The position numbers were made by a program, and so were the translations under genes. A stretch of DNA of 64,000 nt from an uncultured Lentimicrobiaceae bacterium (GTDB taxonomy: Bacteria; Bacteroidota; Bacteroidia; Bacteroidales; WCHB1-69). The notes under the pieces are model-generated. The model saw only the letters and a program-made list of their open reading frames with translations, did no database searches and was not told where the DNA came from. Location: NCBI GenBank assembly GCA_964653595.1, contig CAZZHH010000011.1, positions 2,178 through 66,177 on the forward strand, written 5' to 3'. This document shows positions 1 through 64,000 of this stretch, one piece after another (the first letter of the stretch is position 1; every line of letters starts with the position of its first letter).

Positions 1-221
1 GCCCTAGGTACATCTTCATTTTCAAGTTCGTATTTTAATTTATGAAGAAGATAGATGACAGCCAAAGTTGTCTTCCCCGATTCATCAGGAGCCATAACAA
101 AAACATTGGCACCACTTTTAATTTTTGGCATCGCTTTATTTTGAATTTCATTGGGTGTATCTATGCACAACGAGTTTATCTGTTTGGCTAGTGGAGGATA
201 CAATTTTTTGGGTGTAAACAT
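1..221 (-). CDS. DEAD/DEAH-box helicase family protein, N-terminal part (runs off window start)
   Basis: Manual translation from ATG at 221: MFTPKKLYPPLAKQINSLCIDTPNEIQNKAMPKIKSGANVFVMAPDESGKTTLAVIY...; Q-motif (PNEIQ) and Walker A-like SGKT. Absent from the ORF track because it has no stop in the window. Confidence 0.75.
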   Translation of the reverse strand, partial: MFTPKKLYPPLAKQINSLCIDTPNEIQNKAMPKIKSGANVFVMAPDESGKTTLAVIYLLHKLKYELENEDVPR

Positions 222-280
222 CAGTAATTTTGTTAGTTATCCTAATTGAAAAATTTCAAAGGGGGCATGAAGATACTTTT

Positions 281-1858
281 TTAAATATTTTTCTCCTTTT
301 CCCGAGGGTAGTTTATTGAAAAATGGAGTCCCCTACTCTCTTTCCGATCCATTGCTTGCTTAATTACCAGATATCCTACGTTGATTAAATTTCGGAGTTC
401 ACAAATTTCTGGAGTAAGCACCGATTTAACGTAAAGATCTTCTGTCTCTTGGTATAGTAATTCAAGTCGCTTAAACGCTCTATGAAGTCTTAAATCGGAG
501 CGAACAATACCAACATAATGGCTCATAATCAACTGTAGTTCTTTTTTTGTCTGGGTAATAAGCACCATCTCTTCATTCAGGACAGTACCCTCGGCATTCC
601 AATTTGGGATATCCTTGTTAAAGGTGATATTTTTAACCATTTCACGACCTAAAACGGAAGCACGATGAGAGAAAACCAATGCTTCGAGCAATGAATTTGA
701 TGCCAACCGATTGGCTCCGTGCAAACCGGTAGAGGCACACTCGCCAGAAGAAAAAAGATGATTTATGGAAGTGCGACCATGTTCATCGGTAGCAATACCA
801 CCACAAAAATAATGTGCAGCAGGCACTACTGGAATCATCTCTTTGCGGATATCAATTCCAATACTTAAACATTTTGCAAAAATATTTGGAAAATGATGCA
901 AAAGGGTGTCCTGACTTAAATCTCTGGCATCTAGAAAAACATGATCATCGCCCGATATTTTCATCTCATTATCGATGGCTCGAGCTACCACATCTCGAGG
1001 AGCAAGCGAACCTCGTTTGTCATATTTACCCATAAATTCAATTCCTTTTTTATCCTTTAATATCGCGCCAGCACCTCGAAGTGCTTCTGTGATAAGAAAA
1101 GATGGACGTTCTGCGGGATTGTATAATGCAGTAGGGTGAAACTGAACAAACTCCATACCTTTAACAACGCCTTTTGCTCTATATACCATGGCAATCCCAT
1201 CGCCTGTGGCTACTTCCGGATTAGTAGTGTTATAATAGACATTTCCTGCGCCTCCAGTAGAAACCATCGTTAGCTTAGCCAAAATTGTTTCAACTTGTTT
1301 AGAATGAGGATTGTAAACATAAGCACCATAACAAGTTATATCGTTATTTCTTCTAGTAACCTCTAACCCTAAATGATGTTGTGTAATCAACTCTACCGTG
1401 AAGAAGTTCTCAAAAATGGTAATATTGGGATGATTTAAAGCAGATTGAAAAAGTTTCTGTTGAATCTCTTGTCCAGTATTATCCTTATGGTGCAACACTC
1501 TAAATTCGGAATGTCCACCTTCGCGTGCTAAATCGTATTTTCCACTTACATTTTTGTCAAAATCTACTCCCCATTCTACAAGCTCCTTCACACGATCGGT
1601 AGATTCGAATATGGTTATCCTTACAATTTCAGGATCACTCAAATCATCGCCAGCAATCATGGTGTCTTTGATATGTTTCTCGTACGTATCGGGATGATAC
1701 ATTACTGCGGCAATGCCTCCTTGAGCATAACGAGTAGATGTTTCTCCTGCTTCTGCTTTTGTAACGATACAAACATTACCAAATTCTGCCACTTTTAAGG
1801 CATAGCTAAGGCCGGCAATTCCAGAACCTATTACTAAAAAATCAACCTGATGTTGCAT
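281..1858 (-). CDS. nadB: L-aspartate oxidase
   Basis: FAD-binding IGSGIAG, STRYAQGGIA, QFHPT, LITEALRG, HYFCGG, GLHGANRLASNSLLE. Start moved from 1930 to ATG 1858 (MQHQVDFLVIG) because a TAnnTTTG promoter box lies at 1882-1889. Confidence 0.95.
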   Translation of the reverse strand: MQHQVDFLVIGSGIAGLSYALKVAEFGNVCIVTKAEAGETSTRYAQGGIAAVMYHPDTYEKHIKDTMIAGDDLSDPEIVRITIFESTDRVKELVEWGVDFDKNVSGKYDLAREGGHSEFRVLHHKDNTGQEIQQKLFQSALNHPNITIFENFFTVELITQHHLGLEVTRRNNDITCYGAYVYNPHSKQVETILAKLTMVSTGGAGNVYYNTTNPEVATGDGIAMVYRAKGVVKGMEFVQFHPTALYNPAERPSFLITEALRGAGAILKDKKGIEFMGKYDKRGSLAPRDVVARAIDNEMKISGDDHVFLDARDLSQDTLLHHFPNIFAKCLSIGIDIRKEMIPVVPAAHYFCGGIATDEHGRTSINHLFSSGECASTGLHGANRLASNSLLEALVFSHRASVLGREMVKNITFNKDIPNWNAEGTVLNEEMVLITQTKKELQLIMSHYVGIVRSDLRLHRAFKRLELLYQETEDLYVKSVLTPEICELRNLINVGYLVIKQAMDRKESRGLHFSINYPREKEKNI

Positions 1859-1881
1859 GAAAATTATCTTATAATTAAGGA

Positions 1882-1889
1882 CAAAGGTA
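1882..1889 (-). promoter_or_regulatory. Bacteroidetes primary-sigma -7 element (TACCTTTG) for nadB
   Basis: Matches TAnnTTTG consensus, 24 nt upstream of the ATG. Confidence 0.6.
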
Positions 1890-2069
1890 CATAAAAATTG
1901 CCAAACAAGCACATTTTCAACCTGGAACACATCTAAAATAGAATCACAAAAAAAGATTGTATATAGGAATAATTACTCCATAAAGTGATAGGAGATAATT
2001 TTTTTTAATGCCTTTGATACTAAACCAATAAAGATAATCAAAAGCGATGAGTAGAGAAAAAGAGAAAGA

Positions 2070-2408
2070 TTAGGCGTTTCCTTTCGAAAAGAAAAAAAGA
2101 CCAACAGAAGCAGGGAAAATATAAAGTAATAAATCTTGGTCAAAAACACCTGCAAATCCTCGAATAATATAATAAGCAGATATTGCAAAAACAAGAAGAC
2201 CAGATACAACCGTTAAAGAAGCATTTTTGCGAAAGCCACCGATAAAAAGCAAGGTTCCAAAAAGAAAAAAGAGCAAAATGAGTAAACTATGAATACTATT
2301 TATTTCAAATTTTTTGAAAATATCCCAATAATGAGCAACAACAAACAGCAATACTCCAATACGAAGCAACCATTTAGCAGTAGGTTCTAATGACTTTACA
2401 GGTTTCAT
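2070..2408 (-). CDS. Small 4-TM membrane protein (DoxX-like/hypothetical)
   Basis: 112 aa, four hydrophobic segments, LLRI motif in first helix. Confidence 0.65.
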   Translation of the reverse strand: MKPVKSLEPTAKWLLRIGVLLFVVAHYWDIFKKFEINSIHSLLILLFFLFGTLLFIGGFRKNASLTVVSGLLVFAISAYYIIRGFAGVFDQDLLLYIFPASVGLFFFSKGNA

Positions 2409-2483
2409 CTTTTGTTTATTCGTTAAAAATCAAAGCATCTGCAATAATACTAAAAAACAGGCAAGGATACAAATAAATCAATA

Positions 2484-2514
2484 AAAAAGACCGACAAAAA
2501 ATATCGGTCTTTTT
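2484..2514 (-). terminator. Intrinsic terminator after iorB
   Basis: AAAAAGACCGA...TCGGTCTTTTT inverted repeat with U-tract on the minus strand. Confidence 0.7.
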
Positions 2515-2533
2515 AAAAAAATGATTTTTTTCA

Positions 2534-3115
2534 TTATCTATTTGCTTCGGCAAAACTACGTCCAGCTCTCAAACAAGCGATGTTAACATCAACAACTTCT
2601 TGTCCTTTACGAGAGAACAAAGCAGTAATTGCATTTTCTAAGCTACTATATTCCATGTCTAAAAAAGGGGAAGCAGCGCCTAAAATAACCATATTAGCAG
2701 AACGAGGGGAGCCTAATTCTTTTGCAATTTCATCTGCATCAATCGCAATTTTATTTGGAAGTTTATTAATTTCGGTTAATACATTATCTACTCCTCCATA
2801 ATTTGGAATGTTGATGTAGGGAGTAGTATTTGTAACAACCCAACCATTGGGGCTCAACATAGGTAAATAGCGGAGCGCTTCCATTGGCTCAACGGAAATA
2901 ATCATATCTGCTTTTCCCTTTGGAATTAAATCAGATGCAATTTCTTTGTCGGAGAGTCGTAAATTTGATTGAACATCTCCACCCCTTTGACTCATTCCAT
3001 GTACTTCAGCTTGTTTTAAAAATAATCCAGAATTTACTGCAGCGTATCCAATAGCAGAGGCAATAGAAAGAATTCCTTGTCCTCCAACACCTGCCAATAT
3101 TATATCTATTTTCAT
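2534..3115 (-). CDS. iorB: Indolepyruvate:ferredoxin oxidoreductase beta subunit
   Basis: IILAGVGGQGIL, AEVHGMSQRGGDV, NMVILGA motifs; directly downstream of iorA. Confidence 0.92.
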   Translation of the reverse strand: MKIDIILAGVGGQGILSIASAIGYAAVNSGLFLKQAEVHGMSQRGGDVQSNLRLSDKEIASDLIPKGKADMIISVEPMEALRYLPMLSPNGWVVTNTTPYINIPNYGGVDNVLTEINKLPNKIAIDADEIAKELGSPRSANMVILGAASPFLDMEYSSLENAITALFSRKGQEVVDVNIACLRAGRSFAEANR

Positions 3116-3198
3116 ATTTTTTAATATTTATTGTTTTGTGATTAAATTGAATAATAGAAAGCGCTAGTGTCTTTCCTTATAATCAACATTTTTCTTTT

Positions 3199-4809
3199 TT
3201 AATTGTCTTTAGTTTTAAATTTTGCACGCATTCTTCGATTGAGAGTTTGAATACACTCACGAGTTGGAATAATCACAGAAACACCTTGATACTCGAGCTC
3301 TTTCGCAATGATTGCGGTATTTTCGGCATGTTGTTTAGGTAGAGGTTTAAGGATATGAATATGCTCTTCTTCAACACCTAAGCCAATACAAATATTTTTC
3401 ACTCTTCCATACGCATTCGATGCTTGTCCGCCAGTCATTCCTGCTGTAGAATTATCTAAAATTAGGACAGTAATAGGAGTTTTATCCACAATAGCATCCA
3501 ACAAAGAAGTCATTCCAGAATGGGTAAACGTAGAATCGCCAATAACAGCAACAGCAGGAGTAAATCCAGCATCAGCAGCACCTTTAGCCATAGTGATTGA
3601 AGCACCCATATCCACACAAGAGCTAATCGCATTATAAGGAGCCATCGCTCCTAAAGTATAGCATCCTATATCGGCAAAAACTCTACCTGGAGAATATTTT
3701 GAAAGTGCTTCACCTAGAGCTTTATATGAATCGATATGAGAGCAACCAGTACATAGAGCAGGTGGTCGTTGTTTAACCACATCTGGAATTGGAGCACCAT
3801 GTTTGTCTTCCATTCCGAGGGCAACAGCTACCAAGTTAGGATTTAATTCGCCGGCACGAGGCAATGTACCATCCATGCGGCCCATAATTTTTTTCCCATT
3901 ATCCATCACACCTCTCATCATCTCTTCTATAATAGGATATCCTTCTTCTAAAACCAAAATGGTATCGCAGCTATTGTATACATCGGCAATCATCTTTTTA
4001 GGTAAAGGATATTGAGAAATCTTTACGATTGGAAATGGGCATATTCTATCTGGATAATTTTCCATTAAATAGTTATACGCGATTCCACTAGCGATGATAC
4101 CCATAGACTTATCTTTGCCAACGACAAACTTGTTGTACCCAGAAGTTTCAGCATCCTTTTCGAATAACTCTTGTTTATCGATCAACTGTTGATACTGAAC
4201 ACGAGCTATTGCTGGTAACAGAATAAATTGACGTAAATTTTTGTGAAGTAAAATTTCATTCTCTTTTCTAGTTTCAGCAGTTTTTACTCCTGAACGAGAA
4301 TGGGCCATACGAGTGGTGATACGAAGAAGAACAGGAATATTAAATTTTTCGGAGTAATCAAATGCGTATCTTGTCATATCATACGCTTCTTGTTGATTAG
4401 AAGGCTCAAACGTTGGCATTAATGCAAATTTTCCGAAATAACGTGAGTCTTGTTCATCTTGAGAAGAATGCATCGAAGGATCATCGGCAACAACGATTAC
4501 CAAACCACCGTTTGCGCCAGTAATTGCGCAATTCATAAATGGATCAGCAGCAACATTTAAACCCACGTGTTTCATACACACAAGGGCACGTTTCCCAGCA
4601 TAAGACATTCCAATTGCACCTTCTAAAGATGTTTTCTCATTCGATGCCCAAGTTCGATGAATATTTCTCTCGATGGCAACTTTTGAATGTTGAATATATT
4701 CTGTAATTTCTGTGGATGGAGTTCCTGGATAAGCGTATACCCCCGATATACCTGCATCAATTGCAGCTTGGGCGATAGCTTCATCTCCTAATAATAAAAG
4801 CTTTTGCAT
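3199..4809 (-). CDS. iorA: Indolepyruvate:ferredoxin oxidoreductase alpha subunit
   Basis: GDEAIA, YPGTPSTEI, MKHVGLNVAADP, RPPALCTGCSH, TPP-binding GDSTFTHSG...LDN. Confidence 0.93.
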   Translation of the reverse strand: MQKLLLLGDEAIAQAAIDAGISGVYAYPGTPSTEITEYIQHSKVAIERNIHRTWASNEKTSLEGAIGMSYAGKRALVCMKHVGLNVAADPFMNCAITGANGGLVIVVADDPSMHSSQDEQDSRYFGKFALMPTFEPSNQQEAYDMTRYAFDYSEKFNIPVLLRITTRMAHSRSGVKTAETRKENEILLHKNLRQFILLPAIARVQYQQLIDKQELFEKDAETSGYNKFVVGKDKSMGIIASGIAYNYLMENYPDRICPFPIVKISQYPLPKKMIADVYNSCDTILVLEEGYPIIEEMMRGVMDNGKKIMGRMDGTLPRAGELNPNLVAVALGMEDKHGAPIPDVVKQRPPALCTGCSHIDSYKALGEALSKYSPGRVFADIGCYTLGAMAPYNAISSCVDMGASITMAKGAADAGFTPAVAVIGDSTFTHSGMTSLLDAIVDKTPITVLILDNSTAGMTGGQASNAYGRVKNICIGLGVEEEHIHILKPLPKQHAENTAIIAKELEYQGVSVIIPTRECIQTLNRRMRAKFKTKDN

Positions 4810-4845
4810 TTTTATGTTTATTTTTATTGTTTCTTATTTGATTTA

Positions 4846-4853
4846 CAAAGCTA
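4846..4853 (-). promoter_or_regulatory. -7 element (TAGCTTTG) for iorAB
   Basis: TAnnTTTG match upstream of iorA. Confidence 0.55.
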
Positions 4854-5107
4854 AGCATTTTTTTTATTTTTATAATCCCAAGAATTCATTTTTTAGGGAT
4901 TAAAAATGTTAAATAAAACCCAAATTTACCCGATATATGAGTAATACAATTATAATCAGCACTAAAACACCTAAAAAACGAATAACTGAAATGACATTTT
5001 TAAATTATTCATCACCAGCTTTAGATGTTTGACAAAGAAACTTATCCTTCAAATTCAAATTATGTAGTCCTTTTCAAACATCAATCAAATTATTTTTCAT
5101 CAAACCC

Positions 5108-5137
5108 TTTGTTCACTAATTAATTTTATTAAATTTG
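5108..5137 (+). promoter_or_regulatory. Bacteroidetes promoter, -33 TTTG and -7 TAAATTTG
   Basis: TTTG at 5108-5111, 18-nt spacer, TAAATTTG at 5130-5137, upstream of the aminotransferase. Confidence 0.65.
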
Positions 5138-5174
5138 CCGAGATAAAAAGGAAAATATTAAAAATAAATATATT

Positions 5175-6377
5175 ATGGAATTTTTATCACAAAGAGTTAT
5201 CCAAATGGCAGAGTCTGAGACCCTAGCCATGACTCGCATTGCACGCGAGATGAAAAGTCAAGGCATTGATGTAATAAGTCTGAGCATCGGTGAGCCCGAC
5301 TTCAACACTCCGGAAATTGTTAAAGAATCTGGGAAAAAAGCCATCGACGAGAACTACTCACACTATGCGCCAGTTCCTGGCTATCTTGATTTACGTCAAG
5401 CCATATGTGCGAAATTAAAAAGAGACAACAATTTAGAATACACTCCCGAACAAATTGTAGTTTCTACAGGAGCAAAGCAGTCTATCGCTAATTTGGCACT
5501 ATCGGTAATCAACCCTGGCGACGAAATTATTATTCCAACACCATATTGGGTATCTTACAAAGAAATTGTAAAATTAGCCGAAGGGAAACCAATATACGTT
5601 CGCTGTTCTATTGAAAACGATTTTAAAGTTACCGCACAACAGTTAGAAGAAGCGATTACCCCAAAAACAAAAATGATTATGTTTAGCAGCCCTTCTAACC
5701 CTACAGGGATGTTATATTCACAATCTGAGTTGGAAGCATTAGCTAAAGTAATCGAGAAACATCCTCATGTATTGGTAATGGCAGACGAGATTTATGAGCA
5801 CATCAATTTCGAGGGCAAACATCAAAGTATTGGTCAGTTCAGCTCGATTAAAGACCAAGTAATCACCATCAATGGAGTTGCTAAAGGCTTTGCCATGACT
5901 GGATGGAGAATTGGTTACCTTGCTGCAGCACTTCCTATCGCAAAAGCATGCGACAAAATTCAAGGACAAATCACTTCTGCCACTTGCTCTATTGCACAAA
6001 GAGCTACCATTACTGCTATGGAGATTAACCCAATAGAAGATAATTATATTCAAACCATGAAAAACACATTCATGGAGCGTAGAGATATTATGTATAAGTT
6101 GCTTAAAGAGATTCCAGGGATGAAGGTAAATTTACCTCAAGGTGCTTTTTACTTTTTCCCTGAAATAAAAAGTTACTTTGGAAAATCGCATGGCAAATAT
6201 TCTATTTCAAACAGTAATGACTTATGTATGTACCTTCTCTACGAAGGACACGTAGCTCTTGTTCCTGGAGATGCTTTTGGCGATCCTGATTGCATTCGTC
6301 TATCGTATGCCGCAGCTACAAACACCTTAATAGAAGCTATCGAAAGAATAAAAAAAGCATTGGCATTGCTTAAATAG
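5175..6377 (+). CDS. aspC: PLP-dependent aminotransferase class I/II (aspartate aminotransferase-like)
   Basis: GEPDF, GAKQS, PSNPTG, DEIYE, and PLP-lysine motif NGVAKGFAMTGWRIG. Confidence 0.88.
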   Translation: MEFLSQRVIQMAESETLAMTRIAREMKSQGIDVISLSIGEPDFNTPEIVKESGKKAIDENYSHYAPVPGYLDLRQAICAKLKRDNNLEYTPEQIVVSTGAKQSIANLALSVINPGDEIIIPTPYWVSYKEIVKLAEGKPIYVRCSIENDFKVTAQQLEEAITPKTKMIMFSSPSNPTGMLYSQSELEALAKVIEKHPHVLVMADEIYEHINFEGKHQSIGQFSSIKDQVITINGVAKGFAMTGWRIGYLAAALPIAKACDKIQGQITSATCSIAQRATITAMEINPIEDNYIQTMKNTFMERRDIMYKLLKEIPGMKVNLPQGAFYFFPEIKSYFGKSHGKYSISNSNDLCMYLLYEGHVALVPGDAFGDPDCIRLSYAAATNTLIEAIERIKKALALLK

Positions 6378-6392
6378 TTAACTTATAACCAT

Positions 6393-6429
6393 AAAAAAAC
6401 CGCAACAATAGAATTGTTGCGGTTTTTTT
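6393..6429. terminator. Bidirectional intrinsic terminator
   Basis: Perfect 17-bp stem AAAAAAACCGCAACAAT/ATTGTTGCGGTTTTTTT between convergent genes. Confidence 0.85.
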
Positions 6430-6440
6430 TATTTTACTTA

Positions 6441-9344
6441 TTAATAACCAAAAATATCCTGTTGGCTTAATTTGATCACCTCTCCATATTTTGCAAGTGC
6501 ATTAAAATCGAAATCTTTTTCGTTGCCCAAAATTAAATATGTTTTAGTTTTATCTTTTAGATATTTATTTGAAAATGAAACGACGTCTTTCAATGTCATA
6601 TTAGGAATTTTTTCAAATAATTCTTTTCTATTATCAGAAGTATATCCCATTTTTTGAGCATTCAAATAAGTCCAAATTATACTCATTTTAGCAATACGTT
6701 CGGTTCTAATCTTATTTAAAATTCCCTCTTTGGATAAATTAAAAGACAATTCGCTCTCTGGCATGCTATTATACAACTCGTTGTATGCATCAAAAGCGTC
6801 AATTACTTTATCATTTTGAGTAGCAATAAAAGCATTGTTAATATAAAAATCAGTAGGTTTATCGGGAGTTTGAAAAGTTGCTCTAGCTGTATATGCTAAC
6901 GATCTTTTTTCGCGTAACTCTTGAAAAACAATTGCATTCATACTACCTCCAAAATAACTATTAAACAACGCCACTGATGCTGTAAGATTTACATCAAAAG
7001 GCACACTTTTCATAATTTGTTGAATGTACGACTGTTTAGCGTCATAATGAACAAAATACACTTTGTTTTTATCTGTATTTTGTGGCACAAATTTCGAAAT
7101 CACTTCAGGTTTTCTCATGGTTCTCATGATAGAATGATGAGTATTAATGATTGTTGTAAACTCATTAGCTTTTACTGGACCATAGTACAATACAGAGTGT
7201 TGGAATTTTAACAGATTTTTGATAGCTTGAATTAAAGTCTCTGGTGTAAGAGCTTTCAACTCAACATCCGAAAGAATGTATCTTGCAGGAGAATTTGGTC
7301 CATAAGTAGCATAGCTAACCAATCTATTAAAATTTTGTTGTTGATTTAATTTTGCATTTTTTCTCTCTTTAAATACATCTTCCACCAAATTAGTAAGCGC
7401 TTCTTTATTTGGTTGCATGTCAGAAAGAATTAATTCAGCTAAGTTGATAGCTTTCACCATATTTTCACTCAGCCCCGATAGGGTAATATAGGTTTCATCA
7501 TCGTTAGAAGAAATTCCAAAGCTGCAAGCCAATTTATAAAACTCTTGTTGAATTGCTTCTGCCGACATTTTGGAGGTTCCTAAATAAGGGAGATAAGAGG
7601 CTGCTAACTTCAAATTTTTATCATGTAATGTGCCAATTTTGAAATAATAATAAAGAGTGAAGGTATTATTATCTACGTTTTGATTATATAAAATTTCGAC
7701 ATTACTTTTAGCAGTTAATTTCACCAAATCTTTATTGAAATCTACAAATACAGGTTCTATCTCTTTAATTTTAGAAGCTTTAATTTTTTTAGAGAAATCA
7801 GACTCTGCATTTCTGTTGATCACAATAGGAGTAATTTTTGGCTTAGAAACTTTGTCTACATCTGCAGGTTTACCTTGTCTCTTATTTACAACAACATAAT
7901 TGTTGTGTAAATTTTTATTTGCAAAATCAACAATATCCTTTTTTGTAATTTTTTTAAGTTCATCAAGCCACATCACTTCATCTTTCCACGATATACATTT
8001 TAAAAAGGCAGAGTTAAGAGCCATCCCTTTTCCTTGAATCGTCTCCAGCTGTTTGATTTTTCTTAGTGTAAAGTTTGAGATAGCTGCATCCGTAAGCCAG
8101 TCAGCAAAATCCCCTTTTTTGAGTTTTTCAACTTCGGCCAACAATAAAGTTTTTAAATCTTCCAAGGATTGTCCTTCTTTTGGTTTTGCAGATAGGATGA
8201 GAGAAGAATAGTCATTCAAAATATATGCCGATGATCCAGCATCTAATGCAAGCTGCTTTTGATTGATATCAATATCTATCAAGCCCGCTTTCCCGTTGGA
8301 AAGTATTTCATCTATCAAAGTTATCATCATTGCATCGCGACTAGAAGCTCCGTCAAAACGATACGCAATACGCATATTTTCAGCATCTAAGCCAATTACT
8401 TCCCGAATGATTGGAGCCTGGATTGGGGTCTCCTTTTGAAAAGTAAATGCAGGTACTGAAGATGGTTTTAATTTTCCAAAAGTTTGATCTATGATTGCGA
8501 TTGCTTCATCAGAATTTACATCACCCACGATGGTAACTGCCATATTATTAGGAACGTAGTATTTAGCAAAAAACTCACGAATATTTTTCATGGAAGGATT
8601 TTTTAGATGCTCTTGTTCGCCCAAAGTAGTCTGTTTTCCGTAGGGATGATTTGGGAAAAGTGCTTTAAACATAGCATCGTTGGCTTTTCTTCCATCGTTG
8701 GTGAGAGACATGTTTTTCTCTTCATACACTGTTTCCAATTCTGTATGAAATAATCGCAATACATTATTTCCAAAGCGGTCTGCTTGAATTGTTGCCCAAT
8801 TTTGTAATTGATTGGAAGGAATATTCTCAATATACACTGTGTAGTCGTTGGATGTACCAGCATTTGTACCTTGAGAGCCAATCGCTTTCATGAGCTTATC
8901 ATATTCATTGGGGATCGCTAATTTAGAAGCCTCATACGACAAACTGTCAATCTGTTTATAAATGGCAGCACGCTTTTCTTCATTTTTTTCATTTCTATAG
9001 ATTTCAAACAATGCTTCTATTGCCTCAATCATGGGTTTTTCTTTTTCCCAATTAGTGGTCCCAAAACTGGGTGTTCCTTTAAACATCATGTGTTCAAAAT
9101 AGTGAGCCAGACCGGTAGTCTCAGCTGGGTCATTTTTACTCCCTGCCCTCACCCCTACGTATGTTTGAATCCGAGGAGCCTCTTTGCTTTCAGAAATAAA
9201 AACTTTTAGACCATTAGCTAGAGTGTAAATTCTAGTTTTTAATGGATCATTGGGTACCGTTTCGTAGGTATACTTTTGCTGAGCAAACGATGTTGTAAAA
9301 CCAATCATTACAACGAACAGAAGAAAACGAATCATTTTTTGCAT
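6441..9344 (-). CDS. M16 family (insulinase-like) zinc peptidase, secreted
   Basis: Signal peptide; inverted zinc motif HYFEH (TGLAHYFEHMMFKGT); two-module M16 architecture with ELREKRSLAY in the C-terminal half. Confidence 0.92.
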   Translation of the reverse strand: MQKMIRFLLFVVMIGFTTSFAQQKYTYETVPNDPLKTRIYTLANGLKVFISESKEAPRIQTYVGVRAGSKNDPAETTGLAHYFEHMMFKGTPSFGTTNWEKEKPMIEAIEALFEIYRNEKNEEKRAAIYKQIDSLSYEASKLAIPNEYDKLMKAIGSQGTNAGTSNDYTVYIENIPSNQLQNWATIQADRFGNNVLRLFHTELETVYEEKNMSLTNDGRKANDAMFKALFPNHPYGKQTTLGEQEHLKNPSMKNIREFFAKYYVPNNMAVTIVGDVNSDEAIAIIDQTFGKLKPSSVPAFTFQKETPIQAPIIREVIGLDAENMRIAYRFDGASSRDAMMITLIDEILSNGKAGLIDIDINQKQLALDAGSSAYILNDYSSLILSAKPKEGQSLEDLKTLLLAEVEKLKKGDFADWLTDAAISNFTLRKIKQLETIQGKGMALNSAFLKCISWKDEVMWLDELKKITKKDIVDFANKNLHNNYVVVNKRQGKPADVDKVSKPKITPIVINRNAESDFSKKIKASKIKEIEPVFVDFNKDLVKLTAKSNVEILYNQNVDNNTFTLYYYFKIGTLHDKNLKLAASYLPYLGTSKMSAEAIQQEFYKLACSFGISSNDDETYITLSGLSENMVKAINLAELILSDMQPNKEALTNLVEDVFKERKNAKLNQQQNFNRLVSYATYGPNSPARYILSDVELKALTPETLIQAIKNLLKFQHSVLYYGPVKANEFTTIINTHHSIMRTMRKPEVISKFVPQNTDKNKVYFVHYDAKQSYIQQIMKSVPFDVNLTASVALFNSYFGGSMNAIVFQELREKRSLAYTARATFQTPDKPTDFYINNAFIATQNDKVIDAFDAYNELYNSMPESELSFNLSKEGILNKIRTERIAKMSIIWTYLNAQKMGYTSDNRKELFEKIPNMTLKDVVSFSNKYLKDKTKTYLILGNEKDFDFNALAKYGEVIKLSQQDIFGY

Positions 9345-9644
9345 ACAATTATTTAGTTATTTGATTATTAATTACATTGACAATAGCTCACAAAAATAAG
9401 AGTTTTCTTTAATATACAAAAAGTTATTAGCCAAAATCACACTTTTTCCAACTGTCATAACCTTTAATCTCGATTAACAACCACATTCATACTTTTTTTT
9501 AAGATAATGCGTTAACTAATTTATACCAAACATCCACAATTATGAAACGAGCCATATAAAATCATTACAATCAAGGGAATGTTTATTGGCGTTCTGATAG
9601 CTATCGGAATCCTAACGACCTTATAATAATAAAAAAATAAATGT

Positions 9645-10264
9645 ATGAAAAAGATAATGCTAATGACACTTCTTTTTTTGACTCACATTTGTGAGGGTCA
9701 GGGAATGCCAACCAAAAATTCAGATGCCGGAATCTTTTCACTTGGTGTAAGAAGTGCCATTGGCATTGTAAACGATGGTAAATGGCAAACACCGGCATTT
9801 GGTACCGGGGGCAATTTCGGTTGAAATTTGGAAATAGAGTCAATACCGAATGGTTTGCCGACTTTTTAACGGCTGATTTAGCTGATTTTGGCTACAGAAC
9901 CGACATTCATATCGGATGGAGCGTTATGTACTATTTATTAAACAAACCTAACTCCTTTTTTAAACCCTATGTTTTGGCAGGCCACTGTTTTGAATATCTA
10001 AAATTTTCGGACAACCGCGATGAGCATAATTTTGCAGAACGATGGAGTTCATCTATACAAGGAGGAGTAGGCACACAAATCAACCTTTCTTCGAGCGTAA
10101 ACGTGTCCCTTTCTGCACAATACATGTTGCACTTTGGGACAAAAATTGCCTACATTAAGGAGGGAAACAACTCAATCCAATTTTTGAAATCCAAGAATTC
10201 GGGAATACACGACCATATTTTAATTGCATTAAGTATTAACTATAAAATTGCTGACTTATGGTAA
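9645..10264 (+). pseudogene. Outer-membrane beta-barrel-like protein split by a one-base frameshift (or sequencing error)
   Basis: ATG 9645 gives signal peptide MKKIMLMTLLFLTHICEGQ... to FGTGG, then a stop at 9822-9824. Adding one G to the G5 run at 9807-9811 joins it to ORF 9782-10264 (QFRLKFGNRVNTEWFADF...), which has alternating beta-strand patterns and terminal aromatic residues. Confidence 0.7.
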
Positions 10265-10851
10265 GAAATATTTTAATAATATGCTTGGTTGCATTTTCAG
10301 AAATTGGTATTTCGCAAAAAGATACTATTTTATCGAGAATACTACCCATAAAATTCAATGCAACATTAGCACAAGGGTTCATGATATACAACAAAACTCA
10401 AAATGTATATCTAGATGCATCTGCGGAATATTACACTCAACAAAATGTAAGTATAGGTACAAATTTACTGAATTACATAGATTCTAGGGGCTCATCGCCA
10501 TCCTTAAAAAGCAGTCAAACATTTCTTATCGGGACATTCTATCATATCGTCAACCATTCCCACGATATATCTATAGGCATTCAACCTGGATTATCGTATT
10601 TGCTTCCTACTTACAATATCCCATTAGAAACTAATATTTCTCAAATTACAATTCCAACACATTATAAATCAAGAATAAATCCTGTGTTTTCCATCGGTGC
10701 GGGTTACTCGTACTCCTTTTCAAAATATTGCATTTTTTTCATCAACGGCAGATATTTAATCTCCCGATTTCGATGGAATAACTTAAAATTTGACGAAATA
10801 ATGATTATGGGAGGACTAGGATTTCAGATTCCTCAAATAAAAAAGAGATAA
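10258..10851 (+). CDS. Hypothetical outer-membrane beta-barrel-like protein
   Basis: Signal-peptide-like N-terminus, amphipathic strands, GGLGFQ near the C-terminus; overlaps the previous stop by 7 nt (operon). Confidence 0.65.
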   Translation: MVRNILIICLVAFSEIGISQKDTILSRILPIKFNATLAQGFMIYNKTQNVYLDASAEYYTQQNVSIGTNLLNYIDSRGSSPSLKSSQTFLIGTFYHIVNHSHDISIGIQPGLSYLLPTYNIPLETNISQITIPTHYKSRINPVFSIGAGYSYSFSKYCIFFINGRYLISRFRWNNLKFDEIMIMGGLGFQIPQIKKR

Positions 10852-10853
10852 CA

Positions 10854-12041
10854 CTAATAAATTGCTGTTGCTTTATCGTAGTTGAGGTAGGCTTTGTAGT
10901 GTTTTTTTGCATTCGAATAATCACCTATTTGATAATATGCATAAGTTAGCAACCTTTCATTTTCTTTTAACTCATTAACAGCTCCTAGAGGTAATAATAC
11001 TTCAATGCTATGCAAAAAATAGTTGATTGCTTTATGGTACTGATTTTGAAGACGTAAATTTTCGCCTATATAAGTTAATCCAATAGCGGTTTGCCTATGA
11101 TCATCAAACTCTTCTGCAATTTTTATCACCCCCGTATACATTTGATTAGACAAATCATATCGTTGTTGGGAACTATACACACTACCAATTACGCCCATGG
11201 TAACCATCATTCCAATTCGATCGTTTAATTGTTCCTTTACAAAAATCGAGTAGTTTAAATACTCCAATGCTTTATTATATTCACCCAAATTCGAATAAGA
11301 AAAACCAATATTATTATAGCAATTGCTCATAATCCGGAGGTTTTTAAATTGCTTAGCCATAAAAAGGGCAATGTTATGCAATTTAATGGAAAGCTCATGA
11401 TATCCTAAATCGCTAATTATTGAGCTTATGCTAACCATTGTTCCATTAAGTACTTTAAAATCATGAATTTTGTATAATACAGTGGCAGAGTTTAAAAAAT
11501 AGCCCAAGGCTTTTTTGGGGTATCCTTTATAATAATATACAATGCCAATGTTTTCGAGGGTTTGGGCAATTCCCAATTGGTCGTCTAACCAAATCTCTAA
11601 ATCCATATTCTGTTTGTAATAATACAAAGCACTATCAAATTTACTGGTAAGATTATAAGAGTATGCAATATTATTTAAGCAATCTGCAACCCCTCTGAGG
11701 TGGTTTTCCTTCTTGAAAACACTCATGGCCATTCGGTAATTAGCAATTGCTAAATCGATGTCGGATTGAAACATCAACAAGGTTGCTCTATTTTTTAAAG
11801 CAAATCCAACACCTTGATTGTAATTGCATTTTACGGCAAGAATATAAGCCTGATCCGTTAACAGTTTAGATTTCTCTGCATCTATTTGTTTTAACTCTTC
11901 TGCCACTTGAATCAACGAGTCAATTTTCATCTTTTCGTAAGCAGTTTGTCCTTGTATACAAGAAGAAATCAAGATAAAAAAAAGGACACAAAACAAAAAA
12001 CAAACTCTTTTTATACAAAAAACGGTTTTCAAAATCTTCAT
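10854..12041 (-). CDS. Tetratricopeptide repeat protein (sensor-type TPR array, no output domain)
   Basis: Repeated NNIA/ENIG/NNIG...A..Y TPR patterns after a hydrophobic leader. Confidence 0.8.
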   Translation of the reverse strand: MKILKTVFCIKRVCFLFCVLFFILISSCIQGQTAYEKMKIDSLIQVAEELKQIDAEKSKLLTDQAYILAVKCNYNQGVGFALKNRATLLMFQSDIDLAIANYRMAMSVFKKENHLRGVADCLNNIAYSYNLTSKFDSALYYYKQNMDLEIWLDDQLGIAQTLENIGIVYYYKGYPKKALGYFLNSATVLYKIHDFKVLNGTMVSISSIISDLGYHELSIKLHNIALFMAKQFKNLRIMSNCYNNIGFSYSNLGEYNKALEYLNYSIFVKEQLNDRIGMMVTMGVIGSVYSSQQRYDLSNQMYTGVIKIAEEFDDHRQTAIGLTYIGENLRLQNQYHKAINYFLHSIEVLLPLGAVNELKENERLLTYAYYQIGDYSNAKKHYKAYLNYDKATAIY

Positions 12042-12097
12042 ATATGCTTAAAATTAATACAGTAAATACCCGACATTAAAAATGATAGTAAAATAAT

Positions 12098-13027
12098 TTA
12101 TTGTGTTGTTAAATAAGGAATTAGCTTTTGATATAATTCGTCGTAAATAAGTGCAGCATCTCTTATTTGTGTGACGGATGTGTATCGTCCAATTTTTTTT
12201 CGATGTACCACAATAGATTTAGCCATATATAGATCTAGATATGGATGTTTTACCATATCCTTTACTTCTGCAGTGTTGATATTTAATAACTTAACTTTTG
12301 ATTTATCGAGTGTAAAATAGGTTCGAATTTTTGAGAATTTCAAACTATCAATTCCAAAGATCTCTTCTAGTTGATTTACATTATAAAAGCCGCCAAGTTT
12401 TTCTCGATGTTGAACGATGCGACGAGCTAATGCCATACCAATGCCTGGAATCTTTTGAAGTTCAAGAGAGTCGGCACTGTTGATTTCCATAACAGCTTGC
12501 GCAAATTTAATTTTTTTCACACTGCTTTTAGAGATTGTATCAACAGGGATAGTGATATATGGTTCCAATATAGCAAACTCCTCGGCAGAAATGGAATACA
12601 TCTTTTTTAAATCTTCCTTCGTTTTGAACTTGCCTCCTTTTGACTCAAAATTTTTAATTGATTTTATCTGTTTTTCTGTAAGTCCCATCTCTTTCCACAG
12701 CTCCACTGATAAATTATTAGGATTAAAGGGAAAAGGAGTTAACTCATTTTTCATGATCGATTTATCAACTTCAAAAAAGGATACCTCGTCGTACTTTTTA
12801 TTATTCCAACTTTTACGAGCCAATGCAATAGAGTCTTTTAAGAATTGTTGACGTATTTCAAAATTAGAAACTTTCTTTGCAAAAGTTGGGTCTGAATAAT
12901 CATCCTTTCGTGATACGTTGGAAAAAACAATATTTAGCATCATGATTAAAGTCAATATGATTAACAAAAAAACGACTCCTCTGAACTCAGATTTTCCAAA
13001 CTCAAAAAAATTCTTGAACTTATGCAT
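12098..13027 (-). CDS. Helix-hairpin-helix DNA-binding protein (ComEA-like)
   Basis: N-terminal TM; three HhH modules (FNPNN...MGLT, INSAD...IPGIG, INTAE...HPYL). Confidence 0.85.
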   Translation of the reverse strand: MHKFKNFFEFGKSEFRGVVFLLIILTLIMMLNIVFSNVSRKDDYSDPTFAKKVSNFEIRQQFLKDSIALARKSWNNKKYDEVSFFEVDKSIMKNELTPFPFNPNNLSVELWKEMGLTEKQIKSIKNFESKGGKFKTKEDLKKMYSISAEEFAILEPYITIPVDTISKSSVKKIKFAQAVMEINSADSLELQKIPGIGMALARRIVQHREKLGGFYNVNQLEEIFGIDSLKFSKIRTYFTLDKSKVKLLNINTAEVKDMVKHPYLDLYMAKSIVVHRKKIGRYTSVTQIRDAALIYDELYQKLIPYLTTQ

Positions 13028-13039
13028 CTTTTTAATCGT

Positions 13040-13144
13040 CTATTTGTTGGGTTTTGCAAACAGAACTTTAAAAAAGAAGTACAAAGTAAAAGCTGTAACA
13101 ACAACTTGTACGGTTATCATCCAATAAAGTGCTTCGTTATTCAT
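13040..13144 (-). CDS. 34-aa single-TM small protein, putative accessory subunit of the upstream NSS transporter
   Basis: Manual translation MNNEALYWMITVQVVVTAFTLYFFFKVLFAKPNK*; ATG lies 1 nt after the transporter stop; below the ORF-track cutoff. Confidence 0.75.
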   Translation of the reverse strand: MNNEALYWMITVQVVVTAFTLYFFFKVLFAKPNK

Positions 13145-13145
13145 A

Positions 13146-14981
13146 TTATATATTATTTGTAAGTTTTTTTGAATATTTTTTTGCAGCACCATACACTAAT
13201 ATACAGAACCCAATAAAGGTAAAAAGCAAAATCAACCGCGACATATCAATAAATAGAATGTTATTTACAATATTTCCATCATAAAGTGGGTCTCCTACTT
13301 TAAGAACATCACCCTCTTTTATCCTAAGCATGCAATTACTAGGAAACTCTATATTGGTTATCGTTTCGGTTCCATTCATATTTTTAGCAATCATGATAAA
13401 ATTGCGTTCATTTTTGGATTCGAGACCTTTATACACGCCTTCCATTTCGGAATAATAGGTGTTTGCAAAATAGGCACTATTTGGGCCAATATCTTTATGC
13501 ATGATTTTTCCAACCACCGATTCTTTATCCAACGACCACCCGGAGAGACTAATTTTAGTCCAGTCATTATCTTTGGGACTAATAAGTGCACCTACGAATA
13601 TTATTATCAATAAAATAGGAGTAATGAATTTGATAATATACTTATAACAGACGGGAATTTTTAATTCTGCGGCGTAGGTAATTTCTATCCATCCTTTTTT
13701 CATCCCAAAGAACCAGGCAAACAGAATAGTCTCAAGCATTGCAAAGGTAAAGAGAGCAACAGTACCTCCCCAATAATCATATTCGTCAAAAACCCCTTTT
13801 TGAAAAAACAATACGGTTGGCAAACCTAGGGCAAGTATTAGAAATCCAAAAGCTCTTGCTGCTTTTTTTCTAGACCATCCATATTCGTCTTGAAAAAAGC
13901 CCAAAACAGGAGTCCCCATGGCGAGAGAAGAGGTAATACCTGCAAAAAACAGCAAACCAAAAAAAGCGACACCAGCTATAACAGACATTACCTCACCCCA
14001 TTGTTGAAATAAAAATGGCATCGTTCTGAACCCTAATCCTAATCCACCCATTTTTACGAGTTCAGTAACTTTATCAACGCCCAAATAGCCAATAGCGATA
14101 GAAGTAATGATGGTTCCTCCCAATACAATCTCCACAAATTCATTCATAAATCCGGCTGACATAGAATTAAGCGCGATATCATCCTTTTTTTTCATATAAG
14201 ACGCATAACATTGAATCGTTCCCATGCCAACGGAAAGAGTAAAAAATATTTGACCAGCAGCTGCAAACCATACTTTGGGGTCGAGTAAGGAGCTATAATT
14301 GGGTGTCCACAAAAAACTCAAACCAACCCAACCATCGTTGATGGCATTGTTCTCGCCCTCTCTAATCATTACCCCTTTGATAGCCAAAAAAAGACCAAAT
14401 ATAATCAACAAAGGCATTCCAATTTTTACAGCTTTTTCAACGCCGTTGCTTAAGCCCTTACTCAGAATCCACACATTTAAGGTCAAACAAAGAATATAAA
14501 AAACAACTGCCTCGTATGGAATTCCGGATGTACTGTGAGCTACGTCTAAATAAGAGTCGAAAAAGGATGAAATCTCATGTTGGTTCATTCCTTTAAAAGT
14601 TCCAATTACAGAATGCCAAATATAAGATATTGTCCAGCTTTCTAAATAACAATAATAAGCAGCGATAGCTAGGTTTGAAAAAATTCCAAAAACGCCCACA
14701 TACTTCCACACCTTTTTCTTATCCATTTTATCTAAAATAAACGGAGTAGAATGATGTCCTAATGCACCGCCAAATCTTCCGGTAGACCATTCAATCAGCA
14801 ACAAAGGAATACCTAATAACAAAAAAGATACTAAATAGGGAATTATAAAAGCTCCACCTCCATTATTAATGGCCTGTACTGGGAAACGTAAGAAATTCCC
14901 AAAACCTACAGCATTGCCGGCCATAGCCAAAATTAATCCAATACGAGATCCCCATGATTCAGTTTGTAAGGTCTTATTCAT
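13146..14981 (-). CDS. Sodium-dependent transporter, neurotransmitter:sodium symporter (NSS/SNF) family
   Basis: WGSRIGLILAMAGNAVGFGNFLRFP, NGGGAFIIPY, AAAGQIFFTLSVG, FAGITSS; long insert before the last TM. Confidence 0.93.
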   Translation of the reverse strand: MNKTLQTESWGSRIGLILAMAGNAVGFGNFLRFPVQAINNGGGAFIIPYLVSFLLLGIPLLLIEWSTGRFGGALGHHSTPFILDKMDKKKVWKYVGVFGIFSNLAIAAYYCYLESWTISYIWHSVIGTFKGMNQHEISSFFDSYLDVAHSTSGIPYEAVVFYILCLTLNVWILSKGLSNGVEKAVKIGMPLLIIFGLFLAIKGVMIREGENNAINDGWVGLSFLWTPNYSSLLDPKVWFAAAGQIFFTLSVGMGTIQCYASYMKKKDDIALNSMSAGFMNEFVEIVLGGTIITSIAIGYLGVDKVTELVKMGGLGLGFRTMPFLFQQWGEVMSVIAGVAFFGLLFFAGITSSLAMGTPVLGFFQDEYGWSRKKAARAFGFLILALGLPTVLFFQKGVFDEYDYWGGTVALFTFAMLETILFAWFFGMKKGWIEITYAAELKIPVCYKYIIKFITPILLIIIFVGALISPKDNDWTKISLSGWSLDKESVVGKIMHKDIGPNSAYFANTYYSEMEGVYKGLESKNERNFIMIAKNMNGTETITNIEFPSNCMLRIKEGDVLKVGDPLYDGNIVNNILFIDMSRLILLFTFIGFCILVYGAAKKYSKKLTNNI

Positions 14982-15063
14982 AAGCGCATTCTTTTAATCA
15001 TGCTAAATTATGGATAATAAAAATGTTTACAAAATAATTTTTAATAAAACCTTTTCTCCTATT

Positions 15064-15657
15064 TCATAATAACCAGTTTTTTTTCTTACACAAAAGATAG
15101 AAAAAATAGGTAGCTATCATCCCAAAAATAGCTCCTGCCAACACATCTGTAAAATAATGAACACCACAATGAATTCTCGAATAACCAACCAAAAAAGCCC
15201 AAACAATGAAAAAAATATTTAAATAGCGATTTTTGAAAAGTAAATATATTGCAAATGCCAATGTTACAGCCGTCATAGTGTGGCCCGAGGGAAAAGAAGA
15301 GCTGCCTCCTACGGATATTTTTTCGACAAAATCAAGAACTGCAAACGGTCTAACACGATCAAATGTATTTTTTAACAAAAAAGATAAAAACCCATTAATT
15401 ATCAATACTATAAGCAAAAATAGACCTTTGTTTTTAACTGTTTTATCTTTTCGATACCATCCACAAATTAGGACGCTCAAAGGAATGATGAAATGAATAT
15501 ATTCTGCCGAAAAACTAGTGGCAATAAAAAAATCATCCAACGATTTTATTCTATTCCCATTAATTTGTCTAATAATCTCTACATCTAAATTTGCAGCATA
15601 TACAAAGATCAAACAACCTATCAATATGGATACAAAAATCACTCTCTTCATACACAT
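15064..15657 (-). CDS. PAP2 family phosphatase
   Basis: K...RVRP, SFPSGH and SRIHCGVHY motifs. Confidence 0.9.
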   Translation of the reverse strand: MCMKRVIFVSILIGCLIFVYAANLDVEIIRQINGNRIKSLDDFFIATSFSAEYIHFIIPLSVLICGWYRKDKTVKNKGLFLLIVLIINGFLSFLLKNTFDRVRPFAVLDFVEKISVGGSSSFPSGHTMTAVTLAFAIYLLFKNRYLNIFFIVWAFLVGYSRIHCGVHYFTDVLAGAIFGMIATYFFYLLCKKKNWLL

Positions 15658-15764
15658 TTTTTTTGCAAAGGTATTGAAATTAACTTTGTTTTATTGTTTT
15701 GGCCAATGGCTTTTTTTCACTAAGTTTGCATCCGTTAAAATAAACCAAACAAACTCGGTAAAAA

Positions 15765-16664
15765 GTGAATTCTAGAAAAAAAACACATAGTCCAGCCAGC
15801 AATCTACTCCTTCTGTTAACTGCCATTATATGGGGTTTTGCATTTGTTGCTCAGCAAATAGGGATGGATTATGTAGGTCCTTTTACCTATAATGCTGTAA
15901 GATTTGCGGTAGGCGCCATTTCTCTTTTTCCGTTAATCTATTTTTTAAAACGAAGAGAAAAAACAGATCATACATCGGTTGATGAAAAGAAGTATAGTTG
16001 GCAAAAAAAATATGGTGGTTTAATCCTGGGCATAGTCCTATTTACGGCTGCTTCAATGCAACAAGTTGGTTTACAATACACTACTGCCGGAAAATCAGGT
16101 TTTATCACCGGTTTGTATGTTGTGTTTGTGGCAATTTTAGGAGTGTTATTTCATCAAAAATCTTCCATCTATTTATGGATTGCTGTTGTTTTGTCCACCA
16201 TAGGCATGTATCTCTTGAGTGTAGCAGACATGGGAATACTCTCTTTGGGAGATATCATCACTTTTATTAGCGCGTTAGTTTGGGCTATTCATGTACTTCT
16301 AACTGGCTATTTGTCGCCAAAAATGAATTCAGTAGTTTTGGCCCAATACCAATTCGCGGTTTGTTCAGCACTTAGCTTTATCGTTGCATTTGCAATAGAA
16401 GATATTGTTTTCAGCAAAATAATGGAAGCCGCCATCCCAATATTGTATGGAGGATTGCTCTCTGTGGGGGTTGCTTACACCTTACAAGTAGTTGTTCAAA
16501 AACATGCTCATCCAACTTATTCTGCAATTATTCTAAGCTTAGAATCTCTATTTGCAGTTATTGGCGGATGGCTAATTTTGAATGAAGTACTAACCATGAA
16601 TGCAATGATAGGGTGCGGGTTGATGTTGGCAGGTATGATTGTAGCTCAATTTAAACAACACTAA
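15765..16664 (+). CDS. DMT/EamA family transporter
   Basis: About 10 TM; IWGFAFVAQ, QQVGLQYTTAGKSGFITG, SLESLFA; GTG start. Confidence 0.9.
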   Translation: MNSRKKTHSPASNLLLLLTAIIWGFAFVAQQIGMDYVGPFTYNAVRFAVGAISLFPLIYFLKRREKTDHTSVDEKKYSWQKKYGGLILGIVLFTAASMQQVGLQYTTAGKSGFITGLYVVFVAILGVLFHQKSSIYLWIAVVLSTIGMYLLSVADMGILSLGDIITFISALVWAIHVLLTGYLSPKMNSVVLAQYQFAVCSALSFIVAFAIEDIVFSKIMEAAIPILYGGLLSVGVAYTLQVVVQKHAHPTYSAIILSLESLFAVIGGWLILNEVLTMNAMIGCGLMLAGMIVAQFKQH

Positions 16665-16781
16665 CTTTTTTTCCCATAACTAAAAATGCAAACGCCCCTA
16701 ACGGAGCATTTGCAAAGTTTTCAAATATAAGATGTAATTTTACAAAATACATCAATTGGTCAATATACAATATTGGTTTTA

Positions 16782-17774
16782 TTAAGCTTTATTAAAACTA
16801 CCTAATACATTTTTTATTTTATGAATATAGAGTGATTTCAATTGTTCTCTAGCAGGACCTAAGAATTTTCTAGGATCAAATTCTGCTGGACTATCTACCA
16901 ATACTTTTCTAACAGCAGCAGTCATTGCTAATCTACCGTCGGAATCGATGTTTATTTTACAAACTGCAGAGGCAGCAGCTTTACGTAGTTGTTCTTCGGG
17001 AATACCTACCGCATTTTTGATATTTCCTCCATAAGTGTTGATTATATTTACTAAATCAACTGGAACAGAGGAAGCACCATGAAGAACAATTGGAAAACCA
17101 GGAAGGTGTTTTTCAATATCAGCTAAAATATCGAAGCGCAATGGAGGCGGAATAAGCACTCCATCTTCATTTTTTGTACACTGATCGGGTGTGAATTTGT
17201 TTGCACCATGCGAAGTTCCTATTGAAATTGCCAATGAATCTACCCCTGTTCGTCCTACAAAATCAATAACCTCTTCTGGTTTTGTATAATGTGAAACTTC
17301 GGAAGCGACATCATCTTCAACTCCAGCTAAAACACCTAATTCTCCTTCCACACTTACATTAAACGGATGAGCATATTCAACTACCTTTTTTGTCAAAGCA
17401 ATGTTCTCTTCGTAGGGTAAATGTGAACCATCTATCATTACAGAGGAGAATCCAGAATCGATGCACGACTTACATAATTCAAAAGAATCCCCATGATCTA
17501 AATGTAAAACAATAGGAATGTTACAACCTAGCTCTTTCGCATATTCCACCGCACCTTGGGCAAGGAATCGCAACATGGTTTGATTGGCATATTTTCTTGC
17601 ACCACTCGAAACTTGAATGATAACAGGAGATTTTGTTTCTACACACGCTTGAACAATAGCTTGTAGTTGCTCTAAATTATTAAAATTAAAAGCAGGGATA
17701 GCATATCCTCCACTGACGGCTTTCGCAAAAATCTCATTGGAATTGGATAGCCCTAATTCTTTATAATGAACCAT
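16782..17774 (-). CDS. fba: Fructose-bisphosphate aldolase class II
   Basis: LHLDHG, SVMIDGS, VEGELG, ISIGTSHG, VLHGAS, KINIDSD; TATCTTTG box at 17809-17816 on the minus strand. Confidence 0.95.
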   Translation of the reverse strand: MVHYKELGLSNSNEIFAKAVSGGYAIPAFNFNNLEQLQAIVQACVETKSPVIIQVSSGARKYANQTMLRFLAQGAVEYAKELGCNIPIVLHLDHGDSFELCKSCIDSGFSSVMIDGSHLPYEENIALTKKVVEYAHPFNVSVEGELGVLAGVEDDVASEVSHYTKPEEVIDFVGRTGVDSLAISIGTSHGANKFTPDQCTKNEDGVLIPPPLRFDILADIEKHLPGFPIVLHGASSVPVDLVNIINTYGGNIKNAVGIPEEQLRKAAASAVCKINIDSDGRLAMTAAVRKVLVDSPAEFDPRKFLGPAREQLKSLYIHKIKNVLGSFNKA

Positions 17775-17897
17775 AATCGTTTTGTTTTTAATATCCTTAA
17801 ATTTTGTTCAAAGATAAACAGTTTTTTTCAATCAATCGAACAATTAATAGAAATTCTTACTACTTTTGTTCCTATATCAAAATCAAATATAGAAGCA

Positions 17898-18266
17898 ATG
17901 ACATACGATCATCATATTGCCCAAGAGGATGAAGTGTTAATTTTAATGGATGCTGAAATATATGACAGAACTGTTTTTTATTCCATTTTCAATCCTTATA
18001 TAGAAAGTATCGATGCATTTGGTGGCACATTGATATTTGATGGATCTATATCCCAATCTATCCTTGGAGACTACCGACCTCGAACCACTTTATTTATTTT
18101 AAAGTGGAGTTCCTCGGAACTTTTTTTCAAATGGTGGAATTCGTCGCAAAATTTCAGAGCGAAGCAGAACTTTCAAGATTGTTCGGATTTAAAAGTCACT
18201 TTGGTGCGACAAAACAAAAAACAAACACTATTAAAAACAAATGATGGCATAAAAAAAGGCGTTTAA
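17898..18266 (+). CDS. DUF1330-like (dimeric alpha/beta barrel) protein
   Basis: FGGTLI...LGDYRPR..ILKWSS..FFKWWNS pattern resembles DUF1330. Start moved to ATG 17898 because the longer ORF overlaps the fba start and promoter. Confidence 0.6.
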   Translation: MTYDHHIAQEDEVLILMDAEIYDRTVFYSIFNPYIESIDAFGGTLIFDGSISQSILGDYRPRTTLFILKWSSSELFFKWWNSSQNFRAKQNFQDCSDLKVTLVRQNKKQTLLKTNDGIKKGV

Positions 18267-18288
18267 TAAACGCCTTTTTTTATGCCAT
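18244..18288. terminator. Bidirectional terminator (perfect 21-bp inverted repeat)
   Basis: ATGGCATAAAAAAAGGCGTTT-aat-AAACGCCTTTTTTTATGCCAT between convergent genes. Confidence 0.85.
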
Positions 18289-18307
18289 ATCAAATTTCAA
18301 TTTGGAA

Positions 18308-20455
18308 CTATTTTTTGCTAAATTTAAGAGAAATTCTCTCTCCGTTGTCACTTATAAAGTTCACAAGATAAAAACCGTTAGCCAATCCACTTACATCCAC
18401 AGAGTGTTTGAAAGTGCCAATACCTGAATTTATTTGTGAGGTATATACCACTTTACCAGTAATATCAAGAATATTTACATTTCCTTTAAAATTATCTTCC
18501 AATGCCATTTCGATATTCAATTGAGAAGTAACAGGATTTGGGAAAAGCATAATGTTTTCCACCCCTGAAATTTCGTTGATGCCTGTTCCAGAAGAAGTCC
18601 AGTTAGCAGAAAAACCATTTGCTATGTTTTTATTATCCGCTTGGAAAGTAAGACCCAATCTACCAGAAGGACAGTACACAACTGCTGGCAAAGAAGAACC
18701 AGTTAATACTGAAATTAAACTTGGATTAGTAGTATTTACTCTATTAAGAACATATAATTGATCATCAGCAGATAAATCAAATTCTGTAAAAGTTAACGTA
18801 ATATTTGCGGTATTTGCTGGTTGAATAAACCATTTACAATAGGTGTTGTTATGGTATTTTTCAGTTGCACTACCATCAGTAACAGTTCCAGTAGGAGTGG
18901 TGTAAAGTTTAACCGAAGAACAATAGTTACTAGCAACAGTGCTTGAATAATTGATCAACCAACCATCGTCGTTATTTGAACTATTTGTGATAAAGCGAAC
19001 CAATGTTTTAGGGTTGTTGATGGTAAAAGCAGCAGGTAAAGTTGTTCCCGAGAAAACAGCTACAACAGGGCTTCCGGTAGTTTCACCAGCATAAAAGACA
19101 ATACTATCAGCACCTAACTCGGTAGCAATTCTCGAGAAAGTAACGGTAATAGAAGTAGCATCATCAGGAGCTATTAGCCATTGACAATCAAGATCGTTTG
19201 CATAGTTAGCAGAGCGGCTTCCATCTTCGAGGGAACCATTACGAGCAGTAAGAGTAACATTAGATGGACATGCAGCAGGAGCAACATCAGGATAAATGTT
19301 TATGACTACTTGTTGATCATAATTAAAATCACTTCCATTTGGATTCAAATTAGAAAGTAAAAACCAACCATTACCATATCCACCCCAACCCCAGTTGAAG
19401 TGAAAATAGTTTTGATCGTCGTATCCATCGCAGTTATATGCGTGACCTCCACTACCATCTTCAGCACGTCCGGAGTTAATCATCGGATGACGAGCATCTA
19501 ATTGACCTTTAAAAAGAGCAATCCAGTCGTTTAAAACAGGATATTGATCTTTGCTTTTATAAGTACAATTGGCGCTATATCTAAAGTATTGTTTTAAAGC
19601 CACTGCTGCATTGGTTGTTTGAGAACCAGATCCATCTACCGCATAATCCATGCTAACGGAAATTCCTAAATGAGCAATCAATTGTGCAACGCTAAAATTG
19701 TAATTGTTGACTACATCCGTCATTGCATCCCAGTGGTATGTTGTAGCGCCAAAATTAGCAGACAACACCCCATATTCACATTGTCCATTGTCGCCCCATG
19801 AGTTGCTTTCGTTGTATGTTTTTGAACCATTTCCAATTTGAGGATGGCGATTGTAAAACATTACTTGAGAAGTAGATAATGCAACACAACCATTAGGAAC
19901 GTGAAAATCGTATCCATTAACCGACATGGAATCAAAAGGACATTGTTCGTTATAATATTGATCTTGATTCCATGTTGTAGTCAAAAGAGGGCCAACAATA
20001 GGAGCTCCCACTTTAGAATTATCCACAACAGCATCTGGATTTGTAATTCTATTCCATTCAGATTTTGCTTCTGCTGTAGGACTAGCATTTGCTTTAATTA
20101 CCTCTTTCAAAGACTCTTCGTACCCCTTAAGCCAATCTAAAAGAGCAGGTGCTGAGTTAGATTTATCAAGATTTTGATCGATAGAATATCCTAATACTGG
20201 GACACTTGCATCCTCAGCAGCAATTATCACAAAGCCTTTAGGATCGAAGTTTACAATATAATAGAGAACCGAATTACCACTTTTCTCCATATAAATAGAT
20301 TTAATAGTGGGTTCGGTAGACAAAGGTTTTCCGAATGCGACACATCGCTCTTTGAAATAGAAAGTTGCGGCCTTAACAGCAATGTCCCTAGGAACCTCTT
20401 TTGCTATTAATGTGATACTAAACAGTACCAAAATAAAGGTGCTAATTTTTTTCAT
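18308..20455 (-). CDS. C10 family cysteine peptidase (SpeB/streptopain-like) with I69-like prodomain, two CUB domains and T9SS type A CTD
   Basis: TTWNQ, GCVA (catalytic Cys), GHAYNCDGY (His), HFNWGWGG; CUB repeats YANDLDCQWLI and YHNNTYCKWFI; CTD LFPNP...LDITGK. Confidence 0.92.
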   Translation of the reverse strand: MKKISTFILVLFSITLIAKEVPRDIAVKAATFYFKERCVAFGKPLSTEPTIKSIYMEKSGNSVLYYIVNFDPKGFVIIAAEDASVPVLGYSIDQNLDKSNSAPALLDWLKGYEESLKEVIKANASPTAEAKSEWNRITNPDAVVDNSKVGAPIVGPLLTTTWNQDQYYNEQCPFDSMSVNGYDFHVPNGCVALSTSQVMFYNRHPQIGNGSKTYNESNSWGDNGQCEYGVLSANFGATTYHWDAMTDVVNNYNFSVAQLIAHLGISVSMDYAVDGSGSQTTNAAVALKQYFRYSANCTYKSKDQYPVLNDWIALFKGQLDARHPMINSGRAEDGSGGHAYNCDGYDDQNYFHFNWGWGGYGNGWFLLSNLNPNGSDFNYDQQVVINIYPDVAPAACPSNVTLTARNGSLEDGSRSANYANDLDCQWLIAPDDATSITVTFSRIATELGADSIVFYAGETTGSPVVAVFSGTTLPAAFTINNPKTLVRFITNSSNNDDGWLINYSSTVASNYCSSVKLYTTPTGTVTDGSATEKYHNNTYCKWFIQPANTANITLTFTEFDLSADDQLYVLNRVNTTNPSLISVLTGSSLPAVVYCPSGRLGLTFQADNKNIANGFSANWTSSGTGINEISGVENIMLFPNPVTSQLNIEMALEDNFKGNVNILDITGKVVYTSQINSGIGTFKHSVDVSGLANGFYLVNFISDNGERISLKFSKK

Positions 20456-20633
20456 CTAAATTTGTTTGTTTTTATTTGTTTTTGTTATTTACATTTTTGC
20501 TCCCCAAAGATAAAGGAATTTATTATTCTAGAAACTTTTTCTGAGGACTTTTTATTGCAAATAACAAATTTATAACATTTTGTTTCTCAATTACAAGATG
20601 GGTTTTACTACTTTTGCTAAAAAAAATAAAAAC

Positions 20634-21878
20634 ATGAGTATATTAATTTCGAACATAAAAACATTAGTTCAAGTTGAAGAAAAACCAGTCTTATTTAAGG
20701 CAGGAAAAGCCATGCAAAATTTAGCAACTATCGACAACGCTTGGCTATACATCAAAGGAGATAAAATTCACTCTTTTGGATGTATGGAGTCGCTCGATTA
20801 TACCAAAATCAGTCCCAACGCAACCATTATCGATGCTAGTGGCAGGATGGTATTTCCTTCGTTTTGCGATTCACATACTCACCTTGTTTATGCTGGAAGC
20901 AGAGAAATTGAATACATCGATAAAATTAAAGGCTTAAGCTATGAAGAGATAGCTAAGCGTGGTGGCGGGATCCTTAATTCCTCCATTCGATTACATAATG
21001 CCTCGGAAGAAGAGTTGTTTGACTCTGCTTGGCAACGATTGGAAACGATTTCATCCTATGGCACAGGTGCTGTTGAAATTAAAAGTGGATATGGCCTTAG
21101 CGTGGAAGATGAAATTAAAATGCTTCGAGTAATCAAGAAGTTGAAAGAGAAATCGCCCGTTACCATAAAATCTACTTTCTTAGGTGCACATGCAGTTCCT
21201 TTAGACTACAAGGGGAGACAATCTGAGTTTGTGGATTTAGTGATTAACGAAATGATGCCCATGGTAGCAGCAGAAGAGTTAGCAGATTTTGTGGATGTAT
21301 TTTGCGATAAGGGCTTTTTTACGACAGAGGAGACCGAAAAAATATTGATGAGTGCCATGAAATACGGGATGAGAGCGAAGATTCATGCAAATGAGCTAGA
21401 TTATTCAGGAGGAATTCAAGTTGGAGTAAAATACAATGCTCTCTCCGTAGATCACTTAGAATATACAGGCGAGGAAGAGATTGCATGTTTGCTTAATTCC
21501 GAAACCATGCCTACACTTTTGCCAGGTGCTGCTTTTTTCTTAGGAATGGTATATGCGCCCGTAAGAAAAATGATTAACTGTGGTTTGCCTGTTGCAATGG
21601 CAAGCGACTTTAACCCAGGCTCCTCGCCATCTGGGAATATGCAACTAATCCTTTCGATGGGTTGCATCAAATACAAAATGCTCCCTTCTGAAGCAATAAA
21701 TGCTGTAACCTTAAACAGCGCTTATGCGATGGATGTTTCACGTGAATTAGGATCCATTGCTGTTGGAAAAAAAGCAAACGTATTCATTACTACACCCATC
21801 CCATCGATTGAATATTTACCATACTCTTATGGTGACAATAAAGTTGCAACTGTGATATTAAACGGAAAAATTTGCTAG
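20634..21878 (+). CDS. hutI: Imidazolonepropionase
   Basis: DSHTH, GGGI, EIKSGYG, HANEL, ASDFNPG. Start moved to ATG 20634 because TACTTTTG lies at 20609-20616. Confidence 0.95.
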   Translation: MSILISNIKTLVQVEEKPVLFKAGKAMQNLATIDNAWLYIKGDKIHSFGCMESLDYTKISPNATIIDASGRMVFPSFCDSHTHLVYAGSREIEYIDKIKGLSYEEIAKRGGGILNSSIRLHNASEEELFDSAWQRLETISSYGTGAVEIKSGYGLSVEDEIKMLRVIKKLKEKSPVTIKSTFLGAHAVPLDYKGRQSEFVDLVINEMMPMVAAEELADFVDVFCDKGFFTTEETEKILMSAMKYGMRAKIHANELDYSGGIQVGVKYNALSVDHLEYTGEEEIACLLNSETMPTLLPGAAFFLGMVYAPVRKMINCGLPVAMASDFNPGSSPSGNMQLILSMGCIKYKMLPSEAINAVTLNSAYAMDVSRELGSIAVGKKANVFITTPIPSIEYLPYSYGDNKVATVILNGKIC

Positions 21879-21916
21879 CAAATGATCCTCTGAAGAGTTA
21901 TTAGCGACAATCTAAT

Positions 21917-21957
21917 ATAAATAAGGCTGTTTTGGTTCTCAAAACAGCCTTATTTAT
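21917..21957. terminator. Bidirectional intrinsic terminator
   Basis: 18-bp stem ATAAATAAGGCTGTTTTG/CAAAACAGCCTTATTTAT between convergent genes. Confidence 0.85.
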
Positions 21958-22028
21958 TATGCTAAAATTCAAAATTTACTTCAAATAATTGACATGAAAT
22001 AAAAGTCAAACTTTTTTATATTTTATCT

Positions 22029-22637
22029 TTAATTGGTCAATTTTTTATAGTATTTCATACCTGTAAATGATCCTTGAATAAAAACAGTATCACTATTTGG
22101 AGGTAATGCCACACATGTAGCGGTAAAATTGCCGTTGATAGATTTTTTAATAGGATTGCAATAAGTCACGTTAACACTTCCAGGCAAACCATTATCTACA
22201 ACATAAATATAATCACTGGATAAAGAGTAGATTAAATAGGGTTTATCGCTGTAGGTTGAGTCTCCTAAGGTAATACTCGTTGTTGTTGTATCCACTGGTC
22301 CAAAAATATAAGCTTTAGGCACAACTCCATCTGGGTGACCTCCATTGCCCTCCCAATTGGTAAGAACAATTTTCAACTTTTCTAATTCATTTAATTTTGA
22401 CTCAAGAACAAGTCTTCTCCCATTCAAAATAGTGCCATTCAACGAATCTCTCTCAAGGGATTGAACAAAGTTATCGAATAACAAAGGAGTATAAACGCTG
22501 TTTTTAATAGAAACAGTCATGCTCATACCGTCGGTTAAGGTTAAAGGATCAGAATGATCAACATCCTCCTTACATGAAATCAGCATGGTAGATAAGCTAA
22601 TTACAAAAACTGCAAAAAAAGAGATTCTTCTTTTCAT
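22029..22637 (-). CDS. Hypothetical lipoprotein
   Basis: Lipobox LISC followed by KEDVD; beta-rich, C-terminal INGNFTAT motif shared with the neighbour. Confidence 0.75.
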   Translation of the reverse strand: MKRRISFFAVFVISLSTMLISCKEDVDHSDPLTLTDGMSMTVSIKNSVYTPLLFDNFVQSLERDSLNGTILNGRRLVLESKLNELEKLKIVLTNWEGNGGHPDGVVPKAYIFGPVDTTTTSITLGDSTYSDKPYLIYSLSSDYIYVVDNGLPGSVNVTYCNPIKKSINGNFTATCVALPPNSDTVFIQGSFTGMKYYKKLTN

Positions 22638-22734
22638 AGATTTATTTTTTATATTAATTTTTCACTTCTTTTATTTAACCATTTATATTCCGATGTCTAT
22701 AAAACAAAATGGACATAAAGTTTTTTTTGACATT

Positions 22735-23328
22735 TTAATTAACTACGGTATATTTTTGATTTTTAAATTCACCTAATATCGATATTGAATCATTCGCATT
22801 GGCAAGATCTTTAACTGTAAATATAAATTTTCCACTTACTTTCTTAGAAATTACATCACAAGAAGATATTTCTATAAATTCACTATTATTAACAGAAGTA
22901 GAACTAACATAGGATTTAGAATTAACAAACCAGATAGCACCTCCAAAATCGGATAAAGGGCCATTAGCAGTTTGAATAGAAGTAGCAAAGATAGGATTAG
23001 AAAAATATTTTTTAGTTTTCACCCCTCCATTGGGTGGATTTTGAAAATCCCCACAAATGGCTGTGAGAGTAAGTTTATTAGCACCTGAATTTGCAACGAT
23101 ATCCAGTTGTTTGAATACCCGCCCTTCCATTATCTTATGCGTTAACGAGTGTTTATCCATAACCGTTTCAGTAGCGGCGCCATTGATTAAAAATGAAAAA
23201 GTGGAAACGGTATCTTCCAAAACATTTTTATCTACCTCCTCTTTTTTACAAGAAGTAGAAAAATTCGTGACAGCTAATATTGAGAATAATGCAAACAAAA
23301 AGTATAAATTTTTAAATTTTACAATCAT
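22735..23328 (-). CDS. Hypothetical lipoprotein (probable paralog of downstream gene)
   Basis: Lipobox STSC followed by KKEE; C-terminal ISSC...KKVSGKFIFT...ILGEF. Confidence 0.75.
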   Translation of the reverse strand: MIVKFKNLYFLFALFSILAVTNFSTSCKKEEVDKNVLEDTVSTFSFLINGAATETVMDKHSLTHKIMEGRVFKQLDIVANSGANKLTLTAICGDFQNPPNGGVKTKKYFSNPIFATSIQTANGPLSDFGGAIWFVNSKSYVSSTSVNNSEFIEISSCDVISKKVSGKFIFTVKDLANANDSISILGEFKNQKYTVVN

Positions 23329-23490
23329 GTAATTATGCTTTCGGTTATAAATTTATAAAAATAAAACCAATAATTGTACGATTTAAAAAACAAAAAGTTC
23401 CAAAAAAAATTAAAACATTGCATTTCAGATATATACAAATTTTTAAAGCATAAAATTTAAGAAAAAAGGATTAAATAAATAGACAAAAAA

Positions 23491-24063
23491 TTATGTCATC
23501 AATTTATTTATGGTAATTGGAAACCAGTCTTTTTCTAAAAGATGAATTTTTTCAGCAAGAGTTATTGGGGTGTCTTTGGAGTCAATTGAGCAGGATTTTT
23601 GTAGAATGATTGCACCATCGTCGTAAAGTTCTGAAACAAAATGAATGGTAATACCAGATTGTTGATCTTTGTTGGAAATAACAGCATGATGCACGTGCTC
23701 TCCAAACATTCCTTTACCGCCATATTTAGGGAGAAGAGCAGGATGAATGTTAATAATCTTATGTTGGAATTCATGCACGATATATGGAGGAATCAACAGA
23801 AGAAATCCTGCTAAAACAATTAAATCCGGATTAATTTCTTTTAGTTTATAGAACACGATGCTAGAAGATTCGGACAAAAGGTCATTTTTATCGAAAACAA
23901 TGCAAGGGATATGAAGCATTTTAGCACGTTGGATAACGAATGCATTTGGGTTATTGCAAAAAATAGCTTCTACCTTAAAGACGGATTGTGGTAATTTAGA
24001 GAATTCAACAATATTTTGGGCGTTAGTACCACTTCCAGAGGCAAAGATTACGATTTTTTTCAT
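23491..24063 (-). CDS. purN: Phosphoribosylglycinamide formyltransferase
   Basis: FASGSGTN, LAGFL, NIHPALLPKYGG, YDDG. Confidence 0.95.
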   Translation of the reverse strand: MKKIVIFASGSGTNAQNIVEFSKLPQSVFKVEAIFCNNPNAFVIQRAKMLHIPCIVFDKNDLLSESSSIVFYKLKEINPDLIVLAGFLLLIPPYIVHEFQHKIINIHPALLPKYGGKGMFGEHVHHAVISNKDQQSGITIHFVSELYDDGAIILQKSCSIDSKDTPITLAEKIHLLEKDWFPITINKLMT

Positions 24064-24256
24064 ATAATTTCAAAATTCACAAAAGCAGATTAAGTACAAG
24101 GGCAAAGGAACAAAAAAAAAACAAATTTGAGAAATAAAAAGGAAGAATATATTCATTTAATGAATTTTAACATTTTTAATCAATTGATTATGTGCAGGTT
24201 AATGAAATAGCAAAAGCTTAAAAAAAAAATTGGTAAAAAAACAGATTAAAAACATT

Positions 24257-24264
24257 TAATTTTG
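24257..24264 (+). promoter_or_regulatory. -7 element (TAATTTTG) for acpP-fabF-rnc
   Basis: TAnnTTTG match 30 nt upstream of acpP. Confidence 0.55.
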
Positions 24265-24294
24265 CTCCGATTTAATCATTAAAATTAAAATAAT

Positions 24295-24534
24295 ATGTCA
24301 GAAATTCAAGCAAGAGTTAAGGCTATCATTATTGATAAACTTGGCGTTGACGAAAAAGATGTTGTAGCAGAAGCTAGTTTCACTAACGACTTAGGTGCAG
24401 ATTCATTAGATACCGTTGAGTTGATTATGGAATTCGAAAAAGAGTTTAACATTGCAATAGCCGACGATCAAGCTGAAAAGATTGGTACTGTTGGTGATGC
24501 AGTTACATTCATCGAAAATAACGTTAGCAAGTAA
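24295..24534 (+). CDS. acpP: Acyl carrier protein
   Basis: [12 protein letters not shown] phosphopantetheine motif. Confidence 0.97.
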
Positions 24535-24564
24535 TTTGCTTTTAATTAGCTAAAACAACCATTT

Positions 24565-25815
24565 ATGGAGCTAAAAAGAGTAGTTGTTACTGGCATGGGA
24601 GCACTTACTCCAATAGGAAATTCAGTTCAAGATTATTGGAATGGATTGATTAATGGAGTAAGTGGTGCCGCCACTATCACTAAATTTGATGCGGAAAAAT
24701 TCAAGACACAGTTTGCATGTGAAGTAAAGAACTTTGACATCTCACAGTATCTTGACCGCAAAGAAGCACGAAAATTAGATTTGTTTTCTCAATATGCAGT
24801 AGCTACTGCAGATGAAGCTATAAAGGATGCTCAAATTGACTTATCTGCTATCAACTTGGATAGAGCTGGGGTAATTTGGGGTACTGGCATTGGTGGATTT
24901 ACTTCGTTTATTGCAGAGGTAACAGACTTTGCGAAGGGAGATGGAACACCAAAGTTCAATCCATTTTTTATTCCAAAAATAATCAGCGATATCGCTGCTG
25001 GGCATCTATCTATGATATATGGATTTAGAGGTCCTAATTATTGTACTTCATCTGCCTGTGCATCATCTGCAAACGCAATTGCCGACGCATATAATTTAAT
25101 TCGATTAGGCAAGGGGGATATTTTCATTACAGGTGGTTCGGAAGCTGGTGTTAATACAGCAGGAATTGGTGGATTTAATGCATTGCATGCATTATCAACC
25201 AGAAACGAGGATCCATGTACTGCGTCTCGCCCTTTTGACAAAGACCGTGATGGTTTTGTAATCGGAGAAGGTGCAGGAGCTTTAATTTTGGAAGAGTATG
25301 AACATGCGAAAGCACGTGGTGCAAAAATCTATGCAGAGTTGGTAGGCACAGGTCTTTCTGCAGATGCTCATCATCTTACTGCCCCTCATCCAGAAGGATA
25401 TGGTGCAATGATGGCGATGAAATCGGCAATAGACGAAGCTGGAATAACACTAGATAAGATTGACCACATAAATACACATGGTACATCTACCCCAGTTGGA
25501 GATATTGCTGAACCAAAAGCAATTTTACAACTATTTGGAGATCATGCATACTCTATTAATATCAATTCAACAAAGTCGATGACGGGTCATTTATTAGGAG
25601 CTGCCGCTGTAATTGAAGCGATTGCTACAATTTTAGCCATTAAAAACGATCTAGTTCCTCCTACTATCAACCATTTCACCGACGATCCTGAAATTGATAA
25701 CAAGTTAAATTTCACATTCAACAAAGCACAAAATAGAGTTGTAACGTATGCACTTTCCAATGCTTTTGGTTTTGGAGGACACAACACCTCTCTTTTGTTT
25801 AAAAAGTCAGAGTAG
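24565..25815 (+). CDS. fabF: Beta-ketoacyl-ACP synthase II
   Basis: RVVVTGMG, SACASS (Cys), HGTSTP, KSMTGHLLG, SNAFGFGG. Confidence 0.96.
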   Translation: MELKRVVVTGMGALTPIGNSVQDYWNGLINGVSGAATITKFDAEKFKTQFACEVKNFDISQYLDRKEARKLDLFSQYAVATADEAIKDAQIDLSAINLDRAGVIWGTGIGGFTSFIAEVTDFAKGDGTPKFNPFFIPKIISDIAAGHLSMIYGFRGPNYCTSSACASSANAIADAYNLIRLGKGDIFITGGSEAGVNTAGIGGFNALHALSTRNEDPCTASRPFDKDRDGFVIGEGAGALILEEYEHAKARGAKIYAELVGTGLSADAHHLTAPHPEGYGAMMAMKSAIDEAGITLDKIDHINTHGTSTPVGDIAEPKAILQLFGDHAYSININSTKSMTGHLLGAAAVIEAIATILAIKNDLVPPTINHFTDDPEIDNKLNFTFNKAQNRVVTYALSNAFGFGGHNTSLLFKKSE

Positions 25816-25820
25816 TTATT

Positions 25821-26585
25821 TTGAATAGATTTATCAATCGATACAGGATACTATTTTCTAAGGATAAAGAGCTTTACAGCTATTTAAAAAATATTTTTGG
25901 GATTAATCCCAAAAATATTTTTTTATATAAGTTAGCTTTTACTCACAAATCGGGCAATTATCAAACAAAATCTGGTCAGCGATTTAACAATGAGAGGCTA
26001 GAATATTTGGGAGATGCCATATTAGGTGGAATTGTTGCCACTTATCTTTTCAAAAAATACCCCACTGCGGATGAAGGGTTTCTATCAGAAACACGATCTA
26101 AAATTGTGAAAAGAGACCATTTAAATAAATTATCTGCAAAAATTGGACTCTCCTCTTTTATCAATAAAAAAAATGACAATTTATTCTACAAATCTATAAA
26201 TGGGGATGTTTTTGAGGCATTTATAGGAGCATTGTACCTAGACAGGGGTTACAACTATACCTATAAAATTATCACTTCCCATATTATTCCTAAGTGGGTA
26301 GATATTGAAGGGTTGTTGAAAACGGAGACAAATTATAAGAGTAGAATTATTGAACATACTCAAAAACACAAACAAACCATTGAGTTTAAAGTTGTTGACA
26401 TTAAAGAGATTGGCAAGCGAAAAGAGTATTGTGTTGAGGTGTTGATAGATGGTGAAGCAATTGCTACTGGTATTGATTTGTCAATAAAAAGCGCTGAACA
26501 AATAGCAGCCGAGCATGCATTTTCTAAATTATATTCGCATACCACCACCAATCAAGAATTCTTATCAACAGAGCTCTCTTCATAA
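25821..26585 (+). CDS. rnc: Ribonuclease III
   Basis: NERLEYLGDAILG signature, GDVFEAFIGALYLD, C-terminal dsRBD; TTG start. Confidence 0.95.
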   Translation: MNRFINRYRILFSKDKELYSYLKNIFGINPKNIFLYKLAFTHKSGNYQTKSGQRFNNERLEYLGDAILGGIVATYLFKKYPTADEGFLSETRSKIVKRDHLNKLSAKIGLSSFINKKNDNLFYKSINGDVFEAFIGALYLDRGYNYTYKIITSHIIPKWVDIEGLLKTETNYKSRIIEHTQKHKQTIEFKVVDIKEIGKRKEYCVEVLIDGEAIATGIDLSIKSAEQIAAEHAFSKLYSHTTTNQEFLSTELSS

Positions 26586-26657
26586 TTATTCCCTATTTAC
26601 AAAATTTCCATTAAAAAATTTCGGTATTTTTGGATCATTTAGCAAACAACATCCAAA

Positions 26658-27302
26658 ATGCGTCGTACAATCAAATTTGAACCTGGTTTTCAGCATGTTG
26701 CGATTCTATTTAATTCCAATGCAGATATTATTTCGTTAGCATCTACGTTGAATAAATTGACTCACAGCGCGCTAACACTTACGGGTGCTCTTAAATCGCG
26801 CGATAGTATATTGGATAAGGAGCTTGAGTTTATAGCTTTTTCGCACGAAGACAAGATTGCCAAAGCAACCATGTTTTTGATTAAAAACAAAACCGAGTTT
26901 AAAATTCAAAAAAAAGCGTACGATCTGTTTTCTGAAGAGCAAGAGGAGATTATCCACCGACAACTGATTGGCTCATCAAATAGCATATACACTCACAAAT
27001 CACTGATAAACAGCGACTATTGCATCATCTTGTCATTTCCTTTTTGTCAACACAAACCACAAAATATCATTTCTGGTATTAAAAAGCACCCTCAAATCGC
27101 TTCCTTTATTGAAATAGACTTTGAAAACTACTCTAACCTTAAAGATTTATCAGAAGAGATAGAGATTTATATTACAGAATATAATGTGAGTTGTGAACAA
27201 AAAGCATGTGCACTAAAAAGAAGCAAAATTCTATCTAAAAGAGAGAAAGAAGAGGTTAAAGAGGAGGTCAAAAGCAATAGAATTTATTATGGAGAGTTTT
27301 AA
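26658..27302 (+). CDS. Hypothetical protein, possibly divergent IPExxxVDY family
   Basis: Position after rnc, ASTLNKL and FLIKNK segments, SLINSDY where IPExxxVDY is expected; charged C-terminal extension. Confidence 0.5.
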   Translation: MRRTIKFEPGFQHVAILFNSNADIISLASTLNKLTHSALTLTGALKSRDSILDKELEFIAFSHEDKIAKATMFLIKNKTEFKIQKKAYDLFSEEQEEIIHRQLIGSSNSIYTHKSLINSDYCIILSFPFCQHKPQNIISGIKKHPQIASFIEIDFENYSNLKDLSEEIEIYITEYNVSCEQKACALKRSKILSKREKEEVKEEVKSNRIYYGEF

Positions 27303-27304
27303 AA

Positions 27305-28105
27305 ATGACAGATAGCAAAGAGTTAATCATTTCATTTGTCCAATTCAATATCATTTGGCAAGATAGAGAGGCAAACATCCGAAAAGTAGAAGAATTATTA
27401 GAGTCAACTTCGATTGAAAGCGATGTGATTATACTTCCAGAAATGTTTACTACAGGATTTTCCGTCTCTGAAACAAGCCTCTTTGAAGACATAAACGACT
27501 CTCCTACCCTTCTTTGGATGAAAACAATAGCCAAAAGAAGGAATAGTGCTATTTGCGGGAGTTTTGCCATTCATGATTCCGGAAAGCATTTTAACAGGAT
27601 GTTTTTTGTAGAACCTGATGGCAGCTTTAAAACGTATGACAAAAAACACCTTTTTAGATTGAGTGTTGAGCCCAAATATTACTCCTCTGGGACATCAAGA
27701 ACCATTGTAGATTTCAGAGGGTGGAAAATTAATCTAGCGATTTGTTATGATTTAAGATTCCCTGTTTGGTTAAGAAACAGTTATAAAAAAGATCAATACG
27801 AATACGATATTTTACTAATTTCTGCCAATTGGCCATCTTCCAGAATTAAAATTTGGAAAACCCTTCTAGCTGCTCGCTCTATTGAAAATCAATGCTACAC
27901 CATAGGAGTTAACCGAATTGGCAACGATGGAAATTCCATCCCACATAATGGGTTTTCGATGATTTGTGATTGGAATGGAGATACATTAGTTTCGAGTAAA
28001 GAAAAAGAAGGCCTGTTAAGCACAAAATTAACCAAAGCATCTCTTGAAAAACAGCGAATTACGAACACCTTTGCTGCAGATTGGGATTCCTATAAGATTT
28101 ATTAA
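27305..28105 (+). CDS. Nitrilase/carbon-nitrogen hydrolase family (omega-amidase YafV-like)
   Basis: E-K-C triad: LPEMF, YDKKHLF, ICYDLRFP. Confidence 0.92.
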   Translation: MTDSKELIISFVQFNIIWQDREANIRKVEELLESTSIESDVIILPEMFTTGFSVSETSLFEDINDSPTLLWMKTIAKRRNSAICGSFAIHDSGKHFNRMFFVEPDGSFKTYDKKHLFRLSVEPKYYSSGTSRTIVDFRGWKINLAICYDLRFPVWLRNSYKKDQYEYDILLISANWPSSRIKIWKTLLAARSIENQCYTIGVNRIGNDGNSIPHNGFSMICDWNGDTLVSSKEKEGLLSTKLTKASLEKQRITNTFAADWDSYKIY

Positions 28106-28135
28106 TTCACAGTAATTACAACAAAAAATAAGACA

Positions 28136-29398
28136 ATGAAAGTTTTTAAATTTGGAGGAGCATCCATTGCAAATGCAGAGGCCATAATGAATACATGCAA
28201 CATCATTCTAAATAACAAAAACGAAGATTTAGTTGTAATTATTTCAGCGATTGGCAAAACTACAAATTTACTCGAAGAGATAGTACAACAATTTTTCAAC
28301 CATGAAGATTACTCAAAGACACTTTATCAACTCCTTGACAATCATTTAGGGATTGTCCATACATTATTTGAAGGGAAAGAAGACAATCACCCTCAGACCG
28401 ATTCTATGATTACGAATTTTAAATCGCAATTGCATCGAGAACCAAGTGAGAATTTCGACTATGATTACGACCAAATAGTATCCTTTGGAGAACTCATTTC
28501 AACCTCCATCCTTTCGGATTATCTATCGTATATTGGCATAGAAAACAAGTGGGTAGATGCCAGACATGTTGTAAGAACAAATAATAAATATAGAGAGGGG
28601 ATTGTAAATTGGGAAAAAACTCAAAAGAAGATTTCGAAAACGATATTACCAATATTCAACGATTCTGCATATAAAATTGTCATAAGTCAGGGATTTATTG
28701 GTGGCACAGATGAATACAACACCACCACATTGGGAAGAGAGGGATCGGATTATAGTGCAGCAATTTTTGCTTACGCATTAAATGCAACCGACGTTACTAT
28801 ATGGAAAGACGTACCAGGATTGTTGAATGCGGACCCGAAATTCTTTGCAGACGCTATTAAATTAAATAAAATTTCGTACAAAGAGGCAATTGAATTGGCA
28901 TATTATGGAGCAACTATCATACATCCTAAAACGATAAAACCTCTCCAAAACAAATCCATCCCTTTGCATGTAAAATCGTTTAAAGAATATAGGGAGGATG
29001 GGAGTATAATAAGCGATGAAACAGACTCGATGCATACTCCATGTTATATATTTAAACGAAATCAGGCTTTAATTTCTATATATCCCATCGATTTTTCGTT
29101 CATAGCAGAAGAAAACCTCTCTTTAATTTTTGGATTATTTGCCCATTTTGGAGTAAAAATAAACCTAATGCAAAACTCGGCTATCAGCTTTTCGGTATGT
29201 GTGGATTACAATCCAGATGCATTAAAAGGGCTTATCGAAGAGCTAAATACAGAATTTAAAGTAAAATACAACCTAAATCTGGAGCTTATTACGGTAAAAA
29301 ATTACAATCAAGCTACGATAGATAAAATGGTGCGTGGAAGAAAAGTTTTCACAGAACAGAAGAGCAGAACAAATATTCAATTGGTAGTAAATGGGTAG
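28136..29398 (+). CDS. lysC: Aspartate kinase (monofunctional)
   Basis: KVFKFGGAS, ISAIGKTT, SFGELIS, TLGREGSDYSA, DVPG...ADP, C-terminal ACT-like domains. Confidence 0.93.
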   Translation: MKVFKFGGASIANAEAIMNTCNIILNNKNEDLVVIISAIGKTTNLLEEIVQQFFNHEDYSKTLYQLLDNHLGIVHTLFEGKEDNHPQTDSMITNFKSQLHREPSENFDYDYDQIVSFGELISTSILSDYLSYIGIENKWVDARHVVRTNNKYREGIVNWEKTQKKISKTILPIFNDSAYKIVISQGFIGGTDEYNTTTLGREGSDYSAAIFAYALNATDVTIWKDVPGLLNADPKFFADAIKLNKISYKEAIELAYYGATIIHPKTIKPLQNKSIPLHVKSFKEYREDGSIISDETDSMHTPCYIFKRNQALISIYPIDFSFIAEENLSLIFGLFAHFGVKINLMQNSAISFSVCVDYNPDALKGLIEELNTEFKVKYNLNLELITVKNYNQATIDKMVRGRKVFTEQKSRTNIQLVVNG

Positions 29399-29484
29399 AG
29401 TAAATTCCAAATTTAACTTACAGATAGCAATAAACGAATCAAACTAAAAAATCTTCGAAAGACAAAAACACAAAGCATCTAAAA

Positions 29485-30417
29485 TCAATTCTCTTTAGCA
29501 ATAAAAAATCCTGGACTTAAGACAAAGCGAAACATCAGCGCTTCGTTCAGCTTGAATGCATTATAATTTTCCAAATTGATTTGTTGATAATATAAGGAGC
29601 CATAAAGTTCGGCAGAGACGAAATTGGTAAACATGATTTTAATCCCACCATTCATATAACCTCCAAATCCAAGTCCCCCTTGGCGGATTTCATTTTCTTG
29701 TACATTGCTATCTGGAACATAATTTCCGGAATAGATATTGACTAAATTGTAAGATTGGTCTTCGATGGATATTTTGGACTCTTTTACGTGAGTATTAGTA
29801 AATACAGCTCCTAATTCAACAATTGGGCGAACTTTTTTGGTTGGATTCAAAGTCCTCATAACGCCAATCTGGATATTGGTTCGGGTTTCAATACCCCAAA
29901 TTGGATATTGCAAATAGGAACGATTTTCGTTGTCGAAAGCTGGAAAAACTTCGATTGTGAAAAAATCTTTAGCCGTAAGTTTGGCTTGATTAAATTCGAC
30001 GTTTAATGCCCATTCTGGGTTGAAGTTGTATCGCCCGCCAAAGCCTACATGCATAGTAGCACTATATTTCATATTCTTTGGAGTTTCACTTAATGCAAAC
30101 GAATCTCTATTAATATTAAGGGTACTCAAAAGTATGTTCTTTATTTCGTTATGCCAATAATCGTTTGAAAAAACGTAATTAATATTGTTTACATTCGATT
30201 TATGGCCATTGTAAAAGCTAGCTTGGTATTTATTTCCCCAGTAGGCACCAAAATTTCCAACAAACTCCCAACCCTTGGGTCCAGCGGGTTTCTCTTTGTT
30301 GTAGACCTTACTGACTAAACTATCGGGATAATTAGCCAGAAGAACATTTGCACTAAGAGCGAAAAATATAAAAAGGGATAATTTCATCTTCATTGCTACA
30401 GAATAAATAAAAATCAA
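29485..30417 (-). CDS. Hypothetical outer-membrane protein (beta-barrel-like)
   Basis: Signal peptide and amphipathic strands (VGFGGRYNF, GGLGFGGY..GGIK); true start may be the MKMK methionine. Confidence 0.6.
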   Translation of the reverse strand: MIFIYSVAMKMKLSLFIFFALSANVLLANYPDSLVSKVYNKEKPAGPKGWEFVGNFGAYWGNKYQASFYNGHKSNVNNINYVFSNDYWHNEIKNILLSTLNINRDSFALSETPKNMKYSATMHVGFGGRYNFNPEWALNVEFNQAKLTAKDFFTIEVFPAFDNENRSYLQYPIWGIETRTNIQIGVMRTLNPTKKVRPIVELGAVFTNTHVKESKISIEDQSYNLVNIYSGNYVPDSNVQENEIRQGGLGFGGYMNGGIKIMFTNFVSAELYGSLYYQQINLENYNAFKLNEALMFRFVLSPGFFIAKEN

Positions 30418-30480
30418 AAGTATGAAAAATTATTCAAAACAGGACTCAAAGGATAAAAAAGGATAAAAAACAGAAATTAA

Positions 30481-30513
30481 TTTGGAAAGTATAAAAAAAA
30501 AATTGTATATTTG
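30481..30513 (+). promoter_or_regulatory. tRNA promoter, -33 TTTG and -7 TATATTTG
   Basis: TTTG at 30481-30484, 21-nt spacer, TATATTTG at 30506-30513. Confidence 0.7.
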
Positions 30514-30523
30514 CACTCGAAAT

Positions 30524-30600
30524 GGCCCCGTAGCTCAACTGAATAGAGTATCTGACTACGGATCAGAAGGTTTCAGGTTTGAATCCTGACGGGGTCACCA
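30524..30600 (+). tRNA. tRNA-Arg (anticodon ACG)
   Basis: Cloverleaf: acceptor GGCCCCG/CGGGGTC, D-arm GCTC/GAGT, anticodon stem TCTGA-CTACGGA-TCAGA, T-arm TCAGG-TTTGAAT-CCTGA, encoded CCA. Confidence 0.97.
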
Positions 30601-30629
30601 AAAAGAGGTTCGCAAGTACCTCTTTTTTT
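30601..30629 (+). terminator. Terminator after tRNA-Arg
   Basis: AAAAGAGGT...ACCTCTTTT followed by further T residues. Confidence 0.75.
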
Positions 30630-30704
30630 ATATTTAAAAATCAATCACTTAAAATAAAAAAACGCATTTTTTTAAAAAAAAGTTGGAGATATTATAAAAA
30701 CAAT

Positions 30705-30712
30705 TATCTTTG
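30705..30712 (+). promoter_or_regulatory. -7 element (TATCTTTG) for rho
   Basis: TAnnTTTG match about 150 nt upstream of rho. Confidence 0.55.
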
Positions 30713-30860
30713 CAATCGATATTCTTGTGCATCCCCTAAAAACAAGCAATATTGTTAATCAAAAACAGCGACAACAATCGACGTCGTTTCAAAAAAAATC
30801 ATTTTGCATCATATAGTCATTAACAGAAAACTACTATTTAGTCTTTAAAAACCATTTTTT

Positions 30861-32966
30861 ATGCATAGCATTAATTCGTTAAACGAGAAAATTCTCTCGG
30901 AATTAATTGAGATTGCTGAAGGATTGAAAATTCCAAAAGCCTCAAAATTAACTAAACAAGATTTAATTTACAAAATACTCGACCATCAAGCGCTCAATCC
31001 TAGTCAAGAAATTATCGATCAAGAGCGAAAAAACATACCACATAAGCGAGCAAGAAAGACTGAAAAGAGACCTATTGCTTCTTCCAGTAGCTCAAAAAGC
31101 ACGAACAATATTGTAAAGACCTTACCACAAAAAGAGGAGACCTCAACTCAGAAGAAGCCATCCCCTTTGAAGGATTCAGAAAAACCGACTCTCTCAAACA
31201 ATGAAAAACCGACAAGCAGAGCAGAGGAGAACAAAGAAGCTAAGTTTATAAAAAAAACCAACCCACAAATCCAAAAACCAAACGAACCAAAAGAGCAACC
31301 TAATATAGGGAAGGAAGAGATTGTTAAAAAACAAATCCCTGTTCATTACGACAAAAAGAAGATATTATTAGAAGATATTATCATTGACGATACAATCATT
31401 CTCGACGCTCCAACCAACTCTGGTGAATTATCAGATATTATAGATGACAACATTCATATTTCAACTTCCAAAGAAGATTTGATTATTGACCAACCGGTAT
31501 CATCGGATATAATAGAGGATCAATCTTCCATTACAAATGAGGTAGTAGATTCACTTCAAGAGTCTGAGATAAAAACAGTTCCTATATCTGCTGTCAAAAC
31601 AAACAACAAAAACAACAAACAAAACAAGTGGGATAAAAATCGGCAAAAAGGGAGTCAGGATAAAAGACGCGATCAAGACCAGACTTCCAAAAACGACAGA
31701 ACTGCAAATGAGAATCTTCCTGCAAATGAGGACAAAAATAAACCTCAGCCAAAAGCAAGCTCAACGGAAGCTGAAGGCACCATTGCATCTGAAAACGAAA
31801 ATTCTAAAGAAACGGTAACAGTTGTACAACCTGAGCAGGTTATAGAATTTGACGGCACCGTATATTGCGAGGGAGTTTTAGAAATCATTAATGAAGGGTA
31901 TGGATTTTTGCGTTCTTCGGACTATATGTATTTGAGTTCCCCAGATGATGTTTATGTCTCTCAATCGCAGATTAAACATTTTGGATTAAAAACTGGAGAC
32001 ACTGTTCGCGGTATGGTTCGTCCACCGAAAGAGGGTGAGAAATATTTTCCGTTGATAAAAGTAGAAATGTTAAATGGCAGACTACCTGAAGAGGTAAGAG
32101 ACAGAGTGCCGTTTGATTTTTTAACACCCCTTTTTCCAGATGAGAAGTTAAACTTAACGGGTCATCCTACCGAGACTTTATCGTCGCGAGTTATCGACCT
32201 TTTTGCACCTATTGGCAAAGGACAACGCGGATTAATTGTTGCTCAACCAAAAACGGGCAAGACAATGCTTTTAAAAGAGATTGCAAACGCAATTGCTTAC
32301 AATCATCCAGAAGTATATCTTATTGTACTGTTGATAGATGAGAGACCCGAGGAGGTTACAGATATGGAGCGTAGTGTGAAAGCAGAAGTGGTAGCATCTA
32401 CTTTTGATGAGCCAGCAGATCGTCATGTAAAAATATCCAATATCGTTCTTGAAAAGGCAAAAAGATTGGTAGAGTGTGGACATGATGTGTGTATCCTTTT
32501 AGATTCTATCACACGACTTGCCAGAGCGCACAACACCGTTGCTCCAGCTTCTGGAAAAGTACTTTCAGGCGGAGTGGAAGCAAATGCTTTACAAAAACCT
32601 AAGCGTTTCTTTGGTGCAGCTCGAAAAATTGAAAATGGAGGTTCTCTTACCATTATAGCTACTGCTCTTACAGATACCGGGTCAAAAATGGATGAGGTAA
32701 TTTTCGAAGAGTTTAAAGGAACAGGTAACATGGAACTTCAATTGGATAGAAGGTTATCCAACAAGCGCGTTTACCCAGCTGTTGATATTGTATCATCTAG
32801 TACCCGTAGAGATGATTTACTTCACAAACGAGACACCTTACAACGTTTATGGATTTTGAGAAACCATCTTGCAGACATGAATACGACTGAAGCGATGGAA
32901 TTTATCAAAGACAGAATGAAATTCTCGAAAGATAACGATGAATTTCTTTCCAATATGAACAACTAA
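30861..32966 (+). CDS. rho: Transcription termination factor Rho with long N-terminal low-complexity insertion
   Basis: Rho_N ([13 protein letters not shown]), GVLEI...[56 protein letters not shown]. Confidence 0.97.
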
Positions 32967-33117
32967 TTAGCGTAATACCAGAGTGTAATTACACTAAAAA
33001 ATAAAAATTGTCGGCAAGGCCATATTCCTTAATTCATTAGAAAATTGGGAGTATGGTCTTGTTGATTGTACAGATAACAGCTTTGAAAATCATAGTTAAA
33101 TTTGAACAAAAATCGCG

Positions 33118-34032
33118 ATGGATTACCAACAGATAATCGACAAAACGTATAGTTTAGTGAGCAAGGAAGCGGATTTTGGGGAGATGGCACGATACATTCC
33201 TGAACTATCCAAAATAAATCCATCACAATTTGGAGTACATCTCACTACGATCGAAAATAAAGAGTTTGGTGTTGGCGACAACCTTCAACGATTCTCTATC
33301 CAGAGTATTGCGAAGGTATTTTCGCTGACACTAGCTTATCGATTACTCGGTGAGAAGATATGGAAACGGCTGGGTGTAGAGCCATCTGGCACCTCATTCA
33401 ACTCATTAGTACAGCTAGAAACCGACCATGGTATTCCTCGCAACCCATTTATCAACGCAGGAGCACTCGTAATATGCGATATTCTGATATCTCACCTCAG
33501 GAATGCAAAAGCCGACTTTTTGACTTTCGTTCGAAATATTTCTGACAATCCAGAGTTAGAATACTCCATTCACATTGCAGAGTCTGAAAAATCAGTAGGA
33601 TATCGAAATGTAGCACTTTGCAATTTCATAAAATCATTTGCCAATATTAAAAACGAGCCATCGGAAGTCATTGATTTTTACTTTAGCTTATGCTCTATCG
33701 AGATGAGTTGTCGGGAACTTTCACGTGCTTTTCTTTTTCTGGCCAACGGGGGGATGAAAGTCTCGGACAAACAGCAGATTCTCTCTGCCAGACAAGCCAA
33801 GCGAGTAAATGCCATCATGCAGACATGTGGTCTTTACGACGAATCGGGAGAATTTACTTTTAGAGTAGGGTTGCCAGGCAAAAGTGGTGTTGGAGGAGGC
33901 ATCATCGCGATCCACCCAAATCACTACACTATTGCAACATGGAGTCCGCTACTTAACAAAAAAGGGAATTCGTACCGCGGAGTTCGATTTTTAGAGGAGT
34001 TTACTACAGAAACTAAGCTGTCTATTTTTTAG
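33118..34032 (+). CDS. glsA: Glutaminase
   Basis: YIPEL, SIQSIAK (SxxK), GVEPSG..FNS, NPFINAGA, TCGLYD.SG, PGKSGVGGG; TAAATTTG box at 33097-33104. Confidence 0.95.
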   Translation: MDYQQIIDKTYSLVSKEADFGEMARYIPELSKINPSQFGVHLTTIENKEFGVGDNLQRFSIQSIAKVFSLTLAYRLLGEKIWKRLGVEPSGTSFNSLVQLETDHGIPRNPFINAGALVICDILISHLRNAKADFLTFVRNISDNPELEYSIHIAESEKSVGYRNVALCNFIKSFANIKNEPSEVIDFYFSLCSIEMSCRELSRAFLFLANGGMKVSDKQQILSARQAKRVNAIMQTCGLYDESGEFTFRVGLPGKSGVGGGIIAIHPNHYTIATWSPLLNKKGNSYRGVRFLEEFTTETKLSIF

Positions 34033-34116
34033 CATGATACTTTATTGAAAAAATTTAAAGTGATTAAAAAAGAGAAAATTGTATAACTTTGAGTAAAATA
34101 TCAACTATAAATATCG

Positions 34117-36924
34117 ATGAAAAGAGTAAGAGTTTCAAAAAAGATCACGATATATCCTTTGAGATATCTTTTCATTTCTTATTTTCTTTTCATTTCAAAG
34201 CCCTTAATTGCTCAATATTTTAGCATTGGAACCGATCCATCCTCAGTACGTTGGGAAATAATAAAAACCACCCATTATAAAGTAATTTTTCCAAAAGAGT
34301 ATCGATTTAGAGCACAAGAGGTGGCTCGCAACCTGGAATACATTCACCAAAAAGTTGGGAGATCGTTAAACATGACCCCTCGAAAAACCACCGTAATTAT
34401 TCACAATCGGACCATTGTATCGAATGGATTGACAACGTTGACTCCGAAGCGCGTTGAATTATTCACTACACAATCGCCCAATGGCTATGCACAACCATGG
34501 ATGGACCAGCTCATAATTCATGAAATGCGCCATATAAGCCAAATGGACAAATTGAACAATTCCACTCTTCGATATTTATACTATCTATTTGGCGAACAGG
34601 TTATAGGATTAGCAGTTGGTCTCCACATTCCTACTTGGTTTTTAGAGGGAGATGCTGTTTTAACTGAAACCACATTGTCGAATAGCGGCAGAGGGCGAAC
34701 CCCTCTTTTTACGTCTGAGCTAAGGTCGACCTTGCTATATCGTGGTCCAGATAGTTACAGCAAATCAATGTTCGGTTCTTACAAAGAGCCGGTTGCAGAC
34801 CCTTATCAGCAGGGATTTTATATCGTTAAATCAGCCACGGAGCAATTTGGTTCCGATTTTTGGGCAAACAATCTCAAACAAGTAGCAGAAATTCCAATCA
34901 TCACAAGTCCCTTCAAACGAAGTTTCAAAAAACAGGCAGGAATAAGCATTAGCAAGTACTATAAGCAGACCATGAAAAATTTGAAAGCAAGAGAGAAGCA
35001 ACGGATTGCAGAGACTTTTATCAACGAACATCATGCGTTTACTACGGATACCAATCAATTTGCCGATTATGAATCCATGGCTTTGGTGGATGATTCTATC
35101 ATCCTTGCAACCAAAAGAGAGCTCCATAAAACAACTCGAATTGTACAGATTACAAATGGAAAACAGAAGTTGATAGAAGAGAACAGCTTGATTGTTGGCG
35201 GCAGCCTTACCGTGTCAAAAAACATAGCCTGTTGGACAGAACGACGCTATCATCCACGTTGGGAGCAAAGTTCATGGTTTGCGCTAGTTACATACAATCT
35301 AAAAACCATGAAGCGTGATGTAATCATCAAGAACTGCCGACTTCAAGCACCATCCATTTCACATCGAGGAGATAAAATTGTAGCTATAGAACAAAATATC
35401 ACCGACACCAATACCATGAATATATACAGTATAGATGGAAAATTGGTCGAAAAAATTGATGCTCCTGAATTTTGCAGCATCATGCAGCCAAAATGGTGTG
35501 AATCCGACACGGCCATAGTTGCCATATTATTAAACAGAAATGGGAAACAATTGGCTCGTTACTCATTTGGAGATAAACGATGGCAAAACATTGCTACTCC
35601 AACGTTTCACGACTTTCAATTATGGCAGATCAATGGAGATTCGGCATTAATAACAGTATCCCGGATCAACAACACTTGTGCATGCAAAGCATCTCTAGCA
35701 GATGGCGGTTGTGATAATGAGGTAACGTTGCCATTTGACATTTCGGCAGCTTTGAAAAGACCAGATGGAAAAATAATTTGTTTGCAAACTACAGCATTGG
35801 GGATAAAGCCATTTTTATCAACACCATCCTCCACCTCAAGCCCAGTGCTAACAAAAAATCAGGATGACGAATTCCATTCTCTTAACACCATTGATAGACC
35901 AATTTACTTTAATGCAGATATAGACACAACGTACAGGGTAGCTTCGTACAAAAAGATAGAACATTTGTTCAACATTCACAGTTGGGGGTTGATATCGGTT
36001 AACAGCAACAGTGGCACAGCAAATCCGGGGTTATCGTTGAGTTCACAGAACGATTTATCGACCTCTGTATTTGAAGGAGGGATGAGTTATTCCATTGCTG
36101 AAAAAAGCATACTTTACTATTCAAGATATAGTTATGATGGCTGGTTTGTTCAGATGAATGCAAGTTATGAGAAAATTAGGAGAGGAAACGAAACAGATCC
36201 TTCTTCCTATGATCAAACGGAAGCAAAAATAGGGATGCGAGTTCCTTTGGTGTTTCGAAAGAGAAATTATGATATTCCAATCACGCTTAACACAATCATT
36301 TCTAAGTTATCCTTGTCGAATCAAAGTGTGTATATTGGCGACATGAACGCTCTTCATGTACGTTTTTTTCAAGGAATCCTTAAGAGAAGTTCTAAACAAG
36401 CTTTAATTCCTCCATTGGGATATACTTTGGAAGCGAACTTTAAAGGAGATATTGGTGGAAAAATTCAAGCAGGATGGATAGGATCGGTAGAGGGAATAGC
36501 ATACTTCCCTTCGGTTATTAAAAACCATGGATTTAAGATATACGCGGGATATCAACAAATTGAGCCAAAGCGATACTCTTATAGCATGATGATACAGTAC
36601 CCTCGAGGGTATAGAGGTATTGTAAGAAGCAATGCTTTTGCAACCTCTGCCAACTACCACTTCCCGCTCTGTTATCCCGATTGGTCGCTGGGTTCGATTT
36701 TGTACCTGAAACGAATCAGAACTACACTTTTTCATGATTACCTAAAATATGAGAAACCACAGGTGTTAACCCAATTCCAATCCATTGGAGCAGAAATAGT
36801 GGTAGACAGCTTTTGGTTTCGGTTTATCGCACCAATAAATCTAGGAGGAAGAATTACTTATATTCAGACTGAAAAAAAGGTTGTACCAGAATTAATTTTT
36901 GGGATAAACTTCGGTTCACTCTAA
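34117..36924 (+). CDS. Large outer-membrane protein: N-terminal zincin-like domain, TolB-like beta-propeller, C-terminal beta-barrel
   Basis: IIHEMRH (HExxH) plus WFLEGDA; propeller-like repeats (QAPSISHRGDKI, MQPKW); C-terminal amphipathic strands ending FGINFGSL. Confidence 0.7.
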   Translation: MKRVRVSKKITIYPLRYLFISYFLFISKPLIAQYFSIGTDPSSVRWEIIKTTHYKVIFPKEYRFRAQEVARNLEYIHQKVGRSLNMTPRKTTVIIHNRTIVSNGLTTLTPKRVELFTTQSPNGYAQPWMDQLIIHEMRHISQMDKLNNSTLRYLYYLFGEQVIGLAVGLHIPTWFLEGDAVLTETTLSNSGRGRTPLFTSELRSTLLYRGPDSYSKSMFGSYKEPVADPYQQGFYIVKSATEQFGSDFWANNLKQVAEIPIITSPFKRSFKKQAGISISKYYKQTMKNLKAREKQRIAETFINEHHAFTTDTNQFADYESMALVDDSIILATKRELHKTTRIVQITNGKQKLIEENSLIVGGSLTVSKNIACWTERRYHPRWEQSSWFALVTYNLKTMKRDVIIKNCRLQAPSISHRGDKIVAIEQNITDTNTMNIYSIDGKLVEKIDAPEFCSIMQPKWCESDTAIVAILLNRNGKQLARYSFGDKRWQNIATPTFHDFQLWQINGDSALITVSRINNTCACKASLADGGCDNEVTLPFDISAALKRPDGKIICLQTTALGIKPFLSTPSSTSSPVLTKNQDDEFHSLNTIDRPIYFNADIDTTYRVASYKKIEHLFNIHSWGLISVNSNSGTANPGLSLSSQNDLSTSVFEGGMSYSIAEKSILYYSRYSYDGWFVQMNASYEKIRRGNETDPSSYDQTEAKIGMRVPLVFRKRNYDIPITLNTIISKLSLSNQSVYIGDMNALHVRFFQGILKRSSKQALIPPLGYTLEANFKGDIGGKIQAGWIGSVEGIAYFPSVIKNHGFKIYAGYQQIEPKRYSYSMMIQYPRGYRGIVRSNAFATSANYHFPLCYPDWSLGSILYLKRIRTTLFHDYLKYEKPQVLTQFQSIGAEIVVDSFWFRFIAPINLGGRITYIQTEKKVVPELIFGINFGSL

Positions 36925-36959
36925 TATTTTTAGTAATTTTATACACCAAAACTAAACAT

Positions 36960-37385
36960 ATGGAAACAACATTCTCTCAAAAACTAGGGCGATATTTACT
37001 TCGGATTATCATCTCCTCATTTGCGGTAGCTATTTCTGCTTGGTTATTAACAGGTGTTCATATAGGCGAACCTCAATACATCAATGCATTAGTTATTGCC
37101 GTTGTTTTATCTTTTTTAAACAGTTTCATAAAACCTATTTTATTGTTTTTTTCGATACCCCTAACCATTTTTTCCTTTGGTCTTTTTTTGTTAGTAATAA
37201 ATGCCGTGATTATCTTACTAGCAGGCAACATTGTAGATGAGTTTAAAGTAGATGGGTTTTGGTGGGCGATAGCTTTTAGCTTGATATTAAGTCTAACCAC
37301 ATCTATTTTAGAATCCATTGGAAAAGCAAAAGTAATTAGAATAAAGAGAGACGAAAACGACGATTTAAACAACCAAGAATTTTAA
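36960..37385 (+). CDS. 4-TM membrane protein, YvlD/phage-holin-4 family
   Basis: LN.FIKPIL.FFSIPLTIFSFGLF.LVINA and FKVDGFWWA motifs. Confidence 0.85.
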   Translation: METTFSQKLGRYLLRIIISSFAVAISAWLLTGVHIGEPQYINALVIAVVLSFLNSFIKPILLFFSIPLTIFSFGLFLLVINAVIILLAGNIVDEFKVDGFWWAIAFSLILSLTTSILESIGKAKVIRIKRDENDDLNNQEF

Positions 37386-37387
37386 CG

Positions 37388-37855
37388 ATGAACAGTAAAC
37401 CAATCAGCGACAAAAAAGAGATGCTACAAGTAATAGACGAATGTGATGTTTGCTTTGTAGGCATGTGCGACAACGATAGCCCCTATGTATTACCTTTTAA
37501 TTTTGCTTTGGAAGGGGAAACATTATATTTACATTCGGCACCAGAGGGTAAAAAAATTACCATCTTAGAAAAAAACAACAATGTATGCATCTCATTTTCT
37601 ACTGGTCATAAAATGTATTTCCAACACGAAGATGTTGCATGCAGTTGGGGGATGCTCTTTAAAAGTGTGATGGCTTGGGGTTTGGTGGAGTATTTAGAGG
37701 ACATTAAGGACAAAGAACATTGTTTAAACTTGTTTATGCAGAAATATGCTGGCAAGGAGATGGGACATTTCAAATACTCCATGCCATCGCTAAAAAATGT
37801 GAAAGTTCTGAAAATCGATATCCGGAAAATGACCGGCAAAAAACGCGGGTATTAA
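37388..37855 (+). CDS. Pyridoxamine 5'-phosphate oxidase family (NimA-like flavin-binding) protein
   Basis: PYVLPFNF, LYLHSA.EGKK, NNNVC, KSVMAWG, GKKR. Confidence 0.88.
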   Translation: MNSKPISDKKEMLQVIDECDVCFVGMCDNDSPYVLPFNFALEGETLYLHSAPEGKKITILEKNNNVCISFSTGHKMYFQHEDVACSWGMLFKSVMAWGLVEYLEDIKDKEHCLNLFMQKYAGKEMGHFKYSMPSLKNVKVLKIDIRKMTGKKRGY

Positions 37856-37871
37856 TTTTCAAGAAACAACC

Positions 37872-39083
37872 ATGAACTTTTTAGAGATAGATAAATTATT
37901 ATCGTTTGCCCCCATCCTGCAATCGGTGATTTTTTTCCTTCTGTTTATCTCACTTTACTTTGCTAATCGGGAGCGACATTTTTTATTTATTGCATTTTAC
38001 AAATTTTTCTTGACTTTGTTTTTTGTGATGACATTTATGTTTTTTTACAAAATCCAGCAAGTGGTTGCAATATCGTTTTATTTGACCATCCCAGTAACTT
38101 TGGCATTGATTCCTCTATTATACATGTATGCCGACTGTTTAACAACACCATGCCGTAGTTTTAAGGCATCGGGGTGGTTACATTTTTTACCATCCATTGT
38201 TATGGCAATTGCAATGTTGCCCTATTTATGGGTTCCCTATCAAGAAAAGGTTTGGTTTGTAAGTGGAGGATATGGAAATTCTGAAAACGAATGGATCATT
38301 AAATACATTACCTGGATATTCAGATTTGGAGTTTTTGCAATCATTAATATTCAATTAATAGTATACTTATTTCTTTTCCAACGACTTATCAAGCAACACA
38401 AGAAAAAGATCCAACAACTATTCGCATACACCGAAAACATCAACCTAGCATGGTTATTTAATCTATTTCTAGGTTTCTTTATCTTTTTTATAATCCTTTA
38501 TGCCTCGCGATTTTTTGAGATTCGTTCCGACATCAACAATCGAATAATCTTCAACATGGGTTTTATTGTCATTAATCTTTACATAGGGATAAAAGGAGTA
38601 ATTCAGCCCAATGTATATAGTTTGATAAAGAGTGATGATCAGATAGTTGAAAGCTTTACCATCGCTGAATTTGATGAAAATGATAGCAAATTGGATGATT
38701 CTAAAGACGAAGTCTCAAAATATGCAACCTCAAAGCTTTCTGTTGATTTACGAAATCAGATAAAAGTTGAGTTAATGGAATACATGAAGCAAAAACCGTA
38801 TCATAAATTAAATTTCAACATTGAAGATATAGCCGATGCTTTAAAGACAAACACGCGATACATATCTCAAGTAATCAACGAAACTTTTGAACTGAATTTT
38901 TTCAATTTTGTGAATAATTATCGAATTGAAGAGGCAAAAGAGATATTAAAATCTAAAGATTCGGAAAAATACACTATCGAAGGGGTTGCAAAAATGGTAG
39001 GGTTTAACTCAAAATCTTCTTTCAACAACGCCTTTAAAAGAAGTACCGGATTAACTCCCTCCGAATTTAAAAAGAACACATAA
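37872..39083 (+). CDS. Membrane-anchored AraC family transcriptional regulator (multi-TM sensor + HTH)
   Basis: About seven hydrophobic segments, then AraC HTH (NTRYISQVIN, FVNNYRIEEAK, VGFNSKSSFNNAFKRSTGLTPSEF). Confidence 0.92.
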   Translation: MNFLEIDKLLSFAPILQSVIFFLLFISLYFANRERHFLFIAFYKFFLTLFFVMTFMFFYKIQQVVAISFYLTIPVTLALIPLLYMYADCLTTPCRSFKASGWLHFLPSIVMAIAMLPYLWVPYQEKVWFVSGGYGNSENEWIIKYITWIFRFGVFAIINIQLIVYLFLFQRLIKQHKKKIQQLFAYTENINLAWLFNLFLGFFIFFIILYASRFFEIRSDINNRIIFNMGFIVINLYIGIKGVIQPNVYSLIKSDDQIVESFTIAEFDENDSKLDDSKDEVSKYATSKLSVDLRNQIKVELMEYMKQKPYHKLNFNIEDIADALKTNTRYISQVINETFELNFFNFVNNYRIEEAKEILKSKDSEKYTIEGVAKMVGFNSKSSFNNAFKRSTGLTPSEFKKNT

Positions 39084-39314
39084 AATTCTTCCAAAAAACA
39101 TTTTCTAAGATTGAATTTCTCACCTGAATTGGACATTTTTATTATTTTAGTGTTCATCGACCATGATTTCATAAACATTTGACAATAAACATATTGCATA
39201 TAAATATTGTACAGATACAGAAACTCAAACAACCTTTATTTATATAAATAGTCAACATCCTCTAATTTTGTATAAGAAAAAACATTTAGCCTTAAACAAA
39301 AATTTTGGATAGAC

Positions 39315-42300
39315 ATGAAACGATTAAAACACATTTGGCTTTTATCATGTACAATATTTGCTCTTAGTATAACAGCACAAAGCTATGTAGAGATAGGTAC
39401 AGGAACCATAAGCACTTCTTATCCCACTTATTCGGTATGGAACAATGGATGGTTTAGCATGATCCAACCACAATCGGCAGTAGGGCCAGCAAAAACCATT
39501 ACAAAAATTGCCTTTAACTGCATCAATGGGCCTAAAACAAGTGTAAACCAAAAAATATACTTAAAACACACCTCTGCTTCCATTTTTGGGGATGCCAGTT
39601 ACGAAAATCCGAGCACAAACGGATACACCTTAGTATATGATGGCGCAATCAATTACAATGGATGGACAGAAATTACCTTATTAACTCCATTTTCCTATAA
39701 TGGCATCGATCATTTGATCATACATTATGAAAACAGGTCGAATTCGGCAAATTATGCCAATTTTGCATCCACAGCATCCGTCACAAACAACAATAAAGGT
39801 GCTGGCAATGACGCTAGTTTTCCGACTGGTTCTGGTTATTTAAACCCTTATCCTTCTAGTTTACCAAATGTTCGTTTATATTATGCTTCTACTGGACCAG
39901 CAACACCAGCAAACCCAATTCCAGCAGTGAATGCACAGAAAGTAAATTTAAATATTCAACCTACTTTTGAATTAGGAACAAATACTACTTCATACGATGT
40001 ATATCTTTCCACCGATTCAGCATCCGTAGCATCTTCAAACAGCAGTGCTTTAGTAGCTTCAAACATAGCGATTTCAACAGCGGGAACCTATAGCTACACT
40101 CCATCCAATATTTTAGCCGCGTCTACTAATTACTTTTGGAAAGTAATTGCAAAAGATGCAACCCTTAGTGAATCTTCTATCGTTTGGAAATTTACCACCC
40201 AAAATGTTATTTCAACGATGCCCTACACTCAGGGATTTGAAGGTCAAGATGTAATTTGGGATGGATATTATGGCATTAGTGATTGGAGTTATCCTACCAC
40301 TGGAAATGAGATGTTGTGGCATAAATCAAGTGTGGATTATGCCCGTAGTGGAAATAATTGCATGAAAGCAGATCCCTCCTCCTCGGTAGTTTCTGTATCA
40401 TCTACCCTTATGTCGCCACGCATATTCTTACCAACCAATCAGAGAATCTCCTTTTGGTGGCTCAATGGACAGTTAGCAAAGACATCTGGCAAAGACACTA
40501 CCTACTTTGAAGTGACTAACGATGGTGGCATAACTTGGACAACCTTAGAGATACTATCTCCTGCATCTGCACAAAATGCTTATATAAATGTGACCAAGGA
40601 TTTATCATTGTATGCGGGAAATAACACCTATATCCGCTGGAGATATGTGAAATCGGCTCTTGCTTCTTCCCCTACCTATATCGATGATATCGTAATTGAG
40701 CCTATCCCATCAGGTGCAATAATGGAATTAAGCAACACAACTTATACTTACACTCCGATATACAAAAATGCGCATACCAAAACACGCGTGGCCATCCGAA
40801 ACAACGGAACAACCAATTTAGTAGTAACGGGAGCAACCGTTTCCGCTCCCTATACTTGTACATACTCTGGAACAATACTTCCTGGCACATCCGATACTGC
40901 AACCATCGTTTTTGATGGAACAAATGTTGGTATTTTTAATCAACCACTCACCTTTAACAGTAATGGGACAGGTGCAAATACGGTTCAATTATCGGGTGAA
41001 GTAAAAGAATCTGTAAACTCATTTTACGAAACATTTGATGCAGTTTCGATAGGTCAGCTACCATTAAGCTGGAGTAAACTTCGAAGTGCTGATCCATATC
41101 AATCATTAAATGACATAGCAGTAAAATCGTCGAGTATAGATGCACATTCAGCGCCAAATGTGGTTAAAATGTACAACAACTCCGATTCAATTTCGTCCTT
41201 AATAATGCTCACTCCAGGTACCACAAACTTTGCAACAAACACATTTAAGTTTTGGGCTAGTAAAACCTGGGGCAACATAAATACAGTTGAATTAATTGTT
41301 GGATTAATGGACGATCCATATGATGCTACCTCTTTTGAGACAGTACAATCATTTACATTAGCAGACTCCATGGAGTTATTTTCATTAACTTTTAATCCTT
41401 CCAATTTAAAACCATACATCGCATTTAAACATGGCCAAAACAGGCAAATGCAAAGCATATGGGTAGATGACATTGAATGGCAAGGAATTATTAATCAACC
41501 TCCTTCTGCAGCAGCTGTTGTTTTTCCTGCAAACGACACCATCAATATTGAACAACTGGTTACACTGAAATGGACTGCTACGGGCGGAAACCCAACTGGA
41601 TATAAATTATACGTAGGCACCAATAATCCTCCAACAAACATGGTAAACGGAGTTGATTTAGGGAATGTGCTTCAATACGCTATTTCGAATGAGCTAGATT
41701 ATTCTACCAACTATTTTTGGAAAGTAGTACCTTATAACAATTTTGGAGATGCAACAACTTGTCCTATTTGGGAATTCAAGGTAATGGATGACCCAACTAT
41801 CACTGTTTACCCATGGAACGAAGGTTTTGAAAGTGTAACTCCAGGAGCAGGGTTTAACTATCCTTTGGGATGGAGAGTTATCAACAACAACGATGCATGG
41901 GCATGTTGGGATGTAATAGCCAACTCGCCTAGCAGTCCACAAAATGCACATTCTGGAAACCTAGGAATGCACACTGCATTTACCTACCTCAACCCTCAAA
42001 ACGACTGGTTGCTAACTCCTCCGATGATGCTTCAAAGTGGAACGACCTATCAATTTAGTTTCTGGTTGAAATCGCCATTCTATGTAGATAGCCAAACACA
42101 AGACACTACATTCGAAAAATTTGAAGTAATGTTTGGGAATGCCCCCATTACAGATAGTTTAAGCACGGTAATTTATCGCAATGAGACATTAAGAATACCA
42201 AATTACACTCAAATATCGCAAGTTATTACACCATCAACAACGGGGAAATATTATGTTGGTTTTCACACCTATAGTGAGCCATTACAATGGCTAGTAATTA

Positions 42301-42593
42301 TCGATGATGTCAGCATGAGTATTCTTCAAGGGGTAAGTGAGCATACATCTTCAAATGATATTTCAATATATCCAAATCCATCAAAAGGTGTATTTAATGT
42401 ACAGCTTAAAAACAACCTTGAACCAAATGCCACTTTAAGGGTATTAAATACATTTGGGCAAGAAGTTTACAAAAATCCATTAACCTCAACTAATCACACC
42501 ATCAATATTTCTGGCTTATCAGATGGATTTTATTTCGTTAACATTCTAAATGGAAGCACCTCTTCCACCTTCAAAATCATCATCAAACAATAA
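39315..42593 (+). CDS. T9SS type A CTD protein, multi-domain adhesin-like (beta-sandwich, FN3-like, cleaved-adhesin/choice-of-anchor J-like, Ig-like)
   Basis: Signal peptide; repeated YFWKV..KFTT FN3-like modules; repeated PYTQGFE/SFYETFD/YPWNEGFE lectin-like modules; QNDWLLTP; CTD IYPNPSKG...LSDGFYFV. Confidence 0.85.
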   Translation: MKRLKHIWLLSCTIFALSITAQSYVEIGTGTISTSYPTYSVWNNGWFSMIQPQSAVGPAKTITKIAFNCINGPKTSVNQKIYLKHTSASIFGDASYENPSTNGYTLVYDGAINYNGWTEITLLTPFSYNGIDHLIIHYENRSNSANYANFASTASVTNNNKGAGNDASFPTGSGYLNPYPSSLPNVRLYYASTGPATPANPIPAVNAQKVNLNIQPTFELGTNTTSYDVYLSTDSASVASSNSSALVASNIAISTAGTYSYTPSNILAASTNYFWKVIAKDATLSESSIVWKFTTQNVISTMPYTQGFEGQDVIWDGYYGISDWSYPTTGNEMLWHKSSVDYARSGNNCMKADPSSSVVSVSSTLMSPRIFLPTNQRISFWWLNGQLAKTSGKDTTYFEVTNDGGITWTTLEILSPASAQNAYINVTKDLSLYAGNNTYIRWRYVKSALASSPTYIDDIVIEPIPSGAIMELSNTTYTYTPIYKNAHTKTRVAIRNNGTTNLVVTGATVSAPYTCTYSGTILPGTSDTATIVFDGTNVGIFNQPLTFNSNGTGANTVQLSGEVKESVNSFYETFDAVSIGQLPLSWSKLRSADPYQSLNDIAVKSSSIDAHSAPNVVKMYNNSDSISSLIMLTPGTTNFATNTFKFWASKTWGNINTVELIVGLMDDPYDATSFETVQSFTLADSMELFSLTFNPSNLKPYIAFKHGQNRQMQSIWVDDIEWQGIINQPPSAAAVVFPANDTINIEQLVTLKWTATGGNPTGYKLYVGTNNPPTNMVNGVDLGNVLQYAISNELDYSTNYFWKVVPYNNFGDATTCPIWEFKVMDDPTITVYPWNEGFESVTPGAGFNYPLGWRVINNNDAWACWDVIANSPSSPQNAHSGNLGMHTAFTYLNPQNDWLLTPPMMLQSGTTYQFSFWLKSPFYVDSQTQDTTFEKFEVMFGNAPITDSLSTVIYRNETLRIPNYTQISQVITPSTTGKYYVGFHTYSEPLQWLVIIDDVSMSILQGVSEHTSSNDISIYPNPSKGVFNVQLKNNLEPNATLRVLNTFGQEVYKNPLTSTNHTINISGLSDGFYFVNILNGSTSSTFKIIIKQ

Positions 42594-42622
42594 TCCCTAT
42601 ATTCCCTTTGTTAGATGAATGT

Positions 42623-42650
42623 AAGCGACCAAATACGGTCGCTTTTTTTT
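42623..42650 (+). terminator. Intrinsic terminator
   Basis: AAGCGACC-aaatac-GGTCGCTT followed by a T-run. Confidence 0.8.
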
Positions 42651-42842
42651 GTACTATAAAATATTTACCTAATCCGAAGAAGACTAGCCTCCAACAGCTT
42701 TGTCTTACAGAGCCACCCTAATGGTGGAGAAGCATCTGTACCGAAAAAGCAGGGTAAGAACATGGGTCTTCTAGTAGCGATTTTGGCATAAAAACCGCTT
42801 TGTTTCGCAGCAATTTTTTCGCCAAAATCGAGTTGGTTGTTG

Positions 42843-43160
42843 GCCTATTAACCCCACGCTCCGCGTGAGGTTAATAGGCTTCGACCCCTTCGGGGCCGTG
42901 GCTTCGCAAGTCGTACAACCATGTTCGACCCCTTCGGGGCCGTGTCTGGGCATCTTATCCAGACTTTTCTGCACCTTCGGTGCCCTGGGATTCGGAAGTT
43001 TGACCACTTTGTTCGACGCCTTCGGCGCTGGGGCTTTGCAACTTCATTGGGACTATTCTACGCCTTCGGCGCCATGGCTTCGCAATCTGAACGTGACCTG
43101 TTCGGCGCCTTCTGAGTCAGAGATTCGCAACTTAAAGCACCTGATTCGGGGCCATCAGTA
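42843..43160. repeat. GC-rich REP/BIME-like cluster: one 17-bp hairpin plus seven ~44-nt degenerate tandem units
   Basis: Hairpin GCCTATTAACCCCACGC-tcc-GCGTGAGGTTAATAGGC (42843-42879). Units start at 42880, 42924, 42967, 43012, 43056, 43101 and 43145, with consensus TTCGAC(C/G)CCTTCGG(G/C)GCC.TGGCTTCGCAA plus a 14-15 nt variable segment. Confidence 0.8.
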
Positions 43161-43419
43161 ATGGAAATTCACAACATGGATAAACACTATGGATGGCCTT
43201 AGATGGTCGGAGCATCTCAATAGGATTAAACCTATTATTTAGTATTCGGCACCAAGTATAACTTATAATGATTTTTTTAAAAAAGCAACAAACGTTAGAA
43301 ATTTTTCAGTCAATACCGATAATGAAAGAACAATTAATCGCTGAAAACACACAATCTATGAGGAATATTGTTCTTTATTTTCGAAAAAATCCGTAAATTG
43401 CGTTCCAAAAAACTCAATA

Positions 43420-45036
43420 ATGAATAAATTATCCTTTAAACATCTGACAATCATACTAATTATATGCCTTTTAACTTTTTCTAGCAAAGGTCAATCCTTA
43501 GATAACAAAAAGGTAATTAAATATAACAATTGGCATAATGCAGATTTGAAAAAAGACAAAAAAAATGGAGTTTCTACCGATCTGGCATATTCTGATCTAT
43601 TATCCCACAAAAAATCAACTCCAATTATAGTGGCAGTAATTGACGGAGGAGTAGATATTTATCACGAAGATCTGAAAGAAGTTATTTGGAATAATCCCAA
43701 TGAAATACCAGATAATGGCATCGATGATGACAAAAATGGGTTTATCGACGACATACATGGATGGAGTTTTTTAGGAGTTGGACCCAAAGGGAGTTTAATT
43801 TATGATAATTTAGAAATTACTAGAGAATATAAGCGGTTAAAGCAAAAATTTGAAAACCAAAAGTTAGATCGATTATCTAAGTCGGATAGTATAGAATACA
43901 ACTACTTTTTGAAAATAAAAGAAAAGTACACAAAGGAGAGCTTGAATGCAGAAACGATGTACAATTTTTTTGTAAAAATTAAAGATGATTGGGATATTTC
44001 AACCTCAGATATTAAGTTACATTTGAAGAAAGATACGATCACATTAAAAGACGTAAAAGCCTTAAAAGCCGAATCAGGAAGTGCAATCCAATATTCCAGA
44101 GACTATTTGTTGACATTGATGAGACAAGGAGTAACTTCTGAGGAGATAAATACATCCTATAACCACTTTGAAGGTCTTTATAAATACCACTACAATCTCG
44201 GATATGAAGGCCGTTTGGAAGTTGGCGACAATCCATTGAATTTTAGCGACATCCACTACGGAAATAAGGATGTTAAAGGGAATAGACCTTCGCATGGTAC
44301 TTTTATAGCAGGGATAATTGCAGCCAAAAGAGATAATAACATAGGGATAAATGGCATAGCAGATAATGTGAAAATTATGTCGTTGGTAGTGGTCCCCGAT
44401 GGCGATGAGCGAGACAAAGATGTTGCTCTAGCAATAAGATATGCAACCGATAATGGTGCAAAAATCATCAACATGAGTTTTGGCAAAGATTATTCGCCCA
44501 ACAAAAAAGAAGTGGTTGAAGCAATCGAATATGCAGCTGCACATAATGTTTTGCTAGTTCATGCTGCTGGCAATGATGCTACAAGTAATGACACCATAAT
44601 CAAATTTCCTTCTCTGCCCCAAACGAGTGTAGCAACCAAATCCTTTATTGTAGTAGGTGCCTCAACAATTTATAAAAACAAAAAAATACCAGCAGATTTT
44701 TCTAATTATGGAATAAATAGTGTAGATATTTTTGCACCTGGAGAAGATATTTACTCTACAAACCCCGAAAACACCTATGAGATTGGAAGTGGAACTAGCT
44801 TTGCATGTCCAGTCGTTTCTGGCGTTGCAGCATTGTTATGGTCCTATTACCCAAATCTTAGCTCAAAACAAGTAAAAGAAATTTTGATGAAATCAGGGGT
44901 GAGTTTTGCAAACAAACAAGTGTTACTTCCTAACCCCTATGGACTAAAAAAACTTAAAATTGATTTTGGCAAGTTATCTATTTCTGGCAAAATTGTAAAT
45001 GCCTACAACGCACTAAAAATGGCAGAAACATACTAG
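43420..45036 (+). CDS. S8 (subtilisin-like) serine peptidase, secreted
   Basis: Triad VAVIDGG (D), HGTFIAG (H), GTSFACP (S), oxyanion AAGND; helical insert between D and H typical of Bacteroidetes S8 enzymes. Confidence 0.93.
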   Translation: MNKLSFKHLTIILIICLLTFSSKGQSLDNKKVIKYNNWHNADLKKDKKNGVSTDLAYSDLLSHKKSTPIIVAVIDGGVDIYHEDLKEVIWNNPNEIPDNGIDDDKNGFIDDIHGWSFLGVGPKGSLIYDNLEITREYKRLKQKFENQKLDRLSKSDSIEYNYFLKIKEKYTKESLNAETMYNFFVKIKDDWDISTSDIKLHLKKDTITLKDVKALKAESGSAIQYSRDYLLTLMRQGVTSEEINTSYNHFEGLYKYHYNLGYEGRLEVGDNPLNFSDIHYGNKDVKGNRPSHGTFIAGIIAAKRDNNIGINGIADNVKIMSLVVVPDGDERDKDVALAIRYATDNGAKIINMSFGKDYSPNKKEVVEAIEYAAAHNVLLVHAAGNDATSNDTIIKFPSLPQTSVATKSFIVVGASTIYKNKKIPADFSNYGINSVDIFAPGEDIYSTNPENTYEIGSGTSFACPVVSGVAALLWSYYPNLSSKQVKEILMKSGVSFANKQVLLPNPYGLKKLKIDFGKLSISGKIVNAYNALKMAETY

Positions 45037-45094
45037 TAGTTATAATAATCAATTAAGAAAAACAGGAGCGATTAAAAAAACTTTTCAAACTACC

Positions 45095-45487
45095 TTATTT
45101 CATTGTTTTTTTTCTCATTTTTTCAATTTGAGAATCGCTATACCTCAACCCTTTAGGAATATTCTTTAGAAATCGAACCTCTTTTTTTGTCCTTTTATTC
45201 TCTTGATGTGCCATCTTACATGTTTTCACAAGATCCCCATTAGAATTTAACTTAGCGTATACGTATCCTCCCTTTTTATTAGAAAGCAAAGTATAGCCAT
45301 CTATCGTTTCACCCCAATGTATATACTCGTCGCCCTTTAGGGAAAAAAGCAACATGGTGCCATCTGGCTGCTGATACTCGATAGGGTTGGGATTTGCAGG
45401 AGCTTTATTCACCTGGCCTTTAACCGCCAATACAGACACAAAGAATAAAATTAATAATACCCCAAACTTAAAATTTTTCATATTCAA
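45095..45487 (-). CDS. Secreted protein resembling the N-terminal prodomain of M6 (immune inhibitor A-like) metalloproteases, stand-alone
   Basis: Signal peptide followed by APANPNP..QQPDGT....LKGDE..HW..T.DGYTLL...GGY.YA; protein ends at 130 aa with no HExxH. Confidence 0.7.
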   Translation of the reverse strand: MNMKNFKFGVLLILFFVSVLAVKGQVNKAPANPNPIEYQQPDGTMLLFSLKGDEYIHWGETIDGYTLLSNKKGGYVYAKLNSNGDLVKTCKMAHQENKRTKKEVRFLKNIPKGLRYSDSQIEKMRKKTMK

Positions 45488-45551
45488 TTTTTTAAAATAT
45501 AACGTAAACGATTATCAACTCATTATCTGAAAACAAATATTACCCATTCTT

Positions 45552-45908
45552 TCAACAAAAGTAATAATTCCAAATTACATTTGAAATAAACAAAGCAATC
45601 AAGACCGAAAATAAAATGACTGTACTATACGTGATACCTATAAACCACAAAAAGTGTTTCTCAATCGTTTTGTTTTTAGATAGAAAAATGGAAACAATAT
45701 TGAGAACTATAAGTAAAACCAACACACATTTAAAAGCAGATAAAATCAAATAATTTGCAGATGGGATATCATTCACAAAAGAATCTACATACACCATTAT
45801 TTCTGAGGCGAATATAAATGCAATTATTTGAAAAAAAATGGAAATAAAATTCCAAACAAAAACAAACAAGGTAACGATATTATTATTGCTCATTATATCC
45901 AATTTCAA
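45552..45908 (-). CDS. Small hypothetical membrane protein (3 TM)
   Basis: Three hydrophobic segments; TATATTTG box at 45914-45921 on the minus strand suggests the start is the internal MSNNN. Confidence 0.5.
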   Translation of the reverse strand: MKLDIMSNNNIVTLFVFVWNFISIFFQIIAFIFASEIMVYVDSFVNDIPSANYLILSAFKCVLVLLIVLNIVSIFLSKNKTIEKHFLWFIGITYSTVILFSVLIALFISNVIWNYYFC

Positions 45909-46154
45909 TGCAACAAATATACAAAAAAACTAAGATAATAATGGTTTAAAACGCAACTAGTGCATCTATCTTTGTTTAAATAGGATGGGAAAACAAACAA
46001 GCAAATATTGAAATAAAATGTCTTTGTATAATTTTATTGCAAAAATTGGAATAATTACGTGATCCATTTCAATTTGCGACATAAAAAACAAAAAAACGAT
46101 TAAACAAAGTCCAAAAAAATGAGTTTAATAAAATATAAACTAAATTAAAACCAT

Positions 46155-46331
46155 ATGGACACAAAAGAAAACGTATTAAAGACTTTAAAATCCTCAAATA
46201 AGCCTTTGAAATCAGGAGAAATTGCAGAGTTAATGGGTATTGACAAAAAAGAGATTGACAAAGCCATTAAAGATTTAAAAAAAGAGGAAAAAATCATCTC
46301 CCCAAAGATGTGCTTTTATCAAGCAAAGTAA
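46155..46331 (+). CDS. 58-aa winged-helix DNA-binding-like protein
   Basis: Manual translation MDTKENVLKTLKSSNKPLKSGEIAELMGIDKKEIDKAIKDLKKEEKIISPKMCFYQAK*; HTH pattern EIAELMGI.KKEID.AI..L; below the ORF-track cutoff. Confidence 0.8.
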   Translation: MDTKENVLKTLKSSNKPLKSGEIAELMGIDKKEIDKAIKDLKKEEKIISPKMCFYQAK

Positions 46332-46340
46332 ATAACAATT

Positions 46341-46371
46341 AAAAGGCATTAAAAAAGGTTTAATGCCTTTT
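46341..46371. terminator. Bidirectional intrinsic terminator
   Basis: AAAAGGCATTAAA-aaagg-TTTAATGCCTTTT between convergent genes. Confidence 0.8.
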
Positions 46372-46382
46372 TTGATAAATTT

Positions 46383-46694
46383 TTACGACATCATTTTTAT
46401 TACGAAAAGCTCAAGAACCTTGTCATGGGGATTTGACCATGAACGATTTTCAATTTGAGGTACAAATGCAAGTTCATTTTCGGACAATTCGAAAACATCT
46501 TGTTCTACTTCAAGTTTACCTGCACCAGATTTTACGATAAAAAGCACATCGAAGGGGTTTTTATGTATCGGAATTGACTCTCCTTTTTGAAGTGTAAGAT
46601 GAATTATTTCAAGCCCCAACTCACTAAAACATTTAATTGCTTTTGGAGAAGGTAACACCTCCTGATGATCTGAATTTTTATAAATTTTTGCCAT
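46383..46694 (-). CDS. Cupin domain protein
   Basis: GESIPIHKNP...VKSGAG.LEV...N cupin-2 pattern. Confidence 0.85.
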   Translation of the reverse strand: MAKIYKNSDHQEVLPSPKAIKCFSELGLEIIHLTLQKGESIPIHKNPFDVLFIVKSGAGKLEVEQDVFELSENELAFVPQIENRSWSNPHDKVLELFVIKMMS

Positions 46695-46748
46695 ATAATT
46701 AGATTTTAGTTACTTTATCTACCATGTAAATACTTATGAATGAACACA

Positions 46749-47498
46749 TTACTTTATTAGTAGCTTTTTAAATGCAACACTGTCATATCGATATACATTT
46801 CTATCAAATGTGAAATCAATTCCAGGGATAACAAAGGAATCGGTATGTTGCCAAAAAACCCATTTTGTAGATGTATCTGGAACAGCCCTATAATCACATA
46901 TCCAAAGAGGATATTCCAGGCTAATTTTACCTTTTAAATATTTCTTATAAAAACGCCATGGGCAGTAAATAATTGGTTTTACGCGATAATGCTCCTCCAC
47001 TACCTTAATCCAACTTAATATTTCTTTGGTCACCTTTTTTACATTCGGCATCTTTTGTTTAAACTCCACATCTAATACCGGTGGCAAATCCCCTTTTGAC
47101 AATTTAACTTTAGAAATGAAATACTTAGCTTGAAGACTACCAGCAGATTTATAGCTAAAGAAATGGTAGGCACCCCTCACAATTTGATGTTTTTTTAAAA
47201 AAACCCAATTCGAATCATACTCTTTATCCGATATGGTAACACCTTCGGTGGCTTTGATGAAAATAAAATTTGGCTTTGTAACAATTACTTTCGACCAGTC
47301 CACTTTTCCATTGTGATGAGAGATATCTAACCCCCAAATGGGATACATTTGTGTACTAACTCCATTTTCTTTAGCCTTTCGAGAAAAAAAATTAATACCG
47401 TTCTGCCAATTGGTAAACCAATAAAACCCAAAACCAAACAATAGTAATACAAAAACAAATATGAGAGCAGTAACTTTTCTTTTTCGTCGTAATTTCAT
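46749..47498 (-). CDS. GH25 family lysozyme/muramidase with N-terminal anchor
   Basis: GLDISHHNG, IKATEG, RGAYHF, PPVLDVE (DxE), FWQHT, FDRN. Confidence 0.92.
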   Translation of the reverse strand: MKLRRKRKVTALIFVFVLLLFGFGFYWFTNWQNGINFFSRKAKENGVSTQMYPIWGLDISHHNGKVDWSKVIVTKPNFIFIKATEGVTISDKEYDSNWVFLKKHQIVRGAYHFFSYKSAGSLQAKYFISKVKLSKGDLPPVLDVEFKQKMPNVKKVTKEILSWIKVVEEHYRVKPIIYCPWRFYKKYLKGKISLEYPLWICDYRAVPDTSTKWVFWQHTDSFVIPGIDFTFDRNVYRYDSVAFKKLLIK

Positions 47499-48133
47499 AT
47501 CTGTTTCTCTAAACTTAAATGACCAATGTTGTTTAGTTCTACTACAGAATAAATTTTGCGATCACAATCGTAATCAATAGATGTAACCCCAGTATTATGA
47601 TGAGGATATTGGTCCATTTCGGAGAGAGGAGCTTGAAGAATGTGACACATTACAATTCGAAGAATACGTTGATGCAGGCAGACTACGATGGTATTTTGAT
47701 TTTGAGTGTGGATAATTTTTTCAAATCCTCTTTCTACTCTTGTGAGTGCTTCAAATGGGGATTCACCACCTGGAAATTTGGAATGATAATCGCCAGACCG
47801 CCATTTTTCGATTATCTCTCTTAAAATAGAATCCCCTTTAGAATCAAATATTGGCAATCCCTCTGTCTCTCCAAAATTTAACTCATCTAAATCGGCAATA
47901 AAAGAATAGCCAACTCCCTTATCTATTATAGGTTTCATCGTTTGATACGTTCTTTTTAACGTAGACAAATAGATGTGATCGATGGGAATTTTTAAAAATT
48001 TATGAGCCAACAAGTCTCGCTGTATGATGCCAGTTTCATTTAACTCCGAATCGATTCTTCTGCCCTGAACGATCCCTTCTACATTAAACCGAGTTTCGCC
48101 ATGTCTAACTAAATATATTCTCTTAATATTCAT
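47495..48133 (-). CDS. Histidine phosphatase (phosphoglycerate mutase-like) family protein
   Basis: LVRHGET, LNETG, RTYQT, DELNFG, GGES, VCLH. Confidence 0.9.
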   Translation of the reverse strand: MNIKRIYLVRHGETRFNVEGIVQGRRIDSELNETGIIQRDLLAHKFLKIPIDHIYLSTLKRTYQTMKPIIDKGVGYSFIADLDELNFGETEGLPIFDSKGDSILREIIEKWRSGDYHSKFPGGESPFEALTRVERGFEKIIHTQNQNTIVVCLHQRILRIVMCHILQAPLSEMDQYPHHNTGVTSIDYDCDRKIYSVVELNNIGHLSLEKQI

Positions 48134-48157
48134 CTGTTTTTTTTACAAAAATACAAA

Positions 48158-50392
48158 TTATCTTAGTAATGAAACAGATCCATGTAGGTTATATTCTTTA
48201 TTGTCGTAGCCTTTAGCAACATAAACATAATAATACACTCCTTCGGAGAGTTCTAATCCATCCTTGTCAATTCCGTACCAAGGTTCTGAGATGCTATTCG
48301 ACACAAATACTTCTCTACCCCAACGGTTATAAATTTTCATCGACTCAAGGGCAATTCCAACAGATACAGCAAAAAAAGAGTCGTTAAAACTATCCCCATT
48401 TGGAGTAAACACATTTGGTATTTCCACATTCGATGGTGGTAGAACTTCCACCTTGATGGTAGTTGAATCTGTACAAAAACTAGGAGCTCCAGTGCTCACA
48501 ATCAAAGTTACGGCATACACTCCCTGATTAGTATATGTATGAACTGGATTTATAAACGTAGAGTTTGAACCATCTCCAAAATCCCAAAAAAAGGTGGTAG
48601 CTCCGATGCCAATGTAATAAAATGACACATCCAATGGAGCTATTCCAACGCTAGGATTGGAGGATGCCAAAGAAGTGACATCATAAGCAGTGGTTATCGA
48701 AAATTGAGCTGTTTGCGAGCAATTATTTGAATCGGTTACCATTACATGATAATCCCCGCCACAATACTCACTTGCAACAGAAGAGATGGAGGAATTTTGC
48801 AACCATTGAAAGGTATAAGGCGGTGTTAATCCTGATGTTATCAAAGTAGCTATTCCATTACAAGCATTTTTACAACTTTCAGAGACAACATCCACATTTG
48901 TTATAATTGGAGCTTGATCCTGCATGGAATAGGTATTTGAAGCAGTGCAACCTAAAAAATCGGTAACGGTAACAGAATAAATTCCAGCACTTAGATTATT
49001 ATTATTATCCATAGTAATCCCATTGTTCCACTGATACGAATATGGTTCTACTCCATTTTCTCCACTTGCAGTGAGTGCGCCCGTTGAAGTTTGATAACAA
49101 ATGGGAATATTTATGAGAGATATCGATGCCCCAATAGTATAAAGATAAAAGGAATGAACGGTTGGCAACGACTGACATCCATTTTGAGAAACTACAAGCG
49201 ACAATGGATGTAAACCAGACACAGATGAAGAAACTGAATGAGGCCCAATTCCAATTCCTGAATTTAAAGTAGCATCTGTTGTAGTCCATTCAAAACTGCT
49301 TAAGCTGCTTGCGTCTCCAGTATAATTTACAATAGCACTGTTGTTAGCACAAAAGGTATCTGGATTTATGGTAAAAGATGAGTTAGGAACCCAATTTGGG
49401 ACAAATACGGAAGTAGTTGCAGAAACCCCCATAAGATCAGTAACCGTAACCGTATACGTTCCACTACAAAGTCCAGAATCCAACTGGTTAATTGGGCTAC
49501 TACCTCCACTCCATAAATAAGAGTATGGAGGTGTCCCCCCCGAAGCAACAACCGTAGCGGTACCATTGCAAGTAATTGTAGGCATAGGTACACAAATGCT
49601 ATTACAGGTCCCTTGGGTAGGTGAAGCAGGAACGGAACTTTGCCACGCACCTCCATCTGGCACCCTACGAAAAGTTAGACCCAGCGTAGGTGTATTCGTT
49701 GAAATATAACTCTTTTTTGAACTTGGAATTACATCGTAGGCTGGCAAAACACCAGTAAAAGAGCTTGATGGAGGAATACAAGGGGCACAGCTACTACATG
49801 AATTAGAAACGGATGCCCACGAAATTGCATCCTGTGGGTTGCCCAATTTATCGTAGAAAGCAAACCACCCACCACTATTCGGGAACCAAAGCCGATATCC
49901 GCCACCAATGCATGAGTTGGTATTGTTGACAACAATTTCAATGGTATTTCCACCGTTTTGCACCAAAAATTCAGATGAAACGGGCGTAGCATTAACCCCT
50001 CTGATAACACAAAAACCTCTACTTGGGATTATGGTATTAGGAGGAATAACAAATCCACCTCCATAATTTATCCCAGATTCGGGAGCATTGTTTCCTAACA
50101 AAAAACCAGAGATATCTTTTGGATAACAGTAATCCGGATTGTACAATTCTATCCACTCCCCAGAATTTGTGTTAGGAGTGAAACCAGGCCCATCGCCATA
50201 AATCGACCCATCAAATTGAGAAGGACATAGCATCACTTCATTTATCAAGATAGATGGTCCTGAATAATTACAACCAACTCCATTACAAACATAATTTTGA
50301 GTTACAGTATGCGACAAACTGATTTGACCCAATGCATTAGCAAAGAGAAAAACTGCGTTGATTGTAAAAAAAAACCTAAACCATTGTCTCAT
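48158..50392 (-). CDS. T9SS type B (gliding motility-associated/CHU_C) CTD protein with lamin-tail-like, SprB-repeat and PKD domains
   Basis: ILINEV...EWIELYN (LTD-like), SGGTPPYSYLW (SprB repeat), FWDFGDG...NPVHTY (PKD), IPNVFTPNGD...IYNRWG CTD. Confidence 0.88.
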   Translation of the reverse strand: MRQWFRFFFTINAVFLFANALGQISLSHTVTQNYVCNGVGCNYSGPSILINEVMLCPSQFDGSIYGDGPGFTPNTNSGEWIELYNPDYCYPKDISGFLLGNNAPESGINYGGGFVIPPNTIIPSRGFCVIRGVNATPVSSEFLVQNGGNTIEIVVNNTNSCIGGGYRLWFPNSGGWFAFYDKLGNPQDAISWASVSNSCSSCAPCIPPSSSFTGVLPAYDVIPSSKKSYISTNTPTLGLTFRRVPDGGAWQSSVPASPTQGTCNSICVPMPTITCNGTATVVASGGTPPYSYLWSGGSSPINQLDSGLCSGTYTVTVTDLMGVSATTSVFVPNWVPNSSFTINPDTFCANNSAIVNYTGDASSLSSFEWTTTDATLNSGIGIGPHSVSSSVSGLHPLSLVVSQNGCQSLPTVHSFYLYTIGASISLINIPICYQTSTGALTASGENGVEPYSYQWNNGITMDNNNNLSAGIYSVTVTDFLGCTASNTYSMQDQAPIITNVDVVSESCKNACNGIATLITSGLTPPYTFQWLQNSSISSVASEYCGGDYHVMVTDSNNCSQTAQFSITTAYDVTSLASSNPSVGIAPLDVSFYYIGIGATTFFWDFGDGSNSTFINPVHTYTNQGVYAVTLIVSTGAPSFCTDSTTIKVEVLPPSNVEIPNVFTPNGDSFNDSFFAVSVGIALESMKIYNRWGREVFVSNSISEPWYGIDKDGLELSEGVYYYVYVAKGYDNKEYNLHGSVSLLR

Positions 50393-50626
50393 AACTCAAT
50401 TTAACTAATAGTAAAGACAATACCAACAACCTAATCGTTGCAAATATATAATTTTTATTTAATACGGGAATGCTTTCCAATTAAAATATAGAAATAACAT
50501 CCTTGATTTTCAATCACTATAATTTGAATATAGAATATTATATCAATGGAATAGGCGACTAAAAAGCATAAAAAAAGTTCATCAGATAAACCAATGAACT
50601 TTTTTGAAAAAGGATAAAATAAAATA

Positions 50627-52636
50627 TTATCTAAATGAAATATCTCTCCAACAAGTAGATACAGCATCATAAATCAAAGTTATCGAATGATTTGGTGGTA
50701 ATAAAATGTCCGCAGCAGTACTAAACATGAATTGATTTGGAACAAGGCTCGACATGTTTTGATGTTGTAAATTAACATTATTGACACCAACGTTGGTAAT
50801 AATTAATATTTTTCCATCACTACCATTGGTTAGTCCAGAGATATTTCGTAGTGCATCACTCGATAAGCGAATAAAAGACTTATCGTCTACAAAGAAATTA
50901 TTAACATCTGCAGTTAACTGAGCTAATGTTTTTGCCCTTAAAGCGACATCTCCATTTACGTCCAATTTTGCATTTGGTGCATTGGTTCCGATACCTACTT
51001 TTTGGAAATCATCTTCATAAATTTCGGAACATATTGCAACGGTTCCATCATTTTTAATTAAGAAGTTTGCGTTATTGCAACCCACAGGACCTACATCTCC
51101 TTGAGGGCCTTCATTTCCTTGAGGGCCTTGAGGACCAGCGGGACCAGCAGGACCTTGAGGACCTTGAGGACCTTGAGGTCCATCTACCCCATTAGAGCCA
51201 TTCACACCGGGCAATCCTTGTGGACCAGAAGGACCAGCTAAGTTAACACATGTATAAGTTAAATCTCCTACTACCCTAACACAAAGCTCGGTTGCATTCC
51301 AATAATACTCTATGCTATTTCCGTCGTTACCTGAAGGACCTTGGGGGCCATCTACCCCTTGAGGACCATCGGCACCCTGAGGACCTTGAGGACCATCGGC
51401 GCCAGTTGGACCAATAGGGCCTTGAGGACCTTGAGGTCCATCTACCCCATTAGAGCCATTCACACCGGGCAATCCTTGAGGACCGGTAGGTCCAACCAAA
51501 TTGACACAAGTATAAGTTGGATCTCCTGCTACTCTAACACAAAGTTCGGTTGCATTCCAATAATACTCTATACTATTTCCTATTGGACCTTGAATACCCA
51601 CTGGACCCTCAGGGCCGCGTAAATTATTAATAATGGTATCTTGTCCATTTATCAAAATCAAACTATCCCCAGTAACCGACCACTCAAAGTTGTAACCCAA
51701 CCAATAGCAAGTAAAAGGGGAACCTATCGTATCTACACGAACACACAAAGAGTCGGCATGCCATTCGTAAATAAGTCCTGGACCTTGGGGACCTGCAACA
51801 CCAATTGGTCCTTGAGGACCTTCAGGGCCTCGTAAATTATTTACAATGGTATCTTGTCCATTTATCAAAATCAAACTATCTCCCGTAATAGACCATTCAA
51901 AGTTGTAACCCAACCAATAACAGGTAAATGGGGAATCTAAAGTATCGACGCGAACACATAATGAGTCGGCATGCCATTCGTAAATAAGTCCTGGACCTTG
52001 GGGACCTGCAACACCAATTGGTCCTTGAGGACCTTCGGGGCCACGTAAGTTGCCAATAATAGTATCTGTTCCATTCATCATTATCAAACTATCCCCAGTA
52101 ACCGACCACTCAAAACTATAACCTAGCCAATAACAAGTAAAAGGAGAATTCAAAGTATCTACGCGAACACATAAAGAGTCGTTGTGCCATTCGTACAACA
52201 AACCAGTCCCAGGAGCGCCATCTAAACCAGTAGGGCCAATTGGGCCTGCGACACCAGTATCCCCTTGTGGACCTTGAGGGCCAGCAATACCTCCATTACA
52301 TAGCGAAAACCAACATTCAGTGGGGTTTACAGCGATGCCTTTTCTCCAGACATATACACATTTATTGTCCGTATCATATACCATTAATCCACTTGCTCTA
52401 TTGTCGGAAGCAGCTGGAGTTATTGCTAATCGTTGAATGGAGTCCATACGAGGAATTAAAAAACCTTTATCGTTAGCATAAACTTCCAATGCAGCACTCA
52501 TATGAGGAGGCATTTGACTTGCCAAATTGCCGATAAACACTCCTTTTCCGTTTTGTGCGTATCCAGAAACCAGGATAAACATAAAAACGAGAAAGAAAAA
52601 TTTATGTTTCAACTGTTGTTTGATTATTAATTTCAT
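50627..52636 (-). CDS. Secreted collagen-like, phage-tail-fibre-like protein
   Basis: Signal peptide; SAALEV..KGFLIPRM domain; interrupted Gly-X-Y tracts with repeated Cys-pair modules; VGIGTNAPNAKLDVNG; beta-rich C-terminal domain. Confidence 0.8.
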   Translation of the reverse strand: MKLIIKQQLKHKFFFLVFMFILVSGYAQNGKGVFIGNLASQMPPHMSAALEVYANDKGFLIPRMDSIQRLAITPAASDNRASGLMVYDTDNKCVYVWRKGIAVNPTECWFSLCNGGIAGPQGPQGDTGVAGPIGPTGLDGAPGTGLLYEWHNDSLCVRVDTLNSPFTCYWLGYSFEWSVTGDSLIMMNGTDTIIGNLRGPEGPQGPIGVAGPQGPGLIYEWHADSLCVRVDTLDSPFTCYWLGYNFEWSITGDSLILINGQDTIVNNLRGPEGPQGPIGVAGPQGPGLIYEWHADSLCVRVDTIGSPFTCYWLGYNFEWSVTGDSLILINGQDTIINNLRGPEGPVGIQGPIGNSIEYYWNATELCVRVAGDPTYTCVNLVGPTGPQGLPGVNGSNGVDGPQGPQGPIGPTGADGPQGPQGADGPQGVDGPQGPSGNDGNSIEYYWNATELCVRVVGDLTYTCVNLAGPSGPQGLPGVNGSNGVDGPQGPQGPQGPAGPAGPQGPQGNEGPQGDVGPVGCNNANFLIKNDGTVAICSEIYEDDFQKVGIGTNAPNAKLDVNGDVALRAKTLAQLTADVNNFFVDDKSFIRLSSDALRNISGLTNGSDGKILIITNVGVNNVNLQHQNMSSLVPNQFMFSTAADILLPPNHSITLIYDAVSTCWRDISFR
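51080..52280 (-). repeat. Intragenic tandem repeats: three 213-nt units and two units 258 nt apart
   Basis: GAGTCG..TGCCATTCGTA anchors at 51750, 51963 and 52176 (period 213). CATCTACCCCATTAGAGCCATTCACACCGGGCAATCCTTG at 51181 and 51439 (offset 258). Confidence 0.9.
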
Positions 52637-52647
52637 TGAATTATGTT

Positions 52648-53943
52648 TTATAAAATTACATTTACAGTACCAGTATATTTATATTTTTTTCCACTACTTT
52701 TGGTTATCACTATCAACCATGTACACACACCACTTTGAATTACACTATTCATGTATGTTCCATCCCATCTGTTGTTGATGTTTTCCGATTGAAAGAGTAA
52801 TTCGCCCCAACGATTATAGATATAAAATTCATACTTTTCGTATGGGAAAGTAATTACCGGACCAAAAGATTCATTTGTATAAGATTCGTCTCTATCAGGA
52901 GTAAATGCATTAGGTATCCAAATATCTCCTCCAGCTTCTTCGCTAGCTAATGTCCAATTCGAGAAAAAATACTGTTTTGGAACCGATCCAGTAACGACCA
53001 GTTTTTGCTCCTCATTAGCAGTTGATGATGGAGTCCAATCATTCCAGGTCAAACTGTTAGAATTATATCGAATTGCTTTTAAGGTAGGTGCTTTGATTCT
53101 ATTTGGATTATCAATATCCATAGAGGTATATTTAAATCCAAGTTGAATTTCGGGTTTAGTAGTATAATTAGGATCAACAATCCAAAAACGATCCACTACA
53201 TTCATGTCGTTGTGAGGCTCTAGGTTGATAACACTGAGAGGCAAAGGATAATTTGTATAGTCGGGTGTGTGGTAGGTTGCAAATTTCACAAAGCCATAAC
53301 CACTTCCTGGAGATAGAGATGAGTAAGTTACACTAACATCATTCGTATTGTTGGCACCTGAACCAAAAGGAATAACATAATTACCAATCGCATCGCCAAT
53401 ATTCCATTGAATGGTTCCATATGCTGGTGGATAAGATTCACTGTGTATATGGCCAGATAGATAATTGATACTATTAGGATCCCTGTTATCAATGATTAAG
53501 TTATTCTCATTTAAGTTCAATCTTGCATTCAAGGTCATAATCCCTTTAATTGAGCAATCGGTAACATCTATATTTTTTTCCGTTCCAACAAAAATAATAT
53601 TTTCAAAATTGGACGAATTACTCCCTCTTATCGATTGAGTATAGCTCAAATTAGAAATAAATAAATCGCCATTGGGAACAGACTCAATGTTGTTGAACAA
53701 AAATCCGTTGGAATTATTAATCACATTTCCTTGCAAAACAATTTTACCATCTAAATCGATGTTTCCCAATCCTGTCTCTAAAATTAAATGATTTGGAATA
53801 AATACATAAGAGGAATCAGAACAAACCACACCAGCATCATAAATAGAAAAGCAGTAATCCTCAACAGTTTGAGAAAATAGATGTTGAGAAAAAAACAAAA
53901 ATTGGGCAATAAAAATCAACTTAATGAATCTCATTATTTTCAT
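52648..53943 (-). CDS. T9SS type B CTD protein (hypothetical N-terminal domain)
   Basis: WIPNAFTPD...YIYNRWGELLF...WDG CTD. Start moved from 54009 to MKIMRFIK (53943), giving a signal peptide. Confidence 0.82.
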   Translation of the reverse strand: MKIMRFIKLIFIAQFLFFSQHLFSQTVEDYCFSIYDAGVVCSDSSYVFIPNHLILETGLGNIDLDGKIVLQGNVINNSNGFLFNNIESVPNGDLFISNLSYTQSIRGSNSSNFENIIFVGTEKNIDVTDCSIKGIMTLNARLNLNENNLIIDNRDPNSINYLSGHIHSESYPPAYGTIQWNIGDAIGNYVIPFGSGANNTNDVSVTYSSLSPGSGYGFVKFATYHTPDYTNYPLPLSVINLEPHNDMNVVDRFWIVDPNYTTKPEIQLGFKYTSMDIDNPNRIKAPTLKAIRYNSNSLTWNDWTPSSTANEEQKLVVTGSVPKQYFFSNWTLASEEAGGDIWIPNAFTPDRDESYTNESFGPVITFPYEKYEFYIYNRWGELLFQSENINNRWDGTYMNSVIQSGVCTWLIVITKSSGKKYKYTGTVNVIL

Positions 53944-54168
53944 ATATATTATATCATTCAACTGTTTTGTCATTGCACTTATACTTATCATGTATCGATT
54001 TTGTTTCAAAAAGACAAAATAATATATCTTATTGGCGTCTTCCTATTTTTTAATAATCTAAAATTAACATATGTTTTTAATTATAAAACGGATAAAAAGG
54101 AATAAATGATTTCATTACGAAAAAAATAGTTTTAAATTTAGAAATTTCAAAAATTAAATAACACCCTT

Positions 54169-54993
54169 TCATTTTAAACAATTGTCATCTATGAGTAGTT
54201 TAGCATCCTCAATTCCTAAATTTAATGCAGTTCTCAAATCATTACACGCATTTTCTCTTTGATTAATCTTTAAATAGGCAACTCCTCGGCTATACCAAGC
54301 TCTTCCGTAATTAGAATTTAACACAATTGCTTTTGACTCCATCAAGATGGTTTGTTCAAACTCCCCTAATTGAAAAAAGGCAACCCCTTTACCGTGATAA
54401 GCTTCGGCAAATTGTGGGGCTAAAGCGATTGCTTTATCAAAAAATTGAATAGACTCTTTGTATTTTTTTAAAAGCAAAAGTGTATTTGCCTTATTATAAA
54501 ATGGATCTACATAAGTTGGGTTTATGGTATAAGCAGTTTGAAAATCTAACATTGCTTTTGAATATGCCTCCGTTTGCTTATATGCGATGCCTCTATTATT
54601 GTATGCTTCTGCAAAACCTGGGACCAATGAGATAGATTTGTCAAAATCGGCTATTGCCTGGCGTATAATACCTAACGCAAGGTAACTAAACCCTCTATTA
54701 TTGTATGCAGAGGAGTAGTTGTCATTTAATTTTATACATTTATCAAAGGCAGCGATTGCTCCTTTGTGATCTCCTTCTTCTGAAAGGATATTTCCTTGAG
54801 TATAAAAGTTCATTGCTTGCATACTGTCTTGTGCTATCAATTTCTGAAGTTCGGTGTGAGCTTTATCTACATTCCCCATTTCAAAATTCTTCTCAACAGA
54901 ATTCAAATCAACATCTTTATTCTCTACACATGAATTCAATAGAATAAAACTCAACAAAGAAAGTAATACGAAAAATAGGACGCGAAATTTCAT
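54169..54993 (-). CDS. TPR lipoprotein
   Basis: Lipobox LNSC; regular TPRs (AYNNRG, PFYNKA, AYHGKG, AWYSRG). Confidence 0.88.
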   Translation of the reverse strand: MKFRVLFFVLLSLLSFILLNSCVENKDVDLNSVEKNFEMGNVDKAHTELQKLIAQDSMQAMNFYTQGNILSEEGDHKGAIAAFDKCIKLNDNYSSAYNNRGFSYLALGIIRQAIADFDKSISLVPGFAEAYNNRGIAYKQTEAYSKAMLDFQTAYTINPTYVDPFYNKANTLLLLKKYKESIQFFDKAIALAPQFAEAYHGKGVAFFQLGEFEQTILMESKAIVLNSNYGRAWYSRGVAYLKINQRENACNDLRTALNLGIEDAKLLIDDNCLK

Positions 54994-54997
54994 AATA

Positions 54998-55714
54998 TTA
55001 ACATCCTGAAGCTAAAATATCCACGATATGAATAGTTTTAACAGAGAATTTATGTTTTTGAATAATGGAATCAAAATGCTTCAAACAGGTAGCATCCGTA
55101 GAAGTTATATATTCAGCGCCAGAATCTATGATCTGTTGCAATTGAAATAATGCTAATTTTTCGGCGTACTCTGGATATGATTCGGGAAATCGAGATCCGC
55201 CACCACAACAACTTTTATTTTCGAAAGGAGTCAAGGTTAAACTTTCCACTTCCTTTAAAAGTAATTGTGGTTCATTCGAAATATCACATTTTTCAGCAGC
55301 GGCACATGAATGGTAATAAGCAACAACCCCTTCAAACTTAGCTCCTAGATTGGTAATTTTTTTTACGTTTACCAAATATTGAGTAAGATCAAATGTTTGA
55401 GATTGAAATCCTTTCAACTCGTTATGTAAAGAAGTGTTAAAGAAAAACTCTTCAAAATATCTTTTCATAAAACCTAAACAGGCAGTAGAAGTAGTAATCA
55501 ATGGGCGATTAAATGGATATGTACGTATAAACTTCTCCGCATAATTTTTTGCGAGCTTCGGATATCCAGACAAATAAGCATGTTGCCCACAACAAGGAGT
55601 AAATGTTAATTCAGAAGGAGTATCGCCAATATAGGCAATTATTTTAAGTAAATTTTCTCTTTGCGGAAGCGAAAATCCATCGTGAGCACAAGCATAAAAC
55701 AGATCTACTATCAT
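54998..55714 (-). CDS. CCG-domain Fe-S binding protein (LutA/GlcF-like)
   Basis: Two CCG motifs (TPCCGQ, SCCGGG), STACL, YHSCAA, DATCLKH, IHIVDIL. Confidence 0.85.
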   Translation of the reverse strand: MIVDLFYACAHDGFSLPQRENLLKIIAYIGDTPSELTFTPCCGQHAYLSGYPKLAKNYAEKFIRTYPFNRPLITTSTACLGFMKRYFEEFFFNTSLHNELKGFQSQTFDLTQYLVNVKKITNLGAKFEGVVAYYHSCAAAEKCDISNEPQLLLKEVESLTLTPFENKSCCGGGSRFPESYPEYAEKLALFQLQQIIDSGAEYITSTDATCLKHFDSIIQKHKFSVKTIHIVDILASGC

Positions 55715-55768
55715 GATTTAAAATTAATCTACAAATTTAATGTATTTTTAGTAAAATGCAAAAAATAA

Positions 55769-56446
55769 TTAGTGAGATACTCCAATTTTTAGTTTCTGAA
55801 AATCAAGGACAACAAACTCTTTATTCTCAATTCTCACCACACCTTCTTGCTCCAATTGAGCTAATGACCGAGCTAAAGCAGGGCGAGTAACCCCAAAATA
55901 GTCAGCTATTTGTTGCTGCGTGAGATCCATTTTAGACCGCATGGTTTGTTGATTTAAATTTTCTAATATATAAAAACACAATTTTTCTTTAATGGTTTTA
56001 AAGGAGATAAACCATATTCTTTCAGTTAAAAAAGTCGCTCTATTGGAAACCATTTGCAAAAAATTCACCATTAACGCATTATTTTTATGCATCATCAGTA
56101 TGAGAGATTCTTTTGGCAAATACAAAATATCGGTATCTGTAATTGCTGTAATATTCACCGGAAGTTTAGGTTTATTACTAAATATCAATGCAGTAGCCAG
56201 AGGCATTCCCGATTTTAACTCTTCAATTTTTACCACTTTACCAGATGGGTCAATCATCTCTGCATTCACGGCACCCGTAAGAACAATCATCAACGTATGA
56301 TAGTCGTCTCCTCTTTGGGCTATCAACTCTCCTTTTGAATGTCTTCTTTTTTGGTAATCTACATGAGCGATTAATGTTTCAATTTCTGAAGGAGAAATTC
56401 CTTTAAAAAGTGAAGAAAATAGCAATCTTGTTTTTACATCTTCCAT
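55769..56446 (-). CDS. Crp/Fnr family transcriptional regulator
   Basis: cNMP-type domain, then LTQQQIADYFGVTRPALAR HTH. Confidence 0.92.
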   Translation of the reverse strand: MEDVKTRLLFSSLFKGISPSEIETLIAHVDYQKRRHSKGELIAQRGDDYHTLMIVLTGAVNAEMIDPSGKVVKIEELKSGMPLATALIFSNKPKLPVNITAITDTDILYLPKESLILMMHKNNALMVNFLQMVSNRATFLTERIWFISFKTIKEKLCFYILENLNQQTMRSKMDLTQQQIADYFGVTRPALARSLAQLEQEGVVRIENKEFVVLDFQKLKIGVSH

Positions 56447-56479
56447 TCAAACGCACTTAAATATTATTGATTTATTTTA

Positions 56480-57949
56480 TCATCTTTGAAATTTACCTTT
56501 TTTTCTTCCCAAATCGGCACTGTTGTACTCTATTGCTCCCAAATCAGGCATTCCATCTCGTGAAAATTCAAAAATATCGAGAGGATAGGTACTCAAATAA
56601 GCTGGATTGCCACTATTTTTAGCAGGAGAAGTCGCTAATATTCGGTAATTATTATCTTCTATGGACTTAAAAAGAGGATCCACATTTCGAAGACAGTTAG
56701 ATACAGATGCGTTATTTAAACTTGTTTTCATCAAACAATGGTCGAATAAAACATCAAAGTTTGCTGCTTCATTTTTATCTAGTTGTACTTCCTCGGAGAG
56801 ATTTCCATAAATGATGGAATTTGCAAACAATACTTGAAGATTGCTTACCTCAATAGCAGTAGAGGTAACTAAATAATTGCTAATAAATAGCGATGTAGAA
56901 GACCTTGTATCCCCCGTCCATTGATTGGATAGGGTATTATGGATAAACGAATAACTGCCCCCACCAGTTAAAGCTACCAAATACTGTCCGCAGTTATACA
57001 CAAGATTATTGGAAGCTTGAATAGAATATCTTTTTGCCAAAATACCGGCTCCAGACATGTTTTCAATAATCGTATTGGTAAGTACCAATTTATTTCCCAT
57101 CGACTGATCTAACGTTTCGGCTTGAATGCCTATAAATCCATTTTTGATTACAGCATAGTTAATTTCATTATCTACAGATCCTTCATTTAGCCATATTCTA
57201 TCCCATTGACCAGCCACATTGGCATACCATGTTTCTCGTCTATCTCCCTGGAAAACAACAGGATTGTCTTTTATCCCTTGCACTTTTAGACTTCCACCTT
57301 TATAAACCCAAACTCCCGAATTTTTGTGCATATAAATTTTACATCCATTTTCGATGGTTAACGATGCAGTAGAGTCTACTACAGCATATCCATAAATCAC
57401 ATACGGTTTATCGTTTTGCCAAGTTATATGCTGACCTTCTGCTGCAACAATTTTATAGGGTGGCAATCCTGCAACTCGGTGATCGGCAACAATAAAATGA
57501 GCATCTTGACCACATGCAACTACATCCACATCTTGTTGATTGCCATTTAATTCAAACAAAATGGAGTCTTTTATCAAAATCGGATTGTTTTGATTGTTGA
57601 TGTTAATATTGGCTTTCACAAAAATAAAGAGGCTGTCTTTAGCATCTATCTCCACATTGCGAACCGAATTAGAGGGTTCTCCATTCACATTTAAACTAAA
57701 GTAAGAGTTGTTGCCAGCCAAACGAATAGAGCTAATAATAATTTTTTTGTTGTAAGGATTGTACACGGTAAGTCGCTGAGTGGAAGTAGTAACCGTAGTA
57801 AAAACAGTATCAAAAGTGATTAACTCGGTTGAAAAATTAACTTTTGCAGAATCATCCGTCATTAAATTATCCTCTTTTTTACATGAAAATAAGAGCAATA
57901 GGAAAAGGGGGAAAAAAAGATAACTTAGTTTTGTCTTTATAGCTAGCAT
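56480..57949 (-). CDS. Lipoprotein with right-handed beta-helix (pectin-lyase-like fold), function unknown
   Basis: Lipobox LFSC followed by KKED; FDTVF; SLTIENG...GSL..QG...PVVF; DMGAIEY-like tail (PDLGAIEY). Start moved to 57949 because TATTTTTG (57980-57987) overlaps the ORF-track TTG. Confidence 0.72.
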   Translation of the reverse strand: MLAIKTKLSYLFFPLFLLLLFSCKKEDNLMTDDSAKVNFSTELITFDTVFTTVTTSTQRLTVYNPYNKKIIISSIRLAGNNSYFSLNVNGEPSNSVRNVEIDAKDSLFIFVKANININNQNNPILIKDSILFELNGNQQDVDVVACGQDAHFIVADHRVAGLPPYKIVAAEGQHITWQNDKPYVIYGYAVVDSTASLTIENGCKIYMHKNSGVWVYKGGSLKVQGIKDNPVVFQGDRRETWYANVAGQWDRIWLNEGSVDNEINYAVIKNGFIGIQAETLDQSMGNKLVLTNTIIENMSGAGILAKRYSIQASNNLVYNCGQYLVALTGGGSYSFIHNTLSNQWTGDTRSSTSLFISNYLVTSTAIEVSNLQVLFANSIIYGNLSEEVQLDKNEAANFDVLFDHCLMKTSLNNASVSNCLRNVDPLFKSIEDNNYRILATSPAKNSGNPAYLSTYPLDIFEFSRDGMPDLGAIEYNSADLGRKKGKFQR

Positions 57950-58104
57950 ACTGAATTCAATTTTTTGCTTACGTAACGACAAAAATACGAAATTGGTATG
58001 ACTTTATCGATATTTTCTAGAAATAAACAAATGAAACATTAAGTATTCGTTAAATTAATATAATTCCATGCAAGAATGAGGATTATTTTTTAAAAAAATT
58101 ACCT

Positions 58105-58112
58105 TATCTTTG
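58105..58112 (+). promoter_or_regulatory. -7 element (TATCTTTG) for the glycogen operon
   Basis: TAnnTTTG match 18 nt upstream of ATG 58131. Confidence 0.6.
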
Positions 58113-58130
58113 TGAAAATTCCAAAACGAT

Positions 58131-60092
58131 ATGTCATATATTAAATTTGAAAAACAGCAAGTAGTAAATTTAGAATTTGTTTTAAATCGTGAAATCGTAC
58201 GAACAAATCGGGCAGGAGCATTTGCATGTCAGAATATAATTGGGTGCAATACTCGCAAATACGATGGTTTATTAATCGTTGAACAGCCTACTTTAGATGG
58301 GCAACATCACGTATTATTATCGGCCATTGATGAAACGATTATTCAGCACGATAGCGATTTTAATTTTGGAATACATAGATACAAGGGAGGTCATTATTCT
58401 CCAAAGGGAAATAAATATGTTCACCGTTTTGATATTGAGCCCATCCCTAAAGTGGAATATCGGGTTGGAGATGTAGTTCTGACAAAAGAGTTTGTCTTTT
58501 CTTCAAAATCCAATCAGGTATTAATACGATACACTCTGGTTCAGGGGGCACAAGATACAATACTAAGATTAAAGCCATATCTTGCTTTCAGAAACATTCA
58601 TTCATTGTCGAAATGCAACATGGATGCAGACACAAGGTATGAGCCCATTGAAAATGGAATTAAGATGAAGTTATACAATGGATACACCCATCTTTTTCTA
58701 CAAATATCAAAAAAATGTGATTATATTCATGTGCCAGACTGGTACAAAAACTTTGAGTATATTGAAGAGATCAATCGGGGATATGAAGCATGTGAGGACC
58801 TTCTTGTTCCAGGCTATTTTGAAGTAAAGCTAAAAGAGGGAGAAAGTATTATTGTAGCGGCCGGCACCAACGAAGTTGCCACAAATACGCTAAAGAAATC
58901 TTTCTCTAATGAGCTAAACGTTCGCATTCCTCGAAATTCATTTGAAAACAACCTTCGCAATGCAGCTCAACAGTTTTTTGTAAAACAAGGAAAGAAAACT
59001 CTGATTACAGCTGGTTTTCCATGGTATGATAGAATTGGGCGTGACACTTTTATGGCTTTACCTGGATTGACCTTAGTAACCGGCGATTTTATCATAGCTA
59101 AAAATATTATCGACTCCATGGTGTCGGAACTTAAAGGGGCATTTTTTCCAAATATTGGAAGTGGTATTCATGCAAACTATCAATCGTCCGACACTTCCTT
59201 ATGGTTTTTTTGGGCACTACAACAGTATAGTTACTTTACAAAATCGAACATTGAAACGTGGGAAACATATGGTCCCATAATGAAAAACATCTTATCTGCA
59301 TATAAACAGGGCACCGATTTCGGAATCCACATGCTTGACAATGGGCTTATCAGTGTAAAAGATCAAGGTCTGGCACTTACGTGGATGAATGCATATATCG
59401 ACGGTAAGCCGGTAACTGGAAGATCAGGTTGTGCAGTAGAGATTAACGCATTATGGTACAACGCACTTATGTTTTCGCTAGAAATTGCTAAAGAAGCCAA
59501 AGATGATATATTTGTTAGAGAATGGCAACCAATTGCGGATTCATTTCCTACCACTTTTAAAAATAGTTTTTGGAGTAAAGAGAAAGGATATTTGTGTGAT
59601 GTAATTCAACATGGTGTATGCGATTGGAGTGTGAGGCCAAACATGATTTTAGCAACATCGTTACCCTACTCTCCCTTGAGTGAGAAAATCAGAGAATTAG
59701 TACTGGAGAAAATTAAAATTGAGTTACTCACCGAACGAGGAATTCGAACTTTAACCCCCACTGACGAAAGATATAAGGGCAATTACCAAGGAAATCAGTA
59801 CGAAAGAGATGAGGCTTTTCATCAAGGAACTGTATTTCCATGGCTATTTGGTCATTTTGTGGATGGGTATTTAAAAGTTCACAAACACAGTAAGTTAAGC
59901 ATGATTAAACGGTATTACGAAGGTTTTGAAGAGACAGTAACCACTCATGGGGTAGGAACCATCTCTGAGCTCTACGATGCCGACCCACCACACAAACCAG
60001 GAGGGGCTATCTCTCAGGCAACCAGTGTTGCCGAGTTGTTACGAGCAAAATTTATCATTCAAAAGTATGAATCTGAAAAACCAATAATATGA
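58131..60092 (+). CDS. Glycogen debranching enzyme (amylo-alpha-1,6-glucosidase family)
   Basis: NTRKYDGLL N-domain, AGFPWYDRIGRD, AVEINALWYNAL, HQGTVFPW, ISELYD. Confidence 0.92.
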   Translation: MSYIKFEKQQVVNLEFVLNREIVRTNRAGAFACQNIIGCNTRKYDGLLIVEQPTLDGQHHVLLSAIDETIIQHDSDFNFGIHRYKGGHYSPKGNKYVHRFDIEPIPKVEYRVGDVVLTKEFVFSSKSNQVLIRYTLVQGAQDTILRLKPYLAFRNIHSLSKCNMDADTRYEPIENGIKMKLYNGYTHLFLQISKKCDYIHVPDWYKNFEYIEEINRGYEACEDLLVPGYFEVKLKEGESIIVAAGTNEVATNTLKKSFSNELNVRIPRNSFENNLRNAAQQFFVKQGKKTLITAGFPWYDRIGRDTFMALPGLTLVTGDFIIAKNIIDSMVSELKGAFFPNIGSGIHANYQSSDTSLWFFWALQQYSYFTKSNIETWETYGPIMKNILSAYKQGTDFGIHMLDNGLISVKDQGLALTWMNAYIDGKPVTGRSGCAVEINALWYNALMFSLEIAKEAKDDIFVREWQPIADSFPTTFKNSFWSKEKGYLCDVIQHGVCDWSVRPNMILATSLPYSPLSEKIRELVLEKIKIELLTERGIRTLTPTDERYKGNYQGNQYERDEAFHQGTVFPWLFGHFVDGYLKVHKHSKLSMIKRYYEGFEETVTTHGVGTISELYDADPPHKPGGAISQATSVAELLRAKFIIQKYESEKPII

Positions 60093-61372
60093 GAGTGTTG
60101 ATGTTTGGATGGGAGTTTCCTCCTCATATTGCGGGCGGACTCGGTACTGCTTGTTTTGGCCTTACCAAAGGCATGATGAAACAGGGAATGGAAGTGATAT
60201 TTGTGGTACCTAAAGCGTATGGGGATGAGAGTCAGGAAGCGGTGAGATTAGTGAATGCATCGGATATTGAAATTGATTTACGCTATACAAAATTGGATGA
60301 ATTTTCGAATCTGCTTACTTTTGTGGAAGTAAACTCATCCTTAATTCCTTATGTAGGAGAAGAAGAATACTATAATTTCATCCACCAAAAAGAGGATTTT
60401 TCGAATGAAACTGATCATTCATATTTAAAAAAACGCTACGAATTTAGTGGCAAATACGGTAAAAACCTAATGGAAGAGGTTGCTCGATATGCAATTGTAG
60501 CGAGTTCGATAGCCGACCAAGAACAATTTGATGTGATTCATGCACACGACTGGTTAACTTATCCTGCGGGCATTGCGGCCAAACAAGCTTCTGGAAAACC
60601 ACTAGTAGTTCATGTTCACGCTACAGAATTCGACCGCTCCGGCTTAAATATTAACGAAGTAGTTTATAACATTGAACGAAGTGGCATGGAGGCAGCTGAT
60701 AAAGTTGTTACGGTAAGCAATTTAACCAAACAAATTGTGATTGAAAAATACGGCATCAATCCCGACAAAGTGGTTACCGTTCACAATGCCGTTGAGCCGA
60801 CGCCAAATTCGGAAAAAGAGACATATTCGAAATTTTTAAATCAAAAAGTAGTTACTTTTTTGGGAAGAGTAACCTACCAAAAAGGTCCTGAATACTTTGT
60901 TGAAGCTGCTTATAAAGTCTTGCAACGCGATCCGAATGTACATTTTGTTTTGGCTGGAGACGGAGATATGATGCCAAAAGTAATCAGACGTGTTGCAAAG
61001 CTGAGGATGGGTGATCGGTTTCATTTCACCGGCTTTTTAAGAGGAAAAGAGGTAGACAAAATGTTTGCGCTAAGCGATGTTTACGTAATGCCTTCCGTGT
61101 CAGAACCATTCGGAATTTCGCCTTTAGAGGCTATGCGTAACAATGTACCTGTTGTGATTTCAAAACAATCGGGGGTAGCAGAAATATTAGTACATGCACT
61201 TAAAGTAGATTTTTGGGATGTGGAAGCAATGGCAGATGCCATTTGGGGGCTATTACATTATGATGCACTTCCAAAAATGTTTCAAAAACATGGAAAAACT
61301 GAAGTAGATAATCTCCTTTGGGAAAATGCTGCTTACAAATTAAAAGAGATATACCATTCATTAGTTCACTAA
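60089..61372 (+). CDS. GT4 glycosyltransferase (putative glycogen synthase-like)
   Basis: GWEFPP..AGGLG, HAHDW, LGRVTYQKG, intact EPFGISPLE (E-X7-E). Confidence 0.92.
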   Translation: MRVLMFGWEFPPHIAGGLGTACFGLTKGMMKQGMEVIFVVPKAYGDESQEAVRLVNASDIEIDLRYTKLDEFSNLLTFVEVNSSLIPYVGEEEYYNFIHQKEDFSNETDHSYLKKRYEFSGKYGKNLMEEVARYAIVASSIADQEQFDVIHAHDWLTYPAGIAAKQASGKPLVVHVHATEFDRSGLNINEVVYNIERSGMEAADKVVTVSNLTKQIVIEKYGINPDKVVTVHNAVEPTPNSEKETYSKFLNQKVVTFLGRVTYQKGPEYFVEAAYKVLQRDPNVHFVLAGDGDMMPKVIRRVAKLRMGDRFHFTGFLRGKEVDKMFALSDVYVMPSVSEPFGISPLEAMRNNVPVVISKQSGVAEILVHALKVDFWDVEAMADAIWGLLHYDALPKMFQKHGKTEVDNLLWENAAYKLKEIYHSLVH

Positions 61373-61384
61373 AAAATTAAATAT

Positions 61385-62581
61385 ATGAGATCCATCTGTT
61401 TTTACTTTCAAGTTCACCAACCGTTTCGATTAAATACATTTCGTTTTTTTGACATGGGAAACAACCCTAATTATTTCAACGAATATCAAAATCAATACTT
61501 GGTTAAACGTATTGCCGAGCGATGTTATTTACCTATGAATAAGCTGATATATGATTTGATAGATGAATATGGTTCTCGTTTCAAAGTAAGTTTTTCAATT
61601 TCGGGGATGGCAATAGATCAATTTGAGTTGTATTGCCCTGAGGTAATTGAAAGTTTTAAAAAACTTGCTTCCACGGGTTGTGTTGAGTTTTTAGCAGAAA
61701 CCTATTCGCACAGTTTAGCCTCTCTTGAAAGTCCAGTGGAGTTCGAAAAACAAGTTTCCAAACACACTCAAAAGATAAAATCCCTATTTGGATCCACCCC
61801 AAAAACATTTAGGAACACAGAGTTAATTTATTCAGATTCTATTGGAGAGCATGTTGCCAAGATGGGTTTTACCACCATGCTAGCAGAAGGAGCAAAACAC
61901 ATCTTAGGATGGAAGAGTCCAAACTACTTATATTGTAACGCCATCAACCCTAAACTAAAAGTACTAGCGAGAAACTACGAATTAAGTGACGACATCTCCT
62001 TTCGGTTCTCATCTCAATCGTGGAAAGAGTGGCCTGTTACAGCAGACAAATTTGCGGGTTGGCTAAACAACATACCACCAAAAGAGGAGTGTGTAAATTT
62101 ATTTATGGATTACGAAACCTTTGGGGAGCACCAGTGGGCAGAAACTGGGATTTTTGAATTCATGAAATCCTTACCTCAAGCAATCTTTTCAAAGACCAAT
62201 TTTTCGTTTAACACTCCTTCCGAAATCTCATCTACCTTGCAACCAGTAGCTCCAATCCATGTTTTATCTCCAACATCGTGGGCAGATGAAGAACGAGACA
62301 CTACTGCATGGCTTGGCAACGAACTTCAAGATGATGCATTTAAGCGACTCTATTCGCTTGAAAACGAGGTAAACAAGTCGAACAATCCGGAACTAAAAAG
62401 AGTATGGGAGTTGCTTCAAACCAGCGATCACTTTTACTATATGTGCACCAAATGGTTCTCCGATGGCGACGTTCATAAGTATTTTAATGCCTACAATTCT
62501 CCTTATGAAGCATACATAAATTTCATGAATGTACTTTCAGATTTCATATTAAGATTGGAAGAAGAATCTCAAAATAAATAA
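61385..62581 (+). CDS. GH57 family alpha-amylase/alpha-glucan enzyme
   Basis: FQVHQP, ETYSHS, FRNTELIY (nucleophile), MDYETFGEH (acid/base), QTSDHFYYM. Confidence 0.92.
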   Translation: MRSICFYFQVHQPFRLNTFRFFDMGNNPNYFNEYQNQYLVKRIAERCYLPMNKLIYDLIDEYGSRFKVSFSISGMAIDQFELYCPEVIESFKKLASTGCVEFLAETYSHSLASLESPVEFEKQVSKHTQKIKSLFGSTPKTFRNTELIYSDSIGEHVAKMGFTTMLAEGAKHILGWKSPNYLYCNAINPKLKVLARNYELSDDISFRFSSQSWKEWPVTADKFAGWLNNIPPKEECVNLFMDYETFGEHQWAETGIFEFMKSLPQAIFSKTNFSFNTPSEISSTLQPVAPIHVLSPTSWADEERDTTAWLGNELQDDAFKRLYSLENEVNKSNNPELKRVWELLQTSDHFYYMCTKWFSDGDVHKYFNAYNSPYEAYINFMNVLSDFILRLEEESQNK

Positions 62582-62642
62582 AAGCGATTAATTTGCTCAA
62601 ATAACAGATAAACAATACTAAATAATTAGATTACACGAATAA

Positions 62643-64000
62643 ATGAAAAATAGACCCGATTACGTTTTTGAAATAGGATGGGAAGTCTGTAACAAGGTAG
62701 GTGGAATGCATACCGTTTTGACTTCAAAAGCAAAAAATTTGTCAAAAACCTTTGGCGACAATTACATCATGATTGGCCCGGATGTGATGAAAGATGAAAA
62801 AAATAACTTAGATTTTGTCGAAGATGGCACCCTTTTGAAAAACTGGATGAGTTTTGCCAAAAATGAAAATTTAAAAATCCGAATTGGAAGATGGAATATT
62901 GCCGGAAGGCCAATCGTAGTATTAGTAGATTTTTCTTCCTTTATTATCGCAAAAGAATCTCTTTTAAAAGACTTTTGGGATAATTACAAATTAGATTCTT
63001 TATCAGCTCCTTGGGATTTTCTGGAACCAACCATGTTTGGCTATGCAGCTGGTAAAGTAATCGAAAGTTTTTGGAAATATCATATCAACGCCCACGATAA
63101 AGTAGTAGCTCAATTTAATGAGTGGACTTCTGGTGCGGGTGTTTTACATTTAAAACAAGCAGTACCTCAAATAGCCACTATCTTTACATCTCATGGAACT
63201 ACGTTGGGAAAATATCTGGCAAAACATGGCATCTCTCCTACCTCAATTTCAAGTCAAGAAGCAGAAAAATATGCTATCTCTTATGGAATCACTCCAAAAT
63301 TTTCATTAGAAAAAATATTGCCTCAAATTGCAGATTGCTACACTACCGTTAGCCTTGTTTCTAACGATGAAAGCAACCTCTTTTACCATAAATTTGCAGA
63401 TTTTATTACCCCAAATGGATTTGAACGTCCTTATGAAATCACCGAGCAAAATAGAGAAGTTGCTCGTAATATACTACGCAAGGTAGCAAAAGCAGTATTA
63501 AAGAGAGAAATTCCTCAAGATGCAATATTTATCCATACCGGCGGACAAAATGAATTTAAAAACAAAGGGTATGATATATTTTTAGAATCACTCAATAAGT
63601 TAAACCAAGAGAGTAGTTGTAAAAATGAAATTTTTGCCTTTATCATCACCCCGTCGAATGTTTGTGGATTCAGACAAGATTTAGATTTGAACTATGGAGG
63701 GATCTATCCAGAACCTGCCATTAACGACTACCTAACTCATTGGATATTTGACTATGAAACGAATCCTATCATCAAAGCTTTTATTGAAAACAACTTACAC
63801 AACCAACTAGAAGATAGAGTGAAAGTTATCTATGTACCAACCTATTTAAATGGAGATGATGGTGTATTCAACCTCCCATATACCGAGTTGTTGGCAGGAT
63901 TTGACCTTACCCTATTTCCATCTTTGTATGAGCCATGGGGTTATGCATCTCAACAAAGCATCGGCATTGGTGTGCCCACATTATCGACAACCAACTCCGG
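62643..64000 (+). CDS. GT3 glycogen-synthase-like domain protein (likely N-terminus of a Bacteroidetes GT3-glycogen phosphorylase fusion), partial
   Basis: Manual translation from ATG 62643: MKNRPDYVFEIGWEVCNKVGGMHTV...EFKNKG...FPSLYEPWGY; open to the window end, so absent from the ORF track. Confidence 0.85.
   Translation, partial: MKNRPDYVFEIGWEVCNKVGGMHTVLTSKAKNLSKTFGDNYIMIGPDVMKDEKNNLDFVEDGTLLKNWMSFAKNENLKIRIGRWNIAGRPIVVLVDFSSFIIAKESLLKDFWDNYKLDSLSAPWDFLEPTMFGYAAGKVIESFWKYHINAHDKVVAQFNEWTSGAGVLHLKQAVPQIATIFTSHGTTLGKYLAKHGISPTSISSQEAEKYAISYGITPKFSLEKILPQIADCYTTVSLVSNDESNLFYHKFADFITPNGFERPYEITEQNREVARNILRKVAKAVLKREIPQDAIFIHTGGQNEFKNKGYDIFLESLNKLNQESSCKNEIFAFIITPSNVCGFRQDLDLNYGGIYPEPAINDYLTHWIFDYETNPIIKAFIENNLHNQLEDRVKVIYVPTYLNGDDGVFNLPYTELLAGFDLTLFPSLYEPWGYASQQSIGIGVPTLSTTNS

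Follow-up and report, generated by a model that had tools for sequence, protein, structure and literature searches.

Modular interspersed repeats that carry a minisatellite are well described in a few cultured pathogens (pneumococcus, P. gingivalis). Among REPs, inverted pairs (REPINs, head-head or tail-tail) predominate and head-tail pairs are rare, and the gene for the RAYT protein (Y1 HUH, PF01797) is typically flanked by REPs. CRISPR arrays consist of near-identical repeats of 23-48 nt with unique spacers of similar length, and cas genes lie nearby. The hallmark of a REP is a GTAG or CGTC tetranucleotide conserved at one end of the palindrome (PMC3733652). The BOX element of Streptococcus pneumoniae is composed of boxA, a boxB that is repeated n times, and boxC (PMC3049150). 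BrickBuilt of Porphyromonas gingivalis is a MITE with an internal minisatellite, present in ~19 copies per genome that are always intergenic and hold 1 to ~23 units each (PMC4596501). Finally, the guide RNAs of the dCas12f-sigma-E system are 85-105 nt long, combine a scaffold with a guide of 14-16 nt, and are found beside rpoE-dcas12f (PMC13472631).

Here, we describe an array of hairpin units in a 64-kb stretch of DNA (64,000 nucleotides, hereafter the window) from an uncultured wastewater Bacteroidota. The array is one of a few dozen scattered copies of an undescribed repeat in the genome of this bacterium. On our best reading, its architecture is closest to that of BOX, BrickBuilt and REP/BIME clusters, so that the repeat itself is undescribed and its type is known.

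Results

Layout of the locus

The array is intergenic, flanked by a terminator on one side and an S8 peptidase gene on the other (Table 1), which confirms the setting given in a preliminary description of this DNA. The terminator belongs to the upstream gene (ORF 39315-42593), which encodes a 1092-aa T9SS-sorted protein with a Por_Secre_tail domain. The same description had set the left boundary at 42880; the feature begins ~110-200 nt further left, where two larger hairpins and an optional module precede the units.

Table 1. Features of the repeat copy and its surroundings (positions in the window)
Feature	Position	Strand	Description
Intrinsic terminator	42623-42650	+	8-bp stem and T run; left limit of the intergenic region
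Module 0 (optional, upstream)	42678-42769		G+C-enriched; folds as a closed domain
Left end of high-copy core	42770-42777	+	TCTAGTAG; GTAG at 42774-42777 abuts hairpin 1
Hairpin 1	42778-42830		22-position imperfect palindrome; 10-bp perfect outer stem CGATTTTGGC/GCCAAAATCG
Hairpin 2	42843-42879		17-bp palindrome, loop TCC; 94% in inverted-repeat search
Unit 1	42880-42923	+	TTCGACCCCTTCGGGGCCGTG GCTTCGCAA and linker
Unit 2	42924-42966	+	First 21 nt as in unit 1; box 2 lost
Unit 3	42967-43011	+	Stem GCACC/GGTGC; box 2 GATTCGGAA
Unit 4	43012-43055	+	Stem CGCC/GGCG; box 2 GCTTTGCAA
Unit 5	43056-43100	+	Stem CGCC/GGCG; box 2 GCTTCGCAA; 26/30 identical to unit 1
Unit 6	43101-43144	+	Decayed hairpin CCTTCTG; box 2 GATTCGCAA
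Unit 7	43145-43188	+	Remnant TTCGGGGCC...AATTCACAA; leads into motif GATAAACAC
Tail	43189-43250		Single-copy depth; alleles identical from 43211 onward
S8 gene	43420-45036		Downstream of the array

Module 0 is common to only some of the other copies, with a depth at 42730-42769 of 2.5-4.5 times that of the flank, and a fragment of it (AAGCATCTGTACCGANAAAGC) is nested in an alternative allele of the locus (L001, positions 101-122). Sharing with other copies begins near 42770: at k=31, the single-copy contigs on the left stop at 42800, and one other copy has an unrelated A+T-rich flank as far as 42769. From here, a leftmost stretch of 175 nt (42770-42945) holds first a 22-pair hairpin with its GTAG tag, then a 17-pair hairpin, and then unit 1 with the start of unit 2. 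Hairpin 1, which alone among the hairpins has GTAG directly 5' of it, is the segment of highest copy number (depth 244-453 vs 9.85 in run X2 and 565 vs 13.7 in run X7), and its three A.C mismatches on the plus strand become G.U on the minus strand. Hairpin 2 has one C.A mismatch in this copy, caused by the A at 42868; G is the majority letter at this position in X1, X2, X3, X4 and X7 and gives a perfect stem.

On the right side, 43146-43250 is at single-copy depth at a likeness of 85-90% or better, more divergent tails being beyond detection. Allele L002 disrupts a small A+T hairpin at 43219-43237, which is therefore not conserved. The left end TCTAGTAGCGATTTTGG is not complementary to either right end (42900-42910 or 43250). 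A MITE in the strict sense has terminal inverted repeats and a target-site duplication; as neither of these nor a conserved tail module was found, the element is not a textbook MITE.

A tandem array of degenerate hairpin units

A repeat search recovered six in-register copies of 30 nt, those of units 1 to 6, with a spacing of 44, 43, 45, 44 and 45 nt and an identity to unit 1 of 63-87%. Together with a decayed seventh, which retains only TTCGGGGCC and a box-2 remnant, they reproduce the seven-unit array with a ~44-nt period (43-45 nt) that had been noticed at the outset, and the search also returned the reported match of 26 of 30 nt between units 1 and 5. Each unit is designed around a G+C-rich NNNCC-TTC-GGNNN hairpin; a second box, said to be present in most units, was counted in 5 of 7. 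The linker of unit 2 is a terminator-like hairpin with TTTTCT. The decay of units 6 and 7 was likewise found as described, and the likening of this polarity to that of old arrays is descriptive only. A higher-order period of 88 nt, hinted at by the repeat search, was not supported by the unit-by-unit identity matrix.

The G+C content is 56% in 42880-43144 and 49% in 42650-43250 vs 35.5% in the window, in agreement with the G+C-rich block first reported. The pattern TTCNNCNCCTTCGGNG has five exact matches and one with a single mismatch, every one inside the array, and this count was reached by 0 of 100 shuffles; five of the nine CCTTCGG on the plus strand of the window are in the array. TRF at a score of 30 misses the array, which is therefore regarded as degenerate. 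Conservation is bimodal along the unit, with columns 1-30 at a mean pairwise identity of 0.70 and columns 31-43 at 0.30. All seven units point in the same direction, head-to-tail, and the array contains 13 TTCG and no CGAA. The 5' flank of the units reads TTCGAC, TTCTAC or TTCGGC, with no GTAG or CGTC tag in REP orientation; on the reverse strand the units read stem-GTCG-3', the mirror of 5'-GTAG-stem.

Copy number and dispersal

The array had been called an orphan, which it is not. In six wastewater metagenome runs from five studies, the word depth of 42770-42945 is about 10-45 times that of flanking genes (~25x in X1, <=46x in X2, ~11x in X3, ~30x in X4, 3-10x in X5 and 25-41x in X7). Because copy number is taken here from Logan word depth, which palindromic arms and internal units of other arrays can inflate, it is stated as a range of ~15-45 copies of leader and first unit per genome equivalent. 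Contigs with other copies have depths of 9.88 (2206 nt) and 8.55 (2923 nt) in X2, where the organism is at 9.85, and of 13.4 (14,419 nt) in X7, where it is at 13.7; the last contig has a piece like 42872-42944 at its start and one like 42727-42801 at its end.

The family is thus multi-copy within one genome, and the number of units varies among copies. Other copies start at 42734 or 42770 and have one to several units each. One-unit copies end at 42900-42910, and past 42898-42911 other copies continue either as unrelated DNA rich in A+T or with another linker followed by one more unit. The hairpin and box 2 of unit 1 are part of the high-copy core, and the first 21 nt of unit 2 form the right limit of the high-copy stretch (~42945), the single-copy right contigs beginning at 42913. 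A blastn-short search with 42650-43260 as query found no further copies in the 64-kb window.

Base pairing and strand asymmetry

The stems differ among units as originally described (CCCC/GGGG, GCACC/GGTGC and CGCC/GGCG). Across eight distinct units, 75% of stem cells are paired vs 25-50% when the partner is slid, and one stem position occurs as G-C, C-G and A-U. The covariation score is 0.199 vs 0.117 for shuffled alignments and was reached by 6 of 500 shuffles, so that support for the earlier claim of covarying stems is real but thin. Stem mismatches on the plus strand comprise 10 A.C vs 2 G.T, a pattern that favours the minus strand, and the core folds more stably on the minus strand (-73.0 kcal/mol, z -7.6) than on the plus strand (-61.7, z -5.2).

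Strain alleles and linkers

The content of the array at the S8 locus differs between strains. Alleles L001 and L002 have an identical S8 protein, identical DNA from 43211 on and a different array with a leader fragment nested inside; in L001 the set of units differs from that seen here. Identity between alleles switches sharply from 100% to ~75% at 43210/43211, and the motif GATAAACAC is found after the last unit both here and in the alternative allele. Independent Logan contigs reproduce 42913-43700 exactly.

The linkers of 13-15 nt recur among copies as related subtypes, such as the group CTTCATTGGGACTA, CCATAATGGGACTG and CTTCATCCGAACTA and the group GTTTGACCACTTTG, GTTTGACCACTC and GTTTAGCCACCCTA, which indicates that they are fast-evolving and not acquired spacers. 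When ten linkers were compared with the window, allowing <=2 mismatches, only chance-level matches with 2 mismatches were obtained.

Coding potential, RNA and promoter signals

The element encodes nothing. Pfam gave no match for either of the two ORFs overlying the array, and the minus-strand ORF has no homologue among 5.8 billion proteins, a search that surfaced no other copies. ARAGORN detected no tmRNA or tRNA in the region. Rfam 15 contains no relevant family at the gathering score or at E<=10 (best score in 42500-43500, 22.8 bits; threshold, 54.3); a tRNA-Arg at 30524 is the sole match in the whole window that passes the gathering score.

RNA contigs of the element were seen in three metatranscriptomes, and in X18 the element is the sole feature detected in 20 kb. 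The signal is at or below that expected from ~30 copies, and, copy for copy, its RNA depth does not exceed that of the genes nearby; these runs consist of undirected contigs, which do not separate the strands. Two apparent RNA starts were rejected, one at 42679, where the contigs are single-read-sized and similar contigs are scattered across the whole window in the same runs, and a sharp one at 42776-42780 in X28, where DNA assemblies break at the same site. The promoter motif TAnnTTTG has no exact site on either strand in 42560-43440, and the one near-consensus Bacteroidota promoter of the region, at 43234, reads on the minus strand. The preliminary description had also allowed for a small-RNA array with variable segments; this idea is weakened by the related linker subtypes, the lack of a linker match in the window and an RNA signal not above copy number.

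Distribution among genomes and metagenomes

A 27-mer from hairpin 2 had no match in GTDB representative genomes or JGI metagenomes, and blastn against phages and plasmids gave none for the element. Looser searches returned candidates that were rejected: all 8 matches of a 19-mer in viral contigs are unrelated high-G+C palindromes, none of more than 119 GTDB loci with three CCTTCGG at a period of 42-46 nt has the unit signature, and the 47 JGI loci with a two-unit pattern are mostly coding or chance. The five closest JGI look-alikes have the hairpin type in common and lack the leader; their homology is unproven.

At three loci of relatives (S8 amino-acid identity 59-67%), the element is absent from the syntenic site upstream of the S8 gene. 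Synteny with relatives extends over either flank (holin-PNPOx to the left, S8...Cupin-GH25 to the right), which speaks for a contig that is not chimeric. The 46 ORFs of >=130 aa in the 64-kb window include no transposase, RAYT, PF01797, cas, Cas12-like, dcas12f or rpoE/sigma-E gene, and the statement that no cas or RAYT gene is adjacent is upheld.

Discussion

The stretch from 42678 or 42770 to ~43250 is probably a single copy of an interspersed repeat that is modular, non-coding and lineage-specific and belongs to an uncultured Bacteroidota from wastewater. In the layout we propose, a copy would run from an optional upstream module through a conserved core (GTAG, the 22-position hairpin, the 17-bp hairpin and the first 44-nt unit) into a minisatellite in which further 44-nt units follow, from one to at least seven of them. 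Each unit has a short TTC-looped G+C hairpin, a GCTTCGCAA box and a linker of 13-15 nt under loose constraint. The minisatellite may grow and shrink by slippage or unequal exchange, and the array may be overwritten via recombination or gene conversion with paralogous copies, the latter of which would explain the sharp switch in allele identity at 43210/43211. The hairpins may be retained because they act in single-stranded form, most likely as stem-loops that mark transcript ends or insulate when transcription passes through the intergenic region, and/or as hairpins recognised by a trans-acting enzyme that dispersed the element. The 64-kb window does not contain the dispersal enzyme.

With dispersed intergenic non-coding copies, in which a conserved leader is followed by a variable number of tandem units, the element falls into the BOX/BrickBuilt type, which is an architectural class and not a homology family. 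Like BOX, it is dispersed, intergenic, non-coding and modular, has ~45-nt internal units in tandem whose number varies among copies and between strains, would fold strongly if transcribed, carries accidental open reading frames on both strands, and is without clear terminal repeats, target duplication or an identified mobilising enzyme (PMC3049150). It differs from BOX in phylum and in its unrelated sequence, in having no detectable conserved 3' module like boxC, and in that its internal unit itself forms a G+C hairpin, the TTC loop of which is polar. BrickBuilt belongs to the same phylum and also consists of a "leader", a tandem minisatellite and a "tail", its second unit half is less conserved, and it frequently adjoins genes of T9SS-sorted proteins and peptidases, as the present element does (PMC4596501). 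However, the BrickBuilt unit is 23 nt without a hairpin and the element has small inverted-repeat ends, whereas the present one has a 44-nt hairpin-based unit, no terminal inverted repeats that we could find, and a single-copy tail.

It is rather unlikely that the array is a true REP/BIME, that is, a BIME-like cluster whose hairpins are substrates of a single-copy RAYT (Y1 HUH transposase) elsewhere in the genome, which nicks single-stranded DNA beside hairpins and thereby spreads them. The likeness lies in short (20-40 nt), extragenic, G+C-rich imperfect palindromes, which are present in many copies and at times form tandem clusters, tandemly reiterated REP clusters being already known; the copies number in the tens here, whereas REPs number in the hundreds. 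Stems with G.T pairs and a strand-specific mismatch bias are shared as well, but the strand that tolerates G.T is the minus strand, whereas the 5'-GTAG-hairpin reads on the plus strand. The GTAG directly 5' of hairpin 1 recalls REPs with a GTAG tag, among which long self-complementary loops occur (PMC3733652), yet a lone GTAG by one hairpin has a chance of ~1-5% when the choice among strands and hairpins is allowed for, and the 44-nt units have no GTAG or CGTC tag, their 5' flank (TTCGAC/TTCTAC) being a mirror arrangement. Moreover, the units do not form inverted pairs and are exclusively head-to-tail at a fixed 44-nt period, and for REPs such dimers are reported as absent or rare. Ends with subterminal hairpins and without terminal inverted repeats are in line with IS200/IS605-type elements, but a PF01797 protein is encoded by 0 of the 46 window ORFs of >=130 aa. 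Of the REP/BIME-type cluster put forward in the preliminary description, the idea of a dispersed repeat that is not a gene is on the right track, and the tag and the inverted pairs are not borne out by the 44-nt units. That description had also held that many dispersed copies next to a RAYT gene would make this an ordinary REP cluster; the copies exist, at ~15-45 per genome equivalent for leader and first unit, and the window holds no such gene.

Quite improbable is a set of multi-copy structured ncRNA genes with a transcript that is probably minus-strand, in which the row of hairpin-plus-box modules serves as a protein sponge or scaffold or yields ~44-nt short guides. The bimodal conservation (30 nt constrained, 13-15 nt loose) and the minus-strand bias, by which nearly every stem mismatch becomes G.U, would fit a functional RNA too, as would the compensatory change at one stem position, the element contigs in three metatranscriptomes (sole feature in 20 kb in X18) and the only near-consensus Bacteroidota promoter of the region, on the minus strand at 43234. 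On the other hand, per-copy RNA depth is no higher than that of neighbour genes, the degenerate units (63-87%) decay along the array, which is swapped between strains with identical flanks, no partner gene is present within 64 kb, and the element is neither conserved in related genera nor represented by an Rfam family. Guides in particular have a precedent, since tandem scaffold-plus-14-nt guide RNAs with dCas12f and sigma-E exist in Bacteroidota, and the variable part of 14 nt equals the dCas12f guide length (PMC13472631). Both CRISPR arrays and dCas12f guides resemble the element in that a partly palindromic repeat recurs at regular intervals and the segments in between are less conserved. 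However, dCas12f guide RNAs are 85-105 nt and lie beside rpoE-dcas12f, whereas the present units are 44 nt, cas, dcas12f and rpoE are absent from the 64-kb window, and no linker matches the window above chance. A CRISPR array is at odds with the period, which is too short, with the degenerate repeats, with ~30 loci per genome and with "spacers" that are interrelated subtypes of 13-15 nt and hence not diverse guides. That the ~30 copies are genes for a new Bacteroidota class of structured RNA, read from the minus strand and derived from a repeat family co-opted as regulatory RNA, is a long shot; a conserved two-hairpin 3' module would then come after a variable series of identical 30-nt hairpin-and-box modules, which might load or titrate an RNA-binding protein or be processed to ~44-nt units.

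A tandem duplication confined to this locus (VNTR) that decays neutrally, or an artefact of chance or assembly, is hardly credible. The missing TRF score, the decayed units 6-7 and the lack of a second copy in the 64-kb window agree with this reading, but a core depth about 10-45 times that of the flank in six runs already contradicts it, and the strongly non-uniform column conservation, a motif count matched by 0 of 100 shuffles, the synteny of both flanks of this non-chimeric contig and the exact reproduction of 42913-43700 by independent Logan contigs also stand against it.

Read as a modular interspersed repeat, the element is an instance of the modular minisatellite type in an uncultured activated-sludge Bacteroidota. 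It explains the breaks of short-read assemblies at the S8 locus, and the content of its array is a ready strain marker that differs between otherwise identical strains. It also flags ~30 loci where recombination can reshuffle the genome. To our knowledge, the regulatory RNAs and RNA chaperones described in Bacteroidota are few, and if the minus-strand wobble bias reflects selection on RNA, this family would be a candidate regulatory RNA.

Structure of the array and its leader

The array upstream of the S8 peptidase gene is not an orphan locus; it forms the visible tail of a dispersed family of repeats. It lies in an intergenic region bounded by two plus-strand genes, where G+C content rises from 35.5% for the window to 49% over 42650–43250 and 56% in the array, with a maximum of 63% per 100 nt. 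A repeat search recovered six in-register units, 63–87% identical to unit 1, and only a remnant of a seventh; TRF did not score the array. Units are built from a hairpin of the form NNNCC-TTC-GGNNN (a triloop, or a CUUCG pentaloop with the closing pair open), a box, G(C/A)TT(C/T)G(C/G)AA, carried by five of the seven units, and a linker of 13–15 nt; the preliminary description is accurate. The signature TTCNNCNCCTTCGGNG has five exact matches and one with a single mismatch, every one inside the array, a count reached in none of 100 shuffles. Similarly, five of the nine plus-strand CCTTCGG motifs in the 64 kb fall within the array, spaced by 44, 43, 45 and 44 nt.

The feature extends further left than first described, since two long hairpins lie immediately left of unit 1. 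GTAG stands directly 5' of hairpin 1, and most other copies carry a G at 42868 that makes hairpin 2 perfect. The region 42766–42925 is far more stably folded than shuffled sequence on both strands, and also as DNA.

Features of the repeat locus and of the surrounding window
Feature	Position	Strand	Remarks
RNase III	25821–26585		
tRNA-Arg (ACG)	30524–30600		just upstream of the Rho gene
Rho factor	30861–32966		701 aa; long insertion separating the N-terminal from the RNA-binding domain, the usual arrangement in Bacteroidota
1092-aa protein gene	39315–42593	+	type-IX secretion (T9SS) sorting domain; left neighbour
Intergenic region	42594–43419		contains the array
Terminator	42623–42650		strong; 3' of the 1092-aa protein gene
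Hairpin 1	42778–42830		22 positions; perfect 10-bp outer stem
Hairpin 2	42843–42879		17 bp, one mismatch
Units 1–6 (starts)	42880, 42924, 42967, 43012, 43056, 43101		in register
Unit 7 (start)	43145		remnant
Terminator-like site	42944–42964	+	unit 2 linker, within the array; 7-bp hairpin then TTTTCT, like an intrinsic terminator; coincides exactly with the end of the element's high-copy part
Predicted promoter	43227–43256	-	sole near-consensus Bacteroidota-type promoter of the intergenic region (TTG, 19 nt, TAGGTTTA); faces left into the array; would drive minus-strand transcription, divergently from the S8 gene
S8 peptidase gene	43420–45036	+	right neighbour
Collagen-like gene	50627–52636	-	669 aa, collagen triple-helix repeats; tandem repeat of 213 nt in 2.8 copies (86% matches) plus 9-, 18- and 45-nt repeats (51086–51449, 51603–52195); weak hit to a C-terminal domain of phage depolymerases; CHU_C/SprB type-IX secretion cargo genes on both sides

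Conservation of the repeat unit

Stem covariation, claimed earlier from inspection, is supported on thin statistics. The test used eight distinct units, five from the window's six (units 1 and 2 are identical across the 21 nt used) and three from an alternative strain allele. Of the cells in the 7-pair stem, 75% pair, versus 25–50% with the 3' partner slid. Two-sided variation is confined to a single position (G-C, C-G, A-U), and the units score 0.199 for covariation versus 0.117 in shuffles; 6 of 500 shuffles attained the observed value. The unit hairpin is maintained, on a thin statistical case. More telling is the split in conservation: mean pairwise identity between units is 0.70 in columns 1–30 and 0.30 in columns 31–43, the most extreme among all circular partitions of the columns, a pattern not expected from a simple duplication decaying neutrally and uniformly. 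Hairpin and box are constrained.

Dispersed copies and strain alleles

Copy number was estimated from Logan contigs mapped onto the region, drawn from six metagenomes of wastewater or bioreactors. Depth is 50–565 over 42770–42945 versus 3–14 in the flanking genes, or 10–45 times higher, and contigs with further copies match the organism's own depth in two of the runs (9.88 and 8.55 for contigs of 2206 and 2923 nt versus 9.85 in X2; 13.4 for a contig of 14,419 nt versus 13.7 in X7). Both results contradict the preliminary reading of an orphan array. Because the palindromic arms and units inside other arrays may add to this depth, the family is put at roughly 15–45 copies. Left single-copy contigs end at 42800 and right ones begin at 42913, which with 31-mers places the shared stretch at about 42770–42943. 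The X7 contig starts with a piece like 42872–42944 and ends with one like 42727–42801, implying two additional copies in the same orientation, 14.3 kb apart. A second copy is absent from the 64-kb window, compatible with a density of about one per 100 kb.

Copies start on the left at 42770 or 42734; past 42898–42911 they diverge, some into unique A+T-rich DNA and others into a different linker and then another unit, for example CTTCAATTGGATTA-TTCGACGCCTTCGGGG. Given these varying starts and continuations, the family is modular: a core of about 130 nt, optionally preceded by an upstream module, is followed by units whose number varies between copies, from 1 to at least 7.

Array alleles are also replaced between strains. 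An identical S8 protein is encoded on four Logan contigs, of which L003 and L004 have the window sequence from 42913 on. L001 and L002 match it exactly over 42911–42940 and rightwards of 43211, and carry a different array between (219 nt versus 270 nt in the window). This array is partly related, with units resembling units 2/3, 4 and 6, and holds a nested piece of the upstream module and of the hairpin 2 right arm. Identity falls abruptly from 100% to about 75%, as would be expected had a paralogous copy replaced the array. A change of AATAGG to AATATA in L002 (235–239; also in run X7), relative to window 43223–43227, breaks a small A+T tail hairpin, which is thus not conserved even within the species. 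Linkers from the window, the alternative allele and other copies group into related subtypes (CTTCATTGGGACTA, CCATAATGGGACTG and CTTCATCCGAACTA; GTTTGACCACTTTG, GTTTGACCACTC and GTTTAGCCACCCTA), and none of ten matched the window above chance; judged by their sequences, the variable segments are not spacers.

Range and gene context

The hairpin-2 27-mer has no match in GTDB representative genomes or JGI metagenomes, and phage and plasmid collections gave no match. Generic pattern scans returned many tandem arrays on hairpins of the same type in other Bacteroidota and metagenomes, with periods of 21–22 or 42–48 nt (contigs L082, L074, L078, L026, L025, L046, L063, L171 and L174; the array of L082, a Cytophagales MAG, lies at 1601–2118 in reverse-strand coordinates, forward 5761–6278); the scans selected for the hairpin motif, and the recurrence reflects either a recurrent design or this selection. 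The closest, L171, has a 48-nt period, a 16-mer in common with the window array (TTCGACCCCTTCGGGG) and one unit with the loop flipped to GAA. The leader was found in none of these look-alike arrays, so their homology to the window array is unproven.

A Pfam scan of all 46 window ORFs of at least 130 aa, together with small ORFs near the array, returned housekeeping, secretion-related or regulatory genes and no transposase, RAYT, reverse transcriptase, Cas protein or sigma-E/dCas12f pair in the 64 kb, bearing out the earlier remark that no cas or RAYT gene is adjacent. The closest S8 homologues are only 59–67% identical, and the repeat is absent from every one of their loci examined. These loci keep the window's genes on the left (holin-PNPOx) and right (Cupin-GH25-HisPhos-SprB), a shared synteny that speaks against a chimeric join at the repeat in the window contig. 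Between PNPOx and the S8 gene, relatives have FTHFS (L179 7706–9376; L181 2240–5766, with a PMT_2 glycosyltransferase too) in place of the window's AraC-family regulator, 1092-aa T9SS-sorted protein (together 37872–42593) and repeat element, which form a variable island within conserved synteny. In the nearest relative (L179, GCA_038240835.1, S8 67% identical), a different degenerate repeat, GGGCGAGGGGCAAAA ... GAAAATCA, occurs three to four times upstream of the S8 gene (9480–9880), and a Logan contig from another sample (L180) breaks within this repeat.

Strand bias and transcription

Stem mismatches on the plus strand comprise ten A.C and two G.T (p = 0.04 if independent, which they are not fully), and the A.C mismatches read as G.U or G.T wobbles on the minus strand. 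The core folds at -73.0 kcal/mol (z -7.6) on the minus strand versus -61.7 (z -5.2) on the plus strand, and the array is strongly polar (13 TTCG, no CGAA). Together, these features suggest, as a lean rather than a proof, that the hairpins matter single-stranded on the minus strand, as RNA or single-stranded DNA.

Element contigs are present in three metatranscriptomes (X18, X28 and X30) and in wastewater cDNA runs, all as undirected contigs carrying no strand. In X18, the sole contig within 20 kb covers 42812–43047, single-copy units included. In X28, the element has a summed depth of 25–64 versus 0–3 in neighbouring genes, which over about 30 copies is not above the neighbours; apparent sharp RNA ends were discounted, as they coincide with assembly-graph breaks also present in DNA. 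The conclusion is therefore limited to some level of transcription of the element. In one X28 contig, 42849–42899 is joined directly to Illumina adapter, which hints at a recurrent short-insert end two bases past the unit-1 hairpin; such an end could reflect either an RNA terminus in one of the copies or a library artefact.

Relation to known repeat systems and possible mechanism

In architecture, the element stands closest to BOX, BrickBuilt and REP/BIME clusters. BOX elements of S. pneumoniae carry 45-nt boxB units, variable in number, flanked by boxA and boxC; they are folded and transcribed, bear accidental ORFs and have an unknown mobiliser (PMC3049150). BrickBuilt, from P. gingivalis of the same phylum as the window organism, combines a leader, a 23-nt minisatellite and a tail in about 19 intergenic copies of 1 to about 23 units, often adjoining T9SS-cargo and peptidase genes (PMC4596501). 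The REP/BIME-type cluster favoured in the preliminary description holds in part: the element has extragenic G+C palindromes in common with this class and, in hairpin 1 alone, the 5' GTAG, but the 44-nt units fail tests of tag and inverted pairing (PMC3733652), and the 64 kb contains no RAYT. A co-opted structured-RNA family with tandem protein-binding or processed modules would accord with the maintained hairpins, but we regard it as improbable, with per-copy transcript depth no higher than that of neighbouring genes. A CRISPR array fails on its defining features, as do the tandem guide RNAs of dCas12f-sigma-E systems, which have 14-nt guides in RNAs of 85–105 nt and adjoin their genes (PMC13472631).

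The element best fits a lineage-specific, non-coding, modular interspersed repeat with an internal minisatellite of hairpin units. Units would be gained and lost through slippage or unequal exchange, and arrays may be overwritten via gene conversion from paralogues. The hairpins would act single-stranded on the minus strand; they may form structures that mark transcript ends or insulate, and/or be recognised by a trans-acting enzyme.
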